A stretch of 64,000 bases of DNA from an uncultured Thermotogaceae bacterium (lineage in GTDB: Bacteria > Thermotogota > Thermotogae > MWEM01). The DNA is taken from positions 183,074-247,073 of the forward strand of contig CAYWWY010000001.1 in the NCBI GenBank assembly GCA_964462525.1, given 5' to 3'. Positions 1-64,000 of this stretch are shown in pieces. A model generated the notes under the pieces. It did not search any database and had not been told where the DNA came from. It saw nothing but the letters and a program-made list of their open reading frames with translations. Every line of letters begins with the position of its first letter. Position 1 is the first letter of the stretch. The position numbers were made by a program, and so were the translations under genes.

Positions 1-1595
1 ATGACATACAGTGCGTAACCGAAGGAATCGTACCCTCTATAGTACAGACGATCATCGACAACAAGCGGTTGGAATGCGCCTGTTTGTACAGAGGTATGCT
101 GATGGAAGGTCAGCTGGTTCAGATCAATGGAATAGATTTGGTATATTCCTTCCAGGTCCCAGGAAAAAAAGAGAGATGATTCGGTTAGGAAAGGATCGAT
201 CATCGCGTGATCAGAAGAATGGAGGCATATGAGCGCGCCATCCTCCCAAAGATACAGGTGTGTCTGTTCGTTGAAGGTAATGGAAAGCCCGATTCTTGGG
301 CCGTTAACGGAAATTCCGTTGATCCAAAAGTCTGGATTGCCATGCATCAGAGTTACTTCTTTGCTCGTATCGATCGTATGAACCATTAGGCTCGTTCCGC
401 CTTTATCGAGTTTCAGGTAAAGGATCGTACTTTCGTCCAACCACCGAACCTGGATGACCCGACCCTTTTCCGAAGCTTTACGCAAGACCCCATGATCGTC
501 TTCAAGAAAGAGTTCTTGACTGTACTGCTCCAAACCGTCGCCAAAACCATAGACTGCCGCAACTCTTCCTGCAGGGGAAATGTCAAAATCGATGGGCGTT
601 GGATCCAGGCGAAACACTCGACTCGTTCCATCGGGTTCGATCTGAAGCCACCGGGGCAGCATCTGGTCTGGCCTGTCAATCACCACGACCGAATTCCCAA
701 ACAAACGAGCCGTCCCAGAATGCGTTCGGCCCTTTTGAACTGGTTGTCCTTCATAAATAGGGTCGGGGATTGAAGCCTTTACGCGGTCGGATACCCATAC
801 CGCCCATTCTATAAGAAAGTCAGCCCAATCCATACCGGTAACCCCTTTTATGGCTTGAAAGAGGTTGTACCGATACTGAGTACCGTAGGTTTGAAAAAAA
901 GCCCGATATGCTTCGATCCCAAATCGGTCAATCATAAAGGCGAAAAAAAAGGCTCCATAAAGATAATTGTCTCCCACCGGTGTATATACAGGAGTCTGCA
1001 TCCCCCCCGCCAGTTGGAGACCCCGAAACCGTTCATCAAGGATGGCTGCTCGAAGGAACATTTCGAATCGGGAATCGTGAAGCCTCCCTTGATCAAAAAG
1101 AAGCGTTTCGGATACGATCGATCCGCCTTCGTGCATCCAGGATGGGGTAAATGCTGTATCGAAAAGCGTAGCCACAGGATTTCCGAATATCCGAAGCTGG
1201 TCTTTCAAGACACCCGGTTTATCAGCAATTAAGATATGGGTCAATTCGTGGGCAAATACATAAGGAACCCACCATTGATAATGGTTTTTCCCAATCCGAG
1301 TATCTGATCTGTTGACATAAATTGCCGTCATATGAGAAAAGATATCTGCGTAAGCGTTGGCATAGTCCCCGTCATCGACTAGATAGACGCGTACCCTCCG
1401 ATGTGGTTCAAATCCGTAGAAATCGCACAGATATTGGTAGATGCCAGGCCCCTCATGGTACAACTGCAGAGCGAAATCTTCCAACCCCTCTTGGTAAATG
1501 ATATCAAAGGGTTTTGTCCAGATTCGATAGTATTGGATCGCAAATGATGCAGTAAACGTCATCAGGCATACGAGAAAAAGGACCCATCTCTTCAT
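1..1595 (-). CDS. Secreted HExxH (zincin-like) metallopeptidase-family protein with a C-terminal beta-propeller-like region. Partial: the C-terminus runs off the window start.
   Basis: Manual translation of the minus strand from the ATG at 1595 gives a stop-free ORF to position 1. It has an N-terminal signal peptide (MKRWVLFLVCLMTFTASFA) and the motif FAHELTHILIAD (HExxH). The C-terminal part is rich in beta-strand/WD-like segments. It is absent from the ORF track, presumably because no stop lies inside the window. Confidence 0.55.
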   Translation of the reverse strand, partial: MKRWVLFLVCLMTFTASFAIQYYRIWTKPFDIIYQEGLEDFALQLYHEGPGIYQYLCDFYGFEPHRRVRVYLVDDGDYANAYADIFSHMTAIYVNRSDTRIGKNHYQWWVPYVFAHELTHILIADKPGVLKDQLRIFGNPVATLFDTAFTPSWMHEGGSIVSETLLFDQGRLHDSRFEMFLRAAILDERFRGLQLAGGMQTPVYTPVGDNYLYGAFFFAFMIDRFGIEAYRAFFQTYGTQYRYNLFQAIKGVTGMDWADFLIEWAVWVSDRVKASIPDPIYEGQPVQKGRTHSGTARLFGNSVVVIDRPDQMLPRWLQIEPDGTSRVFRLDPTPIDFDISPAGRVAAVYGFGDGLEQYSQELFLEDDHGVLRKASEKGRVIQVRWLDESTILYLKLDKGGTSLMVHTIDTSKEVTLMHGNPDFWINGISVNGPRIGLSITFNEQTHLYLWEDGALICLHSSDHAMIDPFLTESSLFFSWDLEGIYQIYSIDLNQLTFHQHTSVQTGAFQPLVVDDRLYYRGYDSFGYALYV

Positions 1596-1612
1596 TCGCG
1601 TCTCACCTCGCA

Positions 1613-1642
1613 ATAAAAAAGCGGGCTTGCGCCCGCTCTTTT
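1613..1642 (-). terminator. Rho-independent terminator of csp, bidirectional in shape.
   Basis: GCGGGC-ttgc-GCCCGC hairpin at 1621-1636, flanked by an A-run at 1615-1620 and tctttt at 1637-1642. On the minus strand it reads as stem plus TTTTTT immediately after the csp stop. Confidence 0.8.
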
Positions 1643-1656
1643 AGAATTCGCTGTAT

Positions 1657-1860
1657 TTATCCAAGGATAGAAACGTTTGCAGCTTGGGGTCCCTTGGTTC
1701 CATTTTGTACTTCGAACTCTACTTCTTGCCCTTCTTCGAGCGTTCGGAATCCATCCATATTGAGGGCGCTGAAGTGGACAAACACGTCATTGCCGTCGTC
1801 CTGAGAGATGAATCCGTAACCCTTCTTGGCATCAAACCACTTTACCTTACCTTTTAACAT
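1657..1860 (-). CDS. cspA: Cold-shock protein, CspA family, 67 aa.
   Basis: [33 protein letters not shown]... carries the canonical cold-shock-domain RNP motifs. The ATG at 1860 was chosen over the upstream ORF-track start. A ~240-nt untranslated leader follows, as is typical for csp genes. Confidence 0.9.
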
Positions 1861-2100
1861 CTTGTTCCTCCTAGAAACTTTGTTTTCCGTAAATACGGTT
1901 CCGAGGCATATCATACACGAAAAAACCCTCCTTGTCAACCCCTTGGATTTTTTTGAAACCGTTTGACGGAAATGGTGAACACTCAGCCAGACGGATCGTT
2001 AAAATGTTTTGGAATGTCCGGTATCCTGAAAAAAAATCAAGCTCATATTCAGGGGGTAAGCATTCGGTGAATTCGTACTGACTCGAAAAAAGGAAAAAGG

Positions 2101-5067
2101 CTAAAAATGGGTCTTTGCGATACGAAAGCCCCGGTTATTTTGTGAATTGCCTAGGGACCATTTATGAAACCGGTAAGCCAAGCGACAGTCGCCGGCATTG
2201 TTGTTCCAATGGCCACCTCGGACCATTTTATTCGAGTGGTGATCTAAGTGGCCAATAGGATTGGTCTTTGTTTCGGTTGTGTAGACTTGATAGGAGTCAT
2301 GACACCATTCCGTTACATTACCGGTCATGTCGTACAATCCCAATTGGTTCGGCGCCTTTTTTCCTACGGGTTGGGTACTCCCTCCAGAATTGTCCGTAAA
2401 CCAACCCACATCATCGATATCGTCGCCTCCCGCGTACAGATACCTTGGCGGAATCGGTAAAGCCAAATTGCCACCGCTCGCCGAATACTCCCACTCGGCT
2501 TCTGTAATCAGCCTATATCCAACTACTTGAGTAATATCTTCTGTTTTGGATCCCGCCGCGTCCAAAAAACTCCCTTGTTCTGGTTCGCCCTCTAAAATAT
2601 AGGCAACAGGCAATCCTTGTTGTTCGCTTAACCAATTACAGAAGGCGATCGCATCCCACCAAGTCACATTAACTACCGGACGGCTGCCTCTTCCCCAATC
2701 TTCATCACCAGGTTTAGCTCTATCCGTATCATCGCAGAAAGCATCGTATTCATAAAAGGTCACTGGATACGTTCCCACCCAAAAATCGTACGTCAGGTGA
2801 ACGGTATGAGTAGGTCCAGACTCGTGCAAATCTCCCTCTTCGTCACCCATTTGAAAAGTTCCTCCATAGACCAAGATCATTTCTGGGGGTGTGACCGTAA
2901 TCCGTTTTATGCCTTCCACTCCGGAACCATCTTTGGCGGTGGCTTTTACATCAACTATTCCTGTTGTCAGTCCCTTAAGAATACCTGTTTGGGTTATCTC
3001 GGCCCGATTCTCTCTGGGGGAGATCCCTCCAACATTTTCCACAGACCATGTGACCTCTTTGTTGGTTGCATTCTCGGGATTTACCTCCGCGATCATCTGA
3101 AGGGGTACCCCTACCCCAACAGATACTCTGCCTCCTTCTCCTGATACGGTAATGGCCGTTACAGGTTTATGAAAGGTAGCCACCAAGGTCACATTCTTTG
3201 CGGGCATAACATAGGAGAAGTTTTCTTCGACGCTTACTAGCTCCCCTCCGGACGTTCCAAACGTCCAATGGACAAAATCAAACCCCTCTGCGTCATCCGC
3301 ACGCACCTCAACCTGCGCGCCGGCAGGGTAATTCCCTGCGCCTTCTAAAACACCTACACCTTCCGGGTTTCCCTTCAAGGTCAAAGCAAAGATCTGTTCG
3401 AAGATGGCCAATAGGGTCACATTTGCCGCTGGCATGGTGAAGGTGTGGGTAGTGTCTGTGCTGACCGTGCTTCCAAAGCTATCTTCCCACTCAACAAAGC
3501 GATACCCAGCATTGGGTGTTGCTGTGATCTCTACCTCTGCTCCCGCTGCATAGGTGCCTCCTCCGGTTACCGTGCCCCATGTGTTGTTGTTTCTATTCAA
3601 TGTTAAGGTAAAAGCCTGTTCGAAGATGGCCAATAGGGTCACATTTGCCGCTGGCATGGTGAAGGTGTGGGTAGTGTCTGTGCTGACCGTGCTTCCAAAG
3701 CTATCTTCCCACTCAACAAAGCGATACCCCGTATTGGGTATGGCTGTGATCTCTACCTCTGCTCCCGCTACGTATGCTCCTCCTCCGGTCACGGTACCCC
3801 ATGCGTTGTTGTTTCTATTCAGGGTCAGGGTGTGAGCATCGGGTGGCAACTCTTCAAAATTTGCTACCAATGTCACGTTTTCTGCCGGCATCATGTAGTT
3901 GTAGTTGGCTTGTGTGCTGATTACCGAACCACCGTGGGTCCATTGGACAAAGCGGTAGCCTGCTGTTGGTGTGGCCTGGATGTTGGCAACCTGTCCAGCT
4001 GCATAGGTTCCTCCCCCAGCGACTGTTCCCCAAGCGTTGTTGTTTCTATTCAGGGTCAGGGTGTACAACTCAGCAGGTACTTCTTCAAAATCCGCTACCA
4101 ATGTCACATTCTCAGCAGGCATCGTGTAGCTGTGGTTGGCTTGTGTGCTGATGATCGTACCACCGTGGGTCCAATGGACAAAGCGGTAGCCCGCTGTTGG
4201 TGTGGCCTGGATGTTGGCAACCTGTCCGGCTACATAGGTTCCTCCCCCAGCGACTATTCCCCAAGCGTTGTTGTTTCTATTCAGGGTCAGGGTGAATGGC
4301 TGCGTTTGAGTGTTAAAGGTCCACACATCGCCTTCTGTCAATTCTCTTGGTTCGCTGGTTCTCCCGTCATCAGCGTCGACTCGCCAGAAGTATTGAGTGT
4401 CGTATGCCAATTCGGGCAGAGGGTGGTTCGTTTCGGTGGTTGTGGCGATCCATTCCAAATCGTCTTCCTCTGTGCTTAGGTAGACCATGTAGGTAAGTGG
4501 GTCGCCCTCAGGATCACCACAATCCCATCGCAAGACGACCCCTTCGATGGGTTGGTTTTCTGCGCCATCTTCCGGCTGGGGGTTGAATGGCTTGAGTGGG
4601 GGTTGGTTGAAGACTTCTATCCATAAGGTTGCTTCTTTTGTATTGTCATTTCTTGGGTTGATTTGATCGGGCGGGATGAGGGTGGCGCGGGTGGCGCGGA
4701 TGATGACCTCGTAGATTCCCGACGCCGTTGCGCTCACGTCGATTTCGTAGACTAAAACGCCATCGACAAGCTCAGTGGCTTGCGCCTGCTCTCGGAAGAT
4801 GACGGTGAACTCGACCCCAACGATGGGGGTGATGGAAAAGGAGAAGGTGTCTTCCCCCTCCAAACTGAATGGGGAGTTTTCGTCGATGTGGTCAGAGGCT
4901 GCCGCATCTCCGTCGCCTGTAATAATCTGCACCAACGCGTCCAGGACTTCGGGATCTTCCAGATTAGGAAGGACGATCTTGGGGATATCTCGGCTTACGC
5001 AGGAGAAAAGAAGAAAGACCATTATCAAGACCAGTGTCAGGATCGCAATCCGTTGTTTCGTGCCCAT
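2101..5067 (-). CDS. Large surface lipoprotein. It carries a Big_2 (bacterial Ig-like) domain, 4-5 tandem Listeria-Bacteroides (InlB B-type) repeats and a C-terminal formylglycine-generating-enzyme (FGE/SUMF1-like) domain.
   Basis: Lipobox LLFSC follows a hydrophobic signal peptide. The ATG at 5067 has GGAGGTG 8 nt upstream; the ORF-track start at 5103 is a GTG. The repeats read TLTLNRNNNAWGTV(A/T)GGGTY(A)AG..., a Big_2-like segment reads VTAITVSG...KATAKDGSG, and the C-terminal RGGHWNNNAGDCRLAYRF...NRGFR is FGE-sulfatase-like. Confidence 0.75.
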   Translation of the reverse strand: MGTKQRIAILTLVLIMVFLLFSCVSRDIPKIVLPNLEDPEVLDALVQIITGDGDAAASDHIDENSPFSLEGEDTFSFSITPIVGVEFTVIFREQAQATELVDGVLVYEIDVSATASGIYEVIIRATRATLIPPDQINPRNDNTKEATLWIEVFNQPPLKPFNPQPEDGAENQPIEGVVLRWDCGDPEGDPLTYMVYLSTEEDDLEWIATTTETNHPLPELAYDTQYFWRVDADDGRTSEPRELTEGDVWTFNTQTQPFTLTLNRNNNAWGIVAGGGTYVAGQVANIQATPTAGYRFVHWTHGGTIISTQANHSYTMPAENVTLVADFEEVPAELYTLTLNRNNNAWGTVAGGGTYAAGQVANIQATPTAGYRFVQWTHGGSVISTQANYNYMMPAENVTLVANFEELPPDAHTLTLNRNNNAWGTVTGGGAYVAGAEVEITAIPNTGYRFVEWEDSFGSTVSTDTTHTFTMPAANVTLLAIFEQAFTLTLNRNNNTWGTVTGGGTYAAGAEVEITATPNAGYRFVEWEDSFGSTVSTDTTHTFTMPAANVTLLAIFEQIFALTLKGNPEGVGVLEGAGNYPAGAQVEVRADDAEGFDFVHWTFGTSGGELVSVEENFSYVMPAKNVTLVATFHKPVTAITVSGEGGRVSVGVGVPLQMIAEVNPENATNKEVTWSVENVGGISPRENRAEITQTGILKGLTTGIVDVKATAKDGSGVEGIKRITVTPPEMILVYGGTFQMGDEEGDLHESGPTHTVHLTYDFWVGTYPVTFYEYDAFCDDTDRAKPGDEDWGRGSRPVVNVTWWDAIAFCNWLSEQQGLPVAYILEGEPEQGSFLDAAGSKTEDITQVVGYRLITEAEWEYSASGGNLALPIPPRYLYAGGDDIDDVGWFTDNSGGSTQPVGKKAPNQLGLYDMTGNVTEWCHDSYQVYTTETKTNPIGHLDHHSNKMVRGGHWNNNAGDCRLAYRFHKWSLGNSQNNRGFRIAKTHF
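3390..4300 (-). repeat. Intragenic tandem DNA repeats: two near-identical ~222-bp units followed by two near-identical ~231-bp units.
   Basis: The ~110-nt string cgaagatggccaatagggtcacatttgccgctggcatggtgaaggtgtgggtagtgtctgtgctgaccgtgcttccaaagctatcttcccactcaacaaagcgataccc starts at 3399 and again at 3621. A second unit (ttctgccggcatcatgtag...cagggtcagggtg) recurs at ~3876 and ~4110. These encode the InlB-B-like protein repeats. Confidence 0.85.
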
Positions 5068-5827
5068 ACATTTGCACCTCCAGAGCATGATTTGTTTAGT
5101 CACGCATATGATGGAGGATTTGTGGACTACAAAAAATCCGATTGCTGTATATCATAGGAACGAAAGGGAATAGAAAAGAAAACCGCTACAAGAATGAATG
5201 AGAAATAAGGAGCTTTTTGCTGGAACTCGAATCCTCACCGCAAAATCCCCCTTCTTTTCATCTTTTCATTTTACCATTTTGTGTACCTATTGTCAAGGAT
5301 CCGAAATGCTTCATAAATAAAAAGTACCCAAAATAGGATCTATTTTGAGAGCAGGGGACCGAGGCAAGGAGGAGCGTGTTCACATGGGGGAAAAATCCGT
5401 ATGGGAGAAATACGGGAAGTTGTTGAGAAGAGTGCGAAAAGATATCGAGAAAGCAATGACAGGTCACCCAAAACACAGATTTTGAACGAGTGTGACGAAA
5501 TGACGGGGTGCGAACGTCATTATGCAGCAAAGAACTTTCGTACAGAGCATTTGAGGCTTCGAGGGTTAAAAGGCGAAAAAAGAAGCCCAAAAGGGCAAAA
5601 GTCCAAGAAGATCCACAGGCATTTACAGACACCATATCACCGATGGCTGGAATTATCTTGGACCTCTCTAGATAAAAAAGAAGGGCTCCGCGGGGAAAGA
5701 TTTCAGATAAGTAATATACTATATAATACCATATATTCATACGAATCATGTCATATGGTATGGGTGAAATAAGATCAGATGTCCCTCCGTCAATAATATT
5801 GGAAAATCAAAATCGGAGGTGAAAGGT

Positions 5828-6289
5828 ATGTTGGTTCGAAGGGTACAAAGCGATTGGGACAACTTTTACAAACCGTTCTTGTCGATGCAAAGGGAGATTG
5901 ACAATCTTTTTTCCAACTTTCTTTCTGGGGAACGAGGCGCTAGTATCGATCGATCTGGTTGGAGGGTTCCCAGCGTAGATGTATATGATACTGAGAAAGA
6001 GTTTGTATTTGAATTTGAACTCCCGGGTTTTGACAAAGAGGATGTAAAAGTCAACGTGCAGAACGATGTGTTGACCGTGGAGTGTGAAAAAAAACTCCAG
6101 AGAGACTCCAAGGAAAAGAACTATCACCTTACGGAACGCCAAGGGCTTTGTTTCAAGAGGCAGTTCAATCTTCCAGACACGGCAGAATCTGACAAGACGT
6201 TCGCGCAATTTGAAAAAGGAGTTCTAGAGATCAGAATGCCGAAAAAAGAGGTTGCTCAGCCAAAAAGTATCGACATTCAAGTGAAATGA
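5828..6289 (+). CDS. Small heat-shock protein, Hsp20/alpha-crystallin family.
   Basis: Alpha-crystallin domain reads VDVYDTEKEFVFEFELPGFDKEDVKVNVQNDVLTVECEKK...GVLEIRMPK. ATG 5828 lies 7 nt after GGAGGTG; the ORF-track start at 5819 is a GTG. Confidence 0.85.
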   Translation: MLVRRVQSDWDNFYKPFLSMQREIDNLFSNFLSGERGASIDRSGWRVPSVDVYDTEKEFVFEFELPGFDKEDVKVNVQNDVLTVECEKKLQRDSKEKNYHLTERQGLCFKRQFNLPDTAESDKTFAQFEKGVLEIRMPKKEVAQPKSIDIQVK

Positions 6290-6310
6290 CCCATATCGCA
6301 AAAAAGCAAA

Positions 6311-6337
6311 AGGGCTGTTGATGACAGCCCTTTTGTT
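6311..6337 (+). terminator. Rho-independent terminator after hsp20.
   Basis: AGGGCTGT-tgatg-ACAGCCCT hairpin followed by TTTTGTT. An A-rich run sits upstream, so it could also terminate the convergent regulator gene. Confidence 0.75.
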
Positions 6338-6370
6338 CTAGTTCTCAAAAATAAGAGGAAAGGGATCTCT

Positions 6371-7126
6371 CTAGAATGGAATCCAATAAGCACGACCATC
6401 AGGTGTTCGTTGCAGAAACCCATATTCGATCAAGTATCGGCGCACCATGACATAATCATCAATTACGTTCATCAGAATTCGATTGATTTCGGATTCCTCA
6501 TATTTGATCCCTTTCTTCAAATGTTCCTTTATTATGTGTCTCAAGATGATCCATTTAGATTTTTGCTTGTTTGGAAAAACAATGATCTTTCCATTTCGGT
6601 CAACATACTTTTCTATCATTTTCTGCGCCTCTTCTTCTGTCACCGAGTATCGATCATCGATCATAGTTGCAGTTTTTGGGTATTCTACGAGCTTGTCTTC
6701 TCTTTTTTCCAATACTTCCACTAATTCCCACAGGGCAAGGAAAATCCGTGCCTGTTTCGCTTTTTCTCGGAGCCGAAAGCGGTGATTTCGGACAGTGGAT
6801 TCGCTTACCTTCATCTCCTGAGCAATATCCCGATTGCTTTTCCCATCATGGAGAAAAGTAAGTAAGACCGTTTGGGTTTCGCTCAACACTGAAAAACGCT
6901 GATCTAACTCCAACAGAAAGTTCCACGTTCCTCCGTGATCACATCGAATATGAAGATCGATTGCCTTTTCAGCAAGGTATAGATCACCTTCGACCTCATA
7001 GACCTTCCCTTCTTCATATACTCGTCCACAGACCAGGCAGATCCATTTTTTCTCTTCCGGAATCCAAAAACTTCCTGCTTTTAGATCTTCAGCAGGGACC
7101 TTCCAAAACCATTCATTCAGATCCAT
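6371..7126 (-). CDS. Putative transcriptional regulator with an N-terminal Cys/His zinc-ribbon-like motif, a central LuxR/GerE-type HTH and an uncharacterised C-terminal domain.
   Basis: HTH segment LLTFLHDGKSNRDIAQEMKVSESTVRNHRFRLREKA. N-terminus reads CLVCGRVY...HIRCDHGG. It is transcribed divergently from the metF-metH operon. Confidence 0.55.
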   Translation of the reverse strand: MDLNEWFWKVPAEDLKAGSFWIPEEKKWICLVCGRVYEEGKVYEVEGDLYLAEKAIDLHIRCDHGGTWNFLLELDQRFSVLSETQTVLLTFLHDGKSNRDIAQEMKVSESTVRNHRFRLREKAKQARIFLALWELVEVLEKREDKLVEYPKTATMIDDRYSVTEEEAQKMIEKYVDRNGKIIVFPNKQKSKWIILRHIIKEHLKKGIKYEESEINRILMNVIDDYVMVRRYLIEYGFLQRTPDGRAYWIPF

Positions 7127-7393
7127 CGTACCACCTCCATGGTCTGATTATATCACATAACATAAAATATTACAAACGTATACAGATAATGTCTACATAT
7201 ATAGATCATATTTCTGGATATGTTTGACTATCACTAGGCATTGGATGAACTGAGAACTGGATCAAAGACGGCTTAGCCGGGGAAGCAAACAACAGGGGGA
7301 AGATGGAATGGCGCGGAAGGGACCATTGTGTCTTTCTTCGGTTTCGAATTTCGGGGATGATGAAACACTGAATCGCTCAAAAACCTTTTGTCA

Positions 7394-7402
7394 TGGTATA
7401 AT
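7394..7402 (+). promoter_or_regulatory. Extended -10 (TGGTATAAT) of the metF-metH operon promoter.
   Basis: tcaTGGTATAATc lies 45 nt upstream of the metF ATG. The same TGGTATAAT element recurs in front of two other genes in the window. Confidence 0.5.
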
Positions 7403-7447
7403 CATCGCAGAATTTGGTGACGAGATCCTTAGATATTGGGGGTACTT

Positions 7448-8347
7448 ATGAAAAACAGAATAGCAGCATTCATGAACAGCCTATCGAGACCCTTTTCCTT
7501 GGAAATCTTCCCGCCAAAAAAAGAACATCAAAAAGCTTTTGAGTTTGTCTTGAGAACGATCGAAGCCCTCTGCCCCACGAACCCTTCATTCATCAGCGTA
7601 ACTTATGGTGCAGGCGGATCGAATAAAGGAAAAGTCGTGCAGATCTCTCACGAAGTGCTGGAAAGAGGAATCCTCCCGCTCAGTCATTTGACAGCGGTCG
7701 GATTTTCGAAGGAAGACGTCCGACTGGTTCTTGACCAGCTGCATGAAGCGGGAGTGCGCGCGATTCTCGCTTTGAGGGGAGATATTCCGAAAGGGGTTAC
7801 TTACCCAGATGGGGCGTGGAAAGACTTTCACCTTGCCATAGACTTGATCCGGCTCGTGCGAGAAGATGGCCGATTCTGTGTGGGGGCTGCAACCTATCCG
7901 GAGGGCCACCCTACCCATCGCGATCCAGATCGCTCGGTCGAGCATTTTGCTATCAAAGCATCTGCTGGGGCTGATTTTTTTATCTCCCAAATGTTTTTTG
8001 ACAACTCTTGCTTCTACCGTTTCGTGGATACAGTTAGAAAGCGCGGGCTTTCTCATCCAATCATTCCCGGAATCATGCCTTTGGTAAAAAAGATCCAAAT
8101 CCAGAAAATCCTCGAATTATCTGGGGCAATGATTCCCAAAACTCTGCTTGAATCAATTGAACGGTATCAGGATGACCCAGAAAGCTTTTGCCAAGCAGGG
8201 ATCGATTTTGCAACTCAACAGGTCCTCATGCTCAGAGATCAAGGAATCCCCAATGTTCACCTCTATACAATGAATCAACCTGATCCGATTCTGAAAATAC
8301 TCACACAAGCAAGTCTTTTGGATGAAAAGGAGATCCACAATGGATAG
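7448..8347 (+). CDS. metF: 5,10-methylenetetrahydrofolate reductase (MetF).
   Basis: FSLEIFPPKK...ISVTYGAGGSNKG...HLTAVGFSKED...ILALRGDIPKG matches MTHFR conserved blocks. The ORF-track start at 7436 is a TTG, so the first ATG (7448) was chosen. Confidence 0.8.
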   Translation: MKNRIAAFMNSLSRPFSLEIFPPKKEHQKAFEFVLRTIEALCPTNPSFISVTYGAGGSNKGKVVQISHEVLERGILPLSHLTAVGFSKEDVRLVLDQLHEAGVRAILALRGDIPKGVTYPDGAWKDFHLAIDLIRLVREDGRFCVGAATYPEGHPTHRDPDRSVEHFAIKASAGADFFISQMFFDNSCFYRFVDTVRKRGLSHPIIPGIMPLVKKIQIQKILELSGAMIPKTLLESIERYQDDPESFCQAGIDFATQQVLMLRDQGIPNVHLYTMNQPDPILKILTQASLLDEKEIHNG

Positions 8348-10682
8348 AGCAGAGTTTTCGGACCGAATTCAAAAAGAAGTGATTCTTTTGGACGGTTCAT
8401 ATGGCGCAAACCTCCAAATCAAAAGGTCGGATGCCCGCGCAGTGGAAATGTACAATATCAAAGACCCCGATTCTGTATTGGACCTTCATAAGGCTTATGT
8501 GCTCGCTGGGTCCGATCTGATCCTTACGAACTCCTTCAGCGCAAATCCACTTAAGCTAAAGATGCTTGGATTGGAGGGACTATTCGAACCAATAAATCGA
8601 GCCGCTGTTCATATAGCGAAGAAAGCTACCCAAGGAAGGAGTTGGGTATTTGGAGACATCTCTTCTTCGGGGCATTTTGCGCAACCATTTGGAGAGCCTT
8701 CTTTTGAAGAGTTGGAAGAATGCTTTTCTCAACAAGCCCTGGTTTTATTCGATTCTGGAGTGGATGGAATCCTTTTGGAAACCTTTACAGACATCAAAGA
8801 ACTGAAAGCTGCTATTTCTGGTGTGCGAAAGATCGCTCCCCATATCCCTTTAATCGCTTCGATGACCTTTACCGAGGAAGGAAGAACAGTATCGGGAACA
8901 CCGGTTCACGGATTCGGGATCCTAATGGAAGATTTGGACGTGGATGTGGTCGGGATTAATTGTACGCTTGACCCCAAGCAAATTATCCCGATTGCGCGTT
9001 CTCTGATGGAAGCAACTTCAAAACCCATCTGCGTCCAACCCAATGCAGGGAAACCGATCACGATTGGCCAAGAATCTCGATACGATCTGAGTCCCGATCA
9101 GTTTCGGCTTTATATGGAAGATTCTCTGGATTTGGGGGTATCTATGGTTGGTGGCTGCTGCGGAACAAACCCGAAGCATATCCACGAATTGCGGTTGCTC
9201 CTCGAGATTTACCATCGAAGCGAAACTAAGAGATTGGTTCACCCAAGGCTTTTTGTCACATCACGAACTTACTGTATTTCACCTGCCCCGTTTATGATAA
9301 TTGGAGAACGGATCAACCCTGCTTCTCGGAATGATTTTCAGAAAGAGATTGCGGAGATGGATATGAGAACAGTAATCCGTGAAGCAGCCAGCCAAGAACA
9401 AGAAGGAGCCGACGTATTGGATCTGAATTTGGGAATTGAAAAAGGCTTAACGCCTGATCATATACGAAAAGCAATCTGCGATTTGGATCGGGCGTCTTGC
9501 GTACCTCTTTCCATTGATATCCAAACGCGGGAATTACGGGAAACTGCATTGAGAGAATACCCAGGTCGCGGAATTATTAACTCCGCACGGATTACCCCAA
9601 AAAGCTTGGAATTTGCTATTCATTGTCTGAAGCAGTACGGAGGGTTAGTCATCCTATTGGGTATGGGAAAAACAGTTCCCGATACAGCCCTCGAACGGTT
9701 TCAATTGATCCTTAATGGGATTCAAGAAATGGAAAACGCTGGCATTTCTCGTGACCGTATCTTGGCTGATCCCTTGGTCTTGACAATTGGAGCGGGAAAC
9801 AAACCAAAAACCACGCTAGAAGCAATCCGATTGTTACATGAACAAGGGATTCGAACTACATTAGGTCTGTCCAACCTGAGTTACGGGATGAGAAATCGGA
9901 GCCATATCAATGCCGCCTTTATTTCTCAAGCCATAAGTGCTGGATTGGATAGCGCGATCATGAATCCAGCGGAAAAAATCGTCATGAATGTTTTAGATGG
10001 CAGTTTAACCCTACAAGGAAAAGAACGAGAAAACACCAATATTGGCGTGGATGACCCATTGATTCGGTCTTTGCTGCATGGAGATCTTCATACTGCCGAC
10101 CGTTTGATCCAAGAAAAGCTTGAAACTGGCCGTAAATCGGATATTGGTCAATCGGTTCTTGGAGAATCTCTTCAAGAGATTGGAGAGATGTACGCCAACG
10201 GAACCTTGTTTTTGCCTCATCTTCTTATGGCTGCTCAAACCGCAGCACCAATCTTCGACCGTTTGAACACCCTAGTAGGAAAACGGAGTCGGGCGATTGG
10301 CCGCGTTTTGCTGGCAACTGTTGAAGGGGACGTACACGATATTGGAAAGAAAATTATCGGGACTGTTTTGCAGAGTGGAGGATTTGAAGTGGTAGATATT
10401 GGAATCGACCAGTCGTCTCAGGAGATCCTTGATGCGGTTCTTAGGGAAAAGCCGGATATTGTCGGTTTATCAGCGATGATGACGACCACTATTGGAAAGG
10501 TCGAAGAGTTTTCCCGACTCCGCAAAGAGGTTCATCTTTCAATTCCCTTAATCTGCGGCGGGGCATCTCTTAATGGAGAGCTTGCCAAGAGCTTTGGGTG
10601 CGAAGGATATTGCGCCAATGCCTCAGGTGTAGTAAAACTGTGCAAGCAACTCCTTGGGAAGGAAGTGGTTCCATTTGATTGA
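8340..10682 (+). CDS. metH: Cobalamin-dependent methionine synthase core (Hcy S-methyltransferase, pterin-binding and B12-binding domains). The AdoMet reactivation domain is absent.
   Basis: LLDGSYGANL...GGCCGTNP (zinc/Hcy site), then the B12-binding DxHxxG block VEGDVHDIGKKIIGTVLQSGGFEVVDIG. At 781 aa it is too short to contain the activation domain. ATG 8340 is preceded by AAAGGAG and overlaps the metF stop (ATGGATAG). Confidence 0.85.
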   Translation: MDRAEFSDRIQKEVILLDGSYGANLQIKRSDARAVEMYNIKDPDSVLDLHKAYVLAGSDLILTNSFSANPLKLKMLGLEGLFEPINRAAVHIAKKATQGRSWVFGDISSSGHFAQPFGEPSFEELEECFSQQALVLFDSGVDGILLETFTDIKELKAAISGVRKIAPHIPLIASMTFTEEGRTVSGTPVHGFGILMEDLDVDVVGINCTLDPKQIIPIARSLMEATSKPICVQPNAGKPITIGQESRYDLSPDQFRLYMEDSLDLGVSMVGGCCGTNPKHIHELRLLLEIYHRSETKRLVHPRLFVTSRTYCISPAPFMIIGERINPASRNDFQKEIAEMDMRTVIREAASQEQEGADVLDLNLGIEKGLTPDHIRKAICDLDRASCVPLSIDIQTRELRETALREYPGRGIINSARITPKSLEFAIHCLKQYGGLVILLGMGKTVPDTALERFQLILNGIQEMENAGISRDRILADPLVLTIGAGNKPKTTLEAIRLLHEQGIRTTLGLSNLSYGMRNRSHINAAFISQAISAGLDSAIMNPAEKIVMNVLDGSLTLQGKERENTNIGVDDPLIRSLLHGDLHTADRLIQEKLETGRKSDIGQSVLGESLQEIGEMYANGTLFLPHLLMAAQTAAPIFDRLNTLVGKRSRAIGRVLLATVEGDVHDIGKKIIGTVLQSGGFEVVDIGIDQSSQEILDAVLREKPDIVGLSAMMTTTIGKVEEFSRLRKEVHLSIPLICGGASLNGELAKSFGCEGYCANASGVVKLCKQLLGKEVVPFD

Positions 10683-11445
10683 ACTCGATCAACTTTCTTT
10701 TTCTTACGAACGAGAATCTCCATTAATCAACAATTTATCTCTCGTGATTTCTTCTGCGGAATTTTTTGGGATCATTGGCCCCAATGGTTCAGGAAAAAGC
10801 ACATTGCTGAAGTTGATCTGTGGGCTTTTACGCCCTGATAAAGGAGAAATCCGAATCGACGGAGCAAGTACTGCCCGCACTTCGAGAAAAAAGCTTGCTC
10901 AAAATGTTTCTGCGGTATTGCAGGACTTCTTGCCCGTATATGATTTCGCCGTTCAAGACATAGTTCATATGGGACGGATCCCTTATCACAACCCTTTCTC
11001 CGAGCAACGATTCGAAGACTATCAGATCGTCCGAAAAGCGATTGAGCAAACCCAATTGAATGGTTTTGAAAAACGACGGTACTATACGTTAAGCGGGGGA
11101 GAAAAACAGCGAACGATCATTGCAAAGTGCTTTGCTCAACAAACCCCGGTTATTCTTTTGGATGAGTTCATTGCTCATCTCGATTTGGGGCATATACAGC
11201 AGGTTCTGCAAACTGTTTCATATAAGAATGACAAAGAGAAAATCACTATCGTCGGGGTTTTTCACGATATTAATATAGCCGCTCTTTACTGTGATCGGAT
11301 CTGCGTCTTGAACCATGGAGATCTCGAATGCATAGGGACTCCAGAAGAGGTGATTCAGAAAGAACTCCTGCAATCCGTATTTTCTGCTCAATGCGAAGTG
11401 ATTGATCACCCGGTTCTTCATAAACCCCAGGTGGTCCTTTTGTGA
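10654..11445 (+). CDS. ABC transporter ATP-binding protein (FepC/BtuD/FhuC-like NBD) with no cognate permease or binding protein in the window.
   Basis: Walker A GPNGSGKSTLLKLICG, signature LSGGEKQRTIIAKCF, Walker B ILLDEFIAHLD and H-loop are all present. The start is uncertain (TTG at 10654 or TTG at 10675) and overlaps the metH stop. The stop overlaps the next ORF as ATGA. Confidence 0.75.
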   Translation: MGRKWFHLIELDQLSFSYERESPLINNLSLVISSAEFFGIIGPNGSGKSTLLKLICGLLRPDKGEIRIDGASTARTSRKKLAQNVSAVLQDFLPVYDFAVQDIVHMGRIPYHNPFSEQRFEDYQIVRKAIEQTQLNGFEKRRYYTLSGGEKQRTIIAKCFAQQTPVILLDEFIAHLDLGHIQQVLQTVSYKNDKEKITIVGVFHDINIAALYCDRICVLNHGDLECIGTPEEVIQKELLQSVFSAQCEVIDHPVLHKPQVVLL

Positions 11446-12593
11446 ATGATTTGATCGATGCGTTGTATGACGCGCAGTACTTACATCGATTGCATGACTT
11501 GAGAGCGAAAAGCCAATGGGCTATCGATTCTTTATCGCAGGCACGTCTCAAGAAAATGGATGATTCGGGGTTTTCCTATATCATTAATAAATTGGATAAT
11601 TCGTTAAAAGAGAAGCTTCGAGGAGTAGACCTTCTTACGGTTATGTTCGCATGGGACAAGCTTTTCTACGGTTCTGGAAAGTTTTCCGATCGCCTTGAAG
11701 CGTGTTGTGACTTATTGGATCTTTCTGATTGGGATTTGGGGTTTTTGCTCTTCTTTACCGCTCCAAAAAGCTTTTTCCCCCCTAACCCTTTGGTTATCGC
11801 TTATTTTCAAAAGATCAAATCAACGATTGCGGAAACCTCTTTCCTTCAGTTCACCCAGACAGCCTCAAAGATTTGGAAGACCCGAAGAGACCATGACGTT
11901 TTTCCATCACCGATGGAACTGTATGCTGCGTTATTGACTATGAGGGATCGTTATGAGAACCCGAATCCTTTTAGTTCTTTTGTAGACACGCATGATGAAC
12001 GACTTTTTTCGGAACTCATCGATAGCATACGGAATCTGAGCTTGTATAGACTGAATCCAATGCAGATCACCTGGATTAGAGACTTATGCAGCGACTTTTC
12101 GGATCCGCAAAGATTCCGTCTTATGGAACGGATGCGCCAGGAAAACATCCATCCCTATATCCGAAGGATTATAACGAAGCAACCCAAACAAGGAGCCATC
12201 GTTGACGGGAGCAACATCATTTTTTCCGGTCTTTTGCAACCAGATCCCCTTCGACTCAGAGACCTAATGAATGCTTTGGGCGCTTTCCCCACCCTTTTCT
12301 TTCCGATCCGCTTTGTGTTCGACGCCAATGTGGATTACATCATCCCAACCAACCATGCATTTTGGAACACCCACTTTCGAAGCAATCCTGAGGTTGTCCG
12401 TTTTTCTCCAGCGGACGAATGGATAATCCAAACAGCATACGAGCAAAAATACGCTGTCATATCCAATGATCAGTATCGGCAGCATCAGAACTTGGGGTTG
12501 CCTATATACCCCTTTCTTCCTCATCAAGTGCGCCTTTGTCGGAAAGAGGACGCTAGACCAGGTACGATATCAAAAAAGCGGTCAAACCGGTAA
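11442..12593 (+). CDS. Hypothetical soluble protein with a C-terminal Zc3h12a-like NYN (PIN-like RNase) domain.
   Basis: The C-terminus reads GAIVDGSNIIFSG...RFSPADEWIIQTAYEQKYAVISNDQYRQ. This matches the IDGSNV ... VFTP..DD...A....IVSND.YRD pattern of Zc3h12a-type NYN domains. No TM segments. It is translationally coupled to the upstream ABC ATPase. Confidence 0.5.
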   Translation: MNDLIDALYDAQYLHRLHDLRAKSQWAIDSLSQARLKKMDDSGFSYIINKLDNSLKEKLRGVDLLTVMFAWDKLFYGSGKFSDRLEACCDLLDLSDWDLGFLLFFTAPKSFFPPNPLVIAYFQKIKSTIAETSFLQFTQTASKIWKTRRDHDVFPSPMELYAALLTMRDRYENPNPFSSFVDTHDERLFSELIDSIRNLSLYRLNPMQITWIRDLCSDFSDPQRFRLMERMRQENIHPYIRRIITKQPKQGAIVDGSNIIFSGLLQPDPLRLRDLMNALGAFPTLFFPIRFVFDANVDYIIPTNHAFWNTHFRSNPEVVRFSPADEWIIQTAYEQKYAVISNDQYRQHQNLGLPIYPFLPHQVRLCRKEDARPGTISKKRSNR

Positions 12594-13707
12594 TTGCCAA
12601 GATGGGCGCCATCCGGATCAGGGTTTTATACAAATCCGTTTGAAAGTAATTCACAGTCAGTACGATACACAGATGAACCGGAGACATTAGGACTCCAGCT
12701 ACCGCTCCAAAATACAGCCACAAAGGATCTGCGCCTAAAACCAGAAGCAAAGGGGCAGAGATTCCGATAGCGCTTTGAGTGATACCTGTTGCAAGCCCAA
12801 TTAAAAAGGGTAAGAGGAAGGTAAGAACGTTCAAGTTCAACCCCAATTGTTGTAAGTCTGTTGCGATGTCTGCAGCAAGCTGAACGTGTTCCAAATAAGC
12901 TTTATAGGCAAAAAATGAAAAGAGCAAAAAGAAAACAGGGAAGCGTTTGGCGGTTTTTTTCATGGATGGGATCAAGGAATGGTATCGTAAGCAAAAATAG
13001 ACTCCTACCGTTATCAACAGAGCCAGATACCCCTCCATCCGAAATCCGAGAATCAACACCCCTGTGATCGCAATCACCAACAAAACCCACAATCCCTTCA
13101 GGGAATGCAGACCGGCTTTTTTCATTTTGGGCAATGAAATTCCATTTAAGTAGATCCACCCGCCTACTACTGCTGTGAGAAAGATTGGGAAGGCCTTAAT
13201 TGAAAAGGACGCCATATTGATTGACGCCAAAGAACAAATAATAATCAGAGCAGGATACAAGGGCCAAAAAAACTCTACAGCGTGCCGAAACCAGAAGTTG
13301 GCCAGCACAAGATACTCGTTGGAGGAATCTTTCCCCACCATTTTCACTATGGGCGCTGTAAACATGGCTCCGCCAGGCATTGGCAAAAAACCGATCATTA
13401 ATGGCATAAAAGCAACAGATGTTTTTGGATCAAATAGATTTTGAACGGAATGGGAGAATTTTTGGTCATCTCGAGAGTGTGACAAGCCTTCGCTGAAAAG
13501 AAAGATCAGAAATACCGGAATTACCGATCGATATAAAGCGATATCGGAAAAAGGTTCAATCAAACTCAGGAAAAGGGCATTACCATCCCAACGAAAAACG
13601 ATCACAATCATGATTGCTGCGAATACTGCCATAAAGATCGATCGGCTCAATTTCTGAACCAGTACAAGAACCAATAGAGACACCAAAATGATTGCGAAAG
13701 ACAACAA
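12553..13707 (-). CDS. Polytopic membrane protein or permease of unassigned family (~10 TM).
   Basis: 384 aa, strongly hydrophobic throughout. Its 3' end overlaps the convergent NYN ORF by 41 nt. Confidence 0.5.
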   Translation of the reverse strand: MLSFAIILVSLLVLVLVQKLSRSIFMAVFAAIMIVIVFRWDGNALFLSLIEPFSDIALYRSVIPVFLIFLFSEGLSHSRDDQKFSHSVQNLFDPKTSVAFMPLMIGFLPMPGGAMFTAPIVKMVGKDSSNEYLVLANFWFRHAVEFFWPLYPALIIICSLASINMASFSIKAFPIFLTAVVGGWIYLNGISLPKMKKAGLHSLKGLWVLLVIAITGVLILGFRMEGYLALLITVGVYFCLRYHSLIPSMKKTAKRFPVFFLLFSFFAYKAYLEHVQLAADIATDLQQLGLNLNVLTFLLPFLIGLATGITQSAIGISAPLLLVLGADPLWLYFGAVAGVLMSPVHLCIVLTVNYFQTDLYKTLIRMAPILAITGLTAFLISYLV

Positions 13708-13720
13708 AGATCACCAGGCC

Positions 13721-14776
13721 TTAGGCGCGTTCACGAATAACCTCTTGTAGTAGAACAAAAAAGCGATTCCATAACTGATCTTTTGGGTAAGCGGCGACGA
13801 CCTTTCCTTTACGAAAGATCACTCCCCCGTGTTTTGTTCCAGCGATTCCAAGATCCGCTTCTTTGCCTTCCCCAATACCGTTTACAGCGCAACCCATTAC
13901 CGCTATGGTTATCGACACATCACAAAAACCAAGAAAGGCTTCGATTTGTTCGGCCCATTCTTCAACAGGAGCATCGGTTCTTCCACAGGTGGGGCAAGCA
14001 ATGACGATTGGACCCTTTTTCAACCCCAAAGAACCTAGAAGAATCTTTGCTGCACGGACTTCATAAATTGGGTCCCCTGTGATCGAATAACGAATGGTGT
14101 CTCCTATGCCTTCCTGTAATAGACTTCCAATCAGCGCACTGGACTTTATTAGTGAAGAGAAAAGGGTACCTGCTTCTGTCAACCCGATATGGAGGGGATA
14201 TGAACACTGGCTTGCAACTGATCGGGTCGCTTCCAGAGTCTGTTGTATATCAGAAGCTTTTACCGCCACAATGATCTGGTCGAAACCGGCTTCTTCCAAA
14301 ATACGCACTTCTCTCATTGCAGCTTCGGCTAGCGCTTCCGCTTTGAGTAAATGAGCAAGGTCCTCAGGAAGCGAACCTGAATTGGCTCCAACTCGTATGG
14401 ATACTCCCATTCTTTTGGCTTCAAATGCGATATCCCGAATCCGTTCAGCGTTTTTTATATTGCCTGGATTCAAGCGGATTTTGGGGATCCCCTGATGAAT
14501 AGCTTCTATGGCAATTTTGTAATCATAATGAACATCAGCAATCAAAGGGATTGGATCGGTTCGTTCCAGAACTTCTGGTAAGAACTCGAGCGATTCTCGA
14601 TCAGGCAATGCAACCCGTACCAAATCAGCCCCACATTGATTGAGCTGGTGAATTTGGGCTATACAAGCAGAGGTGTTTGATATAGGTACTGTGCACATTG
14701 ACTGAATCGCAATCGGGTGATCCCCTCCGATTACTATGGATCCTACTGGAATTGGAATGCTCGATCTTCGCTTCAA
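13721..14776 (-). CDS. ispG: 4-hydroxy-3-methylbut-2-en-1-yl diphosphate synthase (IspG/GcpE).
   Basis: IQSMCTVPISNTSACIAQIHQL..GADLVRVALPD and the C-terminal CPTCGR Fe-S motif. Confidence 0.85.
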   Translation of the reverse strand: MKRRSSIPIPVGSIVIGGDHPIAIQSMCTVPISNTSACIAQIHQLNQCGADLVRVALPDRESLEFLPEVLERTDPIPLIADVHYDYKIAIEAIHQGIPKIRLNPGNIKNAERIRDIAFEAKRMGVSIRVGANSGSLPEDLAHLLKAEALAEAAMREVRILEEAGFDQIIVAVKASDIQQTLEATRSVASQCSYPLHIGLTEAGTLFSSLIKSSALIGSLLQEGIGDTIRYSITGDPIYEVRAAKILLGSLGLKKGPIVIACPTCGRTDAPVEEWAEQIEAFLGFCDVSITIAVMGCAVNGIGEGKEADLGIAGTKHGGVIFRKGKVVAAYPKDQLWNRFFVLLQEVIRERA

Positions 14777-14813
14777 AAGACAATCATCATCCTATACCCT
14801 TATGGCCTAGGGT

Positions 14814-16784
14814 TTACGAGGAATATGCGGAATTCAACAGATACCTGTCGATTTCTTCAGTCATTTTTTCGATGATCTCTTCCAATGGCTTTGGACCGAT
14901 ATCCGTTCCGCAACGTAGACGCACCGATGCTGTTTGGACCTTTGATTCTAAATCTCCCACAACTAGCATATAAGGGATCTTCTGCAGTTGCGCTTCCCTG
15001 ATTTTGTAAGTGATTTTTCGAGGTTTGTCATCCACCTCAGCTCGGATGCCCGCTTGTTCCAATTTGCTTTTGTAAGCATAACACTGCTCGTTATGTCGAT
15101 CTGCTATGGGTAAAAGGATCGCCTGTGTTGGAGCCAACCAAAGAGGAAAAGCGCCTGCAAAATGTTCGATCAGAACCCCGAAGATCCGTTCTAAAGCGCC
15201 TAATACTGTTCGATGAATCATAACAGGGCGTTCTTCTTCATTATTACTCGTGACGTATGTAAGATCAAACCTCTGCGGCATCTGGAAATCAAGCTGGACC
15301 GTTGCGCACTGCCAAGTTCTACCGATGGAATCACGAATATGGTAATCAATTTTGGGCCCGTAGAATGCGCCATCTCCTTCATTGACTCGGTATGAGACGG
15401 ACGCCTCTTCAAGAGCTTCTCTAAGCGCTTGTGTCGCGATATCCCATTGCTCGATTGAACCCATGAAGTCTTCGGGACGTGTACTCAGTTCAACTTGGTA
15501 GGTGAATCCGAATACCCGATATATCCGGTCAACAAGATGGATAACTCCCAAAAGCTCATCTTTCATCTGATTGGTTGTACAAAATATGTGGGCATCATCT
15601 TGAGTGATCGCCCGAACTCGAAAAAGGCCATGTAGAACGCCGCTGCGTTCATAGCGGTGTACTTTTCCAATCTCAGACATTCGGAGCGGGAGATCTCTAT
15701 AACTTACCGTGCCATTTTGATAGATCTGAATATGCCCAGGACAGTTCATCGGTTTGATCGCATAGGTCTGTTCGTCTTTTTCAACGAAATACATGTTCTC
15801 GCGAAAGTGATCCCAATGACCGGATTGGTGCCACAACTTCTCGTGAAGAATCAAGGGGGTCATTACCTCTTGATATCCCGCCTCTTTGTGCGTCTTCCTC
15901 CACATTTCCAGCAATGCCTGAATCGCGATGACTCCTTTTGGTAAAAAGGTCGGCATACCCGCTGCCGTATCAGTATGAATCATAAACAAACCCAGATTTG
16001 GCCCAAGCTTCCGATGATCTCTCCTTTTGGCTTCTTCCAGCATGTCCAAATGGGTTTCCAATGCCTCTTTGGATGCGAAAACAGTCCCATAAATCCGCTG
16101 AAGCATGGGCTTTTTCTCGTCTCCATGCCAATAGGCTCCTGCAAGAGAGAGCAACTTGAAGTGTTTAATTTTCCCTGTTGATGGTATGTGTGGACCACGG
16201 CAAAGATCGATGAATTCTCCTTGCCGATAAAAGGTAATCCGTTCGCCTTCTGCCAACTCATGAATCAACTCAATTTTAAAAGTTTGGTCCTGATCCTTCA
16301 TCAATTGGAGGGCCTCTTCTTTGGTAAGCTCAAATCGTTCCAATGGCAAATCTTCTTCGATGATCCTCTTCATCTCTTTTTCAATCAGAGGTAGGTCCTC
16401 TTCTTTGATCTTCCCTTCCGTCAGAAGAATATCGTAGTAAAAGCCATCTTCAATCGTTGGACCTATTCCCAAACGGACATTGGAAGATCCAAAGATTCTT
16501 TCTACAGCTTGTGCCATGATATGAGCCATCGTATGCCGGTAAAAAGTAGTCGCTGCTTCATCCTCCTTCTTCAACAAAACAAGATCCACAATCTCGTCAG
16601 GGCCTTTTTGCTTAAAAGAGCTCATGGGTCGGAAAAGATCCCCAGGTTCTCCATTGATCAAGGCGCCAATCACGCTTTTTGCTAGTCCTTTGGAAATCCC
16701 TTCTGCAATCGATAAGGGTGTTTCTGTTCCTTCATACATACGGATTTGTCCGTCAGGAAATCGCACTTTTACTTTTTGGGACAT
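14814..16784 (-). CDS. thrS: Threonyl-tRNA synthetase.
   Basis: 656 aa. It has a TGS/N-terminal domain, class II core motifs (HRDLGP..., FRVRAITQDDAHIF) and a C-terminal anticodon-binding domain. Confidence 0.9.
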   Translation of the reverse strand: MSQKVKVRFPDGQIRMYEGTETPLSIAEGISKGLAKSVIGALINGEPGDLFRPMSSFKQKGPDEIVDLVLLKKEDEAATTFYRHTMAHIMAQAVERIFGSSNVRLGIGPTIEDGFYYDILLTEGKIKEEDLPLIEKEMKRIIEEDLPLERFELTKEEALQLMKDQDQTFKIELIHELAEGERITFYRQGEFIDLCRGPHIPSTGKIKHFKLLSLAGAYWHGDEKKPMLQRIYGTVFASKEALETHLDMLEEAKRRDHRKLGPNLGLFMIHTDTAAGMPTFLPKGVIAIQALLEMWRKTHKEAGYQEVMTPLILHEKLWHQSGHWDHFRENMYFVEKDEQTYAIKPMNCPGHIQIYQNGTVSYRDLPLRMSEIGKVHRYERSGVLHGLFRVRAITQDDAHIFCTTNQMKDELLGVIHLVDRIYRVFGFTYQVELSTRPEDFMGSIEQWDIATQALREALEEASVSYRVNEGDGAFYGPKIDYHIRDSIGRTWQCATVQLDFQMPQRFDLTYVTSNNEEERPVMIHRTVLGALERIFGVLIEHFAGAFPLWLAPTQAILLPIADRHNEQCYAYKSKLEQAGIRAEVDDKPRKITYKIREAQLQKIPYMLVVGDLESKVQTASVRLRCGTDIGPKPLEEIIEKMTEEIDRYLLNSAYSS

Positions 16785-16816
16785 GTGAACCTACCTCCTT
16801 TCCTCAATGATGAGAA

Positions 16817-17872
16817 TCATCCGTATCTTTTTTCAAATAGCTGTCTGATTTCAAGGTTTTCTCTAACGATATCAAGTGCGTATTGCGCATGTTCTTTCGC
16901 ATATCCATTACCGATGATCATTTCAAGATCTTTTCCAACGCCTTCCGCTCCCAAAGCGGCTTTGGTAAAACTCGTCGCCATGGAAAAGAAATAGAGCTTT
17001 CCATAGTTTCGCGTTGAAAGAATACAGCCCATCTCAGAATTTGGTGCATTGACCACGTTGATTGTTACATCCGCCATGTTTTCCGAAGTGGACCGTGCAA
17101 CTTTTTCGTAAACTTCCAGTGCCTGTGTGGCATCCGCCGTTAGGATCTGATCGCAAATATGAAGTTGCTCCAGTTCTTCTCGGTTGTCTTGTTCATGGAT
17201 CAACCCGATTACACGGCCGATGGAACCGGTCATTTTCTTGGCAATATAAGAACAAAGAATGCCCGATTTACCAGCAGCACCAACGATCAAGACGGTATCC
17301 CCTGGACGGACCATCCGGGCGGTTTGAATCGGCGCGCCTGCGACATCCAAGATTGAAAGGGCCAAAGCCTCGCTTAGATCTGATGGGAGCTTTGCCAATA
17401 CTCCACTCTTAAAAAGGACCGCTTTGCCTTTGATCTCCACTTGATCACGGTCCAGGTAGACTTTCTGTATTTGATCGATCCAAAGGGGGGTTAATGAAAG
17501 CGACACCAACGTGGCCACTTTATCTCCAATCGAAACCCCCTTTTCCACAGATAGCTCGGGAGAAATCCGAGAGATTTGACCGATCAGCATCCCTCCAGAC
17601 CCAGTTACGGGGTTGTGCATTTTCCCACGGGTATGAACGATTTCTTGGATTTTTTTGCCCACAAGGTCTTCCAACTCTTTATCTGGGAAAACTTCACCAC
17701 ATTCTTCTAGGATTTGCCGAAAAGAAGCGGAATCGATGTTTAACCGACGAACATCAATCAAAATCTCCTGATCAAAATCATAACTCATATCATTGTCCAG
17801 TTTCCAAGCCGGTTGAGGCAATACTCCTTTTGGTTCGACAACGCGGTGGGTTCCAAAGGGACAAACGTTCAT
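16817..17872 (-). CDS. NAD(P)-dependent dehydrogenase resembling L-erythro-3,5-diaminohexanoate dehydrogenase (Kdd).
   Basis: N-terminus reads CPFGTHRVVEPKGVLPQPAWKLDNDMSYDFDQEILIDV, with a Rossmann motif GDTVLIVGAAGKSG. The Kdd assignment rests on remembered similarity to lysine-fermentation Kdd sequences and was not checked against a database. Confidence 0.45.
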   Translation of the reverse strand: MNVCPFGTHRVVEPKGVLPQPAWKLDNDMSYDFDQEILIDVRRLNIDSASFRQILEECGEVFPDKELEDLVGKKIQEIVHTRGKMHNPVTGSGGMLIGQISRISPELSVEKGVSIGDKVATLVSLSLTPLWIDQIQKVYLDRDQVEIKGKAVLFKSGVLAKLPSDLSEALALSILDVAGAPIQTARMVRPGDTVLIVGAAGKSGILCSYIAKKMTGSIGRVIGLIHEQDNREELEQLHICDQILTADATQALEVYEKVARSTSENMADVTINVVNAPNSEMGCILSTRNYGKLYFFSMATSFTKAALGAEGVGKDLEMIIGNGYAKEHAQYALDIVRENLEIRQLFEKRYG

Positions 17873-17895
17873 CGAAATCCAACTCCTTTCAAAAC

Positions 17896-18900
17896 CTAAA
17901 ATAAGATCTCAATCGAGGCTATATCTATATAATAGTCAAACTCGTTTTGCAGCCATTGTTGCCAAAGCATGAATCGTTTTTCCAAAACGATTGCTTCTCG
18001 GATTTCTCTCTCTACGTTCTGTTGACTAGATTCTCCTCCTCTCAAAGCTTTCGCTTTTAAGATATGATAACCCAAGGGTGTTTGGATCGGTCCGACTACA
18101 GTTCCCGCAGGATAAGAGAAGATCACATCAAATTGGCGAAAGACGCCTTGTTCCATCCAGCCCAAATCCCCACCTGAACCTTTGGTGAGTTCATCCTGTG
18201 AATAGATTTTCGCTGCTTCTTCAAAGCTCATCTCATTCAAGGCATCCATCACTTGAAAGGCATCGATATGAGTCTCCACCAAGATGTGATAGATATGAGC
18301 TGAATGAACCCCAACGATCTGATCAGAGTCATGAGCGAGGTATTCATGGATTTCAGCTTGAGATACCTCAGGTTCTTGGATCAGGCTTTCCATTAGCCGT
18401 ATGTTGGTCAAAGCCAATCTTCGTTGGAATGCAAGATACATCTTATAGTCATCCAAAGACTCATATCCCTGGAGCATCATATAGTTTTCAAACTCTTTTA
18501 GAGTAACACCTGTCGCATCCAGTACTTCATCTAGGTAGTTTCGAACAAATGACTGAACCTCTTGTTCGGATACTCCGACTCCTTTGGTTTCAGCCAAATC
18601 GAAAAGGACGTAAGCACGGATGATTTGGTCCAAAATCCGTTCTTTGTAAGTGAGGAGAAGGTCATAACCCTGATCGGATCCGAGAAGCGTCTCGTAAAAG
18701 GATATATTGTCTTGTTTGATCCGTAATAAAGTGATAGGCAAGCGAGCTTCCACTTCCAATAATCTTCCTGTGATTGGTCTACCGTTCACGGTTGCGACGA
18801 TCATGTCCGGCGATACACTTAGTTTTCCCGGATCAGCGATCCCTGATCCAGAGATGAATAGCATCATTAGCAACACGAAAAGAGGGGTTGCATTCTTCAT
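17896..18900 (-). CDS. Secreted SurA/PrsA-like peptidyl-prolyl cis-trans isomerase (parvulin/PpiC domain).
   Basis: Signal peptide, then a parvulin block GDLGWMEQGVFRQFDVIFSYPAGTVVGPIQTPLGYHILKA. Confidence 0.7.
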   Translation of the reverse strand: MKNATPLFVLLMMLFISGSGIADPGKLSVSPDMIVATVNGRPITGRLLEVEARLPITLLRIKQDNISFYETLLGSDQGYDLLLTYKERILDQIIRAYVLFDLAETKGVGVSEQEVQSFVRNYLDEVLDATGVTLKEFENYMMLQGYESLDDYKMYLAFQRRLALTNIRLMESLIQEPEVSQAEIHEYLAHDSDQIVGVHSAHIYHILVETHIDAFQVMDALNEMSFEEAAKIYSQDELTKGSGGDLGWMEQGVFRQFDVIFSYPAGTVVGPIQTPLGYHILKAKALRGGESSQQNVEREIREAIVLEKRFMLWQQWLQNEFDYYIDIASIEILF

Positions 18901-18915
18901 TTTGTGCCTCCTTTA

Positions 18916-21900
18916 CTACAATCGGTTTTGCGCTTGATGTAATGCTTCCATAATCTGCTGGTATGTTATGGAGTCGTTCTGTTCCTTGGTCAGATGGTTT
19001 TGCCTCCAACCATCTAAAAAGACGATTTCAAACTCGCGTCGGTTTTCCGCGGATTCATATGTGCGGATCACTTGGCTAAGAAACTCGTGACGTTTTGCTC
19101 GAATATCTTCATAATTGCGAAGGAAGAGTTGAAACTGTTCCTTTTGGTCGTTGCTCAAGAATGGGTTTCCAACGGCAGCTTCCTTCACAACGGAGTGGAT
19201 GGGCTCCATCATAGCAACAATATCATCCAGAACCGTTACAGCTTCCTGAATCAAATTTTCCTTTACCAATGCATCCGCGATTTGCCGATAGATGGCGATG
19301 ATATCATTCGGAACACCATCCCTGTTTTGCCGAATCATCCATTTGCTGGCCCAAACTCTTTTTTCCGATACCTCTTTGACCTTGAGGTACACTTCCGAAA
19401 TCGGCTTGGCGCCTACCAAGTGTTCAATATACTCTCGGTATATGTGTTCCTGGTCGGCAAACATATTCCAGTTGCCCGGCATAATAAAAATCGCTTGGTC
19501 AAACCATTCTTGGAATGATTGGAAGTATTCTTCCGCCAACAGAGAATGCTTTTGCTGCAACACCCCGATATCATACACAAACTCCGGATATCTCGATGCG
19601 ATCTGTTTATAGGTATTGGATTGGTTGATCAATATGTTCCGAAGGGTCAGGAATGCTTGCCCAGCCATTTTATAAGCATTCTTTTCGTTGAAGCTCAAAA
19701 AAGTGGTCTCCAAATAGTCAATTTGATCGCGAAACCTTTGTCCATCAATCAAATTAGTAACCCGAAAATCGGATAAAACTTGTTGAAGAGGATATCCAGC
19801 CTGAACAACCCGATCAATTACAGACAGATCGGCCATAAAAGGGAACTCACGAAATTGGGGTTCAATGTAGCGGGTGTCATCCCATCCGGTCCAAATCATT
19901 TGATCTAAGACAAGCAGGGGATCAGACGCTGTATTGAACGCATTGAGTATTTCTTCTCTACGGGTGGGTGAGACCATCAGTAGGGAGAGATAGAAGGTGC
20001 TCTTGCCATAACAGTGTGTTGCATCAAGACTCTTAAGGAAATACGAGCGCGCCTTATGAAACATCTGATGCGCCCCTTGAACCATTTGAGCAATTTCCCG
20101 TTCTGACTCCGCCAAGAGCCCGCGGAGTCTTTGTTCTTCTTGTCTGATCACATTCTCCAGTTCTTGGAGGAAGTTGATTCGTAATTGGGCTTCACGGGCT
20201 TCGTCGATTACAATATTCGGGTTTTCTTGCCTGACGCGTTCCAATCGATGCGCAATATAAACATCTGGTTGAAGAACTGCATAGTTTTCTGTCCGAGATT
20301 CCAGGAAGTTCATATGGGTTTCAATCTCTCGCTTTTTATCCAAAGCCTGCTGATAGAATCGCTGATATTGAGAGATCCCCGAATAGTAGGAGCTTCCTTG
20401 TTTAAAATACACTTCAGCGGATACACTCTGCCATTTTAGGATCGTGGCGGAAAAACCCACAATGAGAAAAAGGCAAAAAACCCCCATCATAAAAGGGTAT
20501 TTCAGGGCAAATACCTTGCCAAGTCGGTTTTTTTTGTTGAAATACCGACCCATGCCAACCCCGCCAAAGATAATCGCTAAATATGCGTTAGGCAACAAGT
20601 GGAGAGGAAACTCTGTTGCGCTGTGACCAAGCATTTGGATAAACCCGACTGCAATCATTGCCAATAGGATTGTATCGTCCGGATTCTCCAAATCCCTGCG
20701 CATTTTGAAAAACAGCACCACCATGCCAACCAAAGTCAACACGACTGAAATGATTCCAAAAAGCCCCATCTCGCTCAATACTTGGGCATAATCATTATGG
20801 GTTCTCTTAAAATTGGACCAAGCATCAATAAACTGAGGGAAGTCCTGTGTAGCAGCGCCCATGTAGGTGACTGCATGAAGCTGATAGGTTCCTATACCCT
20901 TACCAATAAAGGGCATTTCCTTCCATTGATAAACCGAAGAAAGACTGGCAAGAAACCGATGATTCCCACCAGTCACTTGAAACCCATGCGCGTCGAAAAT
21001 ACTGAGCGTTCTTTCGGCAACACTGTATCCACCGGCAATGGGATTGTTGGGTATCGATAAAATACCGATGAGCAATACAGCCAAAACAACTATGACCCAC
21101 CTGAACGCATGACTGATCTCTTTAAGAAGAACAGCGGCTGATTTGGATTGGGAGGAGAGTTCCCGGTAGTCGTCGGAATTCGGATCTTGATCTGCGTTTC
21201 TCTTATTGTTTGTAGTAGGAGCAAGTTTTTTCGAACGAAAACGGGGAATGAGGAAAACAAAACCAACGATCAGAAAACCAAAAATGAGGGAAAGAAAGAC
21301 CCCGCGAGTTCCCGATAACAGGACAACGATAAGGAACATCGAAAAGCAAACCAATGAAAAAACCTTAACTCCAATAATCCTTGCCAAATACCCTCGAATT
21401 CTTTGCTTGGACTGATTCTTCCAACCAAAATTATAGCTGATGGCGAAGTACACTGCGACGGGCAGAAGAGAGGCGAGGTAATCCGAAACAAAGTTTACAT
21501 TTCCAATGGCAGCCTTCATTGCCATCTTTCCCCCTTCGCCATATGACCCAAGAAAAAAGGAGTGTCCGGTATAGTAGTTCATAAATGCCTCTATCGCAAC
21601 CAAAAAACCAGAGAACATCGCAGCTAATAAAAGGTGCGTTACCTTTCGTTTGGTATCGACAGCGTTGGAAAGATAGATGACCATAAAGACGGTGAAGAAT
21701 GCATATAACCCTATTTCGAGTGAGTAACGGAAATAATGAGGGTTTTGGGAGTATACTGTTAGGGTAGAAATCAATGCTGAGAGCCCAAACAATACCCATC
21801 CCCAATGCGGAAGAGCCATTTGGATTTTTAAGTCTGAATTCTTCAGCACATGACGCAGAAAGTAGATACTGATGATGATCATCATGAAAATGAGTAGAAA

Positions 21901-22002
21901 TCCGTACTTAGAGGTGCTGAACTCATATGTCAACAATGGATGTGCGAAAACAGATATGAAGACAATGCTAAAATAGAGAAACAGTCTTTCAATCAACTGC
22001 AT
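18916..22002 (-). CDS. Giant membrane protein with an N-terminal O-antigen-ligase/Wzy_C-like polytopic domain and a ~600-aa helical (TPR-like) C-terminal domain.
   Basis: Roughly 12 TM helices, with a Wzy_C-like block WSNFKRTHNDYAQVLSEMGLFGI. The C-terminal half is alpha-helical and charged. Confidence 0.55.
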   Translation of the reverse strand: MQLIERLFLYFSIVFISVFAHPLLTYEFSTSKYGFLLIFMMIIISIYFLRHVLKNSDLKIQMALPHWGWVLFGLSALISTLTVYSQNPHYFRYSLEIGLYAFFTVFMVIYLSNAVDTKRKVTHLLLAAMFSGFLVAIEAFMNYYTGHSFFLGSYGEGGKMAMKAAIGNVNFVSDYLASLLPVAVYFAISYNFGWKNQSKQRIRGYLARIIGVKVFSLVCFSMFLIVVLLSGTRGVFLSLIFGFLIVGFVFLIPRFRSKKLAPTTNNKRNADQDPNSDDYRELSSQSKSAAVLLKEISHAFRWVIVVLAVLLIGILSIPNNPIAGGYSVAERTLSIFDAHGFQVTGGNHRFLASLSSVYQWKEMPFIGKGIGTYQLHAVTYMGAATQDFPQFIDAWSNFKRTHNDYAQVLSEMGLFGIISVVLTLVGMVVLFFKMRRDLENPDDTILLAMIAVGFIQMLGHSATEFPLHLLPNAYLAIIFGGVGMGRYFNKKNRLGKVFALKYPFMMGVFCLFLIVGFSATILKWQSVSAEVYFKQGSSYYSGISQYQRFYQQALDKKREIETHMNFLESRTENYAVLQPDVYIAHRLERVRQENPNIVIDEAREAQLRINFLQELENVIRQEEQRLRGLLAESEREIAQMVQGAHQMFHKARSYFLKSLDATHCYGKSTFYLSLLMVSPTRREEILNAFNTASDPLLVLDQMIWTGWDDTRYIEPQFREFPFMADLSVIDRVVQAGYPLQQVLSDFRVTNLIDGQRFRDQIDYLETTFLSFNEKNAYKMAGQAFLTLRNILINQSNTYKQIASRYPEFVYDIGVLQQKHSLLAEEYFQSFQEWFDQAIFIMPGNWNMFADQEHIYREYIEHLVGAKPISEVYLKVKEVSEKRVWASKWMIRQNRDGVPNDIIAIYRQIADALVKENLIQEAVTVLDDIVAMMEPIHSVVKEAAVGNPFLSNDQKEQFQLFLRNYEDIRAKRHEFLSQVIRTYESAENRREFEIVFLDGWRQNHLTKEQNDSITYQQIMEALHQAQNRL

Positions 22003-22026
22003 AATACCCCCCCTTTACAATTGATC

Positions 22027-23553
22027 CTATTGTATCACAAAACTTAGGATGGAAGTGATCAGCAAAAGAAGAAGAAAGATGGTCAACCATATGTTCCGGT
22101 AGGCAATATATGGTGTGGAGGGAAGAGGATCAACGGGAACCTCAAAGACATCCCATGAAGATTCAAAGGGAGGAAGCCGTTGAATGATTCGACCATACGG
22201 ATCGACTAACCCTGTGATTCCGTTATTGGAAACTTGAAGCATCCATCTTCGGTTTTCCACAGCCCGAAAGGGAAGAAAAGCGAAATGAGTCTCTAAGCCA
22301 ATTAGATTTCCAAACCAACCATCGTTTGTTACCACAACCAATATCTCAGCGTGGTTTTGATGAAATGCTGAGAAAACTTCCGGATACAAGGACTCAAAAC
22401 AGATCGGAAATCCGATGGAACGATTCGCAACTTCAAAGACTGTAGCATCGGGGCCTTCTTCAAAATAGGCATAGAGCATGAGGAATTCAAAGGCTCTGAA
22501 CAAATCCCCATAAGGAAGGGTTTCCACAAAAGGCGTTAGTTTCATCTTTCCATAAAAGTCTGTGCTTAGGCCCGAAAAGGGATATACAATCCGAACCGCG
22601 TTATAGTACCTTTGGTCTTCGATTTTCGGATGAGGAACAACAATCGGTATGCCGATTTCTCGCGCTGTTGCCTCAACCACTTGAAGGGTCATCGGTGACT
22701 TGGCAATATCGTATTGAAAGTGAGATTCAGGAAAAACAATCAGGTCCACATCTTTTCTGGTTTGGATGAGATCTGATATCGATGCTTCAAAAGAACGAAT
22801 GAAGTCAAACTCAGAATAACGATACTTTTCACGTGGTTCGACCCAGGGCTGCATGACAGCAATCTTAGTCTTCTCGGCCATGTGGGGTTGGGTTGGAGGG
22901 ATGAACGCAATGATTAAGGAATTGACTAAATAGGCTGCCCCGATACAAAGCAATCCAATTCTCACCGCATTCAATCGGAAAGAGGGAAACCCTCTTCCCC
23001 AGGCATAGGCGACCCAGGCATTGGTGAATCCGATGATCCATAGTAACAGTTCATTCCCCCCGAATGCAGCGATTTGCAGCAAACCGAAATCCCGATAAAG
23101 GCTGTCTGAGAAACGGTATCCCGTAAACCCCATGGGACCCCATCCGCGAAGTAATTCCGTGAATACAAGCAATGAAGGGATAAAAAGGAGAAATAACCAT
23201 AAGCGTTTTTCGATCTTTGGGTAAAACGCGCAATAGATCGCACCAAACAATCCAAAAAAGAAGGATTGGATCAAGCATAGCAATAGATAGACAACAATAC
23301 CCACTTCGCTTGGAAACCGCTCGAACATATTCGGTATCTCATTATAGAAAGTAGGGATGATCCAATGAAGGCAAATGCCAAAATAGATCATACCGAACAA
23401 AATGCCCCGAATGAATCCCTTCCAAGGAGAACACCTTTTTAAGATGATTAAAAAAACGGAAAACCCTACCCATATAGGGAATGAAAATCCAAATCCAGGC
23501 ATACATACGGCCAAAACACCGGCAGAAGCGATCAACATTCCCCATTGCTTCAA
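22027..23553 (-). CDS. lnt: Apolipoprotein N-acyltransferase (Lnt).
   Basis: N-terminal polytopic region plus a C-terminal CN-hydrolase domain (IAVMQPWVEPREKY..., KMKLTPFVE). 508 aa. Confidence 0.7.
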   Translation of the reverse strand: MKQWGMLIASAGVLAVCMPGFGFSFPIWVGFSVFLIILKRCSPWKGFIRGILFGMIYFGICLHWIIPTFYNEIPNMFERFPSEVGIVVYLLLCLIQSFFFGLFGAIYCAFYPKIEKRLWLFLLFIPSLLVFTELLRGWGPMGFTGYRFSDSLYRDFGLLQIAAFGGNELLLWIIGFTNAWVAYAWGRGFPSFRLNAVRIGLLCIGAAYLVNSLIIAFIPPTQPHMAEKTKIAVMQPWVEPREKYRYSEFDFIRSFEASISDLIQTRKDVDLIVFPESHFQYDIAKSPMTLQVVEATAREIGIPIVVPHPKIEDQRYYNAVRIVYPFSGLSTDFYGKMKLTPFVETLPYGDLFRAFEFLMLYAYFEEGPDATVFEVANRSIGFPICFESLYPEVFSAFHQNHAEILVVVTNDGWFGNLIGLETHFAFLPFRAVENRRWMLQVSNNGITGLVDPYGRIIQRLPPFESSWDVFEVPVDPLPSTPYIAYRNIWLTIFLLLLLITSILSFVIQ

Positions 23554-24716
23554 AGCGTTTCCACCCCTCGCTTTACCCGATCGACCACGTACTCCTGCTC
23601 CGCGGAAGACAGTTGGCTGTGAAAGGGCAGCGCTATCGTCCGAGCCGCAATAGACTCCGTTATGGGAAAGACGCCTGGTTTGTATCCAAACATCTTTTGG
23701 TATACCGGTTGGAGGTGAATCGGCCGAAAGTATTCACGACACCCCACTTCTTCTTTTTCCAAAAAGGAGAGCAGTCGATCTCTTGGAATATGATGATCTA
23801 AAAGAATGACATAAACAAACCAACTCATTCTTGTCGTAAACGGTCCAATGATGGGCGTTTGTACATAGCAACAGTCTCGAAAAAGCTGATTGTATCGATT
23901 CGCAACCGCTGCTCTTCGTTCCAGCAATTGATCCAACCGGTTTATCTGCTGGACTCCCAAAGAAGCAGAAAGCTCATCCATACGAAAATTATACCCCAAT
24001 TCAACATGATTCAGCCATTGTTCATTAATGCCTCTCCCTTGGTTTCGCAGAGACCGCGCCATTTGGTAGAGGTCATGGTGATCGGTCACCAAAACACCGC
24101 CCTCTCCAGTGGTCATCTGCTTGTTGGGATAAAAGGCAAAAGCTCCGGCAATGCCGAACGATCCGCATGGTTTTCCTTTATAGGTTGCTCCAATTGATTC
24201 ACATGAGTCTTCAACGATTTCAAGCCGATGTTTGTTACAGAGAGCAGTAACAGCATCCCAGTCCAAAGGCTGTCCGAAAATATCAACGCCAATGACCCCC
24301 TTTAGGCGATTGCTTTGGTAATGTACCCTTCCATCACCAATGGTAAGTCGACCTTGTATTACTTGATTAATGGTTTCAGTAAGAGCCGATGGGTCCATGT
24401 TTAGGGTTACGGGATCAATATCCGAGAAGATCGGAATCGCCCTCTCATAGAGAACTATATTGCTTGAGGTAACAAAAGAAAAAGGAGTCGTAATCCATAA
24501 ATCTCCTTTTTGGAGATTCAGAAACTTCATGATAAGCATAAGTGCACTCGTTCCGCTGTTTACAGCAACCGCAAACCGCACGCCCGCACGTTGTGCGCTG
24601 AGCCGTTCCAATTCTTCCACGTGTGGCCCCATACTAAGGGTACCGCTTCGCAAAACGCCGACCACTGCGTCGATTTCTGCTTGACCGATGTCTGGTCGAG
24701 ATAAGGGTACTTTCAT
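23550..24716 (-). CDS. DegT/DnrJ/EryC1/StrS-family PLP-dependent sugar aminotransferase.
   Basis: VPLSRPDIGQAEIDAVVGVLRSGTLSMGPHVEELE..., 388 aa. Overlaps lnt by 4 nt. Confidence 0.8.
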   Translation of the reverse strand: MKVPLSRPDIGQAEIDAVVGVLRSGTLSMGPHVEELERLSAQRAGVRFAVAVNSGTSALMLIMKFLNLQKGDLWITTPFSFVTSSNIVLYERAIPIFSDIDPVTLNMDPSALTETINQVIQGRLTIGDGRVHYQSNRLKGVIGVDIFGQPLDWDAVTALCNKHRLEIVEDSCESIGATYKGKPCGSFGIAGAFAFYPNKQMTTGEGGVLVTDHHDLYQMARSLRNQGRGINEQWLNHVELGYNFRMDELSASLGVQQINRLDQLLERRAAVANRYNQLFRDCCYVQTPIIGPFTTRMSWFVYVILLDHHIPRDRLLSFLEKEEVGCREYFRPIHLQPVYQKMFGYKPGVFPITESIAARTIALPFHSQLSSAEQEYVVDRVKRGVETL

Positions 24717-25705
24717 GAAGATATGACTCCTTCCGATGCTTTGGTCAATTCTTTGTCAACTCCTTTTGCGGCAACAAGCAAAGCGTTTTTGATGGCCTGA
24801 GCATCCGAGCTTCCATGAGCTTTCACAACTGGCGCTTTTGTTCCCATAATGAACGCGCCTCCTGTGTTGCGATAGTCTAGTCGTTCTCGAAACCCATTTA
24901 AGGATTTTCGGATGAGCCCCCCTCCAATTTTTGCTCCCAATCCTCCTTGAAGAATCGATTCTTTCATTCCAGAAAGGATAAACTTAGCCAATCCTTCTAA
25001 GGTCTTTAAAACCACATTCCCCGTAAATCCATCAGTTACGACTATATGGACTTTGCCAAGGTTGATATCTCTTCCTTCAACATATCCCACAAATGAATCG
25101 GGAAAGAATTCTTTGATCAGAATGGATGCTTTATGGAGTTCTTCTAGCCCCTTCTCCTCTTCTGTTCCCACGTTCAGCAATCCGATTTTTGGGGAATGGA
25201 CCCCGTTCATTTCCGCATACGCTTTACCCAAACGGGCAAATCCCAAATAGTGTTCCGCCTTGCACTGAGTATTTGCTCCGCTATCAATCAGGATCGTCCA
25301 TCCCAAAACGCTAGGGATCAAAGTTGCAATCGCAGGTCTGGGAATCGTTGAAAGACGGCCAACCACAAATGTTGCGACCGCAAGAAGACCACCAGTATTC
25401 CCCGCGCTAACCAGCGCTTGTGCCCTTTGCTCGCGCACCTCCTGAGCCGCTTTGTACATCGAAGCGTCTTTGCGTTTTAAGATCATTGATGGCCGTTCCT
25501 CTGTACCAAAAACATCAGGCGCGTGAAGAACGCGAATCCTTTTCGGATTCTTATACTTGGCCAGCAAGGGATGAAGATCCGATTCATTTCCTACGAAAAG
25601 AATCGTATGGGTAAATGTAGGTTCATCAAGCGCAAGAATGGCTCCCTCGACAAGAGAGTGGGGAGCGTGATCCCCTCCCATTGCATCAACCGCTATTGTA
25701 GCCAT
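24713..25705 (-). CDS. plsX: Phosphate acyltransferase PlsX.
   Basis: MATIAVDAMGGDHAPHSLVEGA... at the N-terminus, 330 aa. Confidence 0.85.
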   Translation of the reverse strand: MATIAVDAMGGDHAPHSLVEGAILALDEPTFTHTILFVGNESDLHPLLAKYKNPKRIRVLHAPDVFGTEERPSMILKRKDASMYKAAQEVREQRAQALVSAGNTGGLLAVATFVVGRLSTIPRPAIATLIPSVLGWTILIDSGANTQCKAEHYLGFARLGKAYAEMNGVHSPKIGLLNVGTEEEKGLEELHKASILIKEFFPDSFVGYVEGRDINLGKVHIVVTDGFTGNVVLKTLEGLAKFILSGMKESILQGGLGAKIGGGLIRKSLNGFRERLDYRNTGGAFIMGTKAPVVKAHGSSDAQAIKNALLVAAKGVDKELTKASEGVISS

Positions 25706-26561
25706 GATTATCGACTCCTTCTTGTTGATTGATCACGTATGCCCGAAACCCGCGCATGAGCTCTTGAGTAATCGGGCCAATTGATTTAGGAATCCCTTGA
25801 ATTGCACTTATGGGCACAATTTCCGCCGAAGTGTGGGTTAAAAAGAGTTCATCCGCGTCGAAAAGCTCAATAAGTTCGATAAACCGTTCCTCAACGGGAA
25901 CCCCAAGTTCACGAGCAAAATCTATGACAATTTCGCGAGTAATCCCGCTAAGGATTCCTGAATGAATCGATGGGGTCAAAACTACTTGGTTTTTCACGAA
26001 AAAAACATTGCTAAAGGTACCTTCAGCCACATGACCTTGGTGGTTCAGCATCAGTCGATCATAAAAAGGGGGATGAATCTCTCTTCGCGCGATGATTATG
26101 TCTGAAGCCCCCGATAGTTTTACCGCTGCTCCATGTTCGACTGGTACATATCGTCGAATCCGAGAAAGAGCTACTTGAACGCCATTTGTTTCAATCAGAG
26201 GATCTTTGGGCTCTAGTGGCTTGAATACAATGACGATCATTGGCGTCAAGCCCTCTTCACGCATCTGGTAATGACCTTGGCCTGCGCTCAACTGGATTCG
26301 GATATTGGCCTCGGGCAAATTGTTGCGGTAAACACCTTCCTCGATTACTGTCCTGAGCGAATCCAAGGAAACAGGAACTGGAATACCCAATACACCCGCT
26401 GAATAACAAAGTCTGTGATAATGACGGTCAACGGCAAAAGGTTTTCCATCATAAGTACGAAGAGATTCATAGACTGATTCCCCAAATAGAAAACCCCTGT
26501 CCCAGAGAGATATTCGCGCTTCTTCGCTATCCTGCCACTTCTGATTCAGATATACCCACAT
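25686..26561 (-). CDS. Class IV (fold-type IV) aminotransferase, either branched-chain/D-amino-acid aminotransferase or 4-amino-4-deoxychorismate lyase-like.
   Basis: ISLWDRGFLFGESVYE...EGTFSNVFFVKNQVVLTP. An internal ATG (26561) was chosen so that the gene does not overlap the upstream gene by 71 nt. Confidence 0.65.
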   Translation of the reverse strand: MWVYLNQKWQDSEEARISLWDRGFLFGESVYESLRTYDGKPFAVDRHYHRLCYSAGVLGIPVPVSLDSLRTVIEEGVYRNNLPEANIRIQLSAGQGHYQMREEGLTPMIVIVFKPLEPKDPLIETNGVQVALSRIRRYVPVEHGAAVKLSGASDIIIARREIHPPFYDRLMLNHQGHVAEGTFSNVFFVKNQVVLTPSIHSGILSGITREIVIDFARELGVPVEERFIELIELFDADELFLTHTSAEIVPISAIQGIPKSIGPITQELMRGFRAYVINQQEGVDNHGYNSG

Positions 26562-27870
26562 ACTCCGACACCACCCGACCCATATACAGTTCATCAAAAG
26601 AGCGAATCCTGCAATTCATGATGAATTGGTTTGTCTGATTGTCAACAGGCAAACCCTCTTGGATGGCAATCCAGTGTTCGAGATAGTATTCATCGTGGCC
26701 TGTCATCCAACCCGCTTGTTTGCGCTCAAACAAAACTGGACGAATTTCGTTCAAGTGGAGTTTCCTATAGCGAACCGAAGATTCGATGGCTTGTGCATTC
26801 AAGAACCACGAACGGTCTCTCTTCTTTCGTTCGTCCACTTGTCCCGTCATGGCTGCTGCTTGTGTTCCTTTTCGCGGTGAAAAGCGAAAAATGTGCGCTT
26901 TAACAAACCCTATGGATTGAACCAAACGGACTGTTTCTAAGAAATCTGTTTCTGTTTCGCCCGGAAACCCAACGATGAGATCGGTCGAAAAACTGAATTT
27001 CTGGTTTACTGAGCGCAACCGGTCTACCCACTCATATACTTTGTCGATGGTATACTTCCGATTCATTTTCCGTAAAACTTGGTTGGAACCGCTTTGGATG
27101 GATAGGTGAAGATGAGGGCACATCTTTGTGTGTCGGAAAATGGGAACCCATTTATGGGATTCACCCTCGGGGTTTAGGGAACTGACTCTAAGGCGAAAAT
27201 CCCCAGGAATACATAAAATTTGGTCGATCAGAGAAACCAAATCCGTTTCGTTTCCTTGAAACGAATTGTCTTTATACAATTGAAGATTGATCCCAGTTAG
27301 CACGACTTCTTTTACGCCTTGGTCTACCAACCCCTTTATTTCTTGAACGACCCTTTCGACCGGTTTGCTATTTGGTGTTCGACCACGCGCTAGAGGGATA
27401 ATGCAATATGAGCATGCTTGATTACACCCTTCTTCGATCATTACACCTACTCGATGATGAACCCCATTGGGGCAAAGGCGATGATGGAGAGATCGTGTTT
27501 GGTTATAATCGAAAGGGATAAAGGCTTGGGTCGAGATTGAATCGTCTTCGATAATCTCCAAAAATCTGTCTTTATATTGATTGCCAACGATTCGATTGCA
27601 CTCGGACCAGAACAGATGAGGGTTTAACTGAGCCAAACATCCTGCAGCTACGATCTTTGACTCGGGATATCTGCGTTTCATTCTTCGAATCATTTGAAGA
27701 GACTTCCGTTCGGCTTCATTTGTCACCGCACACGTATTAATGATAATGCAATCACACTCCAGATCAAGGGCTTCAGTTACACTGTGACCCTGCTGTCGAA
27801 GTATTTGAAGCATCCACTGTGATTCGTATTGGTTCACTTTGCATCCAAGAGTCATCACTCGGACCTTCAA
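26527..27870 (-). CDS. Radical-SAM methylthiotransferase of the MiaB/RimO/MtaB family, most similar to MtaB.
   Basis: N-terminal MTTase domain (KVRVMTLGCKVNQYESQ), radical-SAM CxxxCxxC (CNQACSYC) and a C-terminal TRAM-like region. Confidence 0.75.
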   Translation of the reverse strand: MKVRVMTLGCKVNQYESQWMLQILRQQGHSVTEALDLECDCIIINTCAVTNEAERKSLQMIRRMKRRYPESKIVAAGCLAQLNPHLFWSECNRIVGNQYKDRFLEIIEDDSISTQAFIPFDYNQTRSLHHRLCPNGVHHRVGVMIEEGCNQACSYCIIPLARGRTPNSKPVERVVQEIKGLVDQGVKEVVLTGINLQLYKDNSFQGNETDLVSLIDQILCIPGDFRLRVSSLNPEGESHKWVPIFRHTKMCPHLHLSIQSGSNQVLRKMNRKYTIDKVYEWVDRLRSVNQKFSFSTDLIVGFPGETETDFLETVRLVQSIGFVKAHIFRFSPRKGTQAAAMTGQVDERKKRDRSWFLNAQAIESSVRYRKLHLNEIRPVLFERKQAGWMTGHDEYYLEHWIAIQEGLPVDNQTNQFIMNCRIRSFDELYMGRVVSEYVGISESEVAG

Positions 27871-28340
27871 AGGTTTTGTGCGCTTCCTTCCTCCGAGCGG
27901 ATTTCCTGCATGACCCCACTGAGAATTTGCATCCGGTTTACGATTCCTAACAAAGAACCTTCTGAACTAATCACTGGTAAAGACAAGAATTTGTGTCGGA
28001 TTAGCAAATCGGCCGCATGCAATAAGGTATCGTTCTCTTGGACTGTTACGATGGCTTGATTCATGAACTTTTGAATCGGTTCATTCCGAATTTCTCGAAG
28101 TTTCCTTTTGAGTTGATTGGTATCCGGAATGAACGAAGCAGATTGAAGCATTCCGAAGTAGGAAGGCATTACTGCATTGACAATGTCGTTTTCACTGATG
28201 TAGCCGACCAATCTCATGTCGTCGTCAACGACAGGCATTCCACTCCTCTGGTGATTGGAACAGATCCGAACGAACCGTTCCACTTTTTCATCTTCAAATA
28301 CTGCTGAAACATCTTTGATCATAATCTCTCCAACGACCAT
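27867..28340 (-). CDS. CBS-domain pair protein.
   Basis: Two CBS motifs are visible (...GMPVVDDDMRLVGYISENDI..., ...LSLPVISSEGSLLGIV...). Confidence 0.7.
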   Translation of the reverse strand: MVVGEIMIKDVSAVFEDEKVERFVRICSNHQRSGMPVVDDDMRLVGYISENDIVNAVMPSYFGMLQSASFIPDTNQLKRKLREIRNEPIQKFMNQAIVTVQENDTLLHAADLLIRHKFLSLPVISSEGSLLGIVNRMQILSGVMQEIRSEEGSAQNL

Positions 28341-28349
28341 CCATCCACC

Positions 28350-29324
28350 TCAATTCATCCGTTCAATGGCAATATGATCCATAGTTTGGTTGATTTCTTC
28401 CACTGGAGGCATCTCTTTTTTGATCCTGTGAGTCTTTGCAAGCGCTGAAGCCATTCCAAAATGAGCCATTTTGAGATAGTCCAAAGCTTCCGTTTGCTTT
28501 CTTTTTAAATAGTAATAGATCATACCTGCCATAAAAGCATCCCCAGTCCCCAATAAATGCGAGAAGTCAACTTCCTCGTCTCGAATCGAAAAAACCCAAT
28601 TTCCTTCCCTGGTTACAATAACATCTTGAAGGGTTTTATAGGAAATAACAACCAACTGAGCGCCTCTTCGAATGAGTTCTTTTCCTGCGTCAAAATAGTC
28701 GTCCAAACACTCCACATGCTGACCGAGGATTTTTTGATCACTACGCATGTCCGGACGTACTACCATGGGGCATGCTTGCATACTTGATTGCGTAAGTAGT
28801 TTTCCCCGGGCTTCCATGAATACGGAGTTATTCCTCTCTTGAGCAATTTGTGAGAGGGTGCCATAAATATTGAGAGGAATGCCCAAAGGCACTGAACCAG
28901 AAATCAAGATAAGGTTGGAATGGGAACAGAACGAATGATACCTTTTGAGAAAATGCTGAAGATCATCTTCAGAAACTTGAGGGCCAGGAGCATTTATCTC
29001 AGTGATCGTATGTTTTTCCTCATCAAAAATGGATATGTTTTCCCGACTTTCTTCTTCCATATGAACAAAGTTGACTGTAATGGATCGATATCTCTTCCGC
29101 AGTTCTTCCGAGATAACCCGGCCGATATACCCTCCGATAAATCCCATCGCAGTAGAAGGAATCCCCAAACTCGCAAGCATCATCGAAACATTGATTCCTT
29201 TCCCACCAGGATCCATATTGATCTTATCTCGATCATAAATCCGGTGCAAGCTGTTCGCACAGAAATTTTGTATGATGAACTCTCGATCCAGCGCAGGATT
29301 AAGGGTTACTGTGCCAACAATCAT
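28350..29324 (-). CDS. PfkB-family carbohydrate kinase (1-phosphofructokinase/tagatose-6-phosphate kinase-like).
   Basis: GGKGINVS near the N-terminus and the GTGDAF(MAG) anion-hole motif near the C-terminus. Confidence 0.8.
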   Translation of the reverse strand: MIVGTVTLNPALDREFIIQNFCANSLHRIYDRDKINMDPGGKGINVSMMLASLGIPSTAMGFIGGYIGRVISEELRKRYRSITVNFVHMEEESRENISIFDEEKHTITEINAPGPQVSEDDLQHFLKRYHSFCSHSNLILISGSVPLGIPLNIYGTLSQIAQERNNSVFMEARGKLLTQSSMQACPMVVRPDMRSDQKILGQHVECLDDYFDAGKELIRRGAQLVVISYKTLQDVIVTREGNWVFSIRDEEVDFSHLLGTGDAFMAGMIYYYLKRKQTEALDYLKMAHFGMASALAKTHRIKKEMPPVEEINQTMDHIAIERMN

Positions 29325-29337
29325 TTTTTCTCCCTCC

Positions 29338-31740
29338 TTATTTCTGCAAATCGATCTCTACTTCATCCCCTTCGCATAAAGGATCCAAGAATGCCGCGTT
29401 CTTCCCATTTAGACGGAGAGAATACCCTCGTAGGTTGCTCACATCAAGCCTCATTAATGGGAAAATATCCACAATCTTTGCAGTACCTTCGATCGATTCG
29501 ATAAACACATTCGATCCTTCGTACAGGGTGCTGTCCAATGTTCCTGGGGTATCATCGATCGTGATTTGGTAGGAGGTGACAGGGATTTTCGTTTCCTTTC
29601 CGTTCACCATGCACGTACAATATCTGATTCCGAAGTCTTTAAGGAGCATCCGAACGGTAGGCATCTTCTCCCGGGTTTTTGTGGTTATTACGGACCCCTC
29701 TACAAGGGGGGAGTTTGGATTAAGGGGGATCGCATCTTGGGAAGGGAGAATTTGGTGGCATTCTGTTTCTTTCCACAACACCGCTTTTGGCATGCCATTC
29801 ATCAGTAAACTGACATACTCTTTATGCTGTAGGTTCAAGTGATCGAGAACATCTTGTAGGTTCACTTGACGTGAAAACTGGATTTTGTCTTTGTCTTGTA
29901 CCTCGACATCTCCGTGTACTTCATTATCGTTTAAAAAGACCCGCGGCCAGATTTCATATACTGATCCGTTGACTAAAACCGGAATTTTATCAATAAACGA
30001 AGACAAGAATACGGTTGGGGTATGACCTTCTTCTCCCGGCTCAAATTGAATGATATCGCCATGTGATAGCCTTGTCCGAGTATTCGCTTCCTCTCCGTTT
30101 ACTTGAATCTTGCCCGCTCGGCCTATTGTTCCTCGAACAAATTGCAGCGAACCGTTGACTTCAAAGGCAATGGCCGGGCCTGGTTTTCCGATAATATCTT
30201 CCACACGATATCCCATTTGAAGAAGGGCTTGCATGACTGTATTCTTCCCGTCAATCGCCATTAAGTCAGTTGGGACACCATTAACGGTTACTCGAACAAA
30301 GACACTCCCTGTATGCGTCCCAACGCAATTCGCAATTCCAACAGGAGTGATGTATTCGCTTCCTTGCAAAAGATGGTTCGGGTCTATAACTGTAGGCAGA
30401 TTTTCGACCATCTTCAATGCTACGCGGCTTTGGGGAAGACCCAACTTTTCGGCAATCAGTTCAGAAAAACCTTTGACTTTCGCTCCTCCACCTACAATCA
30501 AAACGGCGGATGGTGGCTTTCCATTAAGGTTCAAAATTTCTGATGTAATTTTTGATGTGATTTCTTCCAATACCGGCATAACCATCTTTGTCCATTCTTC
30601 TTGATTGATTGTGACAGAACTATCTAAGATATCGGAAACTACGATCTCCGAAACCAAAGGATCTTTGCTCATTTCCCTTTTTACCTGTTCTGCTGTTTGA
30701 AAATCGAGTAAGTATTGCTCACATAAACGCTCTGAAATCTCGTCACCCGCCAACGGAACCATCCCGTAAGCAATAATCGTCCCGTCTCTTGAAATCGCAA
30801 TGTCGCTCGTTCCTGCACCGACGTCAACTAAAGCGATGTTCAGTTTTCTTAGGTCTGTGGGAACCACCAAACTCATTGCTGCAATCGGTTCTAGCGTGAT
30901 ATGCCTCGGTGTAAGGGTCGTTTTTTCTAAAACATTCATCATCGCATTGACAATGTACGCTGGAAGAAACGCGGCGATCACCTTAACGGACGCTTCTTTT
31001 CCCCTTTGACCTTCGAGATTCCTTATCCACTCTCCATCAAGAGAATAGTAAAGAACGGAATATCCCACACAGTACATCTCGTGGTTTTGAACATCAAGTT
31101 TATCTATGGACTCACTAATCGCGTTCATTTCCAACATCCGAACAGAGTCGGAAGAGATCGCATGATCACTTGATACATCCAAACGGGCTTCTCCGAGAGA
31201 AGTTTTCAAAAACCGTCCAGCCATTGCAACGGAAACCGAATGAAGCGGAAACTTGCTTTGCGATTGGAGGTGATCGGTCACCACGCGTACGATTCGGCTT
31301 ACCTTCTGAACATCATGAATCGCGCCATCAAGCATGGCTCTTTCCTCATGTTCCATCACAGCCACAGAAAGAATTTCTATGGATTCTTCCCGTTTGGCAA
31401 CAATCAACCCTTTTACACAACGTGTGCCAATATCGAGAGAATAGATGATATTTTCTGTACTGTTTTCCTTTTCGATCAAAACCACTCCTCGCTCAGAAAG
31501 AGTTATCCTCTTCACTGCATGTATTATATCACGATTTTCGTTCTCAAAAAACGGCCCTAAAGGAATTGTTTTCCCCCAATCACCCGTTTTGATTTCTTCT
31601 CTGATCGGGGCATATCGGAACCATGCGAAATCTACGGAAGGCATGCGAATTCGAAGCGCCGCATACATGGAGAACTGATCTAGAATTCGTGGTATAATCT
31701 GGTCAAAACAGGGAAGGACCGGTACAATTGAACGAAACAA
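29338..31740 (-). CDS. FtsA/actin-fold (ASKHA) ATPase domain fused to a ~330-aa C-terminal region made of 4-5 tandem ThiS/MoaD-like (beta-grasp) motifs. The exact start is uncertain.
   Basis: ATPase motifs IYSLDIGTRCVKGLIV...VAMAG... and NIALVDVGAGTSDIAI...VLIVGGGAKVKG are FtsA-like. C-terminal segments repeat a pattern such as VNGVPTDL..., EVNGSLQF..., IQVNGEEANTRTRLSHGDIIQF, VLVNGSVYEI...GDVEV, MVNGKETKI, and LRLNGKNAAFLDPLCEGDEVEI. The ORF-track start at 31740 is a TTG; internal ATGs at 31668 and 31644 are alternatives. Confidence 0.55.
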   Translation of the reverse strand: MFRSIVPVLPCFDQIIPRILDQFSMYAALRIRMPSVDFAWFRYAPIREEIKTGDWGKTIPLGPFFENENRDIIHAVKRITLSERGVVLIEKENSTENIIYSLDIGTRCVKGLIVAKREESIEILSVAVMEHEERAMLDGAIHDVQKVSRIVRVVTDHLQSQSKFPLHSVSVAMAGRFLKTSLGEARLDVSSDHAISSDSVRMLEMNAISESIDKLDVQNHEMYCVGYSVLYYSLDGEWIRNLEGQRGKEASVKVIAAFLPAYIVNAMMNVLEKTTLTPRHITLEPIAAMSLVVPTDLRKLNIALVDVGAGTSDIAISRDGTIIAYGMVPLAGDEISERLCEQYLLDFQTAEQVKREMSKDPLVSEIVVSDILDSSVTINQEEWTKMVMPVLEEITSKITSEILNLNGKPPSAVLIVGGGAKVKGFSELIAEKLGLPQSRVALKMVENLPTVIDPNHLLQGSEYITPVGIANCVGTHTGSVFVRVTVNGVPTDLMAIDGKNTVMQALLQMGYRVEDIIGKPGPAIAFEVNGSLQFVRGTIGRAGKIQVNGEEANTRTRLSHGDIIQFEPGEEGHTPTVFLSSFIDKIPVLVNGSVYEIWPRVFLNDNEVHGDVEVQDKDKIQFSRQVNLQDVLDHLNLQHKEYVSLLMNGMPKAVLWKETECHQILPSQDAIPLNPNSPLVEGSVITTKTREKMPTVRMLLKDFGIRYCTCMVNGKETKIPVTSYQITIDDTPGTLDSTLYEGSNVFIESIEGTAKIVDIFPLMRLDVSNLRGYSLRLNGKNAAFLDPLCEGDEVEIDLQK
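31690..31698 (+). promoter_or_regulatory. Extended -10 (TGGTATAAT) for the PP-loop ATPase gene.
   Basis: cgTGGTATAATct lies 30 nt upstream of the TTG start. GGGAAGGA is positioned as the RBS 8 nt before the TTG. Confidence 0.5.
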
Positions 31741-32720
31741 TCCATTCCATTATTACAGAAATCCGATCTATTGATGCTCCCAGACCCGTATATATTGCTT
31801 TCTCAGGGGGAATGGATTCGACAGTCGCCGCGAGTATTGCCGTCGAAGCCCTGGGAAAATCCCAAGTTATCCTGGTGCATGTTTCATTTGGCGAGTATGC
31901 CTATAGCCAGACGCAGAGCAACGTTTTGTTTGTTGCAAAGCGTCTTGGATGCGAGCTGGTATGGGTGAAGGGAAAATCGAAACAGGAGCAAGTATTGAGA
32001 TATGGGCCTTCATGCAATCTCTGCACAAAACGGGTGAAACTGGCCGGAGTACGTTCGGTAAAACCTTTTGAAGCTATTTTGATTTCTGGCGCAAATCAGA
32101 GTGATAGCTGGGGTACATATGGAAAAAAAAGGATGTTGGACACATATTCCCCTTTATTCGAGCTCGATAAACCCATGATTAAGCAGATGCTTGATCATTA
32201 TGGGATTCCACTCGATCGAGTTCGCGCCGGTGAGTCAGAACACCGTGAGGGATGCACACTCAAACACTTGATGAAGATGCTCGCAGCGCCTGCGTATCAT
32301 GGCTCAGCCGTATCGGAATCCAATGAAACCCTTCTTGGGATATTGCGCGAGAAAAAATTCCAGGCTTCCCTTGCAAACGTGAAAGTAATTGGTCCATTAA
32401 GCAGAAATATTGCTTTGGTGAATGTCCTTCCAACCCCAGATTCGTTAGTACGAGAGGAAATCTGCGAAAAAATCATGTCTATCAATACCATTGATGAAGC
32501 ACATTGGTTGGATACACCCATCCATCTTGAAGTGATCGCCAACCCCAGTGTTGTTCGGACCAAAGAAGCAAGATATTGGTTAGAAAAAGGGAAATTCGCT
32601 CCGGAATTTGCAGTCCCTGTTCGTTGCAGTTGGCGAGAATCAAAAAACACAAAACTCAGGACCTATCAAGTTGTCGGTTTTAAAAAGCAGTATTCAGAAG
32701 GGAATGAGATCATCATGTGA
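31728..32720 (+). CDS. PP-loop (adenine-nucleotide alpha-hydrolase) family ATP pyrophosphatase, of the LarE/TtuA/TIGR00268 type.
   Basis: SGGxDS PP-loop at VYIAFSGGMDSTVAAS, with a downstream CNLC cysteine pair. TTG start with a good RBS. 330 aa. Confidence 0.65.
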   Translation: MNETIHSIITEIRSIDAPRPVYIAFSGGMDSTVAASIAVEALGKSQVILVHVSFGEYAYSQTQSNVLFVAKRLGCELVWVKGKSKQEQVLRYGPSCNLCTKRVKLAGVRSVKPFEAILISGANQSDSWGTYGKKRMLDTYSPLFELDKPMIKQMLDHYGIPLDRVRAGESEHREGCTLKHLMKMLAAPAYHGSAVSESNETLLGILREKKFQASLANVKVIGPLSRNIALVNVLPTPDSLVREEICEKIMSINTIDEAHWLDTPIHLEVIANPSVVRTKEARYWLEKGKFAPEFAVPVRCSWRESKNTKLRTYQVVGFKKQYSEGNEIIM

Positions 32721-32734
32721 GAGGAGGGGGTAAG

Positions 32735-33253
32735 ATGATCCTTAGGTATTTGGATGCTTATCCGAAAATCCATCCATCCGTTTTTATTGCGCCCAATGCG
32801 ACAATCATCGGAGATGTGACACTGGAAGAAGGGGTAAGTGTTTGGTACGGCGCAGTACTAAGGGGTGACATGGCTCCTATCTATATTGGGAAATCCAGCA
32901 ACATCCAAGACAACGCAACGATTCATACTTCTGAGAACCATCCCGTTTGGATTGGAAAGGAAGTAACTGTCGGACACAACGCAGTTATCCATGGATGCAA
33001 GATTGATGACCATTCTTTGATTGGGATTGGCGCAGTCATTCTCGATGGAGCAATCATCCAAAAAGGAACTGTTATCGCTGCGTCTTCCCTTGTAAAGGAA
33101 AGAGAATCATTTGACGAAGATAGTCTTGTTGCCGGAGTTCCTGCTGTACAGAAAAAAAGGCTAGATCCAAAGTTTCGAGAATCTCGTACACTCCACGCGA
33201 ATGTGTACGTTGAAATGGGCAATCAGCATAAGGAGTTAGTTCGTGAACATTGA
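32735..33253 (+). CDS. Left-handed beta-helix (hexapeptide) protein of the gamma-carbonic-anhydrase/YrdA/PaaY family.
   Basis: MILRYLDAYPKIHPSVFIAPNATIIGDVTLEEGVSVWYGAVLRGD... shows hexapeptide repeats. The ATG is preceded by GAGGAGGGGG. Confidence 0.75.
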   Translation: MILRYLDAYPKIHPSVFIAPNATIIGDVTLEEGVSVWYGAVLRGDMAPIYIGKSSNIQDNATIHTSENHPVWIGKEVTVGHNAVIHGCKIDDHSLIGIGAVILDGAIIQKGTVIAASSLVKERESFDEDSLVAGVPAVQKKRLDPKFRESRTLHANVYVEMGNQHKELVREH

Positions 33254-34022
33254 CCGTTTGAGACCCGATACCAAAATCGGCTCGCCTATATCAGCTCCCA
33301 TTTTCAGAAAAGCGGGGGAGAAAGCGGTATTGCTGATCCATGGATATACGGGATCTCCTCACGATATGTGTTTTCTTGCCGATTACCTGAATACGAAAGG
33401 AATGACTGTGCATGTGCCCCGATTACCCGGGCACGGTACCAATTCCACCGACTTTGACCAATCAAACTGGAATCAATGGTTGCGCGCATCAATCGATTCC
33501 TATATCCACCTTTTAACAGATTATCAAAATCCAATGATTTGTGGACTGTCAATGGGAGGGTTATTGGCCGTCATTCTTGCTTCCATATTCCAACCGCCAA
33601 AAATCGTTTTGGCTGCTCCCGCGTTTGGAGTGAAAAGCAAAATCCTTGGATTAACCCCAATTCTTAAATGGATCGTTCCAAATCGCAAAAGGGATGAAGG
33701 GCGTATTCCCATTTTCCCAGACAATCCTGACTTGGAACACCTGTCCAAAGAATATTGGAGCACAGATAATCTGAAAAAACTATCGGATCTCGAGCGGATA
33801 CGGAGAATAGCAATTCGCAGATTGCCAAAGGTTCGATCGGAAACACTAACGATTCTCTCAAAAAAGGACCGAACAGTTTCATTAAAGACCTCTGATATAA
33901 TCGAACATAAGATTGGCGCATCCCGAAAACAAACGATCATCCTTGAAAATAGCGCGCACGTTGTTGTAAATGATTGTGAAAGAGAAGAAGTGGCCTGTAC
34001 AATCGCTCATTGGTTCTCATAA
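33243..34022 (+). CDS. Alpha/beta-hydrolase carboxylesterase.
   Basis: LLIHGYTGSPHDM...GLSMGG nucleophile elbow. GTG start with AAGGAG 9 nt upstream. Confidence 0.7.
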   Translation: MNIDRLRPDTKIGSPISAPIFRKAGEKAVLLIHGYTGSPHDMCFLADYLNTKGMTVHVPRLPGHGTNSTDFDQSNWNQWLRASIDSYIHLLTDYQNPMICGLSMGGLLAVILASIFQPPKIVLAAPAFGVKSKILGLTPILKWIVPNRKRDEGRIPIFPDNPDLEHLSKEYWSTDNLKKLSDLERIRRIAIRRLPKVRSETLTILSKKDRTVSLKTSDIIEHKIGASRKQTIILENSAHVVVNDCEREEVACTIAHWFS

Positions 34023-34079
34023 TCCAAATCGGTACGCCATAGGAAATTCAGACACTCCCATTCCATGGGTTCCATGGCA

Positions 34080-34088
34080 TGGTATAAT
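34080..34088 (+). promoter_or_regulatory. Extended -10 (TGGTATAAT) upstream of the DHH phosphoesterase gene.
   Basis: catTGGTATAATag lies 43 nt before the ATG at 34131. Confidence 0.45.
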
Positions 34089-34130
34089 AGAATTCGAAGG
34101 GGTTCAAACGCGACGAAAAGGGGAGCAAAG

Positions 34131-35069
34131 ATGGAACCGAACCAATTTCGCCTTGTAACTCGAAGTGATTTTGATGGGTTGGTTTGCGGAGTTTTACTGA
34201 AAGAACTGGATATGATCGAAGATATTCTGTTTGTGCATCCCAAAGACATGCAAGACGGAAAAATAGCCATTACTTCGCGAGACATTACGACCAATCTTCC
34301 CTACGTTAAAGGGGTTTATCTTGCTTTTGACCATCATTATAGCGAAACACTTCGTGTTTCGGAGCAAAAAAACCACATCATCGATCCTCAAGCGCCTTCT
34401 GCCGCCAGGGTTGTGTACAGCTATTTTGGTGGAAGAGATCGCTTTCCGGGAGTGTCGAATGAAATGATGGAAGCGGTTGACAAATCGGATTCTGCTCAGT
34501 TTTCGTTGGATGAAATCCTTCAGCCCAAAGGTTGGGTATTACTCAATTTTTTAATGGACGCTCGAACAGGTCTAGGACGATTCCGGAATTTCCGGATATC
34601 CAATTATTCATTGATGATGAAACTCATTGATTCCTGCAAAAAAATGACCATCGGAGAAATCCTTGAAGACCCAGATGTACAAGAACGATCTACCTTGTAC
34701 TTTTCGCAACAATCCAATTTCAAGAACCAAATCCTTCATTGCTCCAAAGAATTAGGTATGGGAAGCCTTATCGTACTTGACCTTCGGAGAGAAGAAACGA
34801 TTTATGTCGGGAACCGTTTTATGATTTACGCCCTTTTTCCAAATTCGAAAATATCCATCCACGTTATTTGGGGATTAAAAAAACAGAACACTGTCTTTGC
34901 CGTAGGAAAATCCATACTTGATCGTTCATCGACTGTAAACATCGGAGAACTTATGCTTCATTACCAAGGAGGAGGACACTCCAATGCCGGCACTTGTCAA
35001 GTCCCAAATGAAGATGCGGATGAACGATTAAAAGAGATCGTAGGCAAAATCCTTTCCTATGAAACATAA
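34131..35069 (+). CDS. DHH/DHHA1 phosphoesterase (NrnA-like oligoribonuclease/pAp phosphatase).
   Basis: DxD motif (TRSDFDG), DHH motif (LAFDHHYSE) and DHHA1 GGGH (QGGGHSNAG). ATG 34131 follows AAAGGGGAG. Confidence 0.7.
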   Translation: MEPNQFRLVTRSDFDGLVCGVLLKELDMIEDILFVHPKDMQDGKIAITSRDITTNLPYVKGVYLAFDHHYSETLRVSEQKNHIIDPQAPSAARVVYSYFGGRDRFPGVSNEMMEAVDKSDSAQFSLDEILQPKGWVLLNFLMDARTGLGRFRNFRISNYSLMMKLIDSCKKMTIGEILEDPDVQERSTLYFSQQSNFKNQILHCSKELGMGSLIVLDLRREETIYVGNRFMIYALFPNSKISIHVIWGLKKQNTVFAVGKSILDRSSTVNIGELMLHYQGGGHSNAGTCQVPNEDADERLKEIVGKILSYET

Positions 35070-35604
35070 CGAGTTGTTTCCACAATTTCTGATAGAAGGA
35101 ACAGTCCGGACGATCCAGGAAATCTCAGACCCACAAATACCAAGCATGAACTGCCAAATATCAGGTGATACAATCCAAATCATTTGTCATCCCAGATTCC
35201 CACGACATCACTATTATCGGAATGCTGTCAAAGAAATCCGAAAGGTTTTGATCCGGAGCGCGAAAGCTACTATTTTGGATCGTGTTCATAAGGCTTCAAT
35301 CAAAGTTCAAAAACATCCCCAGAACGTCTTTATCAAGTTTTATAAATCTCGTTGGGGAAGCTGTACCAATAATGGGGTCCTTCAGATGAATTGGTCTTTG
35401 ATTATGGCACCCGTGTTTATTATTGATTATGTAGCAATCCACGAATTGTGCCACTTAACGCATATGAATCATTCTCCCCATTTTTGGCAGGAAGTGAAAC
35501 AACATGCGCCCGATTATCCCGAATCAAGAAGGTGGCTCAAACAGAACGCATCTATGATCTTGAGCTTAGCGAATTGGCTGAATGATGAATCTCGATCAGC
35601 CTAA
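35059..35604 (+). CDS. YgjP/DUF45-family metal-dependent hydrolase (WLM/SprT-like zincin).
   Basis: Signature HELCHLTHMNHSPHFWQEV. Confidence 0.7.
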   Translation: MKHNELFPQFLIEGTVRTIQEISDPQIPSMNCQISGDTIQIICHPRFPRHHYYRNAVKEIRKVLIRSAKATILDRVHKASIKVQKHPQNVFIKFYKSRWGSCTNNGVLQMNWSLIMAPVFIIDYVAIHELCHLTHMNHSPHFWQEVKQHAPDYPESRRWLKQNASMILSLANWLNDESRSA

Positions 35605-36283
35605 TGGGGGAAAGCCATTGGATAACGCAACTTTGTTCCTTGTAGTGTTTGCTACCTTTGGGCTCTTAATCGCCATGGGTTTTTTATTCATTCGCGGAAG
35701 CAAGAAGAAAACGGAAAAGCTTTCAACCGACGTCAATGAATTTGAGACAAGAGTTCTCGATTTGATCGGACGATTCCAACATATATCAGCGAATCGATTA
35801 CAAGCTTTAGAAAATCGGATTGCCGATTTCCAGAAAGTTTTGAAGGAATCCAATGAAATATACTTGTCTCTTTCATCGCTGGTTTCAGAGAGCAACAAAC
35901 ACATAACCGAATTCGAAAAAAAGATGGGAATGATACGCGAATTCTCACAGGACAGCAATGGGAAAGCGGCCCCCCTGAATCATGACGAGGGAAATCATGC
36001 TGAAGACATTAAACAGAATACCCGTGATAAAACCACGAGAAAAAAATCGAGTGTCGAAGAAGAGAAAAAGGAATTTGTCCTTGAACAGTCAAAGAAAGGA
36101 GATTCTGGAGAGAGAGAATCGTCTTCTTTTCCCTCCTTTGATATATCCGAAAGCTCGCTCGAACACCGTATTTTGAATCTTGCTTCTGAAGGCAGCGAAC
36201 CCGAAGAAATCGCGAAACAATTAAAAATCGGAAAAGGAGAGGTTCTTTTGGTACTCGAGCTTTTTCGTCGAAAGACCGACTGA
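35582..36283 (+). CDS. Membrane-anchored coiled-coil protein with an acidic linker and a C-terminal HTH-like motif.
   Basis: One TM (LFLVVFATFGLLIAMGFLFI), heptad-rich coiled coil, a K/E-rich low-complexity stretch, and a C-terminal EIAKQLKIGKGEVLLVLELF. Confidence 0.4.
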   Translation: MMNLDQPNGGKPLDNATLFLVVFATFGLLIAMGFLFIRGSKKKTEKLSTDVNEFETRVLDLIGRFQHISANRLQALENRIADFQKVLKESNEIYLSLSSLVSESNKHITEFEKKMGMIREFSQDSNGKAAPLNHDEGNHAEDIKQNTRDKTTRKKSSVEEEKKEFVLEQSKKGDSGERESSSFPSFDISESSLEHRILNLASEGSEPEEIAKQLKIGKGEVLLVLELFRRKTD

Positions 36284-36289
36284 TTATTT

Positions 36290-36775
36290 ATGCGTAGCAT
36301 ATTACTGGAACGGTCCATGGATTTTTTCGACATTTTAAAAAAAGATCGGAAGGAATGGATGCATTTCTGGGAAGACTATAAAAGAAGGCTTCCGGGGATT
36401 ATGATTCCATACTGTGCATTTTATCATTTAGACGAGCCAAGAGTGCGTCTCTCCTTGGACCAGTTTTCCCGTCCTTTTTTGGACAGGATTTATCAAAAGA
36501 ATGAGACCATTCGATTTTGGAAAGCCAAAGCTGCGAAAGCCCTGTCGCACAGACAGGAAGAACTGAGATTGGTCCAAGAAGACTTCACGATCTACATGAT
36601 TGGCGCATTAGGCTTGGAGGATAGCGCCTATTTCCCCAATACGGGCAAATATATCGGGATTATTGATATTGTGTCGGTAATTGCCAATGAACGCATCGAA
36701 GAGCTTCCAAGCATCGCAATCGGTATTGCGAAGGGAATTAGGTCATCGATTGATCGGGAAGAAAAGGCAACTTAG
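36290..36775 (+). CDS. Hypothetical protein.
   Basis: 161-aa ORF packed tightly between neighbours, with no recognisable motifs. Confidence 0.35.
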
Positions 36776-36791
36776 TCAAGGGGGAGAGCCA

Positions 36792-37757
36792 ATGGGAATT
36801 CAAAAATTGGGAATATTGACAAGCGGTGGAGATTCGCCAGGGATGAATGCGGCAGTTCGCGCGGTTGTCCGCTACGGAATCAAATCAGGTATGGAAATGA
36901 TTGGGATCCAGAAGGGGTATGCAGGTATCTTGGATGAGGAATTTATTGAGCTTCAGTATAAGGATGTGGCAGGTTTTTTGGAAAAGGGAGGAACAGCATT
37001 TCAAACCGCTCGCTGCCCAGAATTTAAAGTGGCTTCTGTTCGAGAAGAAGCAGCAGAGAAGCTGAGAAAGCGAGGGGTTCAAGCATTGGTTGTCATTGGT
37101 GGTGATGGTAGCTTAAACGGCGCGGCTTTGCTAAATGATGATCACGGAATCCCTACAGTAGGAATTCCAGGCAGTATCGATAATGACATCTATGGAACAG
37201 ATATGTCCATCGGAGTTGATACATGTTTAAATACAGTGATGGAGAACATCCAAAAACTCAAAGATACCGCTGCCTCCCATGAACGGGCTTTTATCGTGGA
37301 AGTCATGGGTCGAGAAAATGGCTACATCGCAATGATGGCGAGTATTATTACTGGGTCTGAAGCCGCGATCATTCCTGAAGTACCTGTCGATTACGACAAA
37401 CTTGCTGAACGACTTTTAGAAGAACGAAAAAGGGGGAAAATCAACTCCATCATCGTTGTGGCAGAAGGAGCAGCAAGCGCGTATACGGTTTCTCGCCATC
37501 TGGAACACAAAATTGGCTACGAGACGCGAATAACCATTTTGGGGCATATTCAAAGAGGGGGAAGCCCTTCTGCGTTTGACCGGATTCTAGCCACAAGAAT
37601 GGGATTGCATGCCGTGAAAGCGGTTATGGAGGGTGAGTTTGGCGTGATGATTGGGCTTCAATCGAATTCTATGGTGCGTGTTCCTTATAAGACGGTGCTA
37701 GAGCAAAAGAAAACGATCAATTTGGATCTCTACGAAATTTCATATCTGCTTTCCTAG
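36792..37757 (+). CDS. pfkA: ATP-dependent 6-phosphofructokinase.
   Basis: [26 protein letters not shown]...GGDGS.... ATG 36792 follows AGGGGGAGAG; the ORF-track start lies further upstream. Confidence 0.9.
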
Positions 37758-37792
37758 TCTCATAGATTTCGATACAGAAGGAGAGGCGAGTG

Positions 37793-39205
37793 ATGAGACG
37801 AACAAAGATCGTTTGTACAATTGGAAACGTCACGGAAAAAGAGTCGATAATCGAATCCCTAGTTCAAGCAGGGATGAATGTTGCTCGGCTAAACACTTCT
37901 CATGGAAAGCCCGAAATGCATATTCAATTGATCCATCGGTTAAAAAAAATACGAGAACGGATGCGCCAACCTTTAGCGATTCTGCTCGATTTGGAAGGTC
38001 CGAAGATACGAACCGGTCAGTTCTGCGCGGATGAAATCCAATTGGAAGAAGGGCAGGAATTCGTGCTAACTTCTGACGAGATCTTGGGAAACGATCAATA
38101 CGCATCGATTAGCTATGCCAATCTCCCGAAAGAAGTCAAATCAGGAGATTTGATCCTCGTCAATGATGGTTTGGTTGGTTTGAAAGTGCTCGAAACAAAC
38201 GAGACTCAGATTAAAACCAGGGTTTTAAACTCTGGCGTCATTTCCCACAGAAAAGGGATCAACGTACCTGGTGTTGATATCGGATTGCCTCCGATTACAG
38301 ATAAAGACCTCGAGTATTTGAAGATCGCAGTTGAAGAAGGAATCGATTTTATCGCGCAATCCTTTGTTCGAAAACCTGAGGATGTAGAAGAAACAAGAGA
38401 CCATTTGCGAAGGATGGACTCGGTTATTCCCATCATCTCGAAAATTGAAACCAGTCAAGCTATGGCTTATCTTCAAAGCATCATATACAAAAGTGATGGC
38501 ATTATGGTTGCACGAGGAGATTTAGGAGTAGAGATTCCAACGGAAGATGTTCCAATCGCCCAAAAAAGGATAATTAAAATGTGCAACGCCCAAAGCAAAC
38601 CAGTGATTACTGCAACCCAGATGCTTGAATCGATGATTGTCAATCCTCGTCCCACTCGGGCAGAAGCCACAGATATCGCCAATGCCATTTTGGATGGAAC
38701 AGACGCCATTATGCTCTCCGGAGAAACCGCCATTGGAAAGTATCCTGTAGAAGCAGTAGGAGTAATGCACCGGATCGCGCAACGAACCGAAACCGTGCAA
38801 GCTGACCTCGGATCCAAGGCATGGAAGGATCTTCCCCTTATGGAGAATTCGGGAGAAGCGATTGCAAAAGCTTGCGTGCAGATTAGCGAACAGCTCAACG
38901 TTGGGGTTATTGTTGCGTCAACAAGCAGTGGAAGCACTGCTCGGAGGATATCAAAATACCGTCCCAAAGCCTTGATCATCGCGACAACCCCTAATGAACA
39001 GACATTTCAACGAATGGCCTTGGTCTGGGGAACAATACCTGTATTGATTCAAAAAACCATGGGTACAGATGAAATGATTGAGTTATCCGTTGAGAAAACT
39101 TTAGAGAGGGGAATCGCTCGAAAAGGAGATCTAATTATTATAACGGCAGGAATTCCGTGGGGAATTCCCGGGACGACAAACATGCTGAAGATACACCAAT
39201 GCTAA
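37793..39205 (+). CDS. pyk: Pyruvate kinase.
   Basis: MRRTKIVCTIGNVTEKESIIE...NTSHG...MVARGDLG.... Confidence 0.9.
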   Translation: MRRTKIVCTIGNVTEKESIIESLVQAGMNVARLNTSHGKPEMHIQLIHRLKKIRERMRQPLAILLDLEGPKIRTGQFCADEIQLEEGQEFVLTSDEILGNDQYASISYANLPKEVKSGDLILVNDGLVGLKVLETNETQIKTRVLNSGVISHRKGINVPGVDIGLPPITDKDLEYLKIAVEEGIDFIAQSFVRKPEDVEETRDHLRRMDSVIPIISKIETSQAMAYLQSIIYKSDGIMVARGDLGVEIPTEDVPIAQKRIIKMCNAQSKPVITATQMLESMIVNPRPTRAEATDIANAILDGTDAIMLSGETAIGKYPVEAVGVMHRIAQRTETVQADLGSKAWKDLPLMENSGEAIAKACVQISEQLNVGVIVASTSSGSTARRISKYRPKALIIATTPNEQTFQRMALVWGTIPVLIQKTMGTDEMIELSVEKTLERGIARKGDLIIITAGIPWGIPGTTNMLKIHQC

Positions 39206-40407
39206 AAGTCACCCTTTTTTTTATGTTTTTTTTCAGCCTACCATGTTTGTTTATTGGCAATTCCGTGCGGTTTGTCCTCCATTACGATCCCGTATTGAGC
39301 TCTTCTTTTCAGTCAATTGCACGTGATATGACCGATGCGATCCAGAAACATCTCATTTCTGAAGGATATGCGATCCGCACCCCTGCTGATTATTCACTCA
39401 CCATACGTTTTTGCTCCGAAGGATCAGAACTATTCCGATTGGATATTGAATTGGATGGGAAAAAGGGCAACTCATATTTTCTGAAATCCGGCGAACGCTG
39501 GGAACCAATTGCGTATCGAGCCGCAATGACTCTTCTGGAAATACTCGTATTGGAAGGAGTGCTCAATCATCGGATTGAAGCGGATACTCGCTTCACGCAT
39601 TTCCTCTCCAGTTATGAATACGCAAGTTTTTCGCAAGATGGAAGGTTCTTCACCTATATCTCCGACAAACTTACAGGGAATACCAACCCAATCGTTATCA
39701 ACTTGGAAACCATGGAGGAATCGATTTATGTATTGCCCGAAGCAAGCGAAATTTTCCCTTTGGTTATTGGTTCTTTGAAAAACGAAAAAGGCCCGTGGTT
39801 GATCTTTATTCAAAGTGGAGCAACTCAGTGGAAGCTTCGCGCCTTAGCAGTTTCGAAGCTAACCGGTATTCTCTCTGTTCAAGGATCAGAACTGATCACC
39901 CTAGATTACGGTGACATCCATTCCCCCTGTGTTGATCAAGATTATTTGTATTACATTCGTGACGGCAAGATCATTCAGATGCACCTGGACTCCATGAAAA
40001 GATGGATCCTTCATCCTCCTGTTCCTTATGGATTCCCTCAATCAATCGATGTTCGAGATGGGATCGCTATTCTCTCTTTACTCATGGGATCCCATTACAA
40101 TCTGTTTTCTTGGGATCTATCCACCAATCAATGGACTTCGCTTTCACAAACCGATTTTAACGAAGTCGATGTTCGATGGTCTTTTGAGTCGCCATTTTTT
40201 GTATACAGTGCCAATCCAACAGGAGTCTATGACCTTTTTATCCGGACGGTAGAGGACGATAAACCTCAAAGACTCGATACCGATTCCGGCGATCAATTTT
40301 ACCCTTTTTTCTCGCCATCTGATCGATTTGTGGGCTTTTCTTCATATACTACGAACCAAAAACCTGAGTTGTTCTTGATTCCGCTCCCGATTAAGGAATC
40401 CCCTTGA
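39199..40407 (+). CDS. Secreted protein with a TolB-like beta-propeller C-terminal region.
   Basis: Signal peptide MLKVTLFFMFFFSLPCLF. C-terminal repeats resemble TolB-type blades. Overlaps the pyk stop. Confidence 0.45.
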   Translation: MLKVTLFFMFFFSLPCLFIGNSVRFVLHYDPVLSSSFQSIARDMTDAIQKHLISEGYAIRTPADYSLTIRFCSEGSELFRLDIELDGKKGNSYFLKSGERWEPIAYRAAMTLLEILVLEGVLNHRIEADTRFTHFLSSYEYASFSQDGRFFTYISDKLTGNTNPIVINLETMEESIYVLPEASEIFPLVIGSLKNEKGPWLIFIQSGATQWKLRALAVSKLTGILSVQGSELITLDYGDIHSPCVDQDYLYYIRDGKIIQMHLDSMKRWILHPPVPYGFPQSIDVRDGIAILSLLMGSHYNLFSWDLSTNQWTSLSQTDFNEVDVRWSFESPFFVYSANPTGVYDLFIRTVEDDKPQRLDTDSGDQFYPFFSPSDRFVGFSSYTTNQKPELFLIPLPIKESP

Positions 40408-41267
40408 TGGGGTTCAAAAAAGGATTCGTTACAGATTATGTCGTCCTCTTTCTGGGATGTTTCTTGACTGCGGTGTCAATAGCCCTATTTCTCGTACCCA
40501 ATCGGATTGTAGCAGGTGGAGTAAGTGGCTTAGCAATCGTGGTATATGAGTTGGCCGGTTGGCCAGTGGGAATACAAATGCTTGGATATAATATGGGCTT
40601 GTTTGCTCTGGGATTTTGGATCCTTGGGGCTCGCTTTGGAATTAAAAGCATTGTTTCTTCGATCACCCTATCCCTTTTTGTGGACTTATTCTCATACATT
40701 TTGCCTTTGTCCCCTCCCGATCTTTCTAAGGATCCACTCTTAGCGCCAATTTATGGGGGAGTGATTGCGGGTATAGGGATGGGCTTGGTTTTCTGGAAAG
40801 GGGCTTCCACAGGGGGCACCGACATTATTGCGATGATTATAAAGCGCTTTTCCTCGATTAGCACGGGATTTGGGCTATTAATCGTAGACTCGTTGATCAC
40901 TTTCGTTGCTATGATCATTCTTGGACCGATTATTGTGTTATACGGAATCATTGCTATTTTTGTTACGACGAAAGTTATCGATGGTGTTTTGGAAGGGATT
41001 GAAAATACCCGAAGTGTATGGATTATATCCGACCAATGGGAAGCAATCAAAGAAGAGGTCTTTATGAAGTTGGAACGGGGAGCAACCATAGTTCCCGGCA
41101 TGGGCGCATACACACGAAAAGACCGTCCGGTTCTATGGATTGTAATCCGGAGAAGAGAAATCAGCCTTCTTCGCAGCATTACCCTAAAGCACGATCCTGA
41201 TGCTTTTATGATTGTTCAACAAAACACTGAAGTTTTCGGAGAAGGTTTTAAGCGATTGAAGTTCTAG
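40404..41267 (+). CDS. YitT-family membrane protein (DUF161 plus DUF2179).
   Basis: GGVSGLAIVVYELAGWPVGIQ... and a C-terminal soluble DUF2179-like region. Confidence 0.7.
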   Translation: MMGFKKGFVTDYVVLFLGCFLTAVSIALFLVPNRIVAGGVSGLAIVVYELAGWPVGIQMLGYNMGLFALGFWILGARFGIKSIVSSITLSLFVDLFSYILPLSPPDLSKDPLLAPIYGGVIAGIGMGLVFWKGASTGGTDIIAMIIKRFSSISTGFGLLIVDSLITFVAMIILGPIIVLYGIIAIFVTTKVIDGVLEGIENTRSVWIISDQWEAIKEEVFMKLERGATIVPGMGAYTRKDRPVLWIVIRRREISLLRSITLKHDPDAFMIVQQNTEVFGEGFKRLKF

Positions 41268-41339
41268 ACTATTTCTGGCAAACCCTAAGCCGATCGAGTT
41301 GAAGGATTGAAGCGGCGAGATATCTGTAAGGAGGATAAC

Positions 41340-41780
41340 ATGGACATTCAACAGATTATGGAGATTCTACCTCATCGATACCCCTTTCTTTTTGTAGACC
41401 GGGTGTTGGAAAAAACGGAAAGCACCATTAAAGCTATTAAATGTGTCACGATCAATGAACCATTTTTTCAAGGACATTTCCCTTCTTACCCCATTATGCC
41501 CGGGGTGCTTCTTCTTGAAGGACTTGCCCAAACAGCAGGATTGATGCTCATTCATTGCGATCAGAATTCCACTGATGGAACTCGAGAGCTTCCCTTATAC
41601 CTTGGTATCGAAAAAGCGCGGTTTAAAGAACCGGTTTACCCTGGAGACATAATTATCTACGAAATCACAGCTATCCAGAGAAGGGGAAAGATATCAATCG
41701 TGGATGGTCAAATCGAGAAAGAAGGGAAAAAGGGTTTAGTCGTTACCGCGCAGCTCATTCTTGGAACAAAAGAACTATGA
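41340..41780 (+). CDS. fabZ: 3-hydroxyacyl-ACP dehydratase FabZ.
   Basis: ILPHRYPFLFVDRVLE...GHFP..PIMPGVLLLEGLAQ. ATG 41340 follows AGGAGGATAACA. Confidence 0.85.
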   Translation: MDIQQIMEILPHRYPFLFVDRVLEKTESTIKAIKCVTINEPFFQGHFPSYPIMPGVLLLEGLAQTAGLMLIHCDQNSTDGTRELPLYLGIEKARFKEPVYPGDIIIYEITAIQRRGKISIVDGQIEKEGKKGLVVTAQLILGTKEL

Positions 41781-42703
41781 ACCGAGTGTGTATTTCCCGG
41801 ATGGCTCGATATATACCCAAACGAATGGTAAGTAGTACAGAGATGGAGAAACAATTGGGTTTGGACCCCGAGTGGATCCAGCAAAGAACAGGTATTCTTC
41901 AGCGGTTTTTTTCCGATGAAGAAAACTCGGTAATGGCAAAAAAAGCCGTCCAAGAGCTTTTAGAAATCCATCCAGACGCTTTGGAAGGGATCGATCAAGT
42001 AATTTGTGTCTTCAGCGCATCGGAACAATCCTTTCCTTCGATTTCGGCCTATATACAAGGCGCTTTCAATCTCCGATGCGGTGGTTTTGACATGAACAAC
42101 GGGTGTACTGGGTTTATCAACTCTTTAGAAGTCGTTTCAGCGTTAATCAAAAAGGGGATGTATCAGAAAATCCTCCTTATCACTTCCGAACGGTTTTCCC
42201 CTTTTCTCGAAGAGGAAGACACAGGAACATATATCGTATTTGGAGACGGAAGCACCGCTATGACCATTGAAGAAGATGGGTGGATGGAAATCGGCCTGTC
42301 TTTTAACACTCATAAGTATGACCATGATTTGTCGCTATCATTGAGGAAACCACTTTGGAAAATTCATATGGATGGGTTGCATGTATATCGGTTTGCGGTC
42401 AAAACCTTTGAAGAAATATTTATGCGATGTACGGAGATTGTTGATTTCAACCAGCTTTCCATGATCATTCCCCATCAGTCCAATGCAAGAATTATTGAAA
42501 AGCTTTTTCATACAGCCAGAAGATACACAAAAGCGCAAATATTATCGACGGTATCTCTCCACGGAAATACAGGCGCGAATAGCATCCCTTGGGCGCTAGA
42601 GGAGGTATATCGTTCGAAAATTCCAGTAGAAAACATTCTCTTAATGGCTTATGGATCCGGACTATCTTATGGAATGGCAACCCTGCATCGAATGCCAAGT
42701 TGA
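41777..42703 (+). CDS. fabH: 3-oxoacyl-ACP synthase III (FabH-like KAS III).
   Basis: Catalytic triad context FDMNNGCTGFINSL, IIPHQSNARI and HGNTGANSIPWAL. Confidence 0.75.
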   Translation: MNRVCISRMARYIPKRMVSSTEMEKQLGLDPEWIQQRTGILQRFFSDEENSVMAKKAVQELLEIHPDALEGIDQVICVFSASEQSFPSISAYIQGAFNLRCGGFDMNNGCTGFINSLEVVSALIKKGMYQKILLITSERFSPFLEEEDTGTYIVFGDGSTAMTIEEDGWMEIGLSFNTHKYDHDLSLSLRKPLWKIHMDGLHVYRFAVKTFEEIFMRCTEIVDFNQLSMIIPHQSNARIIEKLFHTARRYTKAQILSTVSLHGNTGANSIPWALEEVYRSKIPVENILLMAYGSGLSYGMATLHRMPS

Positions 42704-42722
42704 AGGCAAGGAGGAAAACGGT

Positions 42723-43694
42723 ATGAACCGAATTTGTTCACTTCTGAAGATTCAATATCCGATCCTACAGGGAGGGATGGCCTGGGTAGGAACTCCAAAT
42801 CTTGCTTCTGCGGTTTCGAATGCAGGAGGGTTGGGTATCATAGGTTCTGGAAGCATGACACCTGACATACTACAAAAGGCGATTCAAAGATGCAAAGCCC
42901 TTACTACTTTTCCTTTTGGAGTCAATTTGATTCTCGTATCCCCATTTATCGATGAACAAGTTGAGGTCGTTTTGAAAGAACAACCGCCAATCGTTACCTT
43001 CGGAGCTGGAAATCCTTCTAGATACATCTCAAGGCTCAAGGAAAAAGAGATTAAAGTGATTCCGGTCGTAGCAAGCGAAGGGATGGCTCGCATGATGGAG
43101 AGAATCAACGCAGACGCTGTTATTGCCGAAGGGATGGAAAGCGGAGGGCACATTGGAGAAGTTTCAACAATGGTATTAGTCCCCCGAATAGTCGATCAAG
43201 TTTCTATTCCAGTTATCGCTGCCGGTGGAATCGTCGATGGCCGAGGAATGGCCGCGGCATTTATCCTTGGCGCGGAAGGAGTACAAATGGGGACGCGTTT
43301 CATTGCTAGTTTCGAATCAGAAGCCCATGAAATCTACAAGAAAAAGATCCTTCGCGGGTCGATCCGCGATACCGAAATAACCGGGTTAAAAATGGGACAT
43401 CCAGCACGCGTTTTGCGGAGTAAAATATGCAAAACCCTTGCAGACATGGAGAATATCGGGAGTCTTGCAGAAGCTGAGGATCTTTTAGTTGGGAGTTTGC
43501 GGAAAGCGTTCATGGATGGCGATCTTGAAGAAGGGTCCTTTATGGCCGGACAGTGCTGCGGACTGATTGATGAAATTAAAACCGTTCAAGGAATCATTGA
43601 AAGCACGTGGTTATTGGGTATGAAACGGTTTCAGGAGTGCTATCAGAAATTTAGTCATCCTGAGAACAAGGAAAAAAAGGAGAAGAAAGAATGA
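42723..43694 (+). CDS. fabK: Enoyl-ACP reductase II (FabK, NMO/2-nitropropane-dioxygenase fold).
   Basis: MNRICSLLKIQYPILQGGMAWVGTPNLASAVSNAGGLGIIG. ATG 42723 follows AAGGAGGAAAACGG. Confidence 0.8.
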   Translation: MNRICSLLKIQYPILQGGMAWVGTPNLASAVSNAGGLGIIGSGSMTPDILQKAIQRCKALTTFPFGVNLILVSPFIDEQVEVVLKEQPPIVTFGAGNPSRYISRLKEKEIKVIPVVASEGMARMMERINADAVIAEGMESGGHIGEVSTMVLVPRIVDQVSIPVIAAGGIVDGRGMAAAFILGAEGVQMGTRFIASFESEAHEIYKKKILRGSIRDTEITGLKMGHPARVLRSKICKTLADMENIGSLAEAEDLLVGSLRKAFMDGDLEEGSFMAGQCCGLIDEIKTVQGIIESTWLLGMKRFQECYQKFSHPENKEKKEKKE

Positions 43695-44605
43695 AAACAG
43701 CTGTCTTTTGCGGTCAGGGATCGCAAAAACTAGGAATGGGAAATGAACTTTACTACCACGTTTCCCGTTGTCGATCGATTATGGATGAATCTGAACGAAT
43801 TCTAGGATACAGCTTGAAAGCAATTGTTTTTGGGGATGATCCCGAAATACTGACCGATACTTCACATGCTCAACCAGCCCTATTTATCACTGGGTTAATG
43901 TATGCTGCCGCACTGGAAGAAAAAGGGTATCGATTTAGAGCTTGCGCCGGTCATAGCCTTGGTGAATACACAGCGTTAGTCTTTGCGAAATCTCTTTCCT
44001 TCGAAGAAGGCCTTCAACTGGTTCAAAAGAGGGGATGCGCAATGAAAAAGGCAGCCGATGGAACAGGAAGCATGGCAGCAGTGATCGGATTCACACCCGA
44101 GGAACTAGATTCGATTCTTGTATCCTACCCGAAAGTACAAATTGCCAATATTAACTCAGATGATCAAATCGTGATCAGCGGAGAAAAAAACGAGCTACAA
44201 AGTGCTTACCAAGCCATTAAATCCATCAACATTCCTGGAAGACGAGTCCGAGTCATTCCTTTGAAGGTAAGCGGGCCTTTTCACTCCAGAATGATGAAAA
44301 CAGCTCAAGCAGAAATGAGGCCGTATCTTCAAAACGCAACCGTACAGAAGCCTCAAATACCTGTAGTTATGAATGTGAGCGGAAATCCGGAGGAGGAACC
44401 AAATTGCATCCGAGAACTGCTAATCCGTCAGATCGTTGAACCGGTACAATGGGTAAAGACACTTCATTCGCTTGCTGCGCTAGGGTCTTTTGAGAATATT
44501 GAAATAGGACCGGGGAATACTTTGACGGGGCTTTCAAAAAAAACCCAAGGCGCTCCCAACACGATCGAATCCGATATTCTTCTAGCCCCCACTGGTATGG
44601 TATAA
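43691..44605 (+). CDS. fabD: Malonyl-CoA:ACP transacylase FabD.
   Basis: VFCGQGSQKLGMG...GHSLGEYTAL. Confidence 0.85.
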   Translation: MKTAVFCGQGSQKLGMGNELYYHVSRCRSIMDESERILGYSLKAIVFGDDPEILTDTSHAQPALFITGLMYAAALEEKGYRFRACAGHSLGEYTALVFAKSLSFEEGLQLVQKRGCAMKKAADGTGSMAAVIGFTPEELDSILVSYPKVQIANINSDDQIVISGEKNELQSAYQAIKSINIPGRRVRVIPLKVSGPFHSRMMKTAQAEMRPYLQNATVQKPQIPVVMNVSGNPEEEPNCIRELLIRQIVEPVQWVKTLHSLAALGSFENIEIGPGNTLTGLSKKTQGAPNTIESDILLAPTGMV

Positions 44606-44640
44606 TCACACAAGATGAACGAATATTCGGGGGTGAGACC

Positions 44641-45144
44641 GTGGACAGCCAGCAGTGGTTGGAATTTAGCCAACAGTGTATGGACGATCTTCAGAAAGGA
44701 AGGATCATCATTACCAGTGTCGATGCGCGTGGCAAACCAAACGGAATGACTGTAGCTTGGGGATTTTTCGGGTTCATGTGGAATGAACCCTATTTTATCA
44801 GTGCCGTTCGTCCGCAACGGTATACGTGGCGATTGATAAAAGAAACTGGGCGATTCTGTGTGAATTGCTTTTCTGATGTGTACCAGGAAGCATTGCGTTT
44901 TTTCGGAACTGAATCAGGATACAATCTAGACAAGTTTCAAACTGGGAGCCTCCATCTTGACAAGGTACCAGGTTTTACCGCTCCCATTCAGGAAGCCCAC
45001 ACGCTTTTTGAGTGCGCTGTTGTTACGACCACACAAATCCAACCATTTGAACTCCCTTTTGACTATATCGAAAAGAATTATCGCGCTGATAATGGATATC
45101 ATACGCTCTTTTTTGGTCGACTTGAAAATGCGTACCACCGATAG
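44641..45144 (+). CDS. Flavin reductase-like protein (FMN-binding split-barrel).
   Basis: RIIITSVDARGKPNGMTVAWGFFGFMWNEPYFISAVRP. GTG start after GGGGGTGAG. Confidence 0.65.
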   Translation: MDSQQWLEFSQQCMDDLQKGRIIITSVDARGKPNGMTVAWGFFGFMWNEPYFISAVRPQRYTWRLIKETGRFCVNCFSDVYQEALRFFGTESGYNLDKFQTGSLHLDKVPGFTAPIQEAHTLFECAVVTTTQIQPFELPFDYIEKNYRADNGYHTLFFGRLENAYHR

Positions 45145-45739
45145 GATTTTGGAACTAAGACAAATGAACGGAGATCCAAAGGTCGAACCGCGGATTATTA
45201 TGATGGAAGACGGGGGAGAAGTTACAGTTCGTGAGGCCAATGAAAACGATGCCCGCGAGATTCTTGAATACCTTCACCGTAACGCAGATCGATTTCCTTT
45301 CATGATCAATACTGCTGATGAACTGGAAAAAAACCCAACGACCGAAATCCGTTTCATTCAAGCGCACCACCGATCCGAAAACTGCATAATGATTGTCGCA
45401 ACCCACAGAATGAGGATCATTGGCCTTCTTAATTGCCTTGGAGGGCAAAAGAGAAGAACAAAACACGATGCAGAGTTTGGGCTCTCTGTTGATGCGGACT
45501 ATTTCCGCAAAGGGGTTGGTTCAGCGATGATGGATACTCTTATGCATTGGGCCAAGAATCAATCGCCTTTGGAACGGTTAACTCTGATGGTGATGCACGA
45601 TAATTGTGGCGCGATTGCTTTATACAAACGCTACGGGTTTATTCAGGAAGGGATCCGACATAGCGCTGTTAAGATAGATGATGCTCATTATCAGAATTTG
45701 ATCATCATGGCTCGGTGGTTGAGGCGCAAGGAGGGTTAA
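45128..45739 (+). CDS. GNAT-family N-acetyltransferase.
   Basis: Acetyl-CoA-binding block FGLSVDADYFRKGVGSAMMDTL...HDNCGAIALYKRYGF. The start is uncertain (ATG 45128 or 45163); the ORF-track start at 44957 would overlap the previous gene by ~190 nt. Confidence 0.6.
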   Translation: MRTTDRILELRQMNGDPKVEPRIIMMEDGGEVTVREANENDAREILEYLHRNADRFPFMINTADELEKNPTTEIRFIQAHHRSENCIMIVATHRMRIIGLLNCLGGQKRRTKHDAEFGLSVDADYFRKGVGSAMMDTLMHWAKNQSPLERLTLMVMHDNCGAIALYKRYGFIQEGIRHSAVKIDDAHYQNLIIMARWLRRKEG

Positions 45740-46689
45740 TGGATCGAAGGCAGGGAGTTGTCGCTCGGTTTCATTCGAACTTAGTTGATATCCGCGATAT
45801 GGCAACTGAACAACGGTACCTTTGCTCACTTCGTGGAAGGTTCCGACTCCAAAACATTCGTCCGATTGTTGGTGATGTTGTAGAATACTCTCTTCAAGAT
45901 GACCATCACGGAAGGATTGAAAACATACTCCCGCGTAACAACCTTCTTACTCGGCCCAACATCGCCAACCTGGATCATGTCCTGCTTGTTGTCACGTACC
46001 GTTACCCCGGTTTTTCCCCTTTGATCCTCGATAAGTTCCTTGCGCAAACAGAAAAAGAGGCTGTTGATACCTCTTTGGTGATTAATAAGGTAGACTTGCT
46101 CACCAAAACAGAACTGGAGAGTATGCGGGGACTATCCAAATACTATGAACAATACTATCCTGTCATCGAAACGAGTGCAAAGACAGGGCTAGGGATTTTG
46201 GATGTTCAACGGATTATGGCAGGGAAAATCTCAACCATGGCAGGTATGTCCGGTGTCGGAAAGAGTACGTTGCTAAATGCAATAAGACCGGGATTGAAAC
46301 TCCGGACAAATGAGCTATCTGTCGCTCTCGAAAGAGGCGTACACACCACTACATACACGGAACTGATTCAATTGGGTCCAAGGACTTTTATTGCCGATAC
46401 GCCTGGTTTTGCCCAATTGGAGCTGACAGATACCAAACCCCAACAAATTCGGTTTTTCTTTCCGGAGCTGATTGAAACAGGACAAAAATGCTTGTTCTCA
46501 GATTGCCTTCATCTTGATGAGACCGGTTGCGCGGTTCAAGAACATGTAAAAGCTGGAATTATCCTTAATTCCCGGTTTGAGAGTTATCAGATGATGGTGG
46601 AGGAAGCCCGAAACTTTCATATGCAGAAACTGAAAAAGGAACGGAACCGAAAATCCGATAAATCACAGAAGATTGGAGGCAAACCATGA
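45739..46689 (+). CDS. rsgA: Ribosome small-subunit-dependent GTPase A (RsgA/YjeQ).
   Basis: OB-fold N-terminus, circularly permuted GTPase (NKVDLL ... MAGMSGVGKSTLLNAI) and a C-terminal zinc motif CLHLDETGC. The ATG overlaps the GNAT stop (TAATG). Confidence 0.8.
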   Translation: MDRRQGVVARFHSNLVDIRDMATEQRYLCSLRGRFRLQNIRPIVGDVVEYSLQDDHHGRIENILPRNNLLTRPNIANLDHVLLVVTYRYPGFSPLILDKFLAQTEKEAVDTSLVINKVDLLTKTELESMRGLSKYYEQYYPVIETSAKTGLGILDVQRIMAGKISTMAGMSGVGKSTLLNAIRPGLKLRTNELSVALERGVHTTTYTELIQLGPRTFIADTPGFAQLELTDTKPQQIRFFFPELIETGQKCLFSDCLHLDETGCAVQEHVKAGIILNSRFESYQMMVEEARNFHMQKLKKERNRKSDKSQKIGGKP

Positions 46690-47338
46690 TTCGATTATCT
46701 CCTTCCATTCTAGCAGCAGACTTCGCAAACCTTCAGTCTGACATTCAGAAAGTGCAAAGCGAAGTGGATCTGATTCATGTTGATGTAATGGACGGTCATT
46801 TTGTTCCTAATATTACAATAGGAGTCCCAGTCGTTCAAGCGCTGCACAGAATCACAGAGCTGCCTTTAGATGTTCATCTCATGATCAGTCAGCCGGATCC
46901 TTTTATTGCAAAATTTGCAGAAGCTGGCTCATCCATCCTCACGATTCACTATGAAGCTTGTGTCCACCTGCATCGTTCCATTGAACAGATTCGGAGTTTG
47001 GGTGTCTCTCCTTGGGTTTCTATCAATCCACATACACCGGTTATGCTATTAGAAGAGATAATTCCATGGGTTGATGGAATCTTGGTAATGGGAGTGAATC
47101 CTGGTTTCACCGCTCAGAAGTTTATCTCTTCAACACTTCGAAAAGTACAGGAAGTTCGATCCCTTTCCGAACGGATTCATCCTTCCCTTGATATTTCAGT
47201 CGATGGAGGAGTATGTTTGGACAATGCGCGAGCTCTTGTCGAGCACGGAGCAACTGTGCTGGTCGCAGGGGCAGCAATATTTCACCAACCGGATCCCGCG
47301 TTGGCATCCAGAACTCTTAGACAACACGCCAACGGGGA

Positions 47339-47351
<13 letters not shown>
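46686..47351 (+). CDS. rpe: Ribulose-phosphate 3-epimerase.
   Basis: LSPSILAADFANLQSDI...DVMDGHFVPNIT. Confidence 0.9.
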
Positions 47352-51554
<4,203 letters not shown>

Positions 51555-51814
51555 TCGGACCTCTTACCAATCCGTTTTAAAACTCCATATGGGCAATCCC
51601 ATTCTTACACTCTTGTTTAAGGAACTGAATCTGCTGAAGCATGCTCCTTTCAAAAAACGAATAAAAAAGCCCTCTAAGGAAACATAGGTGATTGGATTGC
51701 CCGCATTCGACTTGTTTTCTTTGATATAGATCCAATCCTGGAATACCTTAAGGAGTAAACCCCCTATTTTACACAACTGTCACTTCAATAGTTAGCAATA
51801 GCGGATTGACAAGG

Positions 51815-51822
51815 TGTATAAT
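51815..51822 (+). promoter_or_regulatory. Extended -10 (TGTATAAT) upstream of tldD.
   Basis: gacaaggTGTATAATcc lies 40 nt before ATG 51863. The RBS GGAACGGGAGGTG precedes the ATG. Confidence 0.4.
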
Positions 51823-51862
51823 CCATATGGCATACTTGAATAAAAGGAACGGGAGGTGTGCG

Positions 51863-53206
51863 ATGGACTTTTCCTTTCCAGAAGGTGTATATACCGATGT
51901 TCGCATAGAAGAGGTATCAAAGACAGAAATATTGCTTCACCAAGGAAAACTGGAAGGATATCGAGAACCAAACTACACAGCTGCATTCATTCGCCTCTTT
52001 GATGGAAACCGATGGTATTATGCGTCGACGACCGATCTTCGAAGGATCCCAAAAGAAATCGACTGTTTGTCAAAACTCTGCGCAAAAAACCCCAAAATAT
52101 CCGAACACCCTTTAGTTAGAAACTTTGAAGTCCATAGGGATAATACGCTTCTCTTTACAAAAGCCGCGAACATCAATTCCGTTACTCGACAAGAAAAGAT
52201 CGATCGCTTGCGTTCCTATGACCAGATCATGGATGAGAAACCTTATCTGCTGATGCGCAAAAGCCAGTACATTGACGAGTATGTAAAAAAGACCTTCATT
52301 TCCAGTAAAGGATCTTTAATCACTTTTGATTTCCAACGGGCCGGTATCCATATCCATTTCGAACTTGCGGACGGAGAACGACGCCTTCGAGAATTCTTTC
52401 AACGGGGAGGAACTCATTTTTCTCAATTAGAAAACCTCGACGAATCTTTGCTCTTTCGATACCAGCAAGCTTGTACTTTTCTCGCGAAAAGCGAACCTAT
52501 TGAACCGGGAAAATGGACATTGGTTCTTTCACCTGAAGTTTCCGGTATCTTTGCGCATGAAAGCTTTGGACATAAAAGTGAATCTGACTTTATGGCTGGA
52601 GACCTTGGGGCTCAAGAAGCGTGGAAGATTGGCACTAAAGTAGGCAGCGAAATCCTTACGATTATCGATTCGGGTCAAGTACATGGATCCGGATATGTTC
52701 CTTATGACGATGAAGGGACCCGTTCGCGCTTCACTACCTTGATTGATAAAGGTGTTCTTTCTGGTAGGCTTCATAGTGTGTCTACAGCCACAATGATGGA
52801 TGAATCCCTCACGGGAAACGCAAGAGCCGTCGATTTCTCATACGAACCGATTGTCCGTATGACAACCACATACATTAAGGAAGGAACCCAATCTTTGTAT
52901 GACCTTATCTCCGATATCGATGATGGGATTTTGGTCGAAAGCGTACATGGGGGTTCTGGAATGAGCACATTCACGATGCGACCTTCTTTAACATGGCGGA
53001 TTCGACGCGGGACCGTGGCTGAACCCGTTCGCGCCTCTGTCATCTCCGGTACAGTTATAGAAACCCTTCAACATATCGAAGGGGTATCAAATCGGCTTGA
53101 AATATCGGGCATGGTATTGGGCGGTTGTGGAAAAATGGAGCAATCGCCACTTCCAGTGGGTTTTGGAGGTCCGTACATTCGGGTAAGGGAGTTGATGGTG
53201 CAATGA
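51863..53206 (+). CDS. tldD: TldD/PmbA-family metalloprotease (TldD-like).
   Basis: C-terminal VHGGSGMSTFTMRP block typical of TldD/PmbA. Confidence 0.7.
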   Translation: MDFSFPEGVYTDVRIEEVSKTEILLHQGKLEGYREPNYTAAFIRLFDGNRWYYASTTDLRRIPKEIDCLSKLCAKNPKISEHPLVRNFEVHRDNTLLFTKAANINSVTRQEKIDRLRSYDQIMDEKPYLLMRKSQYIDEYVKKTFISSKGSLITFDFQRAGIHIHFELADGERRLREFFQRGGTHFSQLENLDESLLFRYQQACTFLAKSEPIEPGKWTLVLSPEVSGIFAHESFGHKSESDFMAGDLGAQEAWKIGTKVGSEILTIIDSGQVHGSGYVPYDDEGTRSRFTTLIDKGVLSGRLHSVSTATMMDESLTGNARAVDFSYEPIVRMTTTYIKEGTQSLYDLISDIDDGILVESVHGGSGMSTFTMRPSLTWRIRRGTVAEPVRASVISGTVIETLQHIEGVSNRLEISGMVLGGCGKMEQSPLPVGFGGPYIRVRELMVQ

Positions 53207-54444
53207 AAAAACCCATCATCGAACATTGGAAGTCGGAAATGGAAAAAGACACAGTAAAAATCACCCAATCAAAAATTGAAGCAGTAAAGAAAACTTTCAT
53301 TCATGCGGTAAGTGTGCGAGTATACGATGGTTCCAGTATCGGTGTTGCTGGCACATACGCACCTTTTGATGAACATGAAATAACACAGAAAGCCATGGAT
53401 GTACTAAAACTCAAGATCGACTATCCGTGCGCCCCTACCTCACAAGAGACTGTAACGCGTTCCTATCCGTCGATCATTCCCAACAAGGAAATCTGGATCA
53501 ATGAAGCAGAAGATTTGCTCGCTCACTTGGAGAGAGATATGACGACCTTTCAATTCCAAGGAGCCTTTCACCATTGCATCGAAACCACACAAATAGCAAA
53601 CGAAATGGGGCTTGACCTAAAAAGCCAGATTGACTTTTGTGATTTGCTTCTTACGTTTAAATCCCGATCGAGCACTGATTTGGTCGATGGATATATCGTT
53701 GTGAAGACACCTGAATGGAACCCCAAAAAGATACACGAACTGCTGAAAAAAATCTGTGCTGCATGGGAACACGAAATCCCCCTTCCTGTTGGAAAGCAAC
53801 CAATCATCTTCCTTTCAACCGAACCATGGCTTTTATCTTTGATGGTTCGAGAGCTCAATGCAGACAAAATGGGTACTGGAAGCTCCCTTTTTTCAGAGAA
53901 GAAGCACCATCGAATCTTCAATAACCGCTTCTCCCTTTATGCAACCAGAAACCCCGAAGATCATGCCATGATTCCTTTTTTTGATAGCGAGGGGGTAAGC
54001 CTTCCGGATGACCAAATCCCTCTAATCTTTGAAGGGCATATTCTTTCGCCTTTTAGCGATAAACGATCGGCTCATCGATATGGATATCCTTTAACAGCAA
54101 CCGCAGGAGGCTCATTCAACGAAATCCCCCACATTGAAAAACCAGAGCTTCGAATCAAGCCAACCTCCAAATGCATGGAAGAATTGCTAAACAGCCACAC
54201 TGGTATTTTGGTCTTAGTTTCTGCGGGGGGAGGGTATGCTCCTGACGGTGCGTTCGCCATTCCTGTATCCACGGCTTTCCTGTTCGATGGTCAAGAAATC
54301 GTAGGAAGGTTACCTCCCTTCAACCTCCGTTCGAATATTTGGAAGATCTTTGGGGAAGACTATCTAGGGACATTGGAAGGATATCTCTTCAAACCATGGG
54401 GGTATAGACCAACTGTGATTCAGATGGAGCTCTTTCCTGGCTGA
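53203..54444 (+). CDS. TldD/PmbA-family protein (PmbA-like partner).
   Basis: Distant paralogue of the upstream gene. Its start overlaps the previous stop as ATGA. Confidence 0.65.
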   Translation: MKKPIIEHWKSEMEKDTVKITQSKIEAVKKTFIHAVSVRVYDGSSIGVAGTYAPFDEHEITQKAMDVLKLKIDYPCAPTSQETVTRSYPSIIPNKEIWINEAEDLLAHLERDMTTFQFQGAFHHCIETTQIANEMGLDLKSQIDFCDLLLTFKSRSSTDLVDGYIVVKTPEWNPKKIHELLKKICAAWEHEIPLPVGKQPIIFLSTEPWLLSLMVRELNADKMGTGSSLFSEKKHHRIFNNRFSLYATRNPEDHAMIPFFDSEGVSLPDDQIPLIFEGHILSPFSDKRSAHRYGYPLTATAGGSFNEIPHIEKPELRIKPTSKCMEELLNSHTGILVLVSAGGGYAPDGAFAIPVSTAFLFDGQEIVGRLPPFNLRSNIWKIFGEDYLGTLEGYLFKPWGYRPTVIQMELFPG

Positions 54445-54512
54445 TTCTGGTTTTTTAAATTAAAAAATGCATTTGAAAGAAAAAAGCCCCACATATGAGG
54501 TTTTTTTCTATA

Positions 54513-54539
54513 CCGATTTGGGACAATACCCAAAATCGG
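54513..54539 (+). promoter_or_regulatory. Near-perfect inverted repeat (candidate operator or hairpin) upstream of the PAS kinase gene.
   Basis: CCGATTTGGG-acaata-CCCAAAATCGG. It lies just upstream of a TATACT -10-like element and the RBS AAGGAGG. Confidence 0.4.
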
Positions 54540-54647
54540 AAAATATGCTATACTATACCCTAGTTGAGGTTTGGGGATCCAATAACTCTCAACCCGCTTC
54601 TGAACGACCCTTATTCCAACATCGTAATAATGATCTAAGGAGGCTTT

Positions 54648-56960
54648 ATGCTCCACAAAGATGTACACAAAATCAAACGGTGGATTCCGATCGAAGGGAA
54701 AACCGGGATCGTTATGGAAGGAAGCTCTTGGAGATGGGAGTACCATCACAAATCCCAGGCTTTTCTCTGGAGCAGTAGTTTTATTGATATCTTGGATAAC
54801 CCCAATCAAGAGGTCGACGCGTCTCTGGATTCCTTTATCAAACTGATCCATCCCGAAGACCAAGAATCTGTACGTAAGGCCTGGACACAATCCATCCGCA
54901 CGGAAGAATCTTATTCAATCGAATACCGGTTGAAAATTGCGCAAGATTCGTTTATATGGATCAGTGAGTATTGCCGTACGGAATTTGATAAAAATGGAAA
55001 TCCAATCCGTTCTGTCGGGATTCTTCACGACATTAGTGACTGGAAAACCCAGGAAGAACAGTTGAACAAGGAAAAAGACCGATTGCAGGATGTTTTGTCA
55101 TCGATCGGAGCAGGCACTTGGGAAGTAAATCTCCTGACAGGGGATACCAAAAGAAACAAAAACTGGTATCATGCTTTTGGATACAATCCAACTGATTCTC
55201 CCCCTCATCAAAATTTCGGATTATCGATCATTCATCCAAATGATCAAAAAAAAGTCAAAGAGTCGATAGATGCGTTGATCCGGGGCGATCAGGTTGTATC
55301 TGAGCTTGAAGTTCGATTGAAACATAAACAAAGAGATTGGATTTGGGTAATCAGTAGGGCGCAAGTCATCTCATTTAAGAACGGGATTTCCGAGCGTTTG
55401 TCCGGTATCGATTTTGACATTTCCGACCAGAAGAAAAAAGAGCAAACGCTTCAATCTTGGATTTCATTGCTCAATGCAACCCTTGAATCCATTGTCGATG
55501 GGATTCTAATAATCAATCGCTTCGAAAAAGTTGTGAAATGGAACCGAAAAGGTCTGATTCTTTGGAACCTTTCTGAATCCCTTGTCCAGGAAGGTCTTTT
55601 CGAAAAAGTCATTCAACACATGGCCCGGAATCTGGATGATCCTGCGCAGTTTAATGAGCAAGCTAAAGCGGTGTATGCCAATCCACAAGAATCGAGTTTT
55701 CGTCAAGTTCGTTTTGCCGATGGAAAAATTCTTGAATGGTATTCTAAACCACAATACATGGGAAATGCTGTTGTAGGAAGCGTATGGAGTTTCTGTGACA
55801 TCACAGAACAGATTCGCCTTCAAACCCAACTTCAAGAACAGCAAATGCAGATCGAATATGCAATGAAAGAAATGCCTGCCTCCATTTGGACTGCCTCTCA
55901 TCCCGATCATACTCCGGTTTTTTTCAGCGAATCCAGCGAAAAGCTGTATGGCAGATCGATGGACGATATCTTTGCAAATCCTGATATCGAGCTTGAATTC
56001 ACTCATCCAGAGGATCGAGAAATAGCGGTGAAGGCATATGAAACCTTGGAAAAGGAAGGAGTTGCAGAATTTGAGTATCGGCTTGTTCACCCGGACCACT
56101 CATTTATTTGGGTCAATCGGAAAATGAGGGCAGTTAGGGAAAACGGGAGAATCGTCCGGATCCAAGGAATCGAAGTCGATATTACAGAGCGAAAGAAGTA
56201 CGAGTCCCAACTCCTTGAAGCAAAAATGCAAGCAGAAGCTTTTTCAAAAGCCAAATCTGATTTTTTATCCAATATGTCTCATGAACTCAGAACCCCGTTA
56301 ACTGGGATAATCGGTTTTGCTGATTCTTTAATGATGACTCCATTAAATGATGAGCAAAGGTTTCTTCTTCAGCATATTATTACTGCCTCAGAGGCGTTGA
56401 AGAATGTGGTTGGAAACGTGCTGGATATCTCAAAGATCGAAGCAGGAAAACTGGAACTCCATCCGCGTTCGGTTGATTTGCTTTCTTTATCTCGCCAGAC
56501 TTTAAGTATGGTTCAGTACCAAGCCAAACAGAAACAGATCCAACTGTCTCTAACGGTTGATCCTCTCATTCCAAAAGTCATGATCGATCCGCTTCGAATT
56601 CAACAGATTCTGCTCAATTTGGTGGCAAATGCAGTCAAGTTCACGCCTGAAAGAGGTCGAGTGGACCTTACCATAAAAAAAAGAAGTGATTTCCCTCTCT
56701 GCGTGGGTTTTGAAATTGCTGATACCGGGATCGGAATCCCTGAGAATGAGAAGAAACGAATTTTCGAACCCTTTGAGCAAATTGATAGTTCTTTAACACG
56801 AAAGTATTCAGGAACCGGAATCGGTCTTGCTATCTCTCTCGAACTGGTTCAACGGATGGGTTCCGCTATTCAGGTCAAATCGGAATTGGGTAAGGGCTCG
56901 ACTTTCTTTTTTGATTTAGAACTTCAACCTTCCTCACTTCATCGAAAAAAGGGGAAGTAG
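54648..56960 (+). CDS. Multi-PAS/PAC sensor histidine kinase with no adjacent response regulator.
   Basis: At least 4 PAS/PAC modules, then HisKA (SHELRTPLTGIIGFADSL) and HATPase_c (GTGIGLAIS). Confidence 0.8.
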   Translation: MLHKDVHKIKRWIPIEGKTGIVMEGSSWRWEYHHKSQAFLWSSSFIDILDNPNQEVDASLDSFIKLIHPEDQESVRKAWTQSIRTEESYSIEYRLKIAQDSFIWISEYCRTEFDKNGNPIRSVGILHDISDWKTQEEQLNKEKDRLQDVLSSIGAGTWEVNLLTGDTKRNKNWYHAFGYNPTDSPPHQNFGLSIIHPNDQKKVKESIDALIRGDQVVSELEVRLKHKQRDWIWVISRAQVISFKNGISERLSGIDFDISDQKKKEQTLQSWISLLNATLESIVDGILIINRFEKVVKWNRKGLILWNLSESLVQEGLFEKVIQHMARNLDDPAQFNEQAKAVYANPQESSFRQVRFADGKILEWYSKPQYMGNAVVGSVWSFCDITEQIRLQTQLQEQQMQIEYAMKEMPASIWTASHPDHTPVFFSESSEKLYGRSMDDIFANPDIELEFTHPEDREIAVKAYETLEKEGVAEFEYRLVHPDHSFIWVNRKMRAVRENGRIVRIQGIEVDITERKKYESQLLEAKMQAEAFSKAKSDFLSNMSHELRTPLTGIIGFADSLMMTPLNDEQRFLLQHIITASEALKNVVGNVLDISKIEAGKLELHPRSVDLLSLSRQTLSMVQYQAKQKQIQLSLTVDPLIPKVMIDPLRIQQILLNLVANAVKFTPERGRVDLTIKKRSDFPLCVGFEIADTGIGIPENEKKRIFEPFEQIDSSLTRKYSGTGIGLAISLELVQRMGSAIQVKSELGKGSTFFFDLELQPSSLHRKKGK

Positions 56961-57300
56961 CATATAGGATCATTGTTGATAGAATGCCATTAATGGAATC
57001 TTATACAAACGGCTGGCGTTTACAATCACCTTTGAAAACTCAAAAGCAATGAGCGCATCTTTCGGATTCCGTGGTTCACGATCCCATTCCCGAATAATAT
57101 CTCGATACAGACAGATCAGCACCTCTCGGCGTTTCATACGTCCCCCCCCCTATACTGAGCGGTATTTATGCTTCTCTCATGTTATATTATATAACAATTT
57201 ATTCCTTTTTGTCAATAGTGATAAAGGAAGAAAACCAGAGGCATTTCAAAGAAAACCATACGTTCTGTCGAAAATAGCCCTACAATAAATATAACTCATT

Positions 57301-57334
57301 TTGATTTCCGATTAAACTGTGGTAAAATACAGTT
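57301..57334 (+). promoter_or_regulatory. Promoter TTGATT-N16-TAAAAT overlapped by an AACTGT-N8-ACAGTT palindrome (candidate autoregulatory operator) that abuts the start codon.
   Basis: TTGATT at 57301-06 and TAAAAT at 57323-28. AACTGT at 57315-20 and ACAGTT at 57329-34 fit the CTGT-N8-ACAG geometry. ATG at 57335 has no SD sequence. Confidence 0.55.
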
Positions 57335-58009
57335 ATGAATCCAACAACTGAAGGTATCGGTACTCGCGTGAAAAAACGCAGAGTGATCATGGGATTGAGT
57401 CAAAAAAAACTATCCGATCTATTGGGTGTTGCTCAAGCTCATATTTCCAAAATCGAGCGGGGGAAAGGATATCCATCTCCTAAACTCTTGGTCAATATCG
57501 CTCGTGTCTTGAAAACGACTTCCGGATACCTTACTGGATCATTCTCCGAATCAGAATCTTCTCCATTCGAAACCGGGTTGGTCGAGTTCGATCGCGAAAC
57601 ACAACGGTATAAAGTTCGCGTAATTGGTCGTATTTCTGCAGGAGGTACCGAAAACTGTTCAATTGCTGCAGAAGAGGTTATTGCGGTTATCGAATCAGAC
57701 AAACCCATGGACTATGCCTTATTGGTTCGCGGGGATAGCATGGAACCAAGGCTGTTTGATGGGGATGTTGTGTTGATTCAGAAGACTCCTGTGAGTGAAT
57801 TAAAAAACCGCGATATGGTCGTAGTGATACGGAATTTTGAAGAGGGCCTTGTAAAACGGTTTTTCCAAGATGATTCAGGAAATGTAATCCTACAAAGCGA
57901 TAATGCAAATTACCCTCCCCTCATTATCCCAGCTGACCAAATTGGTATTGAATGCTTTATTGTGGGAAAGGTAATCGAGATACGAGCTTATCCTGGTAGC
58001 CGTTTCTAG
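57335..58009 (+). CDS. CI/LexA-like repressor with an XRE-type HTH and a peptidase S24 (autocleavage) domain.
   Basis: HTH_3 segment MGLSQKKLSDLLGVAQAHISKIERG. S24 segment VRGDSMEPRLFDGDVVLI...VKRF. Confidence 0.75.
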   Translation: MNPTTEGIGTRVKKRRVIMGLSQKKLSDLLGVAQAHISKIERGKGYPSPKLLVNIARVLKTTSGYLTGSFSESESSPFETGLVEFDRETQRYKVRVIGRISAGGTENCSIAAEEVIAVIESDKPMDYALLVRGDSMEPRLFDGDVVLIQKTPVSELKNRDMVVVIRNFEEGLVKRFFQDDSGNVILQSDNANYPPLIIPADQIGIECFIVGKVIEIRAYPGSRF

Positions 58010-58548
58010 GAGGCGAAAAGCACCGTGTTTGTTTGCTGTTGCAGTTCAGATAAGCAATTTGATCTAGCTTTTTTCAAAGGCTTTATTTTCGCCGCCCTGT
58101 TCCAACAAAGATGGAGTTCTTGAAGGAATACAAGCACTTTCAAAGGTTCAATATTCAATGCGCCACCCCTTTTCCGTATCTTGTTCTCGTGTGTCCCGAA
58201 GATCTTCAAAGGAAAAAGGACGATCTGATTGACCGCGGGATCCCTGATCGGAACTAATTGCTCTTTCAACATTGGTTCGCATAAACGCATTCTGGTATTT
58301 TATTGAAACCGGAAGCTTTCATCGATAACGCAATCCTTTATATGATCTAGATAATGGATATTGTTAACTGATGCCCATTATGCCCTTCCTTACGTTATGA
58401 ATACCATCGGGCAGCACTCTATCTGTTGGCGGAATTATATTATTTTGCTTGAAACTTCAATATACGAATTCAATGCATCAAAAAATTTGAAGGGCGTTGA
58501 TTGATTGAAACCAATAAGAATCCAAAATTATAAAAGCAGGAGTCCCCT

Positions 58549-60071
58549 ATGTCAATACTCGAAAAAAAACTGCTTGAACTCCAGACCCGAATGCACGAAA
58601 TCATGAATCTCCAAAAAACCAACGCTTTACTGTATTGGGATCAAGCAACAAATATGCCCGTAGACGGGGGGTATAACGGAGCAAAGCATTGGCAACAATT
58701 TCTCGAATCATCCACGAAAAGCAAACAGATCCTGCAGTCGGCAAACTTTTGGACAATCCTGAACCCATGGTAGAATCTTTTCCCTACGATCATGACAATT
58801 CGGCTTTTGTCCGTATTGCCCGTAGAGATTTCGAACGCGCCATTAAAGTGCCCTCTTCATTTATTTCAGACGCTTCTAGCCATTTTGCTTCTACGTACCA
58901 GGCGTGGACAGATGCCTGCCTTTCTAATAAATTTAAGGGGATCTTGCCGATGCTGGAAAAAACTTTGGTTATAAGCAGGCAAATGGCGGATTTCTTCCCT
59001 GGGTACGATCATATAGCCGATCCGCTTATCGATTTTTCCGATTATGGCTTGAAAGCCAATAATGTCCGTAAAATTATTATTGAATTGCGTCAACAACTAA
59101 TCCCTTTGGTACAGACGGTAACCGCACAAGAGATTGCCGATGATAGCTGCTTACACAAACACTTTCCAGAAAAAAAACAACTTGATTTCAGCGCTCAGAT
59201 GATCAAAGCTTTCGGTTTTAATTTTTCTCGAGGTCGACAGGATCAAAGCCCCCATCCATTTACGATCAGTCTTTCAATAGACGATGTCCGGATTACAACC
59301 AGAATCATAGAAGGAGATCTGAGTTGGGGATTTTTCTCTACGACACACGAAGCGGGGCATCCTATGTATGAGCAAGGAATCAAGAGGTCCTTTGAGGACA
59401 CTCCACTTAAAAGAGGCACGAGCTCAAGCATTCACGAATCTCAATCTCGGACATGGGAAAACCTGGTTTCACGAAGCCGACCGTTTTGGGAATACTTTTA
59501 TCCACATCTTCAAAAGACCTTCCCCGAACAACTCAATCCTGTTTCTCTGGATTCTTTTTATCGAGCAGTTAATAAGGTTCAGCGGTCTGTTATTCGAACG
59601 GAAGCAGACGAGTTAACCTACAATCTTCACGTTATGATACGCTTTGAACTCGAATTGCAGTTGATGGAAGGAGAGCTTGCTGTCAAAGATTTGCCTGAAG
59701 CATGGAGAGCGGCATATCAGCGAGTACTGGGATTGTCCACTGATAATGATTCCGATGGATGTATGCAAGATATTCACTGGTTCTCGAAGATGATTGGAGG
59801 TGCTTTCCAAGGGTATACGCTTGGCAACATCATATCCGCGCAGTTTTTCGAACGAGCGCTTCAAGCCCACCCCGAAATCCCTCAGGAGTTTCGCAAAGGG
59901 GAATTTCACACCTTGCGGAATTGGTTAACAGAGCATATTTATCAACATGGGCGTAAGTTTACCACAACCGAGCTAATTCAAAGGATTACTGGTGAAGGTT
60001 TGTCCATCGGACCATATATTCGTTATCTCAAGAAGAAATTCAGTGAATTGCACAAAATCGAAAAACACTAG
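58549..60071 (+). pseudogene. M32 carboxypeptidase (Taq-type), interrupted by a -1 frameshift near 58666-58677.
   Basis: The first frame reads ...LLYWDQATNMPVDGG then goes out of register and stops at 58773. The second frame reads ...RSKALATISRIIHEKQTDPAVGKLL... and continues through HEAGHPMYEQG (HExxH) to 60071. The junction coincides with a G6 run at 58666-58671. Confidence 0.7.
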
Positions 60072-60541
60072 ACCAATCTGTCTCAAATCTGAAGTTCGTT
60101 CTGAACATTCAAGCTATGGTCAACAATGGCTTCGATATATCCGATGGTAACAAGATTCATGAGGTCCATCGGGGCTTTGCGCATAAAGGTCAGACCTCCA
60201 TTTCCTAGACCCTTGTTCCGAACAAGTGGTTCTATGTGAGATCCGCTTGATTGCTGCAAATTCAAGGCGGAATCATGGAAAATGAATCAAAGGGGCACTT
60301 GAGGTAAGAACAACCCCATTAGTCGCTACCAGTATTTCTCTCGAGCCCAAAATATGACTCATCTTTCTCAACGCCATCCGCCTCTTTCTATTAAATAATT
60401 GGAGAGGTAATCGGTTTTTTGACCTTTTTTTTCCAACGATATCATACTCTTGTCGTTAACCTCTTACTTTTCGCAAAGACAGAAGGGGGCACTTTTTTTG
60501 TCGCTTTCGCTCACACTTAAGGAGGGAAAGGCTATACGCGT

Positions 60542-61528
60542 ATGAAAAACCACGATCACACAAAACATTACGTGTCTCAGATCAACGAAGTGCTGGACTA
60601 TATTGATCGCAACTTGACCCGTTCTTTTACCCTTGAAGAGCTTGCAGCTATTGCAGGATTCTCAAAATATCACTTTCATCGGATCTTTACTGCCTTCCTT
60701 GGAGAAACCCTGTTTCGCTATATTCAGCGATTGCGGTTGGAAAAAGCAGCCCGTTTGCTTTTGGAGCGCAAAGAAGAGAGTATCACGCAGATTGCGATGG
60801 ATGTTGGTTTTTCCGGATCAGCACCCTTTTCCCGAGCTTTTAAGGAAGTATTTTGCATCCGGCCCAGTGATTGGAAAAAGAAACACCGCAATTCATGCCA
60901 TAATCTTAGCAATCCTGAGCAATCGTTTCGTAAGAATGGCAAAGACTTACCGAACAATCCCCTTTATCATTCAGTGATCTCATCTGAAATAGTGAGGTAT
61001 GCGGAAAGGGAAACGATGAACAAAGGGATTGTTCAACCGATTGGGTCAGTTCGAGTGGAACGGATTGAGCAGATGACATTGGCATACATTCGATACATAG
61101 GACCGTATCAAGGAGATGAACTGCTATTCGAACGGCTTTTCAACCAGCTATCCCATTGGGCGAACCCGAAAAATATGATTCGATTTCCAGAGGCGAAGTG
61201 TATCATTGTGTATCATGATGATCCAGATATCACTCAACCAGAAAAACTCAGAATTAGTGTATGCATTAGTGTGCCCTCCGATACCAAGGTCCAAAAAGCA
61301 ATCGGGAAAATGGTCATAGATTCTGGGAAATGCGCTATCGGTCATTTTGAAGTCAGAGGAGATGAGTTTGGGAAGGCTTGGAACTACATGTATGGGTTCT
61401 GGTTGCCTCATAGCGGTTATGTACCAGATGACCGGCATTGCTTCGAGTTATATCCGAAAGAAAAGGAAACTCATCCCGAAGGCAAATACACAGTGGATAT
61501 CCACGTTCCTTTGAAATCGGCGGAATGA
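60542..61528 (+). CDS. AraC-family transcriptional regulator with a C-terminal GyrI-like effector-binding domain.
   Basis: N-terminal HTH_AraC (SFTLEELAAIAGFSKYHFHRIF...) and a C-terminal GyrI-like fold (~150 aa). Confidence 0.8.
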   Translation: MKNHDHTKHYVSQINEVLDYIDRNLTRSFTLEELAAIAGFSKYHFHRIFTAFLGETLFRYIQRLRLEKAARLLLERKEESITQIAMDVGFSGSAPFSRAFKEVFCIRPSDWKKKHRNSCHNLSNPEQSFRKNGKDLPNNPLYHSVISSEIVRYAERETMNKGIVQPIGSVRVERIEQMTLAYIRYIGPYQGDELLFERLFNQLSHWANPKNMIRFPEAKCIIVYHDDPDITQPEKLRISVCISVPSDTKVQKAIGKMVIDSGKCAIGHFEVRGDEFGKAWNYMYGFWLPHSGYVPDDRHCFELYPKEKETHPEGKYTVDIHVPLKSAE

Positions 61529-61699
61529 TCAAGCGGTCCATCAAGAAAAGCTCTTACCTCGAAATTTGATCCATATCCATGCAACGAGCGAGATTCAGGA
61601 TACGAGCTTGAAAACTCCAAGTCTTTTCTTACACCCAATTCTCGAGAAAAGAATGGTACTATTGGGTAAAGAAGAGAGAATGACTCGGAGAAAAAGATC

Positions 61700-61912
61700 A
61701 TGCTTAATACGCGCGCTTTTCTTGCTGTCCCTCTCTTAATGGGAATGGGATTCCCTCCAACTGCGGCTGCAATGATCACTCTTCTTTTCAATAGCACATC
61801 AGTCGCTTTTGGAGCCGTTGGTACAGCGATAGTTGTGGGGATCGGCAATTCTATTTCGGGATCGTTTATCGCTTCGATCCTCTCTATTCTCCAGAAATTC
61901 TCCAATTTATAA
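61700..61912 (+). pseudogene. Remnant of an L-lactate permease (LctP-family) gene.
   Basis: AVPLLMGMGFPPTAAAMITLLFNSTSVAFGAVGTAIVVG aligns with the conserved [37 protein letters not shown] block of LldP/LctP permeases. The frame is closed 30 nt upstream and after 70 codons. Confidence 0.45.
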
Positions 61913-61942
61913 GGGTACGCATTTTTCTGGGTGTGAGTTTTT

Positions 61943-62884
61943 TCATGAAGCAAAAGCTAGGATGCATGCGACAAGTTGAATCACCCAAAACCTACCGACC
62001 ACAAGTGTTTCGGGCCATCCCAGCAGTTCAAAATGATGATGGATGGGGCTCATAAGAAAGATCCGTTTCTTTCTGATTTTGTATGAACATACCTGAAGCA
62101 CTACACTAAGTGTCTCCATCCAAAAGACAAACCCGAAGACGAAAAAAAGAAAGGGGCTTTTCGAAGAAAGGGCATAAACACCCAAAATCCCTCCCAAACC
62201 AAGCGCACCAGTATCACCCATAATGATTTTTGCGGGTTTTGTATTGAACCACAAAAAAGCAAGTAGCACGGCCGCGAGAAAGAGTAGGGTAGGATCATGA
62301 ACGTCCTGTAAGGTGAAGAAAACGAACGCAGCAACACAAGTGATTATTGATGCTCCTCCGGCAAGACCATCTAATCCATCTGTTAGGTTGGTTGCGTTGG
62401 AGAAACCCGTAAGGAATAGAAAGAAAAACGGGTAATACAACCATCCCATATCCCAAATCATTCCTCCGGAAAAGGGTATAGAAACTGATGAAGTGGGTTG
62501 CGTTGGATAAAGGATGAATAATACGATCAAACAGGAAAGAAACTGCAAGAATAGTTTGTAACGCGCAGGAAGCCCGCGCGCGTTTTTCCGGTTAATTTTA
62601 AGAAAATCATCCATAAAGCCAATACTACCGAAAAGAAGGCCCCCGTAAAATACTGGAAGATAATAAGGGGTCGGATGCCACAATTGATAGAAAGAATAGG
62701 CTGCAAGGAACAAAGGGAGAAAGATTAGCCCCCCCACTGATGGTGTGCCTTGCTTATAACCATGCATATCGGGTCCTTCTTCCCGAACGTACAAGACCAA
62801 CTGTCTTTTTTTAATGAGAGGAATTGTAATTCTAAAGGCGAGGATCGTGATTGCGAAGAGAACTAGTGTGGTCCACAAGACCAT
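61943..62884 (-). CDS. mraY: Phospho-N-acetylmuramoyl-pentapeptide transferase.
   Basis: GTPSVGGLIFL...DDFLKI...NATNLTDGLDGLA motifs. It follows murF as in dcw clusters. Confidence 0.9.
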   Translation of the reverse strand: MVLWTTLVLFAITILAFRITIPLIKKRQLVLYVREEGPDMHGYKQGTPSVGGLIFLPLFLAAYSFYQLWHPTPYYLPVFYGGLLFGSIGFMDDFLKINRKNARGLPARYKLFLQFLSCLIVLFILYPTQPTSSVSIPFSGGMIWDMGWLYYPFFFLFLTGFSNATNLTDGLDGLAGGASIITCVAAFVFFTLQDVHDPTLLFLAAVLLAFLWFNTKPAKIIMGDTGALGLGGILGVYALSSKSPFLFFVFGFVFWMETLSVVLQVCSYKIRKKRIFLMSPIHHHFELLGWPETLVVGRFWVIQLVACILAFAS

Positions 62885-64000
62885 GGGTTATTGCCTCCAA
62901 TTGAAATTTCCGCGACGCTTTGAAAAAAAATACCGATTCGGTGCACTCAAGGTATTCTTCTGCAATTTTTTGAATTAAGGTATCCATTTGATTTGAAACA
63001 TGAACAGGCGCGCAACGAATCGGCTTTGCCATCAGTAAAGCATCATCATGTCCATGAAAAAGATAGACCGATCTGGGGTTTATGGCATTTACCAGCTCGC
63101 CGATTTTCGTATGGATGGCACCCGATTCCGCTCCTAGTTCGGCAATCGGTCCCAAAATCAGAGAAAAACTTTTAATTTGAGATTCACTTTCCAATTGCTT
63201 CAACAGCAATAACGCATATTTCATCGATTCCCAATTCGAGTTATACATATCTTCAAGAATCCAGTTTTGTAGAAAACGCCGTGTTTCGAACCTCATCTTC
63301 GGTGTCGACCACTCGATCTTATTGAACTCAGCGATTTGTCCTTGCGGATTGGCCGATAACGATAGGCAAAGCGCTGCGGCCATATTATAAGCAAATCCAT
63401 TGTGGAGAAGATAAGGAATCTGAATGGATACGGGGCTATCTATTTCCATAGATTGGAAGGTGAAATCCATTGTTGTAGACCCTTTTTTTGAATCCAACTT
63501 GGTCTCTATCTTTTCTATACGGACTCCATTTACACCCTTGGGAAGAGATTGCCCAAAAAACCATACCGATCGATCTTGGCATCGATCAGATAGTTGGCGA
63601 ACCATCGGATCGTCGTAAAGAAGAATGACTGAACCATTCGGATAGGTGTTTGGAATCAATTCCGCTTTTGCTTCCAATGTTCCTTTGGTTGAACCGGTAT
63701 TCCCCATATGAGCAGTTCCAACATTTAGTAAGACGCTGAACATCGGATGAAACAAATCAGAAAGCAGATTGATATCCCCTAGATGATCCATAGCCATTTC
63801 TAAAAGCGCATATCGATGGTTCGGATTTAACCCATTTAAGATACTTAGAGGCAATCCTGTTTGAGTGTTGCGATTTCCCGGCGAGGCAAAAACTGAGTCT
63901 TCACCATATAGTTTGACAAAAAGGTCTTTTGCCCATTCTTTGGTAGTGGTCTTCCCACATGAACCAGTTATGCCAATAACGATAGGAGCCACTTTTCGCA
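62832..64000 (-). CDS. murF: UDP-MurNAc-tripeptide--D-Ala-D-Ala ligase. Partial: the N-terminus lies beyond the window end.
   Basis: APIVIGITGSCGKTTTKEW (P-loop), ...NVGTAHMG... and C-terminal Mur ligase domains. The protein begins upstream of position 64000. Confidence 0.85.
   Translation of the reverse strand, partial: RKVAPIVIGITGSCGKTTTKEWAKDLFVKLYGEDSVFASPGNRNTQTGLPLSILNGLNPNHRYALLEMAMDHLGDINLLSDLFHPMFSVLLNVGTAHMGNTGSTKGTLEAKAELIPNTYPNGSVILLYDDPMVRQLSDRCQDRSVWFFGQSLPKGVNGVRIEKIETKLDSKKGSTTMDFTFQSMEIDSPVSIQIPYLLHNGFAYNMAAALCLSLSANPQGQIAEFNKIEWSTPKMRFETRRFLQNWILEDMYNSNWESMKYALLLLKQLESESQIKSFSLILGPIAELGAESGAIHTKIGELVNAINPRSVYLFHGHDDALLMAKPIRCAPVHVSNQMDTLIQKIAEEYLECTESVFFFKASRKFQLEAITHGLVDHTSSLRNHDPRL

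Follow-up and report, generated by a model that had tools for sequence, protein, structure and literature searches.

The DNA analysed, referred to below as the window, is a 64-kb stretch. The ORF at positions 57335–58009 (+ strand) encodes a 224-aa protein with two recognizable domains in a Pfam scan, HTH_3 at residues 12–66 (E = 1.4e-13) and Peptidase_S24 (PF00717) at residues 96–214 (E = 9.9e-20). Alignment shows that the bond Ala102-Gly103, which lies in the linker and is invariant in all ten aligned sequences, corresponds to the cleavage bonds A84-G85 of LexA and A111-G112 of lambda CI. The catalytic dyad Ser135/Lys174 aligns with S119/K156 of LexA and S149/K192 of CI and is invariant with both. 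An earlier note on this DNA described the protein as a CI/LexA-like XRE-S24 repressor. The two domains and the intact cleavage site bear this out, and the Ser/Lys dyad of the S24 domain, whose loss would have spoken against it, is intact.

The repressor gene and its divergent partner

The repressor is of the phage type. The PHROG_4 family, annotated as 'transcriptional repressor', matches residues 6–216 with an E value of 3.4e-40, and annotated CI-like repressors of sequenced phages have 27–35% identity over more than 90% of its length. With the TIGR00498 lexA model the score is 47.8 bits, below the cutoff of 110.95, and the match covers only residues 88–211, in the C-terminal domain. The Pfam scan gave no match to the LexA_DNA_bind winged helix (PF01726) and found HTH_3 instead. 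The JGI annotation of the protein is 'repressor LexA'. A DicA subfamily model matches the N-terminus weakly (38 bits). PADLOC produced only generic matches to the N-terminal HTH, mostly at residues 8–80 (capH, RmrA and control-protein models), and a toxin-antitoxin or defence-system reading was rejected on this basis. As judged from its sequence, the protein is an ordinary lambda-CI-type self-cleaving repressor, with cleavage predicted, and not a LexA-type repressor.

An in-frame TAA at positions 57323–57325 rules out an upstream start, and the alternative later start at M19 would remove HTH helix 1. The alignment places the C-terminus 10 residues past the last conserved strand, too few to accommodate a further C-terminal helix. 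The orthologues closest to the repressor are found in a sister species (L008, 85% identity) and in a third genome (L010, 69%). Comparison with the sister species shows an intact ORF with 66 synonymous and 36 non-synonymous codon changes, a pattern of purifying selection.

A small gene of 55 codons is present at positions 56970–57137 (- strand), divergent from the repressor gene. Its protein is 89% identical in the sister species and 56% identical in L010, and the 18 synonymous and seven non-synonymous codon changes relative to the sister species indicate that this gene is also under purifying selection. The family is very small: besides this protein, 1.84 billion cluster representatives include three members. 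A word-indexed search with the 55-aa protein returned only the protein itself, and its relatives came from an exhaustive phmmer search of the 1.84 billion representatives, which found only P0020 (from L010) and P0022. The latter is 54 aa in length and has 43% identity to the 55-aa protein (E = 3e-6). It is encoded in operons, from the same metagenomes, of the arrangement 81 aa–54 aa–89 aa–YqaJ–RecT–Phage_rep_org_N, one of which is on an IMG/VR viral contig. The contigs with P0022 (L094–L097) all break off immediately upstream of this early operon. The small protein thus has a homologue in a phage early operon.

The AF2 model of the 55-aa protein displays a helical hairpin with a mean pLDDT of 80.6. 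A Foldseek comparison of this structure with PDB and BFVD gave no match with E < 1, and a tblastn search of 50,697 phage genomes gave no match. Searches of Pfam, NCBIfam, PHROGs and PADLOC found nothing for the 55-aa protein, for a 94-aa ORF at positions 58006–58290 (- strand) or for an 85-aa ORF of the sister species.

The small gene has a sigma-70 promoter at positions 57186–57215 (- strand) that matches the consensus at 12 of 12 positions, with TTGACA at 57215–57210, an 18-nt spacer and TATAAT at 57191–57186. The sister species again matches at 12/12 positions; L010, which reads TTGGCA, matches at 11/12, and the 18-nt spacer is preserved. This promoter lies approximately 120 bp upstream of that of the repressor and points in the opposite direction. 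A run of nine G residues (C9 on the + strand, positions 57143–57151) is found 5 nt before the small-gene ATG on the - strand. Six independent assemblies agree on a run length of nine; the sister species has 10, and L010 has GGGAG in its place. The run is presumed to substitute for a Shine-Dalgarno sequence. The 55-aa gene is likely the regulated target of the repressor.

Promoter geometry and palindromes of the intergenic region

A promoter scan places the repressor promoter at positions 57301–57328 (+ strand), with TTGATT at 57301–57306, a 16-nt spacer and TAAAAT at 57323–57328. The TG of an extended -10 is at 57320–57321, and the -10 hexamer ends 6 nt before the ATG at 57335. The sequences GGAG, GAGG and AGGA are absent from the 20 nt preceding this ATG, in agreement with the earlier observation that a Shine-Dalgarno sequence is missing. 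The promoter in L010 (TTGCCT-16-TAAAAT, likewise with the TG and with 6 nt from the end of the -10 to the ATG) has the same geometry, and the equivalent stretch of the sister species is TGGTACAAT-ACAGTT-ATG. The -10 region is identical at 7/8 positions in the sister species and 8/8 in L010, and the 6 nt preceding the ATG at 6/6 and 5/6, respectively. The element conserved before the three closest orthologues is therefore an extended -10 of the form TGGTA(A/C)AAT-N6-ATG, and the geometry of extended -10, 6 nt and ATG stays while the remaining intergenic region falls to as low as 43% identity.

The predicted transcription start of the repressor gene is the A of the ATG at 57335, and the mRNA is therefore probably leaderless, as had been proposed. 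The lambda cI mRNA from PRM is described as leaderless (PMC10491246). More distant relatives of the repressor (L012, L013, L107, L109 and L111) have clear GGAGG-type Shine-Dalgarno sequences; the leaderless geometry together with the small gene is common to three genomes only.

The palindrome AACTGT-ggtaaaat-ACAGTT is at positions 57315–57334, immediately before the ATG. It had been described as situated between the -10 hexamer and the ATG, with the spacing of the gammaproteobacterial SOS box. Its coordinates and its contact with the ATG are correct, but the best -10, TAAAAT, is inside the 8-bp spacer and not upstream of the palindrome; the right arm alone fills the 6 nt that separate this -10 from the ATG. 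The left arm is AACTGT in the window, AATTAT in the sister species (4/6 identity) and ATATAT in L010 (3/6), which is the background level. Dyad symmetry is kept at 4/6 in the sister species and is lost in L010, although the recognition helix, QAH(I/L)SKIE, is nearly unchanged in both repressors. When the window is cut into 200-bp tiles, 54% contain a perfect 6+6 dyad with a spacer of 0–14, as do 8.4% when the tiles are 40 bp, and 26 perfect 6+6 dyads in the window have a spacer of 8. With up to two mismatches allowed, AACTGT-N8-ACAGTT has one occurrence in the window compared with 1.7 expected, so the additional copies that were to be searched for are not found within the 64 kb. The sole other CTGT-N8-ACAG is at position 50970, within the DNA ligase coding region.

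Because such dyads are common in the window and the left arm is lost despite nearly unchanged recognition helices, an operator function of the palindrome is improbable. Most likely it is a chance dyad composed of conserved promoter sequence and a lineage-specific left arm. The alternative, that the XRE-S24 protein represses its own gene through this palindrome in this lineage, without an SOS regulon, is favoured by a perfect dyad centred on the -10, where a bound dimer would block RNA polymerase, and by a sequence that does not vary among six independent assemblies of the species. Yet promoter function already accounts for the conserved spacer and right arm, and this alternative is regarded as improbable. 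The spacing also disagrees: the 16-bp LexA-type span differs from that of a conserved 17-bp palindrome described below, and one dimer could not bind TGT-N8-ACA and TGT-N11-ACA alike. The idea that the two are versions of one operator was rejected for the same reason, the TGT and ACA triplets being 8 nt apart in one and 11 nt in the other. CTGT-N8-ACAG is the LexA box of Beta- and Gammaproteobacteria, and the exact match could mean that a canonical host LexA binds here and that a phage-type repressor gene has entered the host SOS regulon. We give this very little credence, since the motif is not kept in the sister species, its other match within 64 kb falls in a coding region and the window shows no sign of a Gammaproteobacterium. 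The case illustrates how readily an SOS-box look-alike can arise, here out of an extended -10 that is conserved, a start without a leader and a single arm specific to the lineage; orthologues with the same recognition helix settle the question.

A perfect 17-bp palindrome, TGTTATAT-T-ATATAACA, is found at positions 57180–57196 and covers the -10 and predicted start site of the small-gene promoter. It is the sole 8+8 dyad of the repressor/small-gene region and has no other copy in the window with up to three mismatches (0.09 expected). Sequence identity is 16/17 in the sister species and 11/17 in L010, a conservation that is partly due to the -10 hexamer inside the palindrome. This 17-mer is the best operator candidate. 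Its left half is not kept in L010 (4/8 arm symmetry), where the recognition helix is nearly identical, and the repressor may therefore in fact recognize another element or a shorter one. Since 147 bp separate the 17-mer from the repressor start site, it alone cannot account for autoregulation. The divergent intergenic region of L111 has an analogous dyad, GGGAATAT-T-ATATACCC, whose apparent overlap with a -10 was judged by eye and not by a promoter scan.

The half-site heptamer ATATAAC occurs five times on both strands of the window, and three of the five copies are in the 197-bp intergenic region. The third copy (positions 57289–57295, + strand) has its centre approximately 43 bp upstream of where repressor transcription is predicted to start, beside the -35, and is kept at the same distance (-46) in the sister species. 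It is a possible auxiliary or autoregulatory site.

Genomic surroundings and phage origin

The neighbours of the gene pair in the window encode a PAS histidine kinase, TldD/PmbA, LigA, an M32 peptidase, an AraC regulator, MraY and MurF. There are no phage genes among the scanned window ORFs, and the repressor gene is not within a prophage. The pair is flanked by histidine kinase and permease genes in the window and in the sister species, where synteny is maintained; in L010 the flanking genes encode an MCP and a PLP enzyme, i.e., other housekeeping neighbours.

The repressor orthologue family is very small and patchily distributed: among 5.8 billion proteins, five are close relatives. A scan of genome contigs for close relatives gave only a 34%-identical HTH fragment from a Lachnospiraceae MAG, and a metagenome scan with the orthologue alignment gave XRE-S24 genes from human gut of approximately 35% identity, with no new close orthologue. 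At 43–49% identity, every relative has a small gene in divergent orientation, along with ParB-like, HNH or integrase genes. The proposed origin in phage immunity is supported by the PHROG_4 match, by the integrase and ParB-like genes beside these relatives and by the homology of the small gene to a phage early gene.

The earlier note also regarded the surroundings as a degraded prophage or decayed mobile region, and pointed to an adjacent 540-bp AT-rich stretch and a damaged carboxypeptidase gene. The gene is indeed damaged, being split into two frames. The 540-bp stretch has a GC content of 0.38–0.415, which is just slightly below the local average of approximately 0.43. The 516-nt minus-strand RNA of this spacer folds no better than shuffled sequences (z = 0.39), and an Rfam search of positions 56900–58700 at a permissive threshold found nothing. 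The sequence past the repressor stop codon is not homologous to that of the sister species. The description as a decayed region calls for some reservation: no phage genes are left, both genes are under purifying selection and the pair is syntenic in the sister species. This selection, the synteny and the varied neighbours suggest that the pair has been retained and is not decaying.

A putative two-gene switch and related systems

We consider it fairly probable that the locus is a retained, self-contained repressor/effector unit of two genes, of phage-immunity origin, in an ordinary chromosomal region. In this unit the weak extended -10 promoter would produce a leaderless mRNA for the CI-type repressor, as for lambda cI from PRM, and the consensus-strength promoter would fire the other way into the conserved 55-aa gene. 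A repressor dimer on the 17-bp palindrome, over the -10 and start site, would keep the small gene silent, and the third ATATAAC half-site by the repressor -35 may provide autoregulation. Upon DNA damage, RecA filaments would induce cleavage of the repressor at Ala102-Gly103, which would split the DNA-binding from the dimerisation domain and permit a burst of the small protein, presumably a helical hairpin derived from a phage early operon. More tentatively, the pair may be a domesticated minimal DNA-damage switch, where a captured CI-type repressor controls a single 55-aa phage early protein that serves the host as a damage-induced effector, e.g., a brake on division or replication; we regard this as possible but on balance doubtful.

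Two other explanations were weighed against a retained two-gene unit. A pair that is merely left over from a decayed prophage, inert and now functionless, would be in keeping with the phage homology of both genes and with signs of rearrangement adjoining the pair, where the M32 gene is frameshifted, a lactate permease is cut to a 70-aa fragment and approximately 3.7 kb are not common to the sister species. Such a remnant would not be expected to have two intact ORFs with an excess of synonymous changes (18:7 and 66:36), promoters that match or almost match the consensus across three genomes, synteny in the sister species and a GC content that resembles the surroundings, and we think it unlikely. 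The repressor could also be the global, non-canonical SOS regulator of the organism and not part of a local switch. The non-canonical LexA of Bacteroidetes has the same architecture of a CI-like HTH and S24 (PMC8565304), and the gene described here is chromosomal, conserved, outside a prophage and named 'repressor LexA' by JGI. But neither the 17-mer nor AACTGT-N8-ACAGTT recurs in the 64 kb, the window contains no evidence of a repair-gene regulon, and so small and patchy an orthologue family is unexpected for a core regulator; we also regard this explanation as unlikely.

A two-gene unit of this type provides a further case, in an uncultured lineage, where a phage repressor and one small early gene are kept together outside a prophage. 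If the 55-aa protein is damage-induced, it would be a practicable starting point in the search for new small effectors.

Compared with known regulators, the protein shares its S24 catalytic residues with canonical LexA, and the AACTGT-N8-ACAGTT palindrome, which lies over the gene's own promoter, agrees with the SOS box in its outer tetranucleotides and its spacing. It differs from canonical LexA in the XRE N-terminal domain in place of the winged helix, in the TIGR00498 score far under the cutoff, and in a palindrome that is unconserved in orthologues and without further copies in the window. The non-canonical LexA of Bacteroidetes and HdiR of Lactococcus and Streptococcus are likewise chromosomal, have CI-like HTH_3 and S24 domains and are annotated by pipelines as LexA-like. 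Of the Bacteroidetes motifs, neither GGA-N5-TCC nor CTAA-N5-TTAG has a match in positions 57138–57334, and the Bacteroidetes proteins differ further in an extra C-terminal helix for which there is no room here. A umuC or dinB neighbour of the kind known from HdiR-type units is missing at this locus.

Cryptic-prophage pairs of a repressor and a small effector include DicA/DicB, RacR/KilR and e14 CohE with an SOS-inducible division inhibitor. As is proposed for the present locus, a phage-derived XRE-type repressor holds down a divergent small phage protein in these pairs. DicA and RacR are not known to have an S24 domain, unlike the repressor described here, and the 55-aa protein showed no homology to DicB or to Kil proteins.

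The lambda CI and lambdoid repressors (COG2932, PHROG_4) have the same combination of XRE-type HTH and S24 with Ala-Gly, Ser and Lys, and they are adjacent to integrase and early genes, as are the relatives of the present repressor. The lambda PRM/PR switch also combines a weak promoter for a leaderless repressor mRNA (predicted here) with a strong back-to-back divergent promoter, and a 17-bp palindromic operator is situated over the divergent promoter, as is the candidate 17-mer. Unlike lambda, this locus has no surrounding prophage, the divergent gene encodes a 55-aa helical hairpin and not a Cro-like HTH protein, there is one full palindrome and not three tandem operators, and the promoters are approximately 120 bp apart and do not overlap.

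An arrangement similar in kind, compared by organization and not by sequence, is that of Francisella FddR, a phage S24 repressor that has been co-opted and lies outside a predicted prophage with a divergently transcribed target, and for which DNA-damage induction and binding have been shown (PMC13148647). Both are CI-type S24 repressors located outside a prophage with a divergent target, and both units are found in varied genomic surroundings; here the phage-type repressor and the divergent gene stay together across genomes. The palindromes each span 17 bp, GTG-N11-CAC for FddR and TGT-N11-ACA here (PMC13148647). The present lineage is different (uncultured, approximately 42% GC), its candidate operator is over the divergent promoter and not the repressor's own, and damage induction and binding are predictions. 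FddR-type arrangements were recently proposed to be an intermediate stage through which DNA-damage networks are rebuilt (PMC13148647). If the pair is a domesticated switch, it would represent an independent second 'seed' of the FddR style from which SOS-like networks may be rebuilt.

The repressor and its probable leaderless start

The repressor ORF (57335–58009, + strand) encodes 224 aa, with an HTH_3 domain at residues 12–66 and a Peptidase_S24 domain at residues 96–214 (Pfam), which bears out its initial description as a CI/LexA-like XRE-S24 repressor. The ATG at 57335 is the start because an in-frame TAA (57323–57325) bars any start upstream, and beginning instead at Met19, the next methionine, would delete HTH helix 1. 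Aligned with E. coli LexA and lambda CI, the protein has Ala102-Gly103, Ser135 and Lys174 in the invariant columns for the scissile bond and catalytic dyad. The Ser/Lys dyad of the S24 domain, whose loss the earlier note had named as a refutation, is present. The architecture is that of a CI-type (COG2932/PHROG_4) member. Canonical LexA identity was rejected: the winged-helix domain is absent, the SOS box is unconserved and the LexA equivalog model is failed (47.8 bits vs 110.95, C-terminal domain only).

The 20 nt preceding the ATG contain no GGAG, GAGG or AGGA. The orthologues keep a TGGTA(A/C)AAT-N6-ATG block, an extended -10 with its last base 6 nt before the A of the ATG, which is the geometry expected for transcription starting on the start codon. 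A promoter scan gives TTGATT-16-TAAAAT for the window and TTGCCT-16-TAAAAT for L010, a contig from a third genome, both with TG and at equal distance. Because remoter relatives (L012, L013, L107, L109 and L111, 43–55% identity) have ordinary GGAGG-type Shine-Dalgarno sequences, and about half of the window's long ORFs have a similar motif even with a crude longest-ORF start, its absence is a specific conserved trait of this small repressor clade. This absence and the conserved -10/ATG geometry support the proposed leaderless mRNA, with a predicted start site. Lambda cI from PRM is the classic leaderless precedent (PMC10491246).

The palindrome at the start codon

The palindrome AACTGT-ggtaaaat-ACAGTT (57315–57334), previously read as an SOS-box-like operator between the -10 and the ATG, is real in the sequence. 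It directly abuts the ATG, but the best -10 (TAAAAT, 57323–57328, preceded by TG) lies inside its 8-bp spacer and not upstream of it. Of the window's 200-bp tiles, 54% have a perfect 6+6 dyad with a spacer of 0–14, as do 8.4% of its 40-bp tiles, and 26 perfect 6+6 dyads have a spacer of exactly 8. Further copies, which might have defined a regulon, did not emerge: AACTGT-N8-ACAGTT with up to 2 mismatches occurs once in 64 kb vs 1.7 expected, and CTGT-N8-ACAG has a single further match in the window, within the DNA ligase gene. By itself the palindrome is not more than chance.

The decisive test is conservation across orthologous loci: L008/L009, from a sister species with the synteny kept and a protein 85% identical, and L010/L011, from the third genome (69%, other neighbours). 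The alignment shows one recognition helix, GVAQAH(I/L)SKIE, in the window, L008 and L010 repressors, so all three should read the same operator. The L010 gene, which had been called from a Met within it, truly starts at L010 3328. The 20 nt upstream of the ATG read AACTGT GGTAAAAT ACAGTT in the window, AATTAT GGTACAAT ACAGTT in L008 and ATATAT GGTAAAAT CCAGTT in L010. The -10 and the six bases preceding the ATG are nearly invariant in all three. The left arm is kept at 4/6 (L008) and 3/6 (L010) positions, which is background for an intergenic region 73% and 43% identical overall, and the dyad symmetry is lost in L010. The SOS-box reading is not supported.

The divergent gene and its candidate operator

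The small gene, a 55-aa ORF at 56970–57137 (- strand) divergent from the repressor gene, is found in all three genomes (89% identity in L008, 56% in L010). It is a real gene: changes relative to L008 are in synonymous and third-position excess (18 synonymous vs 7 non-synonymous codons). Its promoter is a perfect consensus, TTGACA-18-TATAAT (57215..57186, - strand), matching at 12/12 positions in L008 and 11/12 in L010 with equal spacer. A C9 homopolymer (57143–57151; G9 on the coding strand) occupies the Shine-Dalgarno place and is C10 in the sister species; over six assemblies the run keeps one length, so phase variation is not indicated.

A perfect 17-bp palindrome, TGTTATAT-T-ATATAACA (57180–57196), overlies the -10 and expected start site of this promoter. 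It is the sole 8+8 dyad of the region, and no further copy with up to 3 mismatches is found in the window (0.09 expected). Identity to L008 is 16/17. The exact operator is not established, because L010 keeps just the right half of the 17-mer, the half with the -10. The heptamer ATATAAC has 5 copies in the whole window on both strands, 3/5 of them within the 197-bp spacer; the third (57289–57295) lies about 43 bp ahead of the start site predicted for the repressor gene and is kept in L008. A related dyad, GGGAATAT-T-ATATACCC, is present between the divergent genes of L111, where its -10 overlap was judged by eye and not by promoter scan.

Another dyad, TTCCTTT-N14-AAAGGAA (57202–57229), flanks the -35 of the small-gene promoter on both sides and may be a second, putative protein-binding site. 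Its L008 form is TCCTTTCT-N14-AGAAAGGA, in which a left-arm T-to-C change is matched by a right-arm G; it is absent from L010. Three (A/C)CAGGAATATATT-like repeats lie upstream of the Shine-Dalgarno-led start in L012 (500–660; a 55%-identical relative). One holds a 10-bp palindrome, GAATATATTC, that fits GGA-N5-TTC, the motif form written in the Figure 1 legend of a paper on non-canonical LexA in Bacteroidetes (PMC8565304).

The small protein is modeled as a helical hairpin (AF2, pLDDT 80.6) and is close to an orphan: phmmer run exhaustively over 1.84 billion cluster representatives gave only the L010 orthologue and P0022, a 54-aa protein (43% identity, E=3e-6) of phage-type operons ordered 81aa-54aa-(63aa)-89aa-YqaJ exonuclease-RecT-Phage_rep_org_N. 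The contigs with these operons share their metagenomes of origin with the window organism, and an IMG/VR viral contig is among them. For the repressor, PHROG_4 'transcriptional repressor' matches almost end to end (E=3.4e-40), and phage proteins annotated as CI-like repressors, among them those of Marinitoga, Fusobacterium and Geobacillus phages, match at full length with 27–35% identity. Beside each of the next relatives (43–49% identity) a small divergent gene is followed by ParB-like nuclease, HNH or phage-integrase genes. So both repressor and small gene have phage relatives, and the suggested phage-immunity origin is supported. All four contigs of the P0022 phage stop within 140–300 bp upstream of the early operon, and no repressor gene was seen on them. 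Upstream of this operon in one of them, L097, are dyads CTCGCAC-N5-GTGCGAG (164–182) and CTCGCAC-N5-ATGCGAA (214–232), which look like putative operators of that phage's own.

Genomic setting, proposed regulation and known systems

The earlier note suggested that the repressor may survive from a degraded prophage, or be a stress switch, and took its surroundings to be compatible with a decayed mobile region. The damage it saw in the neighboring M32 (Taq-type) carboxypeptidase gene (58549–60071, + strand) is confirmed, as the gene is split into 74-aa and 460-aa frames overlapping at about 58689–58773; this is not a single-sample assembly error, because six independent metagenome assemblies call it alike. 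A G6 run (about 58666–58671) is close to the overlap. Around the repressor and small gene, the window ORFs scanned are all housekeeping genes (ThrRS, pyruvate kinase, Lnt, MetH, LigA, TldD/PmbA, MraY, MurF). The repressor/small-gene unit is found in only three genomes. It is flanked by a histidine kinase in the window and L008, whereas in L010 the flanking genes encode an MCP and a PLP enzyme, and its GC content is like that of its surroundings. The pair therefore acts like a self-contained unit that has been retained, not like the end of a prophage in decay.

The window (58010–61912) and L008 (5656–7625) diverge from the very end of the repressor gene, the breakpoint being exactly its stop codon. 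In the sister species a gene for an intact lactate permease of 559 aa follows immediately 3'; the window has only a 70-aa internal fragment (61700–61912), with about 3.7 kb in the permease place comprising a non-coding stretch, the M32 gene and an AraC/GyrI-like regulator. The 540-bp non-coding stretch (58010–58548) has no L008 counterpart, and no conserved ORF, Rfam match or unusual RNA fold was found in it. A second 12/12 consensus promoter, TTGACA-17-TATAAT (58527–58555, - strand), overlaps the M32 start codon and is directed into this stretch, toward where the repressor gene ends. At 58236–58220 (- strand) there is a weak hairpin that resembles a terminator. The sole Rfam family match in the window is a cspA thermoregulator (RF01766; 1612–1963, - strand; 85.1 bits vs a gathering score of 78).

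The sequence anatomy and its conservation are what the analysis shows, whereas binding, cleavage, induction and the activity of the small protein are inferred, in the following scheme. A repressor dimer on the 17-mer would silence the consensus promoter of the small gene. Damaged DNA would give rise to RecA filaments and repressor cleavage at Ala102-Gly103, and a burst of the helical-hairpin protein would follow. The weak leaderless promoter would keep the repressor at a low steady level, possibly tuned via the ATATAAC site adjoining its -35. Worth testing by experiment are the small divergent gene, its consensus promoter and the 17-bp palindrome on that promoter.

Functional parallels are the cryptic-prophage pairs DicA/DicB and RacR/KilR, and CohE of e14 with a damage-inducible division inhibitor. 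The closest concept to this repressor unit, judged by concept and not by sequence, is FddR of Francisella. FddR has been put forward as a self-contained unit for rebuilding SOS-like networks (PMC13148647). The 17-mer described here, TGT-N11-ACA, has the same 17-bp span as the FddR site, GTG-N11-CAC.
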